Assembly: GCA_951406725.2 (NCBI GenBank)
Contig: OX597818.1
Location: 106,640,001-106,704,000, forward strand
From: Octopus vulgaris
Taxonomy: Eukaryota
DNA: 64,000 nucleotides
Direction: 5' to 3'
Positions 1 to 64,000 of the stretch are shown here, one piece after another. The position numbers and the translations under genes are program-made. The first letter of the stretch is position 1. Each line of letters starts with the position of its first letter. A model generated the notes under the pieces. That model made no database searches. It was not told the origin of the DNA and saw only the letters and a list, made by a program, of their open reading frames with translations.

Positions 1-270
1 ACGATGTTACTGATAGCGGCGGCGGTGGTGGTGGTGAGCATGATGGTGATCATGATGATGATGATGATGACGATGATGATGATGATAACAGGTTTGAAGT
101 TACTGATTGCATCGTGTTTATCTTTAGTTGTTTGCATAGTTAGTTGTTGTTGTTATTGTAGATGTAGTGTCGTTGATTATTATTATTATTATTATTGTTG
201 TTGTCGTTGTCGTTGTTGTTGTTGTGGTTAGTGTTGTTATTATTGTTGTTGTGAAAGAAACTGCACTTAC

Positions 271-391
271 TTGTAATGTTACTCCACATAAGCTCGTCAT
301 CCTGAGCGGAAGTTGCAGCGAGGAGAGAAAGCAACATGACAGCTAGCACCAGGAAAAGTAAATCCATGGAAGGGAGACTCCCTGCAAGCAT
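271..391 (-). CDS. First coding exon (signal peptide) of a secreted or membrane protein; gene continues off the left edge
   Basis: ATG at 391-389 gives MLAGSLPSMDLLFLVLAVMLLSLLAATSA-QDDELMWSNIT, with a hydrophobic core and a small-residue cleavage site (TSA|Q). A consensus donor A|GTAAGT (+ strand acttac 265-270) follows after 40 codons + 1 nt, i.e. phase 1. Confidence 0.75.
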
Positions 392-503
392 GAAAGAACA
401 TTGGCAAGTTCAGCACCGACAATAAAACAAGCTGCTGCCGTCAACATGTGATGTCGCCTTGATAATAGCCTACTGCCGAGTAATTGACATGCATATATGT
501 CAG

Positions 504-519
504 CTGATTGGCCAATCAG
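504..519. promoter_or_regulatory. Palindromic double CCAAT element
   Basis: Perfect 16-bp palindrome CTGATTGGCCAATCAG about 115 bp upstream of the minus-strand ATG. Confidence 0.35.
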
Positions 520-1825
520 AGCGCGCCTTTTAATTGCTCATCATCCTTCTTACCAGAGTCAGCTGCGCAATCGACGGAGGAAAGCGAACACGGCGACAGG
601 GGCGACGGAGGAGGAGGAGGAGCAGGAGCGGGAGGGGGAGGAGGAGGAGGAGGTGAGGCAGCTTTGTTGTTGGTGGTGTTGATGATGATGATGATGCTTG
701 TGATGCTGGTGGTAATAGTGGCAGTTATTTAGTTTAGTATTGATGGTGATGCTGATGATAGTAGGGGGTAGCGGCAGTAGTAGTGGTGGCTGTGGTGGTG
801 GTGGTGGTGCTGATGATGCTGCTTGTGATGCTGGTGGTAATAGTGGCAGTTATTTAGTATTGATGGTGATGCTGGTGATGCTGGTGATGATGTGAGTGGC
901 GACGGAGGAGGGGTGGGTGGTTGAGGCTTTGTTGGTGTTGATGATGCTTGTGATGCTGGTGGTAATAGTGGCAGTTATTAGTAATGATTGTGATGGTGGT
1001 GATGATGATGATGCTGAGGATAGTAGGGGTAGCGGCAGTAGTGGCTGTGGTGGTGGTGGTGGTGATATATTGCGAGTTGTGGTGGTCGTAGTATAAAGTT
1101 CATGGAGGTAATACGTCGTCAATGATGATGGGGGGGGGGGTGTATGTTGTGGTTGTTGTTGTTAAGGGTGGTGGTGGCGGTGGTGGTGCGTTTGTGTTGT
1201 TAATGGTGGTAGCGATAATGATGATGGTGACGGTGGTGGTGGTGGTGTTGCTGCTGCTGCTAGTTGAAGTAGTGGTGGTGAGAGGAATAATAGCGGTGGT
1301 GGTGGTGGTGGTGGAGAGTACTAATTATAATGTTAGCGATGATGATGATGATGATGATGGACGCACGTAGTGGTGACGACGGTGATGACGATGGTCAAAG
1401 CACTGACAAAGGTTGATGATGACGACGACGATGATGATGATGATGATGATGATGACAGTGGTAGTAACGTGGTATAATGACAGTGTTGACACTAACAACA
1501 GCAGCAATAACTATGATGATGATGGTGATGATTGTTGTTATTGTTACTGAGATGGTTAATGGTGCTGCTGCTGCTGCTGATGGTGTTGGTCACAATGGTG
1601 TTGACAATGGTGATTGTGATGAGCAAAAATAAAGATGGTGATGACGACGGGGGTGGGCGTGGTAGTTGAGGTGGAAGTAGTAGTAGTAGTTGTTGTTGTT
1701 GTTGTTGTTGTTGTAGTTGTAGTAGTAAGTAAATTCAACGTGCACGCACTCGTAAGTGGAAGGGGTGGGGTGGGGGTGGAGGTGGCTGCAGTGAGGAGGA
1801 AAAGAAAGACGGAAAGTGAGAAATA

Positions 1826-2100
1826 TTGAGAGAGTGGTCGAGAGGGAGAGAGAGTGAGGGAGAGAGTTACTGAGAGAGGAGAGAGAGAGAGAGAGTTACT
1901 GAGAGAGAGAATTGTTGAGAGAGGGAGAGAGAGAGAAAGAGAATTGTTGAGGGGGAGAGAGAGACAGAGAATTGTTGAGAGAGAGAGAGAGAGAAAGAGA
2001 ATTGTTGAGGGGGAGAGAGAGAGAGAGAGAGAATTGTTGAGAGAGAGAAGGAGAGAGAATTGTTGAGAGAGAGAGGGAGAGAGAGAGAGAGAGAGAATTG
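1826..2100. repeat. Compound (GA)n minisatellite with periodic GAATTGTT insert
   Basis: Roughly 20-30-bp units of (GA)n + GAATTGTTGA repeated about 7 times. Confidence 0.85.
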
Positions 2101-3785
2101 GTGACGGCTGCACTATAGTAGCTCAGCACGTCACAATGATGGCAAATAGAAGAAGCGTGGCAGCAACAATAATAACAACAACACGAAGAGCAGCGGCAGT
2201 GGAGAGAGAGAGGTTGGATCTGTGGGTGGTTGAATGGTGTGGAGTACTTTGTTTTTGTTAGTAGAGGTGGTGGGTGGGTGGGTGGTTAGGGTAGGAATGC
2301 TGATGCTGTTTGCAGAGGTGATGATGATGATAACCACTGGTTTTGGTGTACAAGGGATTCGGAAGTTGGAGGCGATGGCGATGGTAACGATAGCCTTTGC
2401 TGTTGTTGTTATTGTTGTTGTAATATGATGTTTGTTTCTTTAGACAACCCCTAAATGAGTTGACCTCCTATGATGGAAGACAGTCCATGCATGACTATTC
2501 CATCGTTTATTTTTATGCAATCTTTATCCGATGTGTACTTTTCTTTTTTTTAAATTATAGTTGTGATGGAGTTTGGCTGCTATTTCTAGCTGGTCGAGCG
2601 AATCATGTAAAAAACACCGTGGCTTTGAATAAAACTGACTTAAGACAACGGAACACAATCGCCGTCTGTTTTTGCTAGTAATAGCAGCTAAATTTACCAA
2701 AAGTTACACTCTACTGCTTTTTTAAGATATCATTTAATGTAAGCCTAGGAATATTGTTTGATAAAAATTAATTATGACGGGATGGTCATGGTTTGGATTT
2801 TTTTTTTTTTTTTTACAGATTTGTCCAATCGTGACTGACCTGAGGCATTAGAGCTGCTTCTTCTAATGGTCACTGAGCTAGTGTTGGTGGGTGTTGGTGG
2901 TGGTGGTGGTAATTTTGAGATTTCAGAAAGTTGAAATAAATATAATTTTTCATGTTGTTGGTGAGAGATGATGATGGATCTAGTTGCGGCTAATGTTCAT
3001 ATGTTGCAGCTGCTGATGCTGATGATGATGATGATGATGATGATCATGGAGACCGCCCCCACCCCACCACTAACCTGAAGTATGCGCGCGTGTGTCTGTA
3101 AATGCTTTAGTGTGTGTGTGTGTTTGTCGTACACTTGCATGAATCGTGATCGCACGCACACACACATACACACACACAGTTGAGTGTTTGTGTACGCTTT
3201 CACCCATTCCTGTGAGCAAAGCATGCAAGCATATACACACGCACGCACGCGGGTTCGCGTGCGTGCCACTGTGAAAACGACAGGCAACGTTGAAGATTTC
3301 GGTGTCTGTTACAAGTCAATGGGGGGAGGGGAGGCTGAGTGTGGTGGTGGTGGTTGGGGGAGAGCGGCGGAAGATTCGCTGGAGACGGTCAGTCAGTGAG
3401 AACTTGTAGCAGGCGTGTTCCACGCGCGCACACGCACGCGCACATAGTGAACGAGAAAGGGTGAGGGGAGGGGGGTGGAGACAGTTAACCTTATGAGAAA
3501 TATGACAAAATAATTGTTTCTTCTACAAGCAGGAAGCATGAGATGTTGAGGAAAGAGGAAACGTCAAGTTGAACGTTCGTTCACGCTTCTTCCCAAGAGC
3601 AAAAAGCCGCCTAAGTGAAGTTAAACGTCTATGAGCGTCTGTTGAAACCGGGGCTGTAAGGAACATATTGATCTCCGAAATTGACCCCCCCGAGGTCACA
3701 ACAATTCTGAAGAGAAAGAATAATCGATTAAACCCAATCACCAGTATATAACTGGTTTTCTTTAGTTAGTTAGTTAGTTAGTTAG

Positions 3786-4159
3786 TGGAGGCGCAATGGC
3801 CCAGTGGTTAGGGCAGCGGACTCGCGGTCATAGGATCGCGGTTTCGATTCCCAGACCGGGCGTTGTGAGTGTTTATTGAGCGAAAACACCTAAAGCTCCA
3901 CGACGCTCCGGCAGGGGATTGTGGTGATCCCTGCTGTACTCTTTCACCACAACTTTCTCTCACTCTTACTTCCTGTTTCTGTTGTACCTGTATTTCACTC
4001 TCCGTGTCACGCTGAATATCCCCGAGAACTACGTTAAGGGTACACGTGTCTGTGGAGTGCTCAGCCACTTACACGTTAATTTCACGAGCAGGCTGTTCCG
4101 TTGATTCGGATCAACCGGAACCCTCGTCGTCGTAACCGACGGAGTGCTTCAAAAAAAAA
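3786..4159 (+). mobile_element. tRNA-derived SINE (family C)
   Basis: Pol III A box TGGCCCAGTGG, B-box-like GTTTCGATTCC and A-tail; inserted in (TTAG)n. A related diverged copy lies at about 51570-51890. Confidence 0.85.
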
Positions 4160-4189
4160 GTTAGTTAATTTGACTCAAAAGCAAATAGC

Positions 4190-4563
4190 AAGGCCATGTA
4201 GGGGGACATGGAGTTAAGTACAGGGTGGTGTTCATGTAAAGAGTTCATGCCACTTGAGGTCAAGGGAGGCTTTGAACAAAGCGGTCGTCGGCATCTTCAC
4301 CATCTCGTCTGGCAGCTTGTTCCACGGATCCGCAACCCGGACGGAGAAAGCTCCTCTCCTTCGATTGAGATGAAATCGTCGCAGGTAGAGCATTTCGGAA
4401 TGACCCCGCAGCCAACGCTCTGGAGCAGGAGTGAAGAACAGCTCTTTCAAGAGGTTACACTTTCCGCTTATGATGCTGTGGGCGAGAATGAGATCACCAC
4501 GGCGGCCGCATTTTTCTAGAGAATAAAGGTCGAGCGTCCTCAGCCTTTCTTCATAGAAAGCCT
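4190..4563 (-). mobile_element. CR1-type LINE 3' fragment
   Basis: Encodes LRGHSEML..RRGAFSVRVADPWNKLP..FKASLD, the typical CR1 ORF2 C-terminus. Confidence 0.8.
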
Positions 4564-4629
4564 TTATTTATACTATCGAACTTGGAAGTCTGAAAAGTAA
4601 ATCGATCGCAAGGAAATTTAAAGTTTGAA

Positions 4630-5125
4630 CGCAAAGAGATTCATTATTATTTGGGATGGGTAGGAGCGATGGCGTTCTCAAGGAACTCTAGGCGTCGATG
4701 AGGGTGGTCTATTTTGGAGGAAGTTTAGGCCGGTACTAATGTGGATAACCTCCAGAAATCCCTGGCCTAGCACTGCCAGTTTGAGATAAACCCTACAGGT
4801 ACGGTAGCGCCGCCAGGCGTAGCTGCCGTGAAGCACGCAGAGCAGCGAAACGGTTGTGGGCGCCCACGCACAGTGTCCGAATATTGCTGACCTGTTGAGT
4901 CATGTGGAACAGCTGTTATCGCGTGTAGGATGGTTCCGACAATCGACTGAATCAATCATGCGGATCGCCCCCTACCACCCACCTTCAACAAGGCAGGGCA
5001 GCAGGTTTTCCTCTGCCAAGAGGCTATGGCGAAAGGGGTTGTGTTTGTGTGGTGGAGGAAGCTGAAAGGGTTGAGGAGAAACAGCTTCCTCTTCGGCTTT
5101 TTTAAAGTTCCACTCAGCAAGGAAA
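4630..5125 (+). mobile_element. Tx1/L1-clade retrotransposon 3' fragment (decayed)
   Basis: Encodes HAQCPNIADLLSHVEQLLSRVG, matching the Zn-finger region of the elements at 43-50 kb. Confidence 0.7.
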
Positions 5126-5127
5126 AC

Positions 5128-5524
5128 GAGTGGCTGTGTGGTAAGTAGCTTGCTAACCAACCACATGGTTCCGGGTTCAGTCCCACTGCGTGGTACCTTG
5201 GGCAAGTGTCTTCTGCTATAGCCTTGGGCCGACCAAAGCCTTGTGAGTGGATTTGGTAGACGGAAACTGAAAGAAGCCTGTCGTATATATGTATATATAT
5301 ATATGTATGTGTGTTTGTCCCCCTAGCATTGCTTGACAACCGATGCTGGTGTGTTTACGTCCCCGTCACTTAGCGGTTCGGCAAAATGAGACCGATAGAA
5401 TAAGTACTGGGCTTACAAAAAAAAGAATAAGTCCCGGGGTCGATTTGCTCGACTAAAGGCGGTGCTCCAGCATGGCCGCAGTCAAATGACTGAAACAAGT
5501 AAAAGAGTAAAGAGTAAAGAGTAT
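5128..5524 (+). mobile_element. Octopus SINE family A (tRNA-like head, (AAAGAGT)n tail)
   Basis: Head GTGGCTGTGTGGTAAG..GGTTCAGTCCC; the same sequence recurs at least five times in the window. Confidence 0.9.
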
Positions 5525-5904
5525 GGAGAGAGAAGCGAATTCATGAAAAGATGGGTGACTGTGGCAAAAATGGTTGGAATGAATGGACCTACTTTCAATA
5601 TGCACCTGCAGATTGGAGAACACGAGAAATGACTTGTACCTTTGGTGGTGGTCGAGCTAATCCTGGATCTGTGGTGTTACTTGATTGGCCCCAGCTGGAG
5701 TTTCTTCAGTCTCAGCAGGACTGCATCATTCATGTCATCACATTGTATTCTATGGATATTCGTCTCATTTCAACTACTTTTCCATTTCTTTCTCCCCCAC
5801 CCTTTATGTAAATCCCCCACACAAACCGTTGCCTGTCCTTGTGATGTACCCTTCATCTTAGCCTCTGTGACTAATAAAGGAATTCTTCTTCTTCTTCTCG
5901 CGCA

Positions 5905-6408
5905 TTGCTGACTTGTAGGGTTCTGTCGAACAGCTGCTCTGTCTGTCGACCGGGGCTGTAGTGATGATCGCCCCCACTGCCCTTCTTCAGTCGGGCAGTT
6001 TTCCTTTTCCTTGTGGCTGTGGCGATAGAAGTTGTTTGGTGGACAAGGCTGAAAGGCTTGGGAGGGAAGTGCTGTCCTCGAGTGAGTTTATTTGAGAGAA
6101 AGAACTGGAGAGGGCACTTGTCCCTGGGGTTTCAGGGGAAATCTCGGACAATGGGGTTCCTCGATTATCCCTAGAGGCCTTATTGTATCAGGAGGGCCAC
6201 ATCTCTATCATCCCCCCTGCCACATTTTTTATTATTGAAAAAAGATTTTTTTAAACCTTAGTATGTTCGGCATATGTCCCTTCTTTTTCAGTGTATACCG
6301 TCTATACTTTCTTTCTTTCATTTTTTTTATCATTTCATTATACGTAAACTCCCACATTTTATGTCTGTCTTTATATTGTCCCCCCTCATCCTTGTGGCAA
6401 ATAAATTA
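5905..6408 (+). mobile_element. Tx1/L1-clade 3' end abutting (ATT)n
   Basis: Similar to the reverse complement of 46812-47470; ends GGCAAATAAAT followed by (ATT)n. Confidence 0.7.
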
Positions 6409-6462
<54 letters not shown>

Positions 6463-7280
6463 AGGCGGCGAGCTGGCAGAAACGTTAGCACGCCGGGCGA
6501 AATGCGTAACCGTATTTCGTCTGCCGTTACGTTCTGAGTTCAAATTCCGCCGAGGTCAACTTTGCCTTTCATCCTTTCAGGGTCGATAAATTAAGTACCA
6601 GTTACGCACTGGAGTCGATATAATCGACTTATTCCGTTTGTCTGTCCTTGTTTGTCCTCTCTGTGTTTAGCCCCTTGTGGGTAGTAAAGAAATAGATATT
6701 CCATCTGTCTTTACATTCAGAGTTCAAATTCCGCCGAGGTCGACTTTGCCTTTCATCCTTTCGGGGTCGATTAAATAAGTACCAGTTACGCACTGGGGTC
6801 AATATAATCGACTTAATCCGTTTGTCTATCCTTGTTTGTCCCCTCTGTGTTTAGCCCCTTGTAGGTAGTAAAGAAATAGGTATTTCAGCTGTCACTTCGT
6901 TCTGGGTTCAAATTCCGCCGTGGTCGACTTTGCCTTTCATCCTTTCGGGGTCGATTAAATAAGTAACGGGCACGCACTGGGGTCGATGTAAACGACCTAA
7001 TCCCTTCCTCACCAAATTTCAGGCTTTGTGCCTATAGTAGAAAGGATTATTATCATCATCATCATTATTGTTACAAGGTCACGAGTTGGCAGAATCGTTA
7101 GCACGCGGGGCGAATTGCTTAGCGGCATTTCGTCCGTCTCCATGTTCTGAGTTCAAATTCCGATGAGGTCGACTTTGCATTTCATCCTTTTGGAATTAAG
7201 TACCGGCGGAACACTGGCGTCGATGTAATCGACTAGTCCCTTCCCAACAAATTTCAGGCCTTGTGCCTTTAGTAGAAAAG

Positions 7281-7283
<3 letters not shown>
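6463..7283 (+). mobile_element. SINE family B: multimeric copy (three ~180-bp internal units) plus an adjacent monomer
   Basis: Head GGCGGCGAGCTGGCAGAA; core GTCGACTTTGCCTTTCATCCTTTCGGGGTCGAT repeated; flanked by (ATT)n. Confidence 0.85.
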
Positions 7284-7313
<30 letters not shown>

Positions 7314-7367
7314 GAGGCGTCCTACGGGACGACTTAGATGAGATTTTATTATTATTATTATTATTAT

Positions 7368-7562
7368 TGCCTTTGCACAGCTTCTAACGCTGGAAATGTA
7401 CTACAGTGTCAACTGTTACCTACCAGTGAACTAAGGTAACACCTCGTATTTTTCGAGCACCTTCCGGAATATTCGAGCGGTTCCAAGCAGTGCTGCATTC
7501 TGCAAGTGCTCCACCCTTATTGTAGCCCATATTTGTTCTACGTACTTCTCGAAATTTTTGCT
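7368..7562 (-). mobile_element. R4/Dong-like (RLE) retrotransposon 3' tail
   Basis: Encodes EHLQNAALLGTARIFRKVLE, resembling the R4/Dong C-terminal LQKxxLLGTARILRKVL motif; embedded in (ATT)/(AAT) repeats. Confidence 0.7.
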
Positions 7563-7580
7563 TATTGTTATTATTATTAT

Positions 7581-7619
<39 letters not shown>

Positions 7620-8068
7620 TATCATCATCATCATTATTATCATTATTATTATATGACGTGTGTGTGTGTATAATGCACAATATATGGATTTATCTGATTT
7701 GGTGGTATTCACGAAAAGAAAAAGAGCTCCTTTAGTGGACCAGGCTGCAAACCACATCGTGAATTAATACGTAGGGGTGTACTGTAGATTTTTATCTAGT
7801 TGAAATCCAGTTGATCCAACCAGTGGAGATTATTTCATAGGGAGTATAAAGAATATTTAAAAAGTCAGGAGCTATGAGATTCATATATTCATGGGAGTCC
7901 CTTATAAACCCAGTTCTTTTATACGATTATTTATATATTTCTAAACACTCTTAAATTAGTTTATCTCACTGTTTCCCCTTCTGATAATTTTCCCCATATA
8001 CTTTTTTTAATTTATATACCTCGGTATACTCCGATCTGCCATACCAATTCTATTTTTCTTACTCTATC

Positions 8069-8133
<65 letters not shown>

Positions 8134-8387
8134 CTTGTTTAAAACTTCCACTTTATTTCTCTTTATTTTTTGTTGATATTACTCTCTATATTTCTAGAAT
8201 ATATATAATAGCGACAGAGGCAGTATTAACACCGGGAGGTAATACTGATTCTCACTTAAACACCAGAATAAACTTTATTGCGATAGATACCATGAAAGAA
8301 GCACTCACATAGGCTTCTGGCGCAAAATGCACGCTTGTTTTTATCGCTAGCAGGGAGATTAACCCCCACCAAATCCAACTTCGAGAA

Positions 8388-8432
8388 CACCAGATTATGT
8401 GATTTCGACCTTCTTTGGTCACATCGGTGATG
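8388..8432 (-). ncRNA. Degenerate type I hammerhead-like motif
   Basis: Minus strand CAUCA-CCGAUGU-GACC(AAAGAA)GGUC-GAAAU(CACAUA)AUC-UGGUG; all three stems can form, but the core has two changes (U4C, A9U). Confidence 0.45.
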
Positions 8433-8568
8433 GACACTCGACCGCTAGATATAACAGTATCTCATCTCCCCGTTATCCATAAACACAATATCTGCAAACT
8501 TCTCTCTCATTCATTTACACCTTAACTTTCTTTTCTCTCTCTATTATTAATACTTCTGTTATTAACTC

Positions 8569-8610
<42 letters not shown>

Positions 8611-8996
8611 CTCCATCACCATTATCCATTGTTTCCTTTTAAATATCTTACTAAATCTCCTTTCCTCTCTTCTACAACATTTTTTTTTGTTGCGTGCATT
8701 ATTGTTTTCTATACACAAACATCTTGAAGATGATTTTTTTTTGTCTGTGTATACTGGAGCTGAAAAATTGATGTAACCATGATCTTCTATTGATTTGAAG
8801 AGCCAGCCTTTTATAACTGCATTCGTTTGCAAAATATGCAATAGTACTATGCAATTCATAGCATGCATACATGTGCAGACATGTAAAATGACTTATCATA
8901 CACTACAATAAATTATTTTTGCATGATCTTGCTTCGAAACGGCCGTCATCCTACGGATATCAACTGGTGAACAAAATATATTCACCTCATACCTAT

Positions 8997-9222
8997 TCCT
9001 TTTTTACTCTTTTACTTGTTTCAGTCATTTGACTGCGGCCATGCTGGAGCACCGCCTTTAGTCGAGCAAATCGACCCCAGGACTTATTCTTTGTAAGCCC
9101 AGTACTTATTCTATCGGTCTCTTTTGCCGAACCGCTAAGTGACGGGGACGTAAACACACCAGCATCGGTTGTCAAGCAATGCTAGGGGGACAAACACAGA
9201 CACACAAACATATACACACACA

Positions 9223-9264
<42 letters not shown>

Positions 9265-9422
9265 TACGACAGGCTTCTTTCAGTTTCCGTCTACCAAATC
9301 CACTCACAAGGCATTGGTCGGCCCGGGGCTATAGCAGAAGACACTTGCCCAAGATGCTACGCAGTGGGACTGAACCCGGAACCATGTGGTTGGTTAGCAA
9401 GCTACTTACCACACAGCCACTC
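8997..9422 (-). mobile_element. SINE family A
   Basis: Reverse complement of 5128-5524. Confidence 0.9.
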
Positions 9423-9437
9423 AAATACACACACACA

Positions 9438-10143
9438 TGGGGGAGTGTCAAAAATTATACGCTCGCTTGTTTTTTCAGTGTATTAACACAAAAGTAGGAG
9501 ATAAATAAGTATGTCATCTTCCTATATAATCTCCTTCTTTTTCAAGGCACTTGGTCCAGCGGTCCAAAAGCCTCCAAAAAGAAGGGTTTCGGTTGGTCGT
9601 GCAACCATTTATGCACCGCTTCCTTCACATCTTTATCTGTAGGAAATCGACAACCTTGTAAACCATCTTTGAGCGGTCCAAAGATATGACGGTCAGAAGG
9701 GGCGAGATCTGGGCTGTAGACAGTGTGTTCCCACATTTCAAAACCCAATTTGGTTAATGGTTTCAACGGTCTGGGCGGCCGTGTGTGGGCGTGCATTTTC
9801 ATGCAGCAAGAAAACTTTCTTCGACGGCAGGCTTCGGCGTTTGGTGCCAATTGCTGGCTTCATTTCGTTGGCCAGCAAAGCACTGCAACTTGCATTGTTG
9901 ATCGTACAACTCTTTTCCAGAGAAATCGGATCACAGCTTTTTACTCTTCTTTGATGCACATTGCTAATGGAGCGGTCATGCTTACATTGTAAAGCTAGAA
10001 AGAAATATATGGCACAATCAGACTCAGACTTCGATCATGTGACCACAATAATACCAACTACAAGCACGCATACGCAGAAGGCAGCGTGAAAATAATAAAA
10101 TTCTGTTATGACGAAAGTGCGGATAATTTTTGACTTCCCCTCG
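9438..10143 (-). mobile_element. Internally deleted mariner transposon
   Basis: Motifs LHENARPH and YSPDLAPSD; diverged TIRs (..GTCAAAAATTAT.. / ..ATAATTTTTGAC..) with TA at the right end. Confidence 0.85.
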
Positions 10144-10857
10144 TATATATAACACACACACACACACATGTATGTATATATGTATTTCCTGTTGACGAAA
10201 AGAAATTGTGTTGCAGTGAATTTATGTTGGGATCCTGAATTGGGGCGTATGGTACTTGGTCCTAGTCTTAGATGAATTCTGAAACTAATGTCATGCTCAT
10301 TTGGGCAATGCTGGTGGAATATTATCCACATTGTACAAAGAGTGTAGCACTCACAGCAGCCCTGCAGAGAATAAATTTGCAATGTTTTAAGGCGGTCCCA
10401 ATAATCAAGATATCACCCACATCATAAGCAGTTGTCAGAACATGTCATCGCGGTATTATCTTGATTTTATGATTTTGTAGCTAGGATACGTTATAACGAG
10501 ACCTATCAGAAAGATAATCCCGAGGACAAAGAAATAAGAACCCACAGTATGGTGGAACCCATAGCCACTTATAATAAAAAGGAGTGCCGGTGGAATGTCC
10601 CAGTGAAGACCTCAATAAAATGTAGACACAAGAGACCTAGTGTTAATTCTTGAGGCTCCGGAGTATTTTTTGACACCTATCTTTAGCAAAGCTTGTGCTT
10701 CATAGCACCCTTGTTATATATGATAACTCTTATATATTATCTATTAATTTTGCCAATGTGGTTTTAAGCTTGCAGCCACTAACATTATTATCTCTCATGA
10801 ATATTAATGTTCTCTCTCTCTCTCACTCTTTCTCTCTCTTTCAATGACCTCCTACCC

Positions 10858-11407
10858 GCGAATTTTTTTCCCACCAGAGTTCCAGACCCCATTAATGAAC
10901 TCATTTGCATGCAGCCAATCAGAGCTCACCTTGACCTTGTTGTCAAGTTAACAAACACACTCTACCAAGTAAACTCAAAACGACGAACGGTGTTGTAAGT
11001 CGACCGATCGCCAAGTTGTGCCTGATTTTAGAAGGAGACAAGTAATTAGATAGATTTGCATCTCTACCTATTATATGATTTTGTTAGGGCCCCATATGTT
11101 AAAGATGTAGATGGGGAAAATGTGGGTAGAGCTTGATGTGCTAGCAACCATCTCCCTTTATTGTTTTACAAAGTAAACAACAACACAAATAACTACGCAG
11201 AGGCAGCCATGGTTGGAACAAGAACAAGAACACGAAGCATTATTAAAAGGGAAAAGAAACATGGCCATTCCTTACCCAAGTGTCCTTATCTTATCCCCCA
11301 TCACTTGTTATGCTTTCATAAATTAGTTTGATAGTTGAGCTCTGATTGGCTGTATGCAAATGAGTTCATAACTGGGGTCCGGAACTCTCGTGGGAAAAAA
11401 ATTTCGC
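10858..11407. mobile_element. MITE-like element with ~72-bp inverted repeats containing octamer and CCAAT motifs
   Basis: 10858-10928 and 11336-11407 are reverse complements with a few mismatches. Confidence 0.7.
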
Positions 11408-11830
11408 CTCCTGTCCAGCTTCCAGTACGGTGCATTACAGCTTCCATAATGCAAGAGCTACAAGAGGCCAACGTCCTACTTGTCATCACTTCCAATAACA
11501 CTCAGTCTTACAGGCCGCACTGTGTCAAACCCCAAGGCCCGCACTAACTATTAAATGCATTTTCCCTCTTAAGAACGTCAGTACTCTAGTGTTCCCTTTG
11601 CAGCAATTTAAGCTTAACATTAATTGGAGGGTCTGCAAAAGTTGGCCCCACGTTGTTCTTTCTCCCAGACCTAGCACAAAGCGCGCGCGTGTGTGAGTGC
11701 AATGGTGCTCGTGTGCATGCATGCGCGGGAAATGGGATTTTGTAGAGCTTCCAAATTGTAAGGTCTCCTGCAAAAATATTGGCCAGCCTGATGCTGTGGT
11801 AGCTGCCACTTACCTAGGGACTGTGGAGCG

Positions 11831-12213
11831 CAGGGGTTCTCAGCCACTTTTTTTTTTTTATCTATAGACCCCTTTGATAATTATTTTATTTTGGTGGACC
11901 CCTATAGTTATTCGATGTTTAAAAACCAGTTTTATAGAAACTTCTTTCAAAATTTCTATTTTGTTTTTCACACATTCACACACAGTGTAGGACGAACTGT
12001 GTAAAATGTTAAAGAAAAATACCCAGCTGTTTCTTGCAATACATGCCAATACATACATTTAAAGCAAATTTTTTTCAGGGGCCCTTAAAATACTATTGTG
12101 GATACCCAATTTACCATTTTGTTGCGTGGACTACCGCCCCCGCCCACCCAAAAAATCTTATATGGTCCCTTGGGGGGGGGGGGCAATATGGACCCCGGTT
12201 GAGAGAAACATTG
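11831..12213. mobile_element. hAT/Charlie-type MITE
   Basis: Ends CAGGGGTTCTCAGCC and GGTTGAGAGAAACATTG; degenerate 8-bp TSD GTGGAGCG/GTGCAGTG. Confidence 0.7.
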
Positions 12214-13185
12214 GTGCAGTGGTATGACCCTGAAACGACGTACAATGTGATTGCCAAGTGAACTCCTTAACTCTACAGTAATGTTTGCGCTGTAATGATC
12301 TTTCTTTCTTGCAACAGAAAGATCTCGTGGTCACCCCATACCGGACAATATATTATTCCTCCTGGAAAAATAAAATGTTATGTCGACTTTGATAGATTTG
12401 AACTCAATGTATTGAGAAAGGAAATAAAATACTGGCTTTTAAGGTTGGCAGATAAGATTGTACAATTTTGGTGGAGATGAGAGAGTCGGTTAACGTTATA
12501 CTCACTGCGTATTTGATAATAATTTCAAGGAAATCCGAGCAAGGAAAGCTGCTAAACTGAGAACATAAAGAGTCACAACTAAATATTGATTTCTAAGTTT
12601 GGCACCGAGCCACAGATTTTGGTGTTGGGGTGAAACTACTTTAATCAACACCAGTACTTATTTCGTACACTTCACAGAATTGGGTGGGGATTCAGAACAT
12701 GGAAGAGCATAATTTTATAGTGATCCCTTTCATTGGTACCAGACTACGACTTTGTTGGGGAACAGTTGTAATTGACTGCATCCACCTTAAACGCTTTTCA
12801 TGTCGATTCAATGGAGAAAAGGAAAAACTCGGCGACTACAGTTTCAACTTAGAAAATAAAAGGTGCAGGGCTGTTTACCATAAGTAGATGTCTACTTCTT
12901 CATATAGTTATTGTATTGGTCGATATAAATGTAGACGTTGTGACCCGATAAAGCATCAGCTTTTGGTGGGGAATCGAGTATAGTTACTGGAACAAGTTCA
13001 TCAATCAGGACGAGATTGGAAGCAATTTGACTCCTGCAGAATTTGAATTCTTTTAGGATTTGAAATGGCGAGTCTCTAAATATGGAAAAATTTAAAGCAT
13101 CATTATTGAGTTCTTTACTGATAACATCATTATCAGCATCACATTCCTCTTATTAAGTAATCACAGAGAAAATCAATAGTTTGTC

Positions 13186-13234
<49 letters not shown>

Positions 13235-14682
13235 CAAACACGTGTAACGACTAAAGAAATCGAACTCATTATCGTTGAAAATTAAGGGCTACGTTTATTG
13301 ACTGATGCAAGCATGGAGACTTATATACGGGACTTAATTTTTTTTTGTCAACAATTCGATGAGCGTTACATGTCTTCAACTGTACAAGTTCAGTGCGTGT
13401 GGCACCATCAACAACATTGTTGAAGATTTAAGTGGAACTGTTAAAGTGGGCAATGGACCGAGTTTGTTACTTCAGATGGTACGAAGCAACTTTATGAAAA
13501 CAGAGTAATATATTTAGTGCGACTTAGTAATATTTAGTGATATATTTAGTTATACAGTCAGTGTGAGTTCTTAATGTCTGGTATATTTAGTTATACATTT
13601 AGTATAAGTGATAATTTGCATATTTAGTAATATATTTAGAGTGATTAAGTAATACTTATTATATCAATAATAAATTCAGTGTGAATTAGTAATGCATCTC
13701 ATCATTGTTGCTCTGTAAACTCGCAAGATTCGATACCTAATCAATTATGTCTCTCAGACATATACCGTAGTATTTATAAATATAAATATACTGTTATTTG
13801 TGTACCGTTGTAAATGTAGCGGGGGCACTGTATAGTCGTCGACTGTTTTGTATCCTACAGCTCTTGGTGGTCACTGTACATTGGAGAGATCCAGTATCTG
13901 AAGACGAGATCGAAACTGACTGCTTTCAGAACAGTTGCTAAGCCACGATGGTCCAACCCTATCGAAAGCTTTTGATTGATCCAAGTTAATCAGAGTCCAA
14001 TAAAGTCAAGTTTACAACCGATCGAATTACCTCTTCTAATTTAATCCCTAATTCCCCCTCTAATCTATTTTCCTCTCTCGCTATTTTTCTTTACTAAATC
14101 TTACTGATTCTACACTGGTCGCCCTCTTCAGAATGCTCTACCAGCAATTTTTAACGCTTCTCCCTGTCCACTGCAGCTTAACTAAAATGCTTATCCGGTG
14201 TCTGGGATTTATGCACCGAAAAAGACGTTTCAGCATTTAGTAACTTGTTCCCTGGCTAAGAATCCTATCCGAACCCACTGGACACATTGCAAATTAATGG
14301 TGTGTGTAGGCGAAAGTTTGAAACGTAATAATTATAACTTACAACTATAAAAATAATATTGATAACTTATAAGAAAAACAGAGGCGCAAGTCCACACCAT
14401 CTTTTGGGTTTGGTCGAGTGCAGGGGATTCAATCGACGTGTTTTACTTTCTTTACCAGTCATCCATTTAATTTATCGACCTCGGTTGGAAGAAAGATAGC
14501 ATTTAACTTGGTCGTATATGAACTCAAAAATTAATTTCAAATGAAGCAAATGGATTAGATACATAAGTTTAAAAGAGCTGACTGGAAAGACAACCTGAAA
14601 TTAGCTTTTTGTATGGACTTCTTAAAACACACACACACATATACACGCAGTCTCTCTCTCTCTCTCTCTTATATATATATAT

Positions 14683-14925
14683 TGTCCCAAAACACATCAA
14701 AGAAGAAAAAGGATCCCATCACCTTTAAACGGGATGTGAACAAATTTCTTCAAAGAATACCAGATAAGCCACCTATACCTGGATACAAATCTCTCAACAA
14801 GAACTCCCTACTCGAATAAACCATGATACCACAAAACTTGACGTAAAAGAATTTAGATAATCCTATCAGGCGGTGCTATTAAGTTAGACATGGTCAGGAC
14901 CAATCTTTGGTCGAAACATATCTAA
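14683..14925 (+). mobile_element. 3' tip of the CR1-like LINE family also found at 52.8 kb
   Basis: Encodes KDPITFKRDVNKFLQRIPDKP; matches 54060-54275; flanked by (TA)n. Confidence 0.75.
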
Positions 14926-14929
<4 letters not shown>

Positions 14930-14970
<41 letters not shown>

Positions 14971-15141
14971 ATATATATGTATATATATATGTATATATAT
15001 GTATATGTATATATATGTATATGTATATATATGTATATGTATATATATATGCATATGTATGCATATGCATATGTATGCATATGTATATATATGTATATGT
15101 ATATATATGTATATGTATATATATGTATATGTATATATATG

Positions 15142-15176
<35 letters not shown>

Positions 15177-15287
15177 GTATATATGTATATGTATATATAT
15201 GTAAATGTATATATATGTATATGTATATATGTATATGTATATATGTATATATATGTATATATATATATATGTATATATATGTATATA

Positions 15288-15338
<51 letters not shown>

Positions 15339-15451
15339 GTATATATATGTATATATGTATATATATATATGTATATATATATATGTATATATATATGTAT
15401 ATATATGTATATATATATGTATATATATGTATATATATATGTATATATATG

Positions 15452-15482
<31 letters not shown>

Positions 15483-15581
15483 GTATATATATGTATATAT
15501 ATATATGTATATATGTATATATATATATGTATATATATGTATATATATATATGTATATATATGTATATATATATATGTATA

Positions 15582-15622
<41 letters not shown>
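14930..15622. repeat. ~700-bp (TA)n/(TATG)n microsatellite array
   Basis: Direct reading of the sequence. Confidence 0.95.
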
Positions 15623-15626
<4 letters not shown>

Positions 15627-15724
15627 TCCCTGTCTCTCTCCGCTCCTTTACATAAACGCATTCACGTTGATTCCGTGATACACGTAAATAGTCTAACACA
15701 CACACACACACAAGATATTATGTA

Positions 15725-15959
15725 GAGTAATCCCTCGCCATATCGCAGTTCACCTATCGGGGTTCACCTATCGCGGTTTATTAATTTACCTTACGTCGAT
15801 TCCTCCGTGTTGTTTTGCATTTATGATAAAATAAATATATACAAATTATAAAAAATAGTAAAAAAAAAAATATAGTACAGTACTGTTTCTACTTCACGGA
15901 TTTTCACCAATCGCGGGAGGTTTTGGAACGTAACACCCGCGATAGACGAGAGATTACTG
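15725..15959. mobile_element. pogo/Tigger-type MITE
   Basis: TIRs GAGTAATCCCTCG and CGAGAGATTACTG, with TA on both sides. Confidence 0.75.
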
Positions 15960-15968
15960 TATCAAGCA

Positions 15969-16013
<45 letters not shown>

Positions 16014-16549
16014 AGGGAGGGAGAAAGAGAGAGAAAGAATGACTGAGAGAGAGAGCGAGAGAGAGAGAGAGAGCGAGATGATGAACTCCACACCAAGATT
16101 CCTTAATTACTCCGAATGTAGCAGTGACGCCAGTGCTTCCTCCTCTGTACAGCGTCACCTAGCAACGTCCAACATGGATTCCATCCAAATCACTTTCTAC
16201 TCTGTGTCTAAGACACGGAGATGGAGAATGTGAGAGAGCGAATACAGACTTTTGCTTTTTATCTCACTGATTTCTTCGGAATAGTCAAAGATTACATTTT
16301 CTCCCTTCCTCAAAAATAAACAAATACCTTTACCTAGATGTGTGTGTGTGTGTGTGTGTGCGAATGTGTAGATGCATGTGCGTATGCATGTATGTGCACC
16401 GATACTGGTAAATGTGAATGTATGTAATATATATATATATAAGGCTCATGTAGGTATGTATGTATACGTATGTAGGTACATACATACATATGTATGTGTG
16501 TGTATCTATCTATCTATACGCAACACACACACATATATATATACACATG

Positions 16550-16623
<74 letters not shown>

Positions 16624-16627
<4 letters not shown>

Positions 16628-17064
16628 GTGTTCAAAAAGTCTCTCCGCAGTGAAATTTTTAGTGAACGGATTATTTCGAAGGACTTTGGCCACCATGATC
16701 ACCTGATTTAACACCGCCAGACATTTTTTATCTGGGGAGCAAGTAATGGATCAGCTTACAAGACTCGCTCGAAAACCATTAATGAGTGAAAAGACGCAAT
16801 CATAACCTTCACACGGTCCATAACGCACCGGATTCTCCAAGATGAATTTCAAAACATGTGTAGAAGAGTCACCCTTTGTATTGAAAATGAAGGACGACAC
16901 TTTCAACACCTCTTATAATGTTTTTTTTTTTTAAAGTCTTGTAAAGTCTAACATATTCTTTTGTAGTTTTATACCATCCTTTAAATATTTAGCAATAATA
17001 ATTCTCTAAAAATATTTATTTTGCAATAAAATACTCACTGCGGAGAGACTTTTTGTACACCGTG
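16624..17064 (+). mobile_element. Non-autonomous Tc1/mariner deletion derivative
   Basis: ~30-bp TIRs CAGGGTGTTCAAAAAGTCTCTCCGCAGTGA and TCACTGCGGAGAGACTTTTTGTACACCGTG; internal remnant WPP*SPDLTPPDIF. Confidence 0.85.
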
Positions 17065-17091
17065 TGTGTGTGTGTGTGTGTGTACATACAT

Positions 17092-17203
<112 letters not shown>

Positions 17204-17278
17204 ATTCTTTTACTCTTTCTTTCTATTACTTGTTTCAGTCATCTGACTGCAGTCATGCTGGAGCATCGCATTTACTCG

Positions 17279-17327
<49 letters not shown>

Positions 17328-17331
<4 letters not shown>

Positions 17332-17820
17332 TCATCATCATCATCTTCGTCGCTTAACGTCCGTTTTCCATGCTGATATGAGATGGATGGTTTGACTGAG
17401 GTCTGGAAAGCCAGATGGCTGCACCAGGCTCCAATCTTGATCTGGTAAAGTTTCTACACCTGGATTCCCTTCCTAACGCCAACCACTCTGAGAGTGTAGA
17501 GGGTGCATTTTACGTGCCACCAGGACAAGAGCCAGTCAGGGGAGTACTGGCATCGGCCACGTTCGATTGGTACTTTTTATGTACTACCGGTACGGGAGTC
17601 AGTCAAGTGGACCTGGCATTGACCACGTTCGGATGGTGCTTTCTACGTGCCACCGGCACGGGAGCCACTCAGGGGGCACTGGTCATAGTTACGATATTGG
17701 TTTTATTTGACCCAACAGGTCTTCTCAAGCATATCATATCACCTGATGCATCAAGGGTATTCTTAACAGGGCCAGACATGCGTTGCTGCGATCTCACTTT
17801 CGTTGCCGGGACTTCTCAAG
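17328..17820 (-). mobile_element. 3' tail of an RTE-type element with (GAT)n end
   Basis: Reverse complement of the family at 26780-27260. Confidence 0.7.
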
Positions 17821-17919
17821 CATATATATATATGAGGAATTCTATTGTCGTGAACGACAAATGAGGCTTCAGTAAAATAAAGCGTTAATCATGTTCTATG
17901 CACACGAATGTGGATCTTG

Positions 17920-18540
17920 AGGCCTGCTGGTGCCTTGCAAACCTTTTGGCAAATGGAACAAGTCGAGGATTCAGTTTGCTTAAGTGCTTGTGGATCATTC
18001 ACAATGTGTTTTCTCGAGTGGACGGTAAGACCTGCTTTGCTTCATGCTACAAAATCACAATGACATTTAAGGTTTCCATTTAGAGGAGCAGCGTTTTGCC
18101 AGAGTGCCTTCATGCTTGCGTGGAATTGCTCTCGATTTTGGAGTCGACTTGGCTCAAATCCTGCGTTTTGAAACTTTATTTTCTCAGGAAGGAAAGAGAA
18201 TGTTGTATCGCTTCAGACTGTCTTTTAGTTTGTTTTTGAAGCGCAAGAATGGCCTTCTAACTGACCTTCCATTTGAGAATTGGCCAAAGAGAAGTTGCCT
18301 CGGAATTCTGATATCATTCATACGTGAGAGATGACCTGACTATCGAAGTTGCATTTTGATGAGGATGGCTTCAATACCTACGTTGCATTTTGTAAGTACC
18401 TCACTGTTACGAATATGGTCACTCAGTTTTATGTGGGAGATAATACGCAAGCATCGCATATGAACGGCATCAAGCTGGTTGATGTCCTTTCTGTACAGAG
18501 TCCAAGATTTAGCACCATAAAGCAATGTCGTCAAATCATA
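17920..18540 (-). mobile_element. RTE LINE fragment
   Basis: Encodes TTLLYGAKSWTLY..LDAVHMRCLRII..QLR. Confidence 0.8.
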
Positions 18541-18974
18541 CGATGATTTCCTGAATGATAAAACGTGGGATTTCTTCGGTAACTCTTATAAACTGACAAG
18601 GTAAGCCAGTTTAACCCTAGGCCCCAGGTAAAAGCCACTGACGAGCATTAATCAAATACAAAATCACAGGTGATCTGGCTATGTCCCGCAAGGTGTAAGG
18701 AGCTTGCCTCCCTTGTCAGTCATAAGATAAGTGCTTTAGCGTGGATAAGAGTTGTTTTGACTCTTATTTCTAGCAATGCTGAAGCTAACTAGTACTCTTT
18801 GTCACTTTTCTGACGTCTCTCTCTCTCTCTATTATGTGTGTGTGTTTATATAACAGTTATGTAATGCATGATAGGTACCTGAAGAGTGGGCCAAAAGAGT
18901 CCTTATTAAACTATCAAAGAAAGATTTGAGCAACTGCCAAAACCGGAGGAGAATAACACTTTTGTGAACACCGG

Positions 18975-20220
18975 GTAAAGTACTGTGCTTAGTGTTGCTG
19001 TTCTGGTTGAAGTTTGCTCTGGATGTAAAGCCGAGAGAGCAAGAAGCCAGATTTCGACCCAGCAGATCGTGCTGTGTGCAAATATTCACACAGCGCAACA
19101 TCGTAGAACAAGGCATGGAACATCAAAGACCACTAATAATAAACGTCATTGATTTCAAAAAGGCATTTGACGGTGTGCATAGAGAAGCCCTCTGGAAGAT
19201 AGCAAAAGTGTATGGAATACCAAACGATTGCATCAGTCTGCTGAGCCGTTTCTACAACAACTCAAGCTTCTGCATTAGAAGAGAATATGGATAAACTGGT
19301 TTTCTTAAGATCGTCGCTGGTGTATCTCTTGTCACCGATGTTGTTTCTGTTGGTCGTCAATTTTGTTATGCGAATTTCACAGGTTGGACCGGCTGTAGGC
19401 ATACCGTTCGACGGCAAGGGACTGGCTAACAGGCTTGCTTTTTACCGATGCTCTGTTGGCAGAGAATTGTCCGGCATTACAAAAAATGACAGCGAAAATG
19501 GAAAGGGAAGCGGCAAAGACTAGGTTGAGAATTAGCAGTCAAAAAATGGTAATGCAAGTTGAAAAAAATGGTAATGCAAGTTGAGAAACAAGTAGAAAGT
19601 ATATGTGAAAGTTGGACAAGAACCAGTTGAAGAAGCTATAAGCTTCACATATCTGGGAAGCATAGTGACAAGCAATGGCAATGCAGAGACAGATGTAAGC
19701 TGCAGAATTGGCAACACAGTGGCAGTATTTAGAAGACTGACAACACTTTGGTGTAACAACAACATAAGTGTAGAGCTGAAGATTCATTTGTACAAAACAG
19801 CAATACTGCCAGTAGTGATCTATGCAGCTGAGACCTGGAAGATGACAGCAAAAATCGCCCTCCAACTCGATGTATTTCATTAGCGGTGTCTCAGAAAGAT
19901 CCTAAGAATCACATTTCGGGACAGAGTTTAAAATGAAACCATTCGCCAAGCAGCAAAAGTAAGGTCACTGCATGAAATTGTAACCGAACGATGAATGAGA
20001 ATAGTTGGACACACACAAAGACTGCCATGGGTTGGATGCCTCTGTAACGTAAGAAAACAAAGATGCCAGCCAAAGACGACATGGCGTAGTACCTTCAAAG
20101 AGGACCGACGCAGACTGAAGATCACCGGGGAAAAAGCATACTGGTTGGCCAGCGACGGAGATAATTGATGATTATTCACTGCTTGGTATGCCGCTCAAAG
20201 ACACCAATGGACCTAAGTAG
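18975..20220 (+). mobile_element. RTE LINE fragment (pseudogenised RT)
   Basis: Encodes IDFKKAFDGVHREALW, SPMLFLLV, FTYLGS and IYAAETW; several frameshifts. Confidence 0.85.
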
Positions 20221-21393
20221 AAGAAGAATGTTTGTGTGTATGTGTGTGTTGTTCTTATATAAGAATGTTGTTGACAGTGCCTCGAAGTTTCGTCCAGTTG
20301 AGCCATCGTCGGTCTTCGCTTCGTGTTAGTCTTGCTTTTATATGGTCTCTGTTGAGTTAAAACCCTCTTCGGGTATGTGGGTTTGAGTGGGATGGTAATT
20401 AGGTTTCTTTTACAGTCGGTTGTTCTGGAAAACCATTTTAGAGAACATTTTATTGATTCCATTTGGAGTTGTGTTATTGTTTAGAATTTATTCGTGTAGA
20501 ACTTTGTAAACAAGCTTGTAAGTGTTTCTCTTTTGTTAGGTTGGCACAAGATGTGACAATACTTTTGTTGCTTTTAGCATTATTGTATTGAATCCTTTTG
20601 CTTTGACCACATAAAGGTCAAAAGGTACAAAGTCCAGTATTTAAGCCCTTAGTAAAAGGATGCGTCAACCGTCTTTTCGTGTTTTTTTTTCTTTTCAAGA
20701 ACCTTAAAAACAACAGGCAACTGCTATACCACGGTCACTTTTAATTTGTGATGATTATCACCTCAGTTTCAAAGTCTTGGCGTCACAGATATGACTAATT
20801 ATTCATTTAGGTTAATTAGGCAAGATTTCGACCCTTTCCGTAACCATACAAATTATCATATTCCTTAAAAATGTTCTCCCAAATTTCACAAATGAGGAAT
20901 CAAAATGTTTCTTTTGGATGCTCTCCTAGAAAAATCATTATAGCAATTACATTTAAATATTTTCGAAAATTCAGAGTGATCCCTAATGCAAGCAAACTGA
21001 TATAACCCTTTATATTATGTTTATTGTTTATTATATTTTTGATCCCATTTTTATCCATGAATATTTACACACCTTCTATATCAGCCTTGCCGTAGCATAT
21101 ATGTCCGGAGCAAAATTTAAAAAAAATTTATAAACAAACACCAAACAAACTTTACCTCCACAAACAAGTTTAAAATCCTTGTATACTACGACGATAGCTT
21201 GGCAGGACGAAGCTTCAAAGTCACTATCAAAAACATTCTTGCTTAAGAACAAGAAATTTGTACTCTATAAAAAGCATAGAGCAACCCAACGGGTTAATGT
21301 AGATTTTTAAAATTATAACTGAATATAAAAACAAACATGAATGTGTGTGTGTGTGAATTGAAGAAAGAGAAAGAGTAACGTTTTTTCAGAGAG

Positions 21394-22985
21394 ATGGCCA
21401 CACTAGTCTGTAAAAGATATAGGCATGGCAGGATCATTAAACACGTTGTAAACGATATCTATCCAGAACCACGGCGTGGATTTCGCTCTGGTCTTGGCAC
21501 TATTGATATCATTTTTCCTTCAGATGGGTTATGGAGAAGGTACGTGAGAAAAATCAAGAGTTTTATCTTGATATTTGTTGACCTTACTAAGGCCTTTGAC
21601 ACTGTTAACCGACCAGCAGTTGGGAAAGTTCTGAAAAAGCTTGGTATATCTGACAAGATGTTGAATGTTATCATCTCCTTTCATGTAGGAATGAAGGCTG
21701 CTGTCGTGTCCGGTGGTGAATCTTTAGCTTCCTTCGACGTTACAAATGGCACAAAGGAAAGTTGTGTTATGGCCCCTGTTTTGTTTGCACTCTTCAATGA
21801 TGCTGCGGTATGCGTTTGGCGACATACAAAGTGGTGTCAAATTCCAGTTTTGAACAAGTGGTGGACTATTCAATCATCACCGTTTCAAAGCAAGAACACT
21901 ACCATTCACCAGTATCATTCCTGATATACTTTTTGCAGATGATGCTGCACTAGTAGCGACCTCTTTAGAGGAATCTCAGGAATTTCTAGACCGGTTTTTC
22001 TGCTGCATGAAAAGCCTTTGGTTTGACCATCAGCATAAAAGAAGACGGAAGTAATCCACCAACTTTGCCCTACTCCGAAACAAATTCGAGGCGTCAAGCA
22101 GAGGCCACCGGTTCACAATTTTCCTGACACTCCAACACAGGATGATGGGAAAAACCTAAATCATGTGAAGTCTTTTACATATTTTGGTAGTAAAGTGAAT
22201 TTGAGCGCTTCTCTTGATAATGAAAACGTCAACCGCCTTGCAAAGGTAAACTCCGCTTCTGGTAAACTCCGTCATCGCCTAGGGAATGAAAGGGGCATCA
22301 AATTTTACACCAAAGAGCAGGTCTATAAAGCTGCCATTCTTACTACTCTCTTGTATGGCTCAGAATCGTGGATACCCTATAGACGACACATAAACCAACA
22401 AGACATCTTCCCCAAAAACTGTCTGAGGATAATCTATGGTTATTCACTAAAAGACAGAGTTTCTAATGCCGACTTGTTTAGCAAGTTTAAGATTGGTGGA
22501 ATTGAGAGCTTCCTTATACAATCACAATTGTGCTGAGCTGGCCATGTTGTCAGAATGAGTGACGAAAGACTACCCAAAGTCCTCATGTACAGCCAGCTTG
22601 AGAGTGGACACAGGAATGTTGGTCGACCATGGCTCAGATATAAGGACAAGCTGATTAGTAACCTCTTAGTGATGAAGACAGCTCACGATACCTTTGAACG
22701 AACAGCATTGGTACGAACAAAATGGAGATCTCTGTGTCAAAATGGTATTAAAAACTTTGTTGCTCCCAGCATGAACAGGCTTCGGAGTGCAAGGCAAAGG
22801 AGGAAAACGGCTGCAAATATACCACTTACATTGACCTGTAATCCTCAAACTTGCAACATTTGTGGCCTTCTTTGCAAAGCGTTGGCAGGTTTAAATGTCA
22901 CATTCAACATTAGCATTATGGCTGACAAAGTAAGAGTATTTTGTCGGAGCCTCATGTGTCGACACCGACGGGAGAGTCCATCATA
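21394..22985 (+). mobile_element. RTE (BovB-like) LINE fragment
   Basis: Encodes FVDLTKAFDTVNR, MAPVLF, FADD, LLYGSESW, RLPK and a C-terminal CxxC. Confidence 0.85.
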
Positions 22986-23152
22986 TATATATATATATGA
23001 TGGACTCTCCCGTTGGTTTCGACATATGAGGCTCCAATGATGTACTCTTACTTTATATATATAAAGTAAAGGCTATTTGCCAACATAATGTCGCTATTCT
23101 ATATTTCTAATTTTGCGCATGTGCATTGTTTGTTTTTGATTTTGTTGACTAC

Positions 23153-23908
23153 ACAGTATGGTAGGGTCATGTGGGCACCTTCTGTGAGAAAACCAGCACT
23201 ATGATGCTGTTCACACTGCCAGAAATTTGGAAACGACATGCTGTACTGCTCGGCATTTTCGCCAGAAGCTCCAATACGAACAGATGGTGAACACACAAAA
23301 CACCTGTTGGCTTGTCTTGTCCCCAAAACGTGATAAGAATCGAACAACCGATCAACATCATGGTGTTTGGATTGATCACAAGTGATCCATTCTTCTTTCC
23401 ACACGGCCTCAGACTCAACACGGAGGCCTACATCAAGTGCCTGGAGGAGGTAGTGCTGCCCTGGGTCAAGTGGGTGGTTGCTGAAAGACCCTTTATCTAG
23501 CAACAGGACTCTGCACCATTCCACACAAGCAGGGGAACCCAGTCATGGCTGTCAAACAATTTCTGCGATTATATCAGCCCTAAATCCCCAGAGTGCAACC
23601 CCCTTGATTATTATGTGTGGGGTGCAATGAGTGAGACACCAACAAAATTCCTTGTAACACCAAAGAGGAATTGAAGGCAAGGATTATGGCAGCATTCACT
23701 AACTTAAACAAGGAGACCATCCAGAAAAATTGCAGGAGATTCCAAAGTGGTCTGGGAACCGTGATTGAAGCCAATGGCGATTTTATTGAATAAATTTACT
23801 CTTTTGTATTTCAAGATATTTTTATGTAATTTTGGTAAATATATCCGTTAAAATGAGATGTCAGTGTTATTTTCATTTTTGCGTAATTTAGACGACAATA
23901 TATTCACT
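23153..23908 (+). mobile_element. Decayed Tc1/mariner-superfamily transposon
   Basis: Encodes MVFGLITSD, QQDSAPFH and ECNPLDYYVWG remnants. Confidence 0.75.
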
Positions 23909-23972
23909 GCACTCTGTCTATGTAACACTTGGATTCGATCCCATGTTTTGCCATATAGAAATCACAAGTCGA

Positions 23973-24012
<40 letters not shown>

Positions 24013-24729
24013 CAGGTCTAACCTGGTGGTAACTAAGGCAGCAGGCTATTTTATAGTTTTGCCATGTCATAATGTTATATACATCTTCACATTTTATTCC
24101 TAGTTTCCCCATCTTTCGGCATCATGCCAACTACCGCCTCTTGTGTTATTTGTTCCACCTATTTATGATTTAGTGTAAATCTAAACCACCGTATCAACAA
24201 TGTTATGTATTTTTCCAGAAGAAACATAAATAAAAATATCCCGTGAACTTCTAGCTCTTGTACATTCGACATAAACTTGGCCATGAGAGAAGCAATGTTC
24301 TTCGAATGGTAGCCCAGCAACAGATAAAGTTCCAGGCATTTATTTAAAGACATGGCAAAAGCCGAGTTTTACTAGAAACACCAGACTTTTGAATACTAAA
24401 GGTATTTCTGTGTTAGATAGAATGGAGGGCATTCTGCGAATGTAAACGCATCTTCTCCCATAAAAACAACCAGAGGACAGAGGCTCGTCTAATCTAGCAA
24501 TGGAATCAATCTACAGACATTATTTTGGATCATCAAGCACCCAGAAACAGCTGTTGGACTCGTAATACTTTTCTTCAACCCCTTTTATTCTTTATATCAT
24601 TTCTGTTCTGTGTAAGTCGGACCTTTATTTTTTTTATTCAAACATAAATAAATTTCTTGTATTCCATATTTTTTAATATACTTTATATTTTGATCTGTCT
24701 AACTTACTTAGCCTTACGTTAATTTACTG

Positions 24730-24882
<153 letters not shown>

Positions 24883-25052
24883 TAAATGAAAGAATGGAGT
24901 CGAACGAAGATGTTTTCCATGCTGACGATAAACATAGGATAATTCATTCACCTACTTATATATATATATAATAGAAATATTAAAATAACTAAGTTTCTCT
25001 AAAAGAGAACAGCGGCAGCGTTCCCGGAAAATAATAGTTATCGCCATACTAC

Positions 25053-25094
25053 GCTGCATTGAAAAGGGGCAATACTCCGAAACGCGTCTGTAGC
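25053..25094 (+). ncRNA. Minimal type I hammerhead ribozyme, U3-A8 core variant (copy 1)
   Basis: GCUGCA-UUGAAAA-GGGG(CAAUA)CUCC-GAA-ACGCGU-C-UGUAGC; 6-bp stem I, palindromic stem III, GUC site at 25086-25088. Confidence 0.75.
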
Positions 25095-25414
25095 TGCCGG
25101 TCAAGTAGTGTGGAGCGACTGACCTCCCTTGTTCGAAGGTTATATGGATACAGTTTGTGTATCAAATAGCTAACTTAAGGCGATGGCCTCATGGAGCTAA
25201 TAAGCGGACAGCTTTTTTCTTATTTTTATAAGAATGCCATATTAGTATGGCGATAACTATTATTTTCCGGGAACGCTGCCGCTGTTCTCTTTTAGAGAGA
25301 CTTAGTTATTTTAATATTTCTATTATTGAAAACAAGTGGATGTATTCCACCGAAACTAGGTAAATAAAACCATCGAACAGAGATTGTCGGAAGCGACACC
25401 TACTGGCTGGCTAC

Positions 25415-25456
25415 GCTGCATTGAAAAGGGGCAATACTCCGAAACGCGTCTGTAGC
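25415..25456 (+). ncRNA. Minimal type I hammerhead ribozyme, U3-A8 core variant (copy 2)
   Basis: Identical to 25053-25094; GUC site at 25448-25450. Confidence 0.75.
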
Positions 25457-25626
25457 TGCCGGTCAAGTAGTGTGGAGCGACTGACCTCCCTTGTTCGAAG
25501 GTTATATGGATACAGTTTGTGTATCAAATAGCTAACTTAAGGCGATGGCCTCATGGAGCTAATAAGCGGACAGCTTTTTTCTTATTTTTATAAGAATGCC
25601 ATATTAGTATGGCGATAACTATTATA

Positions 25627-25666
<40 letters not shown>

Positions 25667-25733
25667 ACCTCGTGTGTAGCGTTGGCGATTTTTTTCCTCT
25701 GTTTTCCCTTCTCTTGACATTTCCTTCTCCTAT

Positions 25734-25768
25734 GTTTCCGACGAAGAGCTCCGCTCGAAACGTTAAGC
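25734..25768 (+). ncRNA. Minimal hammerhead-like motif in a pLTR-like fragment (about 25667-25870) within (TA)n
   Basis: GUUU-CCGACGA-A-GAGC(UCC)GCUC-GAA-ACGU-U-AAGC; U4C core change, ACGU palindrome as stem III. Confidence 0.55.
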
Positions 25769-25946
25769 CCTCCTTCTTTCCTTCTTTCCTGAGCATCCAA
25801 TTATACCATATTTGTTCCACGTCCTCGCGTTGTTGTGTTTTTTTGTGCTTTCTTGTTTGGATTAACTTTATATATATGTGTGTGTGTGTGTCTATGTATC
25901 TGTGTGCATTCATATAAATGTGTGTATATATATATATATATATACA

Positions 25947-25985
<39 letters not shown>

Positions 25986-26021
25986 TCATATATATATATA
26001 TACATAGCTCGATGCCTTTTA

Positions 26022-26141
26022 ATGCTTACAGCACCTAGGTTTCCCAAGCGGTCACCCATCTAAGTACTAACTAGGCTCAATGTTGCTTAACTCCGGTGAT
26101 CGGACGAGAACCGGTGCTTTCAACGTGATATGGCCGTAAGC
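26022..26141 (-). rRNA. 5S rRNA: 5S rRNA gene copy (probable dispersed pseudogene)
   Basis: GCTTACGGCCATATCACGTTGAAAGCACCGGTTCTCGTCCGATC...AGTTAAGC...GTACTTAGATGGGTGACC...GTGCTGTAAGCAT, about 120 nt; helix I GCUUAC/GUAAGC intact; no downstream T4 terminator. Confidence 0.9.
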
Positions 26142-26779
26142 TCTACCCTCCTTAATACTTTTCCCAGCTCTGAGCTCGAAAATGCAAACTTTTTAAATAA
26201 CGTCTTCATTTTCCTTTCAACGAAGCCGCTAGCCCCCACTGCCAGGTAGTAATACTTGACAGTTCATCCCTGCTCTCTGCACTGCCTGGCTGGCTGGTGC
26301 CCCATTGGTTATGCGGACAAGCGTTCCAGTTGATTTGATCAATGGAACAGCCTCCTCATGAAATTAACATGCAAGTGGCTGAGTACTCCACAGACATGCA
26401 TACCCTTAATGTAGTTCTTGTGGGGGGATTCAGCATGACACAGAAAGTATTAAGGCTGGCCCCTTTTAATTACAGGTACAACTCAGTTTTTGCCAGCTGA
26501 GTGGACTGGGATTATGTGAAATAAAGAGTCTTGCTCAAGGACACAATGCACCCCTGGGAACCGAACTCACAACCTCATGATCATGAGCCAAGTAACCCTA
26601 ACCACCCACCCATGGGCCTTTATGCCTTTTAAACCTTTTTAGACTCCATTATTATTTCAGTTGATCTTTTAAAAACTTTTAAATGCAAATCTCCTTTAAA
26701 AGTTTATCCATTTTCTAATGGTACCCCCTTATTAATGCAACCTAAACAATCCACACAGAACTATTGTCCTCAAGTAAAT

Positions 26780-27260
26780 TATTTCCCACACCAGTGACAC
26801 ATAAAAGGGCACCATTCGAATGTGACCGTTACCAGCGTCACCTTACTGGCACTTGTGCCTGTGCTAGTAGGGTGCCAAGAGCACCATCCAAGCATGATCG
26901 TTGCCAGAGCAGCCAACTGGCTTCCGTGCCAGTGGCACATAAAAGGGCACCATTCGAGCATGATCGTTACCAACGTTGCCTTACTGGCACCTGTGCCAGT
27001 GGCATGTGTAAAAAAGATTTGAGCGCGGTCATTGCCAGTATCGCCCAACTGGCCCTGTGCCAGTGGCACATAAAAAGCACCCACTACATTCTCAGAGTGG
27101 TTGGCGTTAGGAAGGGCATCCAGCTGTAGAAACTCTGCCAGATCAGATTGGAGTCTGGTGCAGCTGCTGGCTTTCCAGCCATCTGGTTCATCAGCCCTCA
27201 GTCAAAATCGTCCAACCCATGCTAGCATGGAAAGTGGACGTTAAACGATGATGATGATGA
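26780..27260 (+). mobile_element. RTE-associated 3' tail with internal ~65-bp tandem repeats and (GAT)n end
   Basis: Repeated CCAGTGGCACATAAAA units; ends GGACGTTAAACGATGATGATG. Confidence 0.7.
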
Positions 27261-28561
27261 CTACCAATCCAAGCCTACATCTTAGTACCCTTTCTGTAGC
27301 TCTTGAATTGCATTCCCTATTAAACATTTTACAGACCCTAATTGTCATTATGGCATCATATAGAATCAGCCACCTCTTCAATTGATATTATTATTGTCCC
27401 CTAACTTAATATTAACTTATTGTTTCTCATTCCAACTGATTCTCTATTTACCCCACTTCAAGTGTTCATCCCTATTATTCCTTATTTCTACTTTGACTCC
27501 TCCATATAGCCCCACTTCTCATGGTTAATTTAATTTCACTGAAACATCTTATCTCATTACAATCGTTTATAACAACTATCTTAAAAAGTTAACCAATTAT
27601 TTTCTTTCTCCCCTTTATTCTAGCCCTTGCCATTACCCCTTATGCTTCATTAAAATTATAGAGCAACAAAAACCTTCGATTTAAAAATATATAACAACTA
27701 CAATTCATTTAAATTCTCAAACAATACAAACACTTATTCTCCTGTATCAAAATATACAAATCTTTTCTAAAAACCCTTCTTCAATCCCATGAATGAATCT
27801 ATTATAACACACAAATGTAGATTGTTCCCTTCTCTTTCATTTCATTTTCTACTTTCTCTCCATTGATGGAGTAAATGTAATCACTTCCTTCTTCAGCACT
27901 CTTCTACTTGAACAATTTTTCAATAGGTTTTATTCAATTTTGTTTCAATCTTTTTTTTCTCACTTTTTTAATGATCTTCATTTTATATACTAGCCTATCA
28001 GTTATCCTCACATTATAACTCACTCACGCACACACACACATACATATATACTCGTGTGTACAAGTATATATATACACTTACACACACATACAAACATGTG
28101 TGTCTGTATGTACATAAACCAATCTTGGTTAGTCACTTCCCAAAGTATATTTGATTTCTAGAAACATTACTAAATATTATTTATAATTGGAACCTGAATT
28201 TCCTTGTCCCTATATTTGAAACCCCCACCAATACATCTTCCCCTAAACCAAATTTTTCACTTTTAAACACTTCTTACTATCAGATATAAACTTCACTTTC
28301 CTTCTTTTTCATTCTCATTCTTGTTTTACATTCTTTCTTCTATGCTTCAAACCAATATCTGATAACACACAAATAACTTTTTCCAGTTTTTAATTGCTAG
28401 GATTTTAAAAAATGTACGCTAGTGTGCAATTAGATAATGTTTACATGTTCTTTCATTATTCAAAAGGTTTTTATAATAGTTCCAGTAATAAAATTAAATC
28501 TACCTCCACCACTTTATATATTTTCTTGTTTAATTAAAATACATATATATATATATACATC

Positions 28562-29705
28562 ATGCTGGTGGCACATAAAAAGCATCCACTACACTCTTGG
28601 AGTAGTTGGCATTATAAAGGGCATCCAGCTGTAGAAACTTTGCCAGAACAGATTGGAGTCTGGTGCCTGGTTTGCCAGTCCTCAGTCAAACTGTCCGACC
28701 CATACCAGCATGGAAAGCGGACATTAAACGACAACAACGATGATATATATATATATATATATATAATCATCATCATTTAACATCTGCTTTCCATGCTGGC
28801 ATGGATTGGATGGTTTGATTGAGGACAGACAAGCCAGGAGGCTGCACCAGGCTCCAATCTATTCTGGCAAAGTTTCTACAGCTGGATGCCCTTTATAATG
28901 CCAACCACTCCAAGAGTGTAGTGGATGCTTTTTATGTGCCACCGGCATGGAAGCCAGTCAGATGACACTGGCATCAGCTATGGCTATGATCTCACTTGGC
29001 TTGACAGGTCTTCTCAAGCACATCATATCTCCAAAGGTCTCGGTTGTCCAATGCTCGAAGGTCATACTTCACCATCTCATCTCAGGTCTTCCTGGGTCCA
29101 CCTCTTCCACAGGTTCCCTGCACCATTAGGGTGTGACACTTCTTCACACAGCTGTCCTCATCCATATGCAACACGTACCATACCAGCACAGTTGTCTCTC
29201 TTGCACATCACATCTGATGCTTTTTATGTCCAACATTTTTGTCAGGGCACTCCACTCTGTCCTGTATGCACACTGACATTACACATCCAGCGAAGCATAC
29301 CAACTTCATTTCTTTCAAGCCTATGCATGTCCTTGGCAGTCACAGCCCATGTTTCACTGCCATGCAGCATGGTTGTTCACACATATGCATCATACAATCT
29401 ACCTTTCACACTGAGTGAGAGGCTCTTTGTTACCAGCAGAAGTAGGAGCTCTCTGAACTTTGCACAGGCTATTCTTATTCTAGCAGCCATGCTCACAAAG
29501 CATCCGTCCCTGCTACTGACTTGGTCACCTAGATAACAGAAGTTATCAACTACTTCTAGTTTTTCCCCCTGGCATGTGATGGAATCTGTTTTCTGTACAT
29601 CTTTGGTGTTTATTGAACTGTGCGTTTGCCACATACAAAAACTATCTTCCCAGTTAACCTTCCTTTCATATTGCTGTACCTCTTATGTGTCCATAGCTTA
29701 CACTG
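28562..29705. mobile_element. Two RTE-type copies tail-to-tail: short + tail (28562-28745) and - strand RT fragment (28770-29705)
   Basis: Minus strand encodes EVVDNFCYLGD..ARIRIACAKFRELL..VKGRLYDAYV; the two tails are mutually inverted across a (TA)n tract. Confidence 0.8.
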
Positions 29706-32700
29706 GTTTCAAATTTTAGCAAAAGGTCAGCAATTTCTGGGAGAGACTAAGTTGTTTATATTGACACCAGTACTCAACTGGTCCCTATTTTATTGACCCG
29801 AGAAGGACGAAAGTTGACCACAGCAGAGTTTGAACTCAATGAGTAAAGACAGACGAAATGTCACAAAACATTTTGCTGTGTTGACGATTCTGGGGGTCCC
29901 ACCAACTCCCTGCCTTACACGGAGATGCATAACATTACGGACACAAATTCATGATACGTACTAACACAATATCTAGGACTAATTGCAACTCTGCTTCCCT
30001 GCTTTTCTCTCAAACTCTCTCTCTTCTCAAACTCTCTTTCCTCTCTCTCTCTCTGTTCCAATCTTTTATACCTACTTCGCCCTATTTTCCAGTTCACAAC
30101 TTGTTTTCTCTTATTGTATTTTCTCCCCCTTTCTTCTTGTCCATCATATCACCTCCTCCCACCACTTATCTCTCACACACTCACTCACTCATTCACATAC
30201 TCAGTCTCTCACTCACTCACCCACTCTCTCACTCACATATTCACTCACCCACTCACTCATTCAATTACTTGACAAACACTAAAACTTCCAAATATCGAAG
30301 AACATTTCCATAATTACAATTTTAGTTATAAATACTATTCTGCTTGTTCAACTGAAACCAGTATTCACACGACTCCTTATCTAATGCTCACACGACACCT
30401 TGTATAATATATACTGATCTATACTAAAAAGGGCCTGCCAGGTCTCTTCATGGTCCCAGCAAACAAAATGGAAAAGGTGATGCCCCAGAGGATTGAGAGG
30501 GAGATGCGCTGAAACAATCCTTCTGACTCACAGGGCTTGCACTGGCAGGTAACCATTTCCGCTCCAGAAGCAGTGAGCAGGGATATGGTCCAGGGGTCGA
30601 GAATGCTGGAGGCCTCCACAGGACACAGGCTCGACTATAAATAAACCGATACTTTGACAGTTTGCGTTTCTCAGCCTGACGAACAGCAAAGCCTGAGCTG
30701 GGAGCAGGACATACAAATCTGCCATTGGAGAAGGTGTCACATTCAATGTGGCTCCCACAGGAAGGGCCTACCAGCACGGAACGGGAAAATTGCCATATCA
30801 ACGGGCCTTTTACCGTCCCCTCGGTCTAGTCCCACTGGCTTGAGCTGGAAAGGGAAGCCTGTGGCGTCTAAACTATGCTTTATGGTTTACTTAAGAGCAG
30901 CATAGCGTGGAAGGCGGTTAGCACTATAATGGCAGGACAATGGTTGGAGGCCGAAAGAATCCACAATGAATCCTCAGCGGCATTTGTGAGGTTCACAGAT
31001 CTGGAGGCTAAGCTTCAGGAATCGGTACCAAGCTGAATGCAAGTCCCTAGTGATGGTAACGCATAGATCCAGGCTTCGCTGTGGGGCTCGCATGCTGAGC
31101 GGGGGCATGCCAGACAGTGCTGGTCAAATCTGAGATCATGCTACATTGGATGGCATTCCATTTCTTTTGAGGGGAAAGGGAGATGGACGTCTGCAGGGCG
31201 CAGGCTGAGCTGGCTCCATGTTGCGAAGGCCACCCCACGCTCGCCGATCACAATAGAGAAATTATCCAGAAACCCCGAACTATTCTGCCTTTCAAGTTGT
31301 GAGCAGACCATAAATTTCAAGAGAAAAAAAAAAGAAAAAATGAAAATGAAGAAAACGCTAATTGCTTAGAATCGTGTCTGTTTTGCTTGGTGATCGTATC
31401 TATTACCGCACGCTTCGCAAAACAGATATCTAAAGTCGACACAGAATGTGAAGTACCTTATTAAATTCATTTCTTCTTAACTACTTATAAAATTGAACTT
31501 ATTTGGTTAACTTTCTCATACAATATTAGAAAGGCAGCTTTCTAAAGAGGAAATCGCTATTGTATAGACCCTTGTCAGTCTTTGGTGTTGACATTTTTCT
31601 TCACCGTTTTCTCCGTGAAGAAGCCATCTAAAGTTTAAACAGAATGCTAAATACCTCATTAAATCCATTAAAAATATCGACCAAATTCAAATCACCCATC
31701 TCTTAAAAAATCATGGATGATGGTCATTTTTTCTTTCGGACCGTATCTCTCTTGCTCGATAAGAAAACCAATCACAGAACGATCTGAGAAGTCATACAAT
31801 GCATTTGTAATAATAGTGGGTATTTTTCTTCTTTTATTTCTAGCATAATGCAGAAAATATACCAAATATATATGAGGAGGTAACTTTGAATTAGTTGCCG
31901 TCGTTAAAATGGTGAAGAAATTATTCTTCGTCTGTTCATCATGAATTGTAGAACGTTTAACAGAAAGAGTAAATTCATATTAAACAGTGGTAAAACTGGC
32001 AACAACCACTCCGATTCACACTTTTCCATAAACAGAGGACAAATGCAAGGAAAAAGGAAAAAAAGAAACATCACAACACAGTAAAAGAATAAGAGACAGG
32101 TAAAGAATGAGAACTTAAAAAAAAAATAACAGTTCGTAATAATAAGAAAATATCGGGGAAAAAGAAAAAAATGAAAGAAAACAGATTGCAGCAGATGAGG
32201 GATTTTAAGAGAAAAACAAAGAAAGTGGAAATAAGATTGCAAAAAAAAAAAAAAAAGAAAATCGAAGAAGAAAAAAAAATGGAAATAAGACTTTCAAAAA
32301 AGGAGAGAGAAGGAAAGAATAAACAGACTACAAGAGTGAAAGAAAAAACACGATAGAAAAATAAGATAAGAAGAGGAAAGTTCTGCAGAGACAATTTACC
32401 GAAAATGTAAGGTTAAATGTAATTTCAGGGTACAACGTTTGTGATCGTAATCATAATTATGCATCTGAAAAAGTTGTCTACCTGGGATCTATAGGCAAAA
32501 CATATAAGCAAGGAATTATTAGGGACGAATGGTATTTGCCCATAACTGAACCATTAGAATTTATAGTAGGTGTTGCTACTTCGTGTAGAAATCTAGGCAA
32601 GTGGAGTCACAATCACCACCGTGATAACAAAGACGAAGGATGGTTTAAAGTTTTTGGAGTCAGTCATTTTTCTACTCGTACGTAAGATCGAGCAGGTGTA

Positions 32701-32834
32701 GCACGTGTATATACAAATGTATGGCAAGTGTACGGTAGACTACAAAATAAGACAAACTTATTGACAAAGATTATTTGAACAAGGTTTTGACTGATATTTG
32801 ACTTCCTGATATACAACTTTGTATAAGTTGGTAC

Positions 32835-33136
32835 TAGTATCGTAGACTGGTCCCAGTTTGCGCACACGCGCAGACGCGCGTCCGTGCTAGCCAGAAGTAG
32901 GCAGTCGATCCTACGAGCTGACTGGCGCATGCACGATATATACTTGTATCGATATATACGATATATACTTGTATATATACGATATATACTTGTATCGCAC
33001 GTCCCCGATTCGCACGTGCGATACAAGTATATATCGTATATATCGTGCATGCACCAGTCAGCTCGTAGGATCGACTGCCTACGTCTGGCTAGCACGGACG
33101 CGCGTCTGCGCAAACCGGGGCCAGTCTACGATACTA
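32835..33136. mobile_element. 302-bp foldback (palindromic) non-autonomous DNA element
   Basis: Arms TAGTATCGTAGACTGG... and ...CCAGTCTACGATACTA pair almost to the centre; GTAC on both flanks (32831-32834, 33137-33140). Confidence 0.85.
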
Positions 33137-33721
33137 GTACCGACAAAGTTTAATTACAAAATACATTCAACATGTTTATTATGACTGATACACACGCGAG
33201 CGAAAAGTACAGAATGAGGGGAAAAAATGTCGGATACACTGAAACACTTTGACCCATGGTTATACAATTATCTACACATCATTATATGTCTCAGGTTAAT
33301 GTAAGGAAAACAATTAGATATATTTAAATTATTATTTTACAAAATCTTTGTCGTCTCACCATTCTAGAAGCAGCAGGAAATTGGTCACACTGGTACAAAG
33401 CCACGTTCGTAGTAACAAGAAATATCCAAAGAACATTCAGAGATAACAGCGGGTTTTCTGAGATACAGGCGGACACAAAAAATGACCGCGCCCACGTTTT
33501 CTGAAAAACAAAACAACCTCGATTCAAGATACAAACAAGTTGTGAAAACTAATATTAAATAGTAATACAGCAGACACATCGTTGGAGATAACGGTAGGTC
33601 TTCTTTTAGGGCCAGTTCAGTATCAAGGCACTCTCTAAAAAACATTTAGGACCAAAATTTAGTGGGTTTATAAACAAATAAGCCTTTACAGAATAAAGAG
33701 GTACAATGTTCGCAGTTATAG

Positions 33722-34075
33722 GCGCAGGTTAGAAGTTTGCTTCCCAACCACATGGTTCCGGGTTCAATCCACCTGTGTGATATCGTGCGCAAATGTCTTT
33801 TACTATAGCCTTGAACTGACCAAAGCCTTGTGAGTGGATTTGGTAGGCAGAAACTGAAAGAAGCCTTTCGTATAAGTGTGTGTGTGTGTGTTTGTCCGCC
33901 ACCACCGCTTGACAACCCTAACCTAACGGTTCGGCAAAAGAAACCGATAGAATAAGTATCAGGCTTAAAAAATGTACTGGGGTCGATTCATCATTCGACC
34001 AAAAATTCTTGAAGCCAGAGCCCCAGCATGGCCGCAGTCTAATGACTGATAAAAGTAAAAGATAAAAGATAAGAT
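33722..34075 (+). mobile_element. SINE family A (diverged)
   Basis: Similar to 5128-5524, with an (AAAGAT)n tail. Confidence 0.85.
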
Positions 34076-35748
34076 ATTTTATAGTTTCCATTAAAAAATA
34101 TCAAAACAAAAAAATGTCCAAGCACGAGATTGAAACTTATTTCAAAACTGCGAGAAATGATTCAAGGAAGGAGTTTTTATATCAGAAGCTTTTGGTTTGC
34201 TTCGAATGGACTTCCACCCCAGATTTCCAAGTTGTCGCCGAAGTACCCCCCACCTCTCTCTCTTTCTTTCTCTCTCTCTTTGTACCACATGCTCACCAGC
34301 CACAGAACATGGCCGTTGATTTAACGTTCCTTAGTGTGGTGGAAAAAGCAATTATTATTGAAGAACGTGGCAAATGAAATGTTATTTTTAAGTATTGTCG
34401 TATTCGCATTAAATTCATAAATGATACTCGCATTTATTTAATATTCTTCAATATTCCTGACGTTGAGAGTTACCCAACAATTTGACAAAGTTCATCGAAA
34501 GATTGATATTCCGACTCAGCAAGAATACTTCTTTATGAAATTCTTGGTCTCAGATCCTTTCTTGACTTTCAAACTTTTGACGGTCACAGCTACGCTTTTT
34601 TAGAGAAAAGCATTTTAAAATTAGAGTTGATACAGGATGACAGTCTTTAAATGGCAGCCAAGTGAGAGGCTTCGCTGTTTTGCATAGAAGGAAGTGTGAG
34701 AATCCTATTTACCATTCTCCTTAAAAACTGTAATTTCGTGGATCAAGTAACAATATGGCTAAAGGGCAGAAATGATCTCGCCTGACTTCAACTCCCAGAT
34801 TCAGTTGCAATCTCTTTGTCGGAAAACGAGTTCAGTGACGAAATCTTCGACGTTGTATTTCTTGCCATTGATGTTAAAGTTGTTTCTATGAATTGCGAGA
34901 GAATAAATTCCCCCCCCCCCCTTCGTGCCAGACATTCTGAAGTCGATCGATTAATAACAGAACAATTAAAAGACAATGTCAGTAACATTGAAAACATCTT
35001 AGAATATATTAGGGGAAAAGAACCCGAATTACAGTCGGAATAAAAATACACTCTACAATGCTGTACTTTGATAATATTCTCTGTGAGGAAGTTCTGGTGT
35101 TAGACTGAATGGTCAATAAAAGAAATAAATAAAATATTTAGAGATAATTCGTTGCTATTATGCAAAAGTGTCGTAAGTTCAAAACGTTGCTTCTTCAGAA
35201 AACGAAAAGAATAGTTTCACCATTCCATAGAAACTTTTGATATCTTGGCATCTGAAGCAGCTGGAGATACGATAGTTTGACCAAAAGAACCGGCAAAACA
35301 TCGGCAAGCAAAAATAGATGTTGAAAAAAAAAAAAAAAAGAGGGAGAGAGAAAACGCATTTAGCCAGTTTTGGACATACGACAGTTTAACGTAATAGCAA
35401 CGATATGGTTTCGGAAAATGAGAAACCTACGAGTGAAATACAAATATTTATATAGCATGGCAAAAAACGTCTTAGCTTAGTGCCCGAGTAAAACTGGTTT
35501 ACCCTGATATATACACACAGAAATATTTATAGGGAGATGTTTGAGATTAGCCATTTTGTAACTTAACAAATATAAAACTATAGGCTCCACCTTCGCACAT
35601 AGAGTTCTGTTCCTTGTGTCAATAGTACTAAACTTTCAAACTTGTATACATATCTTTATCTGCGCGCACACGTGTATGTGTATGCATATATGTGTACATG
35701 TGTATTTGAGAGTGCATCTATATTTACGTATGTACAAATGTATGTGCA

Positions 35749-35816
<68 letters not shown>

Positions 35817-36059
35817 CACGTGCGTGGAGAGAGAGAGAGAGAGAAAGAGATTGAGAGAGTTAGTCTGCTAATTAGTAGATGTGCTAGTGCGTCGAAGAAG
35901 ATGTTTTTCCTTATTTGTTGCAGTTTTGTATGTGAAATAGCCCTGATTAATCTGCAGGTGGCTGGCGTAGACAGGTAAAGGTGACAATGGCATGTGACGA
36001 CTTTCATCCAGAACTGGTTAGCGAAAACAGTCAAAAATGGTACAAATATTTCATGGAGC

Positions 36060-36123
<64 letters not shown>

Positions 36124-37675
36124 CTCTCTGTGTTTCTCTCTCGTCGTCACTGTCTGTCTGTCTGTTTGTCTGTCTCTCTCTGTCTGTCTGTTTGTCTCTC
36201 TCTCTCTCCCATGTGCATACCATTCATTCTCACATATGTATATATTTGTGCATTATATATATTCAGTATGGTTGAATGCCTGTTTGTCCGACGGTCCTCA
36301 CGCGAACTTATGTATAATATACACGTACACACACACACGCACAGAGGCGTGCGCGCACGCGCACTTACTTGCACGCACACACATATTACACTAAATTAAA
36401 TGTTAATTTAAAATCAGATCTAAAAATTTGTTACACATGGTCGTAAGTTTCGTTCTAAACGAGTTTATCAAACGAATTTAGCTGAGGTATTTATCGTGGT
36501 GTGTGTGTATGTGTGTGTGTGCGTGTGTGTGCGTGTGTGTGTGTGCCCGCGTGTTTGTTGACAAGGGAAAGAAAGTATATGGGAGTAGAACAGAAACAGT
36601 GGTGAAAGAGGGAAAGATGGACGAAGATGGAAAGAGAAAGAAACCCATCGATGGTTTCTCTTGAAAGAATTGAAGGACACCAAAAGAAGTTTTATTTCTA
36701 AAGAAAGCGATGGAAATCATTAAAAAACTTGCAATGAAGTAAAAGTATCAAGTAAATGACATCTATAATCTGGTGTTTCAGCACTAATTATTAATTAAGT
36801 TAATGAAACAATCTTAAAAATATTCTACATTTTTTAGGGGGAAAAAAAAAAGGCAGAACAAAACTATTTTGGCAAGAAAATCAGCGCCAAGCCAGCAGTG
36901 TTGAAAATGGTGGGCATAAAAGAAAGCAGAGAGGATTAGACAAACGGACAGAGCAAACCAAAAGAAGGAAGGAAGGAAGAAAGAAAGAAAGAAAGAAAGA
37001 AAGGAAGAAGAAGAAGAAGAAGAAGAAGAAGAAGAAGAAGAAGAAGAAGAAGATTAAGTAGCTTAGGTGTCAGAGGTGCGGCAAGTTGTGAGGAGTTGGA
37101 TAAGATAATTGAAACTGAATGTGTAAATTGAAGCCAAAGAGACGACCAAGTGAGACTACAGCAACCTGGCTCAGTCGCAGGTCTCCAAATGCACACACTT
37201 TGTTGCTTGCACCATCATACGTAAAGAGTAGTCGGTAAAATGGATGTATATTTTCGGAAAAAAAAACTCCGAACTCCGAGCTGGAATTGTTGGGAGATGA
37301 ACTCAGATTATTTATCGATAGAACTTGACGTTTATAAGAAGTGCTTGGTGCGAAGCTCCTCTTCTTTATAAACTCTCAGTTGCCTTCATTGAAATAAGTT
37401 TACTAACCTGATCACCAGGTCTCAAAGAAAGGAAGAATCGGTTATATTGATCCTAATATATGATTGGTTATTACAATTTATTGACTTGTCAACGATGAAA
37501 GGTAAATTTGGCCTGGACGGAACAAACGATTCAGTTGATTTATTTTTCTCCTCAACAGAACTCGTAATATTTTTCATACCTGCAGCGCCGAATATTTCCA
37601 AGAGTTACCTGAATCATTCCCAAACATCTCATCAAGCTTTAAAGGTGAACAAAATATAATGCTTCTCGCCGCTAA

Positions 37676-38168
37676 TTTCGCCGAGGTCGACTTTGCCTTT
37701 CATCCTTTCGGGGTCGATAAATTAAGTACCAATTACGCACTGGAGTCGATGTAATCGACTTAATCCGTTTGTCTGTCCTCTCTGTGTTTAGCCCCTTGTG
37801 GGTAGTAAAGAAATAGGTATTTCGTCTGCCGCTACGTTCTGAGTTCAAATTCCGCCGAGGTCAACTGTACCTTTCATCCTTTCGGGATCGATTAAATAAG
37901 TACCAGTTACGCACTGGGTTGATATAATCGACTTAATCCGTTTGTCTGTCCTTGTTTGTCCCCTCTGTGTTTAGCTCCTTGTGGGTAGTAAAGAAATGGG
38001 TATTTCGTCTGTCTTTACGGTCTGAGTTCAAATTCCGCTGACGTCATCTTTGCCTTTCATCCTTTCGTGGCCGATAAGTTAAGTACCAGTTGCGTAATGA
38101 GGTCGATGTAATCGACTGGCCCTCTCCCCCAAAATTTCGGGCCTTGTGCCTAGAGTAGAAAAGAATAT
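37676..38168 (+). mobile_element. SINE family B multimer
   Basis: Three tandem core units as at 6463-7048. Confidence 0.85.
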
Positions 38169-39726
38169 TCTTGGTGGACATTAATTTGTAATAATATTAA
38201 AGTGGAATCACAAAAGTGGAGTAAATCTGAAGGTGTAGTATAGAATAGTGAAGGGGCAGTGCCGTTCACTCCCTTAGCGATGGGCAAGTAAGGCTACTGC
38301 ATGAATAGACTTATAAACACCTTTACAAGTCTATAAACACCTTTCAAAACTATACTGATTCGTAAAAGGCTCTGTAAATCGATGTTTAATTTAGACGCAA
38401 AATTATTATATCTCCTAAATACTCTAAGGTTGACTTGATCATTTTGTCACGTAAAGGAAATTTTAAGTTACTACCAAATGTAGTGTTGTCTAATATTTTA
38501 AATAGAATCTTATCGATCTTGGTAACCCCGCTCTTATGCTCATAGATCGAAACACTATGGATATCAGCAAATGAAAACAAACAATATGATTGGTTAAAAT
38601 TCGCAGATTTAATCTACCCTTAAAGTTATAAAATACATTTTTCTCAAATAAACAAGTTGAAACTAGTGTTTTCTTTGGAGACACTCTACCAGTATACGAA
38701 GTTTCAAATTATTTAGTTAACTAGAAAAATCTGACAAACAGGCCTTGGAAGTGAAAAGATCCTTTGCCTTTCTTAAAAAGCGATAGTAAAGCCATATTTT
38801 CAAAATGTTTCTTTGACTTTTCTTGTTTTCAGTTTTTCTATCATAGTTTTTTAACCTGTTTTGTGCCATTCTAACTTTTTCGGAGAATTTACGACACCGC
38901 AGATTGGTAATTTTGCGTATAAATTGCTTGTTTAATGTGCAATGAACTGTGAACGATAGCTCTTTATCGTCCTCGTCATTTTCTTCGATATTTTCCTGTG
39001 TACGAGTACCGTTGTTGTTTGGAAGAAATTGCTCTTTCATTTTGTGGTTTTCTGTTGAGTCTTCCTCTTCAGAGATTCTTTTCGTTCGTTGTCCAACGGC
39101 TTGAAGATTTTTATTTGCTACAATTATCTCTTCACCACCGCACAACGATCGAATGGTACGATCCGTTTGCCGGGTAGGGAGCCAAGATTATTTATTTCTA
39201 TGCACAAATAATAGGTTTCTTTTGCCATTCTCATTGTTTTGGCAGACGATACACTGGGAATTGGGCCATATAACAAATTTTGTTGTTTCACCTGATCTTC
39301 ATTATTTTCTTTTTCTACTTAATCTTTCCAGTTCTTCAGGGCTATCATCTCAGCGTTGATTTTTACAAGGACAAACGTAACAACTAAACTTTTTGCCCTG
39401 AATCAAAATCACAAACCGTTCGTTTAAGATTTGGGGATATTTTTTCCCTCTTAATTGTTCGTTTTCTTCTTTTGTCTTTGCAGTTGTGTGTTTCATCCTG
39501 TTTTATTTATTTACTTCTTGCTTTTGCTGCGTTCTGTTGCTTGGAGGCATTTTGAATGGGGATCAATGAGTGCGAGTAAACAAATTTCAAAAGTTAATGA
39601 AATAAAACTTTTATTGCTAGTACATCTCACTAATTATTGTGGTTAGGTTTTCCATAGGTAGATATGATACTTTTTGCGGGTGCATCAAAGAAAATTTCAT
39701 TTGGTAATACTTTAATAAATCGTGTC

Positions 39727-39805
<79 letters not shown>

Positions 39806-40568
39806 AGATAGCTCTGCACTTCGAGAGTCAAACAATGATAATTTCTACCCCAGGTACAATGTTACATAACTTTCAGGGAAGGGCATTAATCACACAACTG
39901 AACTCAGATCTTAAAGAAATAGTAAGGACTTTTGTGCGGTCCCCCCTACCAACTCTGTCGTCCATCAATCCACTATACAGTCTTTTTTTCAACAGTCATA
40001 CAAAATCCGGGGCTGAGAAACTTTGATTCCCCCCATTATTTTACTAAACGATTCGTATGTAATCGATGCCGGTCAAACTTGAACTTAAATCGTAAATAGA
40101 AGTAATTGAAATTTCTGATACTAGTAGATTTTTTTCAAGGATACGAAGAGAGACGTAGCGTTATACTATAATACAGTTTATCTGGTACTTTACCGAATCT
40201 GTCATGCAACCGTCGTCCTTATGTAAGAACAATATAATACTGCTGCAACTGCAACTGCTGCTGCTGTTGCTGCTGCTGCTGTTGGCGCAAATTAACACGT
40301 GTAAATTAGATTGTATAAGAATCATACTTTCAACCGAAAGTGCAGCAATGAAGTAAGTTAAAATATTGCTAGAATCGGGAATCGTGTCACGGATACGGCT
40401 TGGTGGAAATTTCTCTTTCCAGCTCAGATAAATAAATTTATTAGTAATTTGGTGAGGGTGCAAGCGTGTTTAGATATACGGGTGGTGAGAGATGATTGTC
40501 TTTCTTCCTTTCTTGTGGTGTTCCTCATCCAATACATTTTTCACAGACTCATCGCACATCCACCTACC

Positions 40569-40612
<44 letters not shown>

Positions 40613-41379
40613 TCACTCTCTCGCTCCCCCTCTCTTTCTCTTTCTCCCCCTCTCTCTGTCTCTTTTTCTCTTTCTACCTCATGACTCCATTGCAACTGTC
40701 ACTATTCATTTCATAGCCACATCTCTGCTCTCACCACAGAACAGATGCTTCAACTTCTATAGAACACCATTATAGCCACCACATCACCCCTATAACCTAC
40801 ATCATTACCACTCTGTCAACTGCAACACTCTTATACTAACCAGCCCAGCCTCCCACGGTCCCTTGCACATATCTCCATCCCCGCCGCCACCGCCGCCGCC
40901 GCCACCACAATCATTATAACCCCGCAGATTGTTCTGTTGCAACGATGCATAAAATAGCCGAGTGAGACAGAGCGAAACACCAGAAATACGACGCAAACCC
41001 GCGCAACTGATGCAGTCCTTACTCGAAGCTTGCTTACTACTATCATACATCGAGCGAGTGATTGCAACTGATAAACAAGGTGTAACCATGGCAGCAGCAG
41101 CAACAACAACAACAACAACAACAGCAGTAGCAGCAGCAAAATCCATGCGTCATTTGTCATTGGTTGGTGTAAGGGTGACACATTGGAATAATAATACAAG
41201 TTATTTCCCCTTGGCTGGACGTCTGACACACCGCCGAACGAACCCACAACGCGACTTTGTCACTGCAGTCCTCTGCAGCAATTCGCAGCTTCTGCTGATG
41301 CTGTCATCGTATTGTCTGCTGAGTGCAAGGAATGAGAGAGATGCTAGTGTAGGCTTGACAATAGCGATGCCATTGCTGG

Positions 41380-41447
<68 letters not shown>

Positions 41448-41568
41448 AAATGACTCTCTCCGATTCTTTGGGAACTTGTCACCTCTTCTTGTAAAACAAG
41501 CGCTGTGACATACGTTTGATTTGCTCCTCCGGTTACTAAAGAACTTTTTTTCGGTCTTTAAAGATCCC

Positions 41569-41646
<78 letters not shown>

Positions 41647-41758
41647 TGTACGCGTGCGTGCACGAATGTAGAGAGAGTGGAAAAGTTAGATAGATAGACA
41701 GGCAGGAAGACAAAGAGAAATCAGATAGGTAGGTAGAATGCTGTCTGGCTGTGTGGTA

Positions 41759-41794
<36 letters not shown>

Positions 41795-41926
41795 GGATGG
41801 ATGGATGGCCGGTTAGATAGATAGATAGAACCAAAACACACTTGAAACGTAAAACGAAAATAAAAGAATATATACAATCAACATTTGATAATTTTCTGAG
41901 ATTTCCTCATCTCTCTCCCTCTCTCT

Positions 41927-41971
<45 letters not shown>

Positions 41972-42074
41972 GATGAACGAACGAAACATGTAGCGAGAGT
42001 AAAAAGTATTTGCTATGTTACTGAGTTTCGTAGGTAGTGATAAGCGACAAACAATAATGATAACAATAATCTTT

Positions 42075-42455
42075 CTTTCTACTAAAAACACGAGGCCTGA
42101 AATTCGCGGGGAGGGAATGAGTCAATTAGATCGCCCCCGGTGTTTCACTGATACATATTTTATCGACCTCGGAAAGATGATGGTCAAAGTGGAGCCCGAC
42201 GGAGTTTGAACTCAGAACGTAGCGACGCACGAGCGATTCTGTCCTTTCTTATATAGGCACAAGGCCTGAAATTTTAGGGGAGGGATTAAGTCAATTACAT
42301 TGATCCCAGTAATCAACGAGTATTTAATTTATCGACCCTGAAAGGATGGAAGGCAAAGTCGACCTCGGTGGAATTTGAACTCAGATCGTAAGGACGAACA
42401 AAATGCCGCTAAGCATTGCGACCGGCATGCAAACGATTCTGCCAGCCCACCGCCA
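42075..42455 (-). mobile_element. SINE family B (two copies)
   Basis: Reverse complement of the family B head and core. Confidence 0.75.
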
Positions 42456-42764
42456 TAATGATAATAATAATTAATTCGCTTATTGGCCACAAGGGCTAAC
42501 AAAAATCAATTAAAACATAAAGGGACAAAACACAGGACGAAAGTTACAAAGGATTTTGTCCGTTTGAAAAAAGTCCAACTCCCAATAGAGGGAGGCGCTT
42601 CGAAAGGTTACTCGACGAAAAACCCATAAAAGCCACGGGAGCCTGATCAAAAGGTGGGGTAGAGAGAATAAATAGAGATGTGACAGGTTAGCTTGGGAGG
42701 TTAAGCAGTTGTGGTCGATGAAAAAGGTAACAGTTATACCCAATAATTGCCGGAGCCCCGGGAA

Positions 42765-42962
42765 CAGTGAGCAAAAATCTCGAGAAGTACATGGAACAAA
42801 TAGGGGCTGCAATAAAGGTGGAGCACTTGCAGAAAACAGCACTGCTCGGAACCGCTCGAATACTCCGGAAGGTGCTCGAAAAATAAGAGGTGTTACCTTA
42901 GTTCACTGATAGTGAACAGCTGACACCGTAGTACTTCTCCAGCATTAGAAGCAGTGCCAAGG
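42765..42962 (+). mobile_element. R4/Dong-like 3' tail ending in (AAT)n
   Basis: Reverse complement of 7368-7562; encodes KVEHLQKTALLGTARILRKVLE. Confidence 0.75.
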
Positions 42963-42984
42963 CAATAATAATAATAATAATAAT

Positions 42985-45900
42985 CGTTTCTTTATTGACC
43001 GCAGGAGCCGAACACAAAACAAATAGGGACGATACAATACAAGGGAGAAGTGGTGGGGTTGAAAAATGCCGTGTATACAATAAATAACAAAAACAATTAA
43101 CAAAACAATTAAATAATAATAATAATAGTAAGTTCCCAAAAGGGGAAAGTTCCTCACAGGGATGACCGAGGGATGACCCCCACACATTCTGGTTATCCCG
43201 ACCGCCAGATGCACATCAGAAGATGCCTCTCTCCTTCTCAAACTCCTCCGGTTTACAACCGAAAGTCCAGAGTAGGCCTATTCACACGGGCCATCCTCGC
43301 CACATTCACCCACCTTTCAACAGATTTACTGGGAAGAAGAACTTCCCTCTTTACTCTCACTTTCCTTTTCAAGTTGAACTTGAAAAAGTGGATGAGGGCT
43401 TGGTCAAAGAGGAAAGTGTCTGTCTTCAGTCCTTTCAATCTCGTCCAACATACTACCTCCTTTGCCACCAGACAGAGGAAACTGCCTTTCCTTCCCGACC
43501 AAAGGAAGGCAGTGGGGTGATCTTCACGAAGGACTCGGTTGATAACCGGATCCGCCCTACACGCTTCAGCCGCTGCTCGACAAAGCTCCACAAGTCAGTA
43601 ATGCCCGGGTACTGGTTGAGTGCATTGCAGGACGGTTTCGTCGCCCTGAGCACACCTCGCACAGGTCCGTCAGACAGCACTTCTGTGTCTGTAGTGCTTT
43701 TCTCGAACCGGCAGAGATCACCGGTAGCACTGCCAAGCCAGAGATTTCTGGAAGTTATCCATAGGCCCCGTCCCGAAATTCCTCCGGAAAAGACCAGTTA
43801 ATTGATCCCTCCCGACACTCAAAGTTTCCTCGAAGACGTCATCGCTCTTACTTTTCACTAGTCCCCTACAGAACTCCATAGTGGAAATTCCACCGACCGC
43901 GTTGCCCAATTGACAAAGAGCTGTGAGCGCTTGCCGACACTCCAGGTGCCAAGCGCCTTTTTTTAGTCTACGCTTGATTCAGAACTCGTCAGTGAGACGA
44001 GCTGCAGAAAATCCAGTGTGACAAACAGCGACCACACCTTCTCACCGCTAAGAAAGCACTGGAGATATCGCAGCCTCCGTACGTATCTGGGCATCATTAG
44101 CCACAGCATACCCAGCCCTACACTCAGCAGCTGTTGACAGCAGATGCACCATCTGGCGAGCGGAACACGTCCCTTACAAAGAAAGCGCTCCAGCTTGACC
44201 ATCCACGAAGCAGGGCCAGGGACGGTGGTCAGGTGGTAGTAAATGGAAGCGATGCACGCATTCGCCACCTCCGCCCGACCTTTCAGGGACAGCTTCCTCT
44301 CTGCTGTCACCGCTTCGTACTCCCTTAAAGTAGAGCCGATCACCTCAATTTCTGAGATGTCCGAAACTATTACGGTGATGTCGTCTGCATTTTCCGACAC
44401 GAACCTTTTGCATCCTAGATCATGCGGGATGCCCATCAGAATGTCCAACTTCCTTAGTAATGGCTCGAGAGCTAGCACATACAGGAGGAGAGAGAGTGGG
44501 CATCTTTGACGCACCGAACGAGCGATGCTAAACGATTCCGCTAGACGGCCGTTTACTTTGACCATCTAACAAATGCCGCTGTACATTGCAGTGATCCAGT
44601 CTCTGAAAACGGGACCAAAACCGGTCGCCTCGAGGACAGCTGCCAAATATTGATGGTCGACCCTGTCAAAAGCTTTCGGTTGATCCAAATCGATCAGAGC
44701 CCCACCCATGCCAGGTTCCTCCTTCTCTGTAATGTGGTGCGTGAGGTGGTGGTTGTCGTGGATAGATCTTTGCGGGAGGGCGCATATCTGCGCATCACCG
44801 ATCAGCTTATCGACGACAAGCGCCAACCTCTTGGCTAACACCTTGGCCAAAATTTTATAATCTGAGTTCAGCAGGCTTACAGCATTGGGTATTCTCCTGT
44901 TCTGCTGCCAGTTGTGGCAGAAATCCGCCAAGAGATCTCCGAACAAGTCTGGCATATGAAGATAAAGCTCGAACGAAAGACCATCCAGTCTCGGAGACTT
45001 CTCCCTTGTGCAGTTCGTCATCGCGTCCCATATGTCTTCGGTTGTTATCGGCATTTCGCAGAACTCTGCATCCCTGGATGGCGCACTATGCCGTCGATGT
45101 AAGTGCCGTCGACGTTGATGAACGTAGTGTGTCGGAAAAGTTCGGCGAAGTGCCGCTGAAACTCCGTACACATCTGCTTGTATTCGTGTTGTGTACGCCT
45201 GTCCCGTCCCGTCAAAGACCAAATTGTGGCTTTGTTTTCCACGTTGCACCCCTGCTACCAGGGCCCATGGAATGGTTTTCGTCCCGTCATGTCTCAGAGC
45301 TCGCGCCCTTGCTCTGACAACGCAACTTTCATGCTTGGCATTGAAGAATTGATCAAGAGCCAATCTAGCCGCCCGTCAGTCGCAATGTCACTCCTAAGCG
45401 CCTCATCTAACTTCCTAACCAGCTCTCCTTCTATCTTAGATTCCTCTACGGTTATTTCCTAACTAAATCCTACTGCCTCTACTCTAATAGCCCTTTTCAG
45501 TGCTATCCACTAACGGTTGTCGACGATTGCGCCCGCCAACTTCTGATGGACTAGCTTGCTAACCCGGTTTCTGAATGCTTGACGCGCTGGTAAAGACGCG
45601 TTCAGCTTATAGTACCCGGGGCCCTGCCTGAGGATCTTATCTAGGTCGACCGTGCAGATCACAAATTTGTGGTCTGTATAGCCGACAACTTTGAACTGTG
45701 TCAACCTATGCTACTTCTGTCTACTGGCCCACAGATTATCCTATCTAAATACGACATGGAAGATCCGGTGTTGTTTGCCCATGTCCACATTGGCGCATTT
45801 GGGAAGTCCAGTCGGTGCCTGTCAGCCAATTAGAAACTAAGCAGGTTTGTGAGGCTTTTGCACACTCCCTCACGTATCGGCTAGATCCACCCTATCCAGG

Positions 45901-46300
45901 TGTGCGTCTAAGATGGCGTTCAAATCGCTCACTATAACTAAAAGAACGAGATGTCTCAAGAAAAAGCTCCAAGTGTCTGAAGAAATCTGATTGTCCTGCC
46001 CCAGCTGGGGCGTACACAGTGACTAGTCTGAAAGCACCACCTTCGCTGTTGTTTACATCTAGGACCACCAACTTACCTTGCGGGTCCAGGAAGATTGTCC
46101 GTACCTCAAGATCCAGGTTGTTCCTAAACAGTACTGCCACTCCGCTCCCCATTCCAGGCCGACTAAGAGATGCATAGATCACGAAATCGTCAAAAAAGGG
46201 GGCTATATCGCGTGTGTCGGAAATCCCGGTTTCGCTGACGGCTGTCACATGCATAGTTAGTGACTGAGGTCGTTGAACAGGCGACCCTGCTTCCTACTCT
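42985..46300 (-). mobile_element. Tx1/L1-clade non-LTR retrotransposon, decayed ORF2 (APE-RT-Zn finger)
   Basis: APE (AVSET, LVTVYAP, TDHK), RT (SLLNSDYKILAKVLAKRL, DQPKAFDRVDH, RQRCPLS, ADD) and FQKSLAW; ends AATAAA then (ATT)n. Confidence 0.9.
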
Positions 46301-46750
46301 TAAACACTCCAAGATGAACGGACAGAATTTGGAGAAGGCACAAAAGGGCATCTACTTACTCCTCGGGTGACGGTGGAGGTCATGTGACGAGTGGCATGCG
46401 ATGTCATTATAAATACTGTCCGTCTGCAGAGAGTACGTAGTAGGTGATCGTAGATAGTCGTGGTCTTACTTGTCTAACTAACTATACTGCCATACTGGAG
46501 TGGGTGTGATAGCAGTTGACAAAGGATTACAACAACAACAGCCGTTCAAGAATTTGGACCTGGAGATCTCCATTTCCAGCGACTTCGAAGGCCACCTCCC
46601 AGTGGTGTCGGGCGTCAACGAAGAGCCCTCCACTACAAGACGACCAAAGTTTTTTTTCCAAGGTCTGGAGTCTCCCGCCCCTAAGCTCTAGACCATCATC
46701 TGATCACCCTTACCCGTCTTGTTTCTTAACAACAACAACAACAACAACAG

Positions 46751-46811
<61 letters not shown>

Positions 46812-46812
<1 letters not shown>

Positions 46813-49800
46813 TTCATTTATTTGCCATGTGGGCAAAAGATGAGGGAGACAATACAGAGACAGAAATAAATTGTGGGGGTTTACATATAATAATGAAATG
46901 ATAAATAAAAAAATTTTAATATAAAAAAAAAGATAAAAAAGTATACAGTGGGAAAGAAAGGACATGTGCATAGCATACAGAAGTACAAAGAAAAAAAGTG
47001 GACTGGGAGAATGATAGAGATGTGGCCTTCCTGATACAGGAACGCTTCTAGGGATAATCGAAGAACCCTACCGTCTGAGATGTCCCTGAAACCCGAAGAG
47101 CAAATGTCCTCTCCAATTCCTTCTCTCCGACTCACAGGTCTACACTTAGAGAGGTACCATCTACTCTTGCCATTTTCGCAACTTTCACCCACATTTCAAT
47201 AAACTCACTCAAGGACAGTACTTCCCTCTCCACTCTCAATTTCCTTTCAGGTGAAACTTGAAGAAGCCAATGAGCCCTCTACCAAAGAGGAATGTATCTG
47301 TCCTCATGCCTTTCAGCCTTGTCCACCAAACAGCCTCTTTCGCCACAGCCACCAGGCAAAAGAAAACTGCCTTGCCTGCCCGATTTAAGGAGGGCGACGG
47401 TGCATTCTTCGCTACAGATTCGGCCGACAGACGGACCCGTCCCAGACGTGGCAGTAGCTGTTCGACATAACCCCACAAGTCAACAATGCTTGGACATTGA
47501 ACGAGGGCGTGCAGAACGGTTTCGTCACTCTGCGCGCACCTGGGACAAGTCCGTCTGACGGCGTATTCGTTCCTGTAGAGCTTGTCTCGAACCGGTAGCA
47601 CCCCCTGGTAGCACTGCCAAGCCAAGGACATCTGGAAATTACCCATGATAATTCCCGACCGGAAAATCCTCCGGAACAGACTACGCAGTTACCCTGAGAA
47701 TGTCGTCGCACTTCTCCACCTCTAATCCTCTATAAATTTCTAAAGCGAAACATCCACCGATCCCATTGCCCGACTAGTAGAGGCTTGTGGGAGTCTAACG
47801 ACATTCTAGGTACCAGGCACCCAGTCTCGGTCTTTCCTTCAACTAGGACAGCAGCTCCGTCAAGGAGACGAGCTGCGGAAACACGAGCCTCACAGACGGA
47901 GCCCACACACGCTCACCGTCCAGAAATCGTTGCAGGTGGCGTAACCTCGGCGTGTGTCTGCGCATTAGGAGCCACGGCATACCTAATCCGGCACTCAGAG
48001 GATGTTGGCAAGAGACTGACCACCTGACCATTGGAACGCGTCCCTTCCACAAGAATTCAAATAAAGAACGCTCCAACCTGGTCAAGCAGTAACCAGGACA
48101 AGGCACCACGGTCAAGGGATAACGGAGGCGATGTAAGCATTCACCACTTCTGTCCGACCTTTCAGGGACAGTTTTCTTTCAGCCCATTTCTGGGTAAGAC
48201 TAGCCACCCTATTCGCCACCTCGTCCCTGTCCTTATCGACCTGGAGGTCAGGACCAAACCATACCCCGAGCACTTTAACTGTTCCGTCGCTCCAGCGTCC
48301 GACGACACCATCCGATGGCATTGTGCTGCCTCTCCAGGAGCACAACCGCAAACCAACCGATTTGTCGGCGTTGATTTTCTCCCCTGAAACTGACTCATTT
48401 TCCTTTTGGATGGTGCTGACCGTCTCCATTTCGGAGGCGTCCGACACTATGACGCTGACATCGTCCGCATACGCTGACACTGCCCTTCCTTGACCCAGTT
48501 CGAAAGGGATGCCTCTTACTGTTCCAGCTTCTGCAACAGTGGCTCGAGTGCCAATACATATAGAAGAGGTGACAGTGGGCAGTCCTGACGGACCGAGCGT
48601 GCAATGCCAAACGGCTCCGATAGGTGGTCGTTTGCTTTGACCACTGAAAACGGGTCCGAAACCACCTGCTTTCAAGACGGCTTCCATGTAGTGATGATCG
48701 ACCCTATCGAATGCTTTTGATTGATCCAAATGGATCAGAGCACCCCCGAAGCTAGCTGTTGTCCCAGCCCTCTCTATGATGAATCGCTACCGACTACAAG
48801 CGCCAACCTTTTCGCTAACACCTAGGCCAAAATCTTAAACTCTGTGTTTAGCAGAGTTATGGACCGAAAACTCTCTAGTACGTCCTCATTGTCGGCGTCC
48901 TTCCTCAGCAGTGTCACCACACCTTGCTAACAACAGTAGGAATTCTCCTGTTCTGTTGCTAGTTACAGTAGACATCTGCTAAAAGATCGCCAAACAACAT
49001 AGAATTCGTAGGGTAGACCATCCAAACCGGGCGATCTGCGACTTGTGCAATCGCTCATCGCCTCCCGAACTTCAGCGGCTGTTATCGGCCTTTCACATAA
49101 CCTTGCGTCAACTTCCGAGAGCCGCGGCAAGCCGCCCAGGTTCGAACTAAAGTCCAGTACCATCGTCGACCCATCGCTCTCTCCAAACAGCCACGCGAAG
49201 TGCTGCTGAAAAGCCGTACACATCTGCTCTCAGTCGCGTAGCATACGCCTATCCCGATCTGTCAAAGACCAGATCGTGGTTTTGTTTCCACGTCGCGTCT
49301 CCACCGTTCGAGCCCATCGGACAGCTTTAGTTCCTTCCTGTTTGAGTGCACGGGCCTTAACTCTAACAACGCAGCCTTCGTGTTTCGCTTCGAAGAAATG
49401 ATCAAGGGTCATTCTCGCCGCTAACACATCGGTCGCAGTACCCTTAATCGCCTCTTCTAATTTGCTAACTAGCTCACCTTCTTATCTAATCCTTTCTATT
49501 CCTAACTTTTTGCTAAACGCTATCAATTCTACTCAAATAGCCCTCTTCACGGCGGCCCACCACCGGTTGTTGACGATTGCCCCCGTCAACTGCCGCTTAA
49601 CTAGTTCACTAATCCAATCTCTGTAGTCTTTGCGAGCCAAAAATACGCGTTTAACTTCCTGTAACCGGGTCCCTGTTTACGAGTCCTATCTAACTCGACT
49701 GTGCAGATCACAAACTTGCGGTCTGTGTAGCCGACAAATTTAAATTGTGGTTAGCCTACACTATCCCTATCCTCTGACCTAACAAATACTCTATCTAGAT

Positions 49801-50420
49801 GCGACCTGAATGACCCATTGAGGTTGCTCAACGTCCATACTAGCACATCAGGGAAATCCAGTCGATACCTATCAGACAATTAGAAGATTCTGACTAGGTT
49901 TACGAAGTTTTTGCCTCCCTTTCTGTGTACTAGCCCCACACAGTCCTTCCATCGTCCAAAATCCCATTCCAGTCCCCTACTAGTACTATACTGCGAGACG
50001 TTCCCAGGAAAGTTTCTAGACACCTGAAGAATTCTGGCCTTCCAGCTCCTGTCGGGGTATAGACGACCACCAGTCTAAAGGTGCCCCCTTCGCTACCATT
50101 CACATCTAGGACTACCAACTTGCCGTCCGGGTCCAAGAAGATTGCCTGTACTTCGAGATCTAAGGATTTTTGAAATAGCACTGCTATTCCACCGCCAGCT
50201 CCCGACAGACCACATGATAAGAATATCTCATAGTCATCGAACATGGGCGCTAATGCTTGCACATTAGAAAGACTTGTCTCGCTAATTGCAGCCACATCTA
50301 AATCGAGCGACCTGAGGTCGTTTAGCAAGTGATCAAGCTTCCAAGCCGACCCCAGGCCACGAGCATTTACACAACTTATTCTGAAAACAACCATGTTTAT
50401 CGGAGAAACAAAATGGGAGA
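46812..50420 (-). mobile_element. Second Tx1/L1-clade element, near-complete decayed ORF2
   Basis: ATG at 50394 (MVVFRISCVNARGL), LVGDWN, SPGLDGLPYEFY, DQSKAFDRVDH, YADD and the CCHC finger CPRCAQSDETVLHALVQC; ends AATAAA then (ATT)n. Confidence 0.9.
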
Positions 50421-50695
50421 AAAAGATAATAACTAGCTGGACCCATGAAAATTTCACGGAAAATTTTTTAAAATGTAAGCATTTGTAAGTTGTACGCTGG
50501 TGCCATGAGAAATGTTTCTATATTGCGACAGTTACAGAATATAGAAAGAAGTGTAAAACCGGTGACAGTATAATCCAACCAAAATATCTCAGTTACACAA
50601 ACATAAACAGAATTACTATTTAGCCTTAAAATACATCATAACATATTCAAAGAACCTTCTTGATGTTTAGTGGTACGGAACGTTCTTCTGGTATT

Positions 50696-51031
50696 CTTTT
50701 ATTCTTTTACTTGTTTCAGTCATTTGACGATGGCCATGCTGGAGCACCACCCTTTAGTCGAAGAAATCGACTCCTGAACTTATTCCATGTAATCCTGGTG
50801 CTTATTCTATCATATTCTGCCGAACAGCTAAGTTACGGGAACGCAAACACGCCAACATCGGTTGTTAAACAATGGTGGTGGGGTACAAACACAGACACAA
50901 ACACACACGCATAAAAATATAATATAATATAATATAATATATATATATATATATGACGGGCTTCTTTCAGTTTCCCTCTATTAAATTCACTCACGAGGCT
51001 TTGGTCGGCCCGAGGCTATAGTAGAAGACAC
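50696..51031 (-). mobile_element. SINE family A, 5' truncated
   Basis: Similar to 8997-9422. Confidence 0.8.
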
Positions 51032-51569
51032 TCATTAAAGTATAGAGTTGAATTTCATGTAGTCAGCTGTTGGCTATTTTTCTCCCCCCCCCCCCCCGCC
51101 ACCCATTTTCTTGGGGGTATTACTCATTTTTCTGGGCTCTTTTCACAGCTCTACCCCATTCAAAATTTGCATTAGTTTTTTGTATGAAAACAAAAAAGGA
51201 AGCGAGGGAGGTGGAGCTTGTTTGTAGTTTGTAGAGAAAACGTTAAACGTGCCTGGAAAAAAAAACATGGTCTTACCCCACCAACTAAAAGACATGAAGA
51301 ACTATGAAAGAAGGTGAATAAGTACCGGGGCTGGGGGAAAGAAGAGAGAACTAACACTCGATCCTTCTAGAACTCAAAGAATAAAAACATAAACAGCTGA
51401 AAGACTTACTCTCTATTTATTACTGAATGTCTTTCCCTCTTCTTCATTGTTAAAAGTAAAGAATCTAGAAAAGATCGATCGTTTTTCAGTTTAATTGTGA
51501 TTGTAAATGGCTGAAACTTTCCTTTCTCTGTCTTTATCACTTCACTCTTTTTCTCTACGGTTAAGAGAG

Positions 51570-51890
51570 TGAAGGTGCATGGCTCAGTGGTTAGGAGTAT
51601 TCGGCCTACGATCGCAAAATCACGAGTACGATTCCCGGCGGTGCGCTGTATTTTGAGCAAGGTGCTCTACTTCACCTTGCTGCTCTCAGGAAGCAAAAAT
51701 GAGTCGTAGCTGTAATTGAAAGGGGTCAGCCTTGTCATATTCTGAGGCTGAATCTCCCTGAGAACTACCTTATGGTATGCATGTCTGTGGAGTGGGAAAG
51801 AAAGGACTTGCGCTTTAATTTTACAAGCAGGCTGTTCGTTGATCAGATAAACAAGAACCTCGTCGTCGTAACAGACGGGGAGCCATTTTT
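51570..51890 (+). mobile_element. tRNA-derived SINE (family C, diverged)
   Basis: TGGCTCAGTGG A box, GAGTACGATTCC B-box-like motif; 3' part similar to 4010-4150. Confidence 0.7.
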
Positions 51891-52011
51891 TTAAAGAGTG
51901 AGAGGAAAGGAAATGTTCCAAATCGTAAAGCAAAAATGTGATATAATGCCATTACACTCGACTGAAACGCCGAAACGCTAACAGCACGAGAATGGTGAAG
52001 AAGTTTCAATG

Positions 52012-52550
52012 AATTAGTAATGCAATACTAGAGTATTGCTTTCCAGTAAAAAATAGCCCGTGAGGGAAAAATATACAAAGAAGTAAATATATGGCACAAC
52101 GAAGTACCGATATTTACTGGAAATAGCGAACGTAATAATACGACGCTAATGTATAGCTTCACCGCGTATGTGCTAGCAAAAATGCGTGTGTGGTAACATC
52201 TGAATTGTTGTCGTGGTATATGTTTGGCTGATGAAGATAGATCAAGTTTATGGGTGCAGACATAGCTTGAAAAATCTGAAACCTGCGCAGGTCCCACATT
52301 ATCCTTTTCCAGTTATTTCATCTTTCAGATGTTCTCCCTGGAGGTAAGACAATTTTTTCTAGTTTGTTGCACACACGCATTTTTGCTAGTACATACGCGG
52401 TGAAGCTATACATTAGCGTCGTATTATTACGTTCGCTATTTCCAGTAAATATCGGTACTTCGTTGTGCCATATATTTACTTCTTTGTATATTTTTCCCTC
52501 ACGGGCTATTTTTTACTGGAAAGCAATACTCTAGTATTGCATTACTAATT
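52012..52550. mobile_element. Penelope-type inverted pLTR module: 181-bp inverted arms around a hammerhead
   Basis: 52012-52192 vs 52370-52550 (one mismatch seen); the right arm runs into (TA)n. Confidence 0.8.
52221..52298 (+). ncRNA. Type I hammerhead ribozyme, canonical core
   Basis: UGG-CUGAUGA-AGAU..(UCAAGUUUAUG/CAUAGCUUGA)..AUCU-GAA-ACCUGCGCAGGU-C-CCA; GUC at 52291-52293. Confidence 0.85.
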
Positions 52551-52673
52551 TATATATATATATATATATATATATAAAGAACTTTTTGTAAAAGTTCCTA
52601 CCGAAAATGGTTATATTTCCATACCGAAACTACTCGGTAATAATTGTTAATTTTAAAATTAATAATTATTTAG

Positions 52674-52789
<116 letters not shown>

Positions 52790-52799
52790 ATATATATCT

Positions 52800-54275
52800 A
52801 TCCCAGTCAGTCATCCCGGTTTTCAAACAGGGAAACAGATCCCTCGCACTCAACTATCGCCCAATCTCACTCACCTCCCACATCATTAAAGTGTTTGAAA
52901 GAGTGTTAAGATCAAGGATAGCTGACTTCCTGGAGACCCACAAACTCCTAAATGCAAATCAGCATGGCTTTTGCTGTGGCAAGGGCTGTCTAACACAGCT
53001 CTTACACCACATTGAAGATGTACTCAAAGCCTTGGGAACAGGTTCGAACTCTGATGTCATATATCTTGACTTCAGTAAAGCGTTCGACAGGGCAGACCAC
53101 AATATCCTACTCTCAAAATTGGCAAATGTTGGAATCCGTGGAAAAGTTCTACACTGGATTAAGTATTTCCTGGCGAATAGAACACAACATGTTGTAGTTG
53201 ATGGAGTCCACTCAAGCCCAGCAAAAGTCACCAGCGGTGTCCCCCAGGGGACTGTCTTGGGTCCGCTACTCTTCATAATTTACATAAACGACCTTTCCAG
53301 CGTCGTACATTACTGCAAAACGAAAATATTTGCTGATGACACTAAGCTCCAGCAAATCGTCAATGAAGAAGCAGACCGAACTCAACTCCAGTCTGATCTA
53401 TATGCTGTGAGTCAATGGGTAGACAGAAACAAAATGCAACTGAACGAGGGAAAATTTGAGCTGATGCATTTTGGAAGAAATTCCTCACTAAAACAGCCAT
53501 ACTCTCTTCCGTCAGGGGAACCGCTCACAGCCTCTAACAATATCAGAGACCTGGGTGTAATTGTTGATGACGATCTCAGTTGGAGTGCACACATCAACAA
53601 GAAGGTCGATATAGCTCGTAAGATGAGTTCCTGGATCTTAAGAACTTTCCGGTCCAGAGAACAAGGTGTCATCATACCACTTTTCTCCTCCTTTTTACGG
53701 CCAGACCTCGAATACTGCTGCCCACTGTGGTCTCCCCATACAAGACAAAACATCTCGAGGATTGAATCATCCCAGAGGGCACTCACTAAACGAATTGAAG
53801 GCATGGCTGCTCTCGATTATTGGGATCGCCTTAAAGCCTTGAAACTCTACTCTCTCCAGCGTCGCCGTGAGCGGTACATCATTTGTACGATGTAGATAAT
53901 ATACCGCCAACTTTGCCCAAACGACCTGAACATTAGCTTCAAGGTTCATCCAAGACTGGGACCACAGGCCATACGTCCCCTGCCCAATTCAAGATCACAG
54001 CATACATGTACACTGCAACATAATTTCTTTTCCACAACAGGCCCTGCCCTATTTAACATTGTCCCGAAAGAGATCAAAGAGGAAAAGGATCCCATCAACT
54101 TTAAACGGAGTCTGGATAGATTCCTTCAAGGAATACCAGATAAGCCACACATAACTGGATACAACTCACCCAACAAAAACTCACTACTTGAATGGACCAT
54201 AAACAAAACTTGACTTAAACAGGATTCAAATAATCCTATCAGGTGGTGCTATTAAGTTAGACCAATCTTTGGTCG
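52800..54275 (+). mobile_element. 5'-truncated CR1-like LINE with an open RT ORF (52891-53895)
   Basis: Encodes NQHGF, YLDFSKAFD, SGVPQGTVLGPLLF, FADD, RDLGV and LEYC..WSP; inserted at (TA)n. Confidence 0.92.
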
Positions 54276-54284
54276 AAATATATA

Positions 54285-54679
54285 TACTCTTTTACTTGTT
54301 TCAGTCATTTGACTGCGGCCATGCTAGAGCACGGCCTTTAATCGAGCAACTCGACCCCGGGACTTATTCTTTTTGTAAGCCCAGTACTTATTCTATCGGT
54401 CTCTTTTGCCGAACCGCTAAGTAACGGGGACATAAACACATGAGCATCGGTTGTCAAGCAATGCTAGGGGGACAAACACAGACACACACAAACACACACA
54501 CATATATATATATATACATATATACGACGGGCTTCTTTCAGTTTCCGTCTACCAAATCCACTCACAAGGCTTTGGTCGGCCCGAGGCTATAGTAGAAGAC
54601 ACTTGCCCAAGATGCCACGCAGTGGGACTGAACCCGGAACCATGTGGTTGGTAAACAAGCTACTTACCACACAGCCATT

Positions 54680-54681
<2 letters not shown>
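54285..54681 (-). mobile_element. SINE family A
   Basis: Near-identical to 8997-9422. Confidence 0.9.
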
Positions 54682-54759
<78 letters not shown>

Positions 54760-54863
54760 TACGCTCGCTTTGATACCATGAGTTGAGGTGATGTCTTCTA
54801 GTGCCTTCAAATTTAATACACAATTATTAATAATTGAGACGCAATTATTTAAAATTGAAGAGT

Positions 54864-54954
54864 CCTACGCTGAGGAGGAAAATAGTCAGGTAAGACATAA
54901 TTATTTAATTTTTATGCTCTGCAACGACGTAATTCCGAAACGTGCGTCCGTAGG
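54864..54954 (+). ncRNA. Type I hammerhead ribozyme with long stem II
   Basis: CCUACG-CUGAGGA-GGAA..(~52 nt)..UUCC-GAA-ACGUGCGU-C-CGUAGG; 6-bp stem I, canonical core, GUC site. Confidence 0.8.
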
Positions 54955-55249
54955 TAACTTAATATAGAATGATTTTCGTCATTTCTTTCTCTTTTGCCTG
55001 CGTCGTTTGTTTTTTAAGTGCTTTGGTTTTACTGGGATCTCCCTTTTAAGTAGAAAGAATAGCCAAAACTTTTTGACTGCTATTTCTAAATTCGGTATGT
55101 GGTGAGGCAAATCGTTGCTGAACCCTTAATCACTTAGTATTACTTAAACCTTCCTTGAATGGGTCTTTTACATGCCGAACTCTACTTGGTGAAATTAATG
55201 ATTATTTCTAAATTAATTAATTAATTTCACTCTTTATTATTGATGAGTT

Positions 55250-56680
55250 GATGTCCACAGCTTTGTGCGCCGTGTCCGGTTGGGTGCGCATTACCACGAC
55301 TCGCCACCCACACCCAACGAAGAGGACGACTGCTTCACTGGCCTGGGCCGCCGACCATCCCCGTGGACGCCTGCCCCTGGCCAGATCCTAGCAGTGGATC
55401 TTTTCGCGGGCGCTTGTCAGCGTGCATTGGAGCGGTTCAACTTCTCCAGGCGCCAACGCCGCCTCAACATCTCCCCGGCTGAGCTCTTGGCTCTTCGTTC
55501 CCTCCAACGGCGCGCTGACATTATCATCAAACCGGCTGACAAGGGTGGAGCTGTAGTGGTGTGGCGCGCGGACCTCTATAGGGCCGAGGCTTTCCGCCAA
55601 CTCAATGACACCTCCTTCTATTCCCCTCTGCCCTCTAACCCCACACGTAGCTACCAACAGACGGTATCCTCTACTGTCCAAGACCTCATCTCGTCCTCCC
55701 GTCTCCCCCGCACCGCATCCAACGTCCTTCATCCTTTCACCCCTACTCCCCTTCCCTTCTTCCCTCTTTCTCCCTCCCTCTTCCCCTTCCCTCTGCTCCC
55801 TCACTCCCTCTCTCCCCTTCTCTCTCCCCCTCTCCCTCTTTCCTCCTTCATCCCCCTCATCCCCTTCCTTCTCCCCCATCCTCTCCTCTCCCCCTTCTCC
55901 TCCCCCTCTTATTCCCCTCCCCTTCTCTCCCCCTCTTCTCCCCCTCCCCCTCTTCTCCCCTCCCCCTCTTCTCCCCTCCCCCTCTTCTCCTCACTACACC
56001 ACATGACTTTACACATCACATCACATATGATGTGCCATACTAATACACACACCAACTAATACATACTAATACGTACTAATACATACTAGTACATACTAAT
56101 ACTTACACCAACCCTATACATACACACGTCCAGACCCGCATACGCACTTATATACTCTCTCACACACACACACAGACACCTATACATACCAATACGTACT
56201 AATACATACTAATACATACTAATACATACACCAACCCCATACATACGCACGTCCAGACCAATCTTACGCACTAATACTCTCTCATACACACACACACACA
56301 CACACACACCCTTATACATACTAATACATACACCAACCCTATACATACACACATCCAGACCCCTCCCACGCACTTTTAGCTGGTCCCTCAACCCTTTTAT
56401 CAACCCTATTATCTCCCCTTATTTCGCTCTCGCGTCTCATGTTTGATCTTTGACCTCTGGCCGAAATCAGATCGCCATGTTGATTCGTTAGCTACTGCAC
56501 GCATTTTTTTCTCTCCTTCTTTCTGTGTTTTTCTCTCTCTGTGTATCTTTCTGTTGAAGAGCGTAGGCTCGAAACGTTAAAGACTTGTTTTATTTATATT
56601 TCCTGAGCGCCATACTAATACAATTGTTCGTTTGTTTTCCACCTGCCTTCGTCTTTTGTTTATTTTCATAAAGCCTCCCG

Positions 56681-56682
<2 letters not shown>
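55250..56682 (+). mobile_element. Penelope-like element remnant (RT N-terminus, low-complexity insert, 3' pLTR)
   Basis: Encodes FVRRVRL..NISPAELLALRSL..DIIIKPADKGGAVVVW, the Penelope ADKG motif; terminal hammerhead-like motif, then (TA)n. Confidence 0.8.
56546..56583 (+). ncRNA. Minimal hammerhead-like motif (A6U variant)
   Basis: UCUUU-CUGUUGA-A-GAGC(GUAG)GCUC-GAA-ACGU-U-AAAGA. Confidence 0.55.
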
Positions 56683-56731
<49 letters not shown>

Positions 56732-56759
56732 CGCACATACTATATTATATTACGGTATA

Positions 56760-56940
56760 GTCTAGTGGTGGTCTGCCGTTGGACAGGTCCTGTGCACGTG
56801 ATCCTTCTCCAGCGCTCCCTATACCAGGCAGGGTCCCGTACTGCACACCTGCTGTCGTCGTCGTCCAGATTACCGGGACTTCTGCTACCATGACAAGACT
56901 TGGGGTGAATACTGGAGTGGTTTTCCGTTGCCTTCTCAAG
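56760..56940 (-). mobile_element. RTE-related short element
   Basis: GAGAAGGCAACGGAAAACCACTCCAGTATTC resembles the Bov-A/RTE terminal motif; also encodes YRERWRRI. Confidence 0.5.
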
Positions 56941-57237
56941 GCGAGTGGGATTCGAACTCAGAACGTAGAAAGCTGTAAGATATACCTTAAAGCCTTTCTG
57001 CCAACGCTTCCACCCGCAGAACAACGTGAAATGAAGTGTTTTGATAAAAACTTCAACGTGCCGCCCCGTCCGGGAATCGATCTACGATCTAGTGAAGCAC
57101 CCTAACCACCGGGTCATGCTCCTTTTATATTATATTATATCATGTATGTATGTATGTATGTATGTATGTATGTATGTATGTATGTATGTATGTATGTATG
57201 TATGTACGTACGTACGTGTGTGTGTGTGTGTGTGTGC

Positions 57238-57288
<51 letters not shown>

Positions 57289-58699
57289 TGTGTGTGAAGT
57301 GAATAAGAATGACTTTTCCGATAATTATTTCCAATTTCACGATTAGATGTCTACTAATCGTATAATCGTATCACGAACTTTTTTCTTTTTTCATTAATCA
57401 ATTTCTTTTTTCAATATATGAAAAAGGTCCATGATCTGAGATTGCGTTACTCGCTTCAGAGCAATTTCCAGACTCTTCTGCTTTGGTGTCAGAGGTTTTT
57501 TTGAAGTTTGCTTTAGATTTCGTCCGTCACTCGGTGGGGGTATTACAAAGTCACACACATGCGCACAAATACAGACACACACACATATACATACATACAT
57601 ACATACATACATACATACATACATACATACATACATACATGCATACATGCATACATGCGTACTTACATACACACATACACACATATGTATGTGTACATGC
57701 ACACATAGACACACTGACACGCATATATAAGGCGTTGAACACAGGCTGAGATAGGTCAAAATAAAAACAAATGGAATAAATATGCCAAAAAGAAAGAAGA
57801 AAAATAGATTGTGTAGTATTTCATGGAACGAATTTTGCATTTTAGACCATAGTGCTTCTTGAGTAGACAAAGAGGCTATGCTTGTGTATTTTTATGATGG
57901 TCAGTAGAAGGTGATTTTAGGGGTCGATTCATATCTATATTGCTGTGTAACTAAACACACACACACACACAGAGTATTGAATATCAACTGAGATAAAAAA
58001 AAAAAAAGGTTTGTCAGCTTTAGGTCATGGAGATCTCTTTTTAGTATAAAAATTTGATTACCTTCTGTTTTAAGGGTTCACAAAAAGAACATAAGTAAGT
58101 GGAAAACCTAGTAGGTCAATAGTGTTCTTTACTTGTTGTTGATGTTATTTGAACGCTAGTTAGGGGCTGTAACCTATTTATATTGAGATGGTTGAGGTTA
58201 TTTTAAACTTCAGTCAAGCATGTAAGACTTTGTAATTAGAAGTGTTTATTCGTGTCAGCTATAGGTCATGGTGATTTTAGTATATAAATTTGTTCATCTT
58301 GTGTTTCAAGGTTCACAAAATAATGTAGGCAGGTATAAAGGTTTGTTGGCCAACAAGTTTCTAATTAGGCGTTAATTGTTCTTGAAGTTTTTTTTTTTTT
58401 CAATATTTAGAAGGTTTGACCCGTGTGTTTCGGGGACTATATTTTTATAAATATTTCTTCTATTCAATTACAAGCATGAGTATTAGTAATTATATTTACG
58501 CTATTTTGAACCAATGAATATACGCAAATGTGGGACATTATAAAATTGCGTGTATATATTTATATATATAGAAAATAAGTAATTAATTAATACACGAAAC
58601 GTTTCTAAGACATGTTAATCTCCTAGCATCATTGTACAATATGCATGTGTGTGTATGTGTGTATCTGTATGTATGCGCTTATATTGGAATTTTTGTGTG

Positions 58700-61345
58700 G
58701 ATATTTTGATTGAAAGCTGGAGAACTTTCAGATAATTTCTTCAGTACTGATTTAGTGGAAAACTGTGATGTTAGTGTTTATGCATATCATGTGGATGGCT
58801 TACGGGCGTGTGGGGGGAGAAGTAGGCAAAATATTATCATTAAAAAAAGCTATTAGTTTAAAATCTCTTAGCGTTTAGAATATTTTGTCTTCGCGGGAAG
58901 AGACTAATTCAGAGTGTCATTTCAATATTTGATTTTTAAATATGAGAATATTGTTGGATTCATAGGAATAAAGTTGGCAGAGTTTCTTGTTACATTGATA
59001 TGGTGGCGCGTTTATCAATATTTTCTAATTAATCTTAAAAAGGAATATTCTTTGGTTGTAATGTACAAATATGTTTGGTAAGTGAGGCGTCATTTTTACT
59101 GTTTAGGTTCCTGAAAATATGTATGTCTTGGTTGTATCATGTCTTGAACTGGTTTACTGATGACCCTCTCTATGTGAATGTAGTAAGTGGTATAATGTTC
59201 ATGGTTATAGTTGCGTTATAAACAATATTGCTTCTGAAACAGTTTGATATTACAAGATAGGATGCAAAAGCCATGAAGTTGCAATTATTATTTCCATGTA
59301 TGTAGTTTGGGTTTTCACTTTTAAAGTATAATAGGTGAGCATAGGTGACCACAAGATTTTCGAAGTTCTAAGTTGTAGAATACATTTTGATGTTGTGTTT
59401 ATTTATGTATATGTGATACTTGTTCAAATGGGGAGCTTCATTGTATGCAGTAGCTATTTCATTGAGTGGATTTTCGTTGGAAGATAAAGAAGAAAATCTT
59501 AGAGATATGTTACTTACTAGGTTTTTAATTATACCTTTGGGATGGCTGGATTGCCTATCCATATACTGAATATTTTCGTTTTCTGTACTGGATTCTAGGT
59601 CGAAGGTAAGATCGAGACTGCTGATTGATTTTAAATGTGTTTCTACATAAATTAAGAAGACGAGATTATAAAAAAGTGATATAGCTCTTTTCTATATTTA
59701 CCGGTTGTTGTGGGTTGTATTTTCTTAGGTGGAGCTGATAGTCGTCCTTGTAGAGACGGCCTGAGACAAGAAAAAATTGGCTTAGTAAGTTTGCTAATGT
59801 GTAGAGTTGACAATATAGCTTACATCGAGTGGTTCTGCTAAGTTTTTCTTACTCCAGAATGCATTGTTGTGAAAAGGAAGGGACTTCCATGCTTTTAGTA
59901 TTGCTTTTTTTGTGCCTTAGTATCGTTTATTGTAGTTAATGTTTTTAGAAAGTTCAAAGCAGTCGTAAGTATTGGCTTTGCTATTCATATTTAATAGTCT
60001 TTGATGTCAAACTGAAGAAATGGCAAATAATTTTGTTTGGAATATTTTCCCTCCAATATATTACCTCGTTTGTGATATTCCAGAGATGCAATGTTGACTT
60101 TGCTTTACTTCTGGTGAGAATTAGTCTATGATTCTTTTAGTAATAATGCCTAAATCTGGTTTTGAAGGGTTTATAAGTCTGACGGATGAGTTGCCATTGC
60201 GATTGGTCTTTTATGGTTGATATAGGAATTTTGGCATTAATATGTCTACTCTATCATCGATTGTAAACCTGGAGGCTATTTTTTGGCTGTGATGTTTATA
60301 TCATTTATGGTTATATATTTTGTTTTCCCTTTTTTTTCACTGTGTTGGAGATTGTATTAGATAGAAAGAAAGACAAGCAGAGATTGTTTATCTTGTCCGA
60401 TGTTACAAATAAATTTGTGCTGGTTTTGTTGTCGTTGATTTCCTGCTTCAGCTATTTCTGCGGTGTATTAGTTCGCTTGCTAAGTTTTATTTCCTTCGTC
60501 ATTGCCAATAAATCATCTTCAAAGTGTTGCAGTGATGGATTAGTTGGTGCGAACTTCACTGTCGTGAATCCATAGTTGTTGCTGAGATGTTCGTTCCGTT
60601 GATCTTTTTAAAGAATAGTAAATTTTCCATCTAATTTTCAAGCTAAAATTTCTCGTTTATTTTTGCAATAGCGTTTTCAGGTAATGCTTTTTGGTTAGTA
60701 ATGTAGTTTTTTTTTCATAAAGAAGTGTATTGTGTGTTGTCGCATCTTTACTTGTTGGTCAATTAATGTTAGAAAAGAACTTACTTCGGAACGAAGCCTT
60801 TACGTTAATGTCTGTTTCTACGTCGAATCATAATTCAAACAATTTTACATTAAACTGAAGGATTACCCAATACTTTTTGTCGGGTACATATTAATCTTTT
60901 AAATGAACCGTGTTGACAATGGCTTGATTGTTTCGGCCTGCTTAGCCTTCATCAGACTGGACTACATTTGAGTTCATCTTGGCTTTATATAGTCTCTGGC
61001 AAGTTTATTTTATTGGGGTAGATGAAGTTGTGTTGAATGATAATTAAGTTGTGGAGTAAAATATGATGGAAGATTTTTTTTTTATTACATTTAGAATTAT
61101 GTTATTGTTCAGAGTTCAGTAATACCCTGCAACCTAATTACCATTCATTATAGCCTCACCTAACCCAGAAAAAAAAAACTTACCAGGGAATATATAAAGC
61201 CAAGATGAACGCAAATGTACCAGAGTCCGATGAAGGCTAAGCAGGCCTAAACTTTGGGGTCACTTTCAATACTATCTTTGTAGAATAAATATATATTCTA
61301 CAAAAAGTATTGAGTAATAATTCAGTTTAATGTAAAATTGTTTTT
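58700..61345 (-). mobile_element. Decayed Penelope-like element with inverted 5' pLTR
   Basis: Remnant peptides NLFVTSDK, VRLINPSKPDLGII, FLQFDIKD, LYKDD and HPKGIIKNL..LSSNE; 60836-60990 is inverted at 61190-61345. Confidence 0.8.
60908..60960 (-). ncRNA. Hammerhead motif in the Penelope pLTR (stem I decayed); inverted degenerate copy at 61222-61266 (+)
   Basis: CUGAUGA-A-GGC(UAAGCAG)GCC-GAA-ACAAU(CAAGCC)AUUGU-C. Confidence 0.6.
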
Positions 61346-61574
61346 ATTCGGCGAAGTGACAGAATCGTTAGCACGCCGGACAAGATGCTTAGCAGCATTT
61401 TGTCCGTCCTTACGTTCTTTTATCCTTTCGAGGGTCCATGAAATAAGTACCAGTTGAACACTGGGGTTCAATGAAACCCTTCCGCTGGTTATGAAACATA
61501 TGTGATCTGGATTTATTCCGTTCCTTAATTTTTAGATGTTTATTCGTACACACACACACACACACACACACAAA

Positions 61575-62564
61575 GGTGTGAAACTGTGTTTTAGCAATTG
61601 GTTGATGGTTGCACCATCATACGATGTAGTGAAGCACTGGCATCGCCAGTTCAAATGTGGTCGGACATCGGTGGAAACTGCTCATATTCTGGACGACCAC
61701 ATTCCGCCATTGATGACGACACCATAAAGAGTCGCGCCGCATAACTATTCGGCAATTAGCCCAAGAAGTGAAGATAAGTGTAGGACCCATGGAAAAGAAC
61801 ATTCACGACCATTTGCACACGCGGAAGTTATCTGCACGGTGGATTTTCCGGTTGCTCATAGCTTTTCAGAAGCAGGAACGAGTCAATTGCTCCTAGGCCC
61901 TTTTGGCAATGTGCCAAGAAAACGAGAACATTTTCGGCTGACTTATCACACAGGATGCAACTTGGATCCGCCATTATGATCCTGAGACTAAAATCCAGTC
62001 GAAGCAATGGAAGCATGATAACTCACAACCTCAGCAGGAAAGGTGATGCTCACAGTCTTTTGGGACCAGCGCGGAGTAGTGGTGATGGATTTTCTGGCAA
62101 AGGGCAACACAGTTAACGGGGCATGTTATGTTTTTCTGCTGCAGAAATTGCGGGACGCCATCAAATCAGAGGCGTAGCATGCTGACCAAAGGAGTCCGCC
62201 TCCTCCAAGACAACAATGCGCATGTTCCCCAGATGAAAGTACACTCCTGTGGCTATGAAATCCATCTTTATCCCTCTTACTTTCCCAACCTCGCATCATC
62301 TGACTTCCACCACTTTTCAACCATGAAGTCTTTTTTGTAGGCGAAGCACTTTTCGGATGATGGTAAACTTATTTCCGAGATAGAATCTCGGCTCCAGACG
62401 CACCCAACCAACTTCTACAGACGAGGTCTTCAAAGCTGCATAAAGCAATAGAAGTGTTTCACCATTGGTGGTGGCCATGCAGAGAAGGACTAATAATGCC
62501 AAGTTTCGTTTATTCCAGTTCTTGGAAAGTGGGTCTGGGGGAAATATTTAAAGAAAACCCCTCG
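61575..62564 (+). mobile_element. Decayed mariner transposon
   Basis: Encodes WIRHYDPETKIQSKQWK, GKVMLTVFWD, LLQDN and YFPNLASSD; right end ..CCCCTCG. Confidence 0.85.
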
Positions 62565-62586
62565 TGTTTGTGAGCATATAGGAGCA

Positions 62587-63002
62587 TATAAAAAAATATA
62601 TAATATATATCATGTAAAAAAATAAAAGTTCATCGTTTAGTAATATTATTAAATAATTATTCAGGTAAAAGAAGCCTTATAGTTAAGAAGGGAACCATAT
62701 TTACTTATCCCTATGGCCATTTCAGGGGTGTATTATGTTTAAAGCACTAGGGTGCATCCAGATAATACCTCCTTCGTCAGGGGAAAAATATATATAAACA
62801 TAAAGATAGACATCGTAACGTACCAAGCCAGCACAATGATGTTTGCTTTCCTATTGAGGCATTCATGCTCGGATAGCCCAAAGGAGAGAGATAAGTAAAT
62901 ACGGTTCCCTTCTTAACTATAAGGCCTCTTTTACCTGAATAATTATTTAATAAGATTTCTAAACGATGAACTTTTATTTTTTTTACATGATATATATTAT
63001 AT

Positions 63003-63013
<11 letters not shown>
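62587..63013. mobile_element. Penelope-type inverted pLTR module at (TA)n
   Basis: ~120-bp inverted arms 62587-62709 and 62890-63013 with a few mismatches, enclosing a hammerhead. Confidence 0.75.
62708..62784 (-). ncRNA. Type I hammerhead ribozyme, canonical core, long stem II
   Basis: UCCC-CUGACGA-AGGAGGUAUUAU...AUAAUACACCCCU-GAA-AUGGCCAU-A-GGGA; AUA site with cleavage between 62712 and 62711. Confidence 0.8.
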
Positions 63014-63066
<53 letters not shown>

Positions 63067-63454
63067 TATATATTTTTATATACCTATATATTTTTATATA
63101 TTACTTATATTATATTTTTACTTTCTACGTCTTTTTAAAAAAAATGTATTTTTTCTGAATCGCTAAAATATTAACTCTAAATTTTGATGAAGAAAAAAAA
63201 GATTTTTTCTCGCACCTTATTATTATTATATGCTTGTCTGCTTATACAGATGAATTATGTTCCATCTTGCGGGATGTTTATATGTATATTCTATGATTAA
63301 ATGTTCGAATTATGAAATGATATGCGGATGACCTTGCATTTGTTTGTTCAATAATTTTAGTTTGATATTTTTGTCTCTTTCAATAGAGCACTTCTATAGC
63401 AGTCCTATTAATCTTTTTGTTCCTCACAGGAAACAATCACTGTATTATTGATAT

Positions 63455-63548
<94 letters not shown>

Positions 63549-63854
63549 GTGTGTGTGATTGTGTATAGAAGAATATATTAATAAAAAAGAATTCCAACCT
63601 TGTCTGATTTTCACGTTTTATTTACAATCTTATAATGATATATTATAAGATAATATATTATAATTGAATAAAATAAAATGAAATAGTAGAATGTTAAATA
63701 TTCATTCTGATTGAACTAGTACTTTCATGCATTGAATTCTGCAATCTTCGGGTTCATGTAGTAGTGTTGACAGTCATGCTTCACAATTTTTGACTGTATA
63801 TATATATATACACATATAACACATATATACACATATATACACATATACACATAT

Positions 63855-63897
<43 letters not shown>

Positions 63898-63902
63898 CAC
63901 AT

Positions 63903-63955
<53 letters not shown>

Positions 63956-64000
63956 AATATATATATATACACACATATATATATATATACACACATATAC

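Follow-up and report, generated by a model that had tools for sequence, protein, structure and literature searches.

We found that an element in the 64,000-nt stretch of Octopus vulgaris DNA analysed here (the window) is a single insertion of a young, non-coding repeat of 362 nt that is dispersed in the genome and likely represents a non-LTR retrozyme. Judging from sequence, we put at roughly 0.6 the probability of a circle-based mechanism in which a Penelope-like enzyme with reverse transcriptase (RT) and GIY-YIG domains pastes it into (TA)n tracts, a single self-cut and circularised RNA being the probable template. The argument is built on the fixed and paired 3′ ends of its insertions, on the agreement between the two arms of each insertion and on a hammerhead that covaries across relatives.

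A two-armed insertion with tandem units

The whole insertion spans positions 24968-25625 of the window (658 bp) and has two arms. The forward arm (25049-25625, plus strand) holds one full unit (25049-25410) followed by unit positions 1-215, and the inverted arm (24968-25051, minus strand, 84 bp) corresponds to unit positions 195-278 and is identical to 25243-25326 at 83 of 84 positions. A 3-nt microhomology, visible as a sequence overlap at 25049-25051, links the 5′ ends of the two arms. Their 3′ ends face outward: the inverted arm ends at 24968, at the distal fixed end of the family (E2), and the forward arm at 25625, at the proximal fixed end (E1), with CTATTAT at both. The insertion, bounded by E2 on its left side and by E1 on its right, matches the family's rule of one end of each kind, and (TA)n target tracts flank it at 24957-24967 and 25626-25666. 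The first-pass annotation had placed the element at 25049-25624; the tandem hammerhead unit does lie there, but the 84-bp inverted arm was missed and the true start is 24968. Its mismatch-free direct repeat is indeed exact, with a spacing of 362, but is 215 bp long rather than 214 (25049-25263 and 25411-25625, 0 mismatches).

Within the full unit, E1 (25263) and E2 (25326) bound a 63-nt 'tail' (25264-25326, plus strand). Immediately upstream of E1 lies a hairpin (25236-25251, plus strand; second copy at 25598-25613), a candidate recognition element for the reverse transcriptase; two other repeat families of this genome, D and E, which otherwise have no BLAST match to the unit, carry a similar GCCA...TGGC hairpin ahead of their common end. 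The predicted 362-nt monomer (25089-25450, plus strand), whose ends stem I would pair, folds at −123.9 kcal/mol (z = −7.06), and none of 100 shuffles was equally stable. Among the pairs of this fold, four diverged units showed 8 two-sided and 6 one-sided changes, with 56 pairs unchanged and 33 broken in at least one unit. The circularised unit has a GC content of 41% and a longest stop-free stretch of 55 codons on either strand, in keeping with the reported lack of a transposon-like ORF. Transcribed, the window copy would fold its inverted arm into an 84-bp hairpin, so that it is probably a poor source copy.

Inspection by eye of the 123 open frames of the window revealed no host exon. Many of its other frames resemble transposon pieces by eye, and fragmented LINE-like reading frames, again by eye, lie at ~43200-49500 on the minus strand. 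A full-length 5S rRNA copy (26023-26141, minus strand, 111.8 bits) lies 400 bp from the insertion. A Pol III promoter in the element seems unlikely by eye, as internal T runs speak against it.

A type I hammerhead with a U3-A8 core

Each copy of the 215-bp repeat opens with a type I hammerhead (25053-25094 and 25415-25456, both plus strand), assigned from sequence and from covariation across families. Stem I has 6 bp (GCUGCA/UGUAGC), the core reads UUGAAAA (25059-25065 and 25421-25427) and stem II has 4 bp (GGGG/CUCC) around the loop CAAUA and is followed by GAAA; the palindrome ACGCGU and a GUC cleavage triplet complete the motif. The GUC triplets end at 25088 and 25450, the predicted cut sites. 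In the window, TTGAAAAGGGG occurs at 25059 and 25421 only, which confirms the claimed pair of identical hammerhead motifs 362 nt apart. An Rfam cmscan of window positions 22000-29000 gave no hammerhead match at E ≤ 10, and its miRNA matches there were discarded as TA-repeat noise.

Among aligned family copies, U3 was present in 280/282 and A8 in 287/287, and the motif was intact in nearly all. Across relatives, the base changes in stems I and II compensate one another while U3-A8 is kept, and stem III takes four self-complementary forms (ACGCGT, ACATGT, ACTAGT and ACCGGT), so the proposed covariation of both stems and the stem III palindrome held. This covariation shows that the predicted ribozyme fold is kept under selection. 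In 9/9 representatives a U directly follows the 6-bp stem I, in 8/9 the last base of loop 2 is an A, and we take these two bases to form the conserved reverse Hoogsteen contact of hammerheads. Such a contact is mentioned in the accessible text of PMC6155905. The modelled hammerhead dimer had a predicted energy of −25.9 kcal/mol versus 2 × −8.8 kcal/mol.

Two earlier descriptions of this hammerhead had to be given up. It had been called minimal, whereas its 6-bp helix I and 4-bp helix II, with no extra base, give it the canonical metazoan type I architecture; in the text of PMC4209133 available to us, the minimal hammerhead of Penelope-like elements (PLEs) has a helix II of 7-8 bp, a helix I of 4-5 bp and an extra base before stem II. 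Nor is its core a novelty. According to the text available for both papers, Perreault et al. reported in 2011 that the C3-G8 to U3-A8 covariation is natural and active in vitro (PMC3088659), and Cervera and de la Pena reported U3-A8 in ~1,300 Schistosoma PLE-type motifs in 2014 (PMC4209133). The 362-nt unit carries the same covariation. The published examples, as far as those texts go, are minimal PLE motifs, mostly single, whereas here the core sits in a canonical 6-bp/4-bp type I fold in tandem units.

A young family and its relatives

A DNA search of the 2.8-Gb genome returned 1018 candidates, of which 40 were scored and gave 202 matches; among those listed, most were 98-100% identical. Two hammerhead patterns with no constraint on core positions 3, 7 and 8 found 137 + 773 = 910 exact matches genome-wide, and reversed patterns, used as controls, found 0. 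A single base of stem II separates the two patterns (G-U versus G-C), and the commoner form has the stronger stem. Young tandem arrays reach nine full units (C2:130697522-130700779). The proposal of a young, non-coding, retrozyme-like family is supported. Of the 200 hammerhead matches listed, 199 carry U3-A8, a single one combines C3 with A8 and a C3-G8 core appears in none, so UUGAAAA is the family consensus, as the proposed genome search was meant to settle. Because no C3-G8 version of the 362-nt family was seen, UUGAAAA is by this count an inherited core and not a fresh double change.

Public runs from 12 studies, filed under seven organism codes, also contain the stretch, and none of those listed is recorded as RNA. 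Of four runs whose contigs were compared, two had a 392-nt contig spanning one period; since a circle and tandem DNA would produce such a contig alike, it was set aside.

Alignable relatives of the unit share ~75-87% identity with it. At least five further U3-A8 hammerhead repeat families (B, C, D, E and G) occur in the genome (L069/L095, L101-L120, L251-L300 and L009:3120-3162). Families B and C are related to the unit but older, and they share its two ends; D, E and G cannot be aligned with the 362-nt unit, yet they retain U3-A8. The prediction that searches for CUGANGA alone would miss the element thus extends to several hammerhead families, all of which censuses restricted to that core would overlook in this genome.

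One array of the 362-nt family contains a two-ORF LINE (L031:1391-6737; G000:C1, ~162622090-162627440) with a zinc knuckle, an endonuclease and RT frame of 1140 aa and a 17-bp duplication of unit positions 341-357. Similar LINE frames interrupt family D upstream of the hammerhead at a similar GCGAC-containing site (L281, L282 and probably L264). This LINE, which we presume to be Tx1-like, is possibly a retrozyme-targeting element.

The family compares closely with known retrozymes. In the accessible text of Cervera and de la Pena 2020 (PMC7229834), metazoan non-LTR retrozymes are tandem non-coding units of 170-400 nt (350-390 in mussel) with a GC content below 45-50% and a type I hammerhead, and the 362-nt unit resembles them in unit size, low GC, canonical type I hammerhead and self-paired monomer. 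The axolotl HHR_Amex1 described there has, as here, a one-pair helix III with a palindromic tetraloop, and it cleaves better as a dimer. The differences are the U3-A8 core and the form in which the families are known, from DNA alone here and as circles there. We found tandem units, a type I hammerhead, non-coding sequence, low GC, a self-paired monomer, dispersed copies (the 910 matches) and target duplications longer than 4 bp (described below), that is, every non-LTR retrozyme feature that can be judged from sequence.

Paired 3′ ends at TA targets

To describe the insertions we assembled 160 distinct loci, of which the best DNA matches supplied 19, the two pattern lists 19 + 60 and the junction patterns 62. 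Overlapping duplicates (11 and 8) and the LINE-interrupted L031 were left out, and the sample favours copies that hold a hammerhead. Two arms with their 3′ ends outward were present at 128/160 loci, 12 of which have an off-site end. The remaining 32/160 are single-armed, and all of them end at unit positions 207-220 (E1) or 271-280 (E2). One E1 end was combined with one E2 end in 114 of the 116 two-armed loci at which both could be classified (p = 1.6e-31 against independent choice; 65/67 in a first subset). One of the two exceptions (L021, G000:C22:33390792-33394153) is an inverted duplication of the whole locus including its flanks, either a real rearrangement or an assembly artefact. At arm-to-arm junctions, overlaps of 2-4 nt were found in 36/73. 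A (TA)4 lay within 20 nt of 268/319 outer ends compared with 213/1946 background positions (11%), and target duplications of 6-13 bp were present at 4/5 hand-picked loci with a non-TA flank. Upstream, the arms extend into further copies of the 362-nt unit and not into an ORF.

This anatomy is that of PLE insertions. The accessible text of Craig et al. 2021 (PMC8557442) describes inverted 5′-truncated copies, a tail at one end only and a microsatellite bias, and that of Frangieh et al. 2024 (PMC11167929) describes a purified PLE protein that cleaves AT-rich DNA on both strands and initiates at two internal sites bounding the tail. As far as these texts go, Neptune-type EN+ PLEs share with the 362-nt family partial tandems, an inverted 5′-truncated arm, a one-ended tail, two RT starts and AT-rich or microsatellite targets; they differ in a tail of 30-40 nt versus 63 nt, and the 362-nt family has no ORF and many whole-unit repeats. 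The inverted 5′-truncated arm, the tail confined to one end (114/116) and the AT-rich microsatellite target support the Penelope link that had been claimed for the window element, and they make it very probable that the family is mobilised in a PLE-type manner.

A probable single template for both arms

We compared the two arms of each insertion at diagnostic sites. Their haplotypes agreed at 544/554 calls (118 loci), whereas shuffled pairs disagreed at 38% and 0/2000 shuffles disagreed as rarely; tandem units inside one arm agreed at 783/795 calls. Unit joints were seamless: of 291 copies that span the cut site, 1 had an indel there. Twelve private variants were present in all copies of their insertion and 7 were carried by both arms. 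Most informative private variants were confined to a single copy (175/191) or to one arm (113/120), as expected from later mutation, which is uninformative about the template. The concordance suggests one template per insertion, although it could partly stem from subfamilies active at different times or from one source array. Together with the seamless joints, it fits repeated copying of one circular RNA, and a uniform source array fits too.

If the templates were cut linear monomers, arms would be expected to stop at unit position 41. Among 95 arms whose selection did not depend on a hammerhead, first-pass stops were sevenfold enriched at unit positions 38-45 (8/441 versus 34/13508, p = 4.5e-5), and at one locus (L199/L200) the arms stop at 41 and 42. 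Genome-wide junction patterns gave 39 matches at unit positions 39-45, 36 at 51-57 and 17 at 26-32, with pattern 18-mers that match 77%, 92% and 89% of copies, respectively. By our own reading, the matches at 26-32 are mostly indels, with ~6 true junctions, and about ten junctions in the 39-45 set reach 39-40, beyond the cut. The first-pass share of junctions was 23/30 versus 20/33 (p = 0.19). Junctions thus step down past the cut site without a sharp peak. Since the sample enrichment is not specific genome-wide, we rejected the idea that run-off there proves cleavage in vivo, and a stall in the long helix at unit positions 41-63 explains the enrichment at 38-45 equally well. A second hotspot of arm 5′ ends lies at unit positions 71-90 (window 25119-25138), around a TTCGAA palindrome; at L143 and L173, both arms stop at 84.

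These data bear on the strongest alternative, that the family is a non-autonomous PLE parasite copied from uncut linear read-through of genomic arrays, with a hammerhead that is slow, protein-assisted or used elsewhere in the cycle, so that no circle is needed. At least one hammerhead was traversed by 93/140 classifiable arms, a uniform source array would also yield concordant arms, and the junction counts near the cut site (39 against 36) and their first-pass shares are compatible with read-through. In the accessible text of PMC11167929, hammerhead mutants left PLE insertion in vitro unaffected, the main substrate was RNA that had not been cut, and reads ending at the cut site were absent; in a study of Xenopus retrozymes, 1/9 dimers cleaved in vitro (bioRxiv 10.64898/2026.07.22.740005). 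Both observations weigh against a self-cut circle. By contrast, linear copying alone cannot lengthen an array, yet arrays reach nine units, and growth would need template jumps or unequal crossing-over. Junctions are also about sixfold fewer just upstream of the cut (~6 true junctions of 17 matches, against 39), the covariation indicates a ribozyme fold under selection, and coral, mussel and axolotl retrozymes of similar size accumulate as circles according to the text of PMC7229834 available to us. We regard copying from uncut read-through as the less likely account, though the best of the alternatives.

Search for an autonomous partner

The 362-nt unit has no RT and GIY-YIG ORF of its own and so is not an autonomous PLE. 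Intact, young 781-aa RT and GIY-YIG frames are present in the genome (L081-L088 and L057-L080). Their family has a U3-A8 hammerhead with an ACATGT palindrome, TA targets, its own tail of ~30-36 nt (at one end in 2/2 two-ended loci) and a cysteine linker motif like that of Neptune and Nematis, the groups to which Craig et al. assign this motif in the accessible text (PMC8557442). This PLE family has no alignable sequence in common with the 362-nt unit. In this genome, U3-A8 is thus the core of several repeat families and, judging by these frames, of an autonomous PLE. Among 30 GIY-YIG loci (150 candidates scored of 6136), we found no autonomous PLE sharing sequence with the 362-nt unit. A relaxed hammerhead pattern retrieved PLEs and more retrozyme families, none of them a PLE ending in the unit. 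Following a 30-nt contig end as a lead to such a partner gave only an older sister retrozyme family.

A PLE-like protein match lay near 8/160 loci and adjoined the unit only at L160. There (L160:2138-3900), a single E1 arm is fused through a 2-nt microhomology into the endonuclease domain of a young second PLE family (762 candidates, the top 40 at 97-100%), and the remainder of that domain is absent from 1.2 kb of the far flank. This single event is either a template switch or an insertion with a deletion. The normal 3′ end of the second PLE family is unrelated to the unit, to which 29 of its copies gave no meaningful match.

The unit might instead be the terminal repeat (pLTR) of an unsampled autonomous PLE whose copies are 5′-truncated. 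Its anatomy equals that of PLE ends as given in the available text of PMC8557442, L160 joins it to a PLE reading frame, and the search for an autonomous family covered 150 of the 6136 GIY-YIG candidates. However, the arms run upstream into more units rather than an ORF, L160 alone among the 8 loci with a nearby match adjoins the unit, and its junction breaks the endonuclease domain of a PLE whose 29 other copies lack the unit. The first-pass annotation had counted units that are only the ends of full-length Penelope copies as grounds against its reading, and across the 160 loci no PLE ORF was attached to the unit as its own gene; we consider the terminal-repeat account improbable. Less probable still is a satellite spread or lengthened at the DNA level by slippage or recombination, or an assembly artefact at TA tracts: the arrays are flanked by unstable (TA)n, the flanks of L021 form an inverted duplication and unequal crossing-over has been invoked for local growth (bioRxiv 10.64898/2026.07.22.740005), but 3′ ends that are fixed and paired, 5′ ends that vary and duplicated targets are marks of retrotransposition, the stretch recurs in the public runs of the 12 studies with their seven organism codes, and this account is largely refuted by the paired ends.

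Proposed mechanism and meaning

On our preferred reading, of a self-cut circular template, tandem copies would be transcribed, and two hammerheads would pair through the ACGCGU palindrome and excise the 362-nt monomer, which a host ligase would close into a circle. The PLE enzyme, probably a dimer, would cut both strands of a TA tract and prime cDNA synthesis at both E1 and E2 of a single RNA molecule; either cDNA could circle the RNA several times, and microhomology would join the two cDNA ends. The two-armed pattern is likely a trace of the way in which one small RNA is copied by a Penelope-type enzyme. More tentatively, and with somewhat less than even confidence, we propose that a PLE dimer holds a circular ribozyme RNA at two sites, each marked by a hairpin and separated by 63 nt, and synthesises a rolling-circle cDNA from either end of the cut TA tract, so that insertions record the step from circle to genome, of which the papers accessible to us gave no demonstration, and that a U3-A8 retrozyme lineage has radiated unseen by CUGANGA searches.

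The retrozyme class, the PLE link and the U3-A8 core are already in print. Li, Clavereau and Pollet (2026) reported that animal non-LTR retrozymes use PLE machinery (bioRxiv 10.64898/2026.07.22.740005); their evidence in Xenopus is co-occurrence and pLTR homology, whereas ours is insertion anatomy, and we found no pLTR homologue. That copies longer than one unit arise from a circular template had already been suggested in 2014 and 2020. In the retrozyme and PLE literature accessible to us, we found the one-ended tail described but no measurement of strict end pairing or arm concordance, and no description of two-armed insertions with paired fixed ends in the accessible text of PMC7229834. Among further papers listed, judged by title and the opening of the abstract, none dealt with paired ends in retrozymes. 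A literature search likewise gave no paper on an octopus hammerhead family of this type, although the supplements of PMC7229834, PMC4209133 and bioRxiv 10.64898/2026.07.22.740005 may list U3-A8 retrozymes or mollusc families.

What the 362-nt family adds is numbers on the mechanism, namely strict start-site pairing (114/116) and a shared arm haplotype. In the accessible text of Craig et al. 2021 (PMC8557442), the mechanism of tandem and inverted PLE insertions, including a circle as template, is named as an open task, and the unit offers a small RNA substrate with known starts for probing it. If our reading is true, these insertions would preserve in the genome the circle-to-genome step that others have proposed for retrozymes and for PLE tandems.
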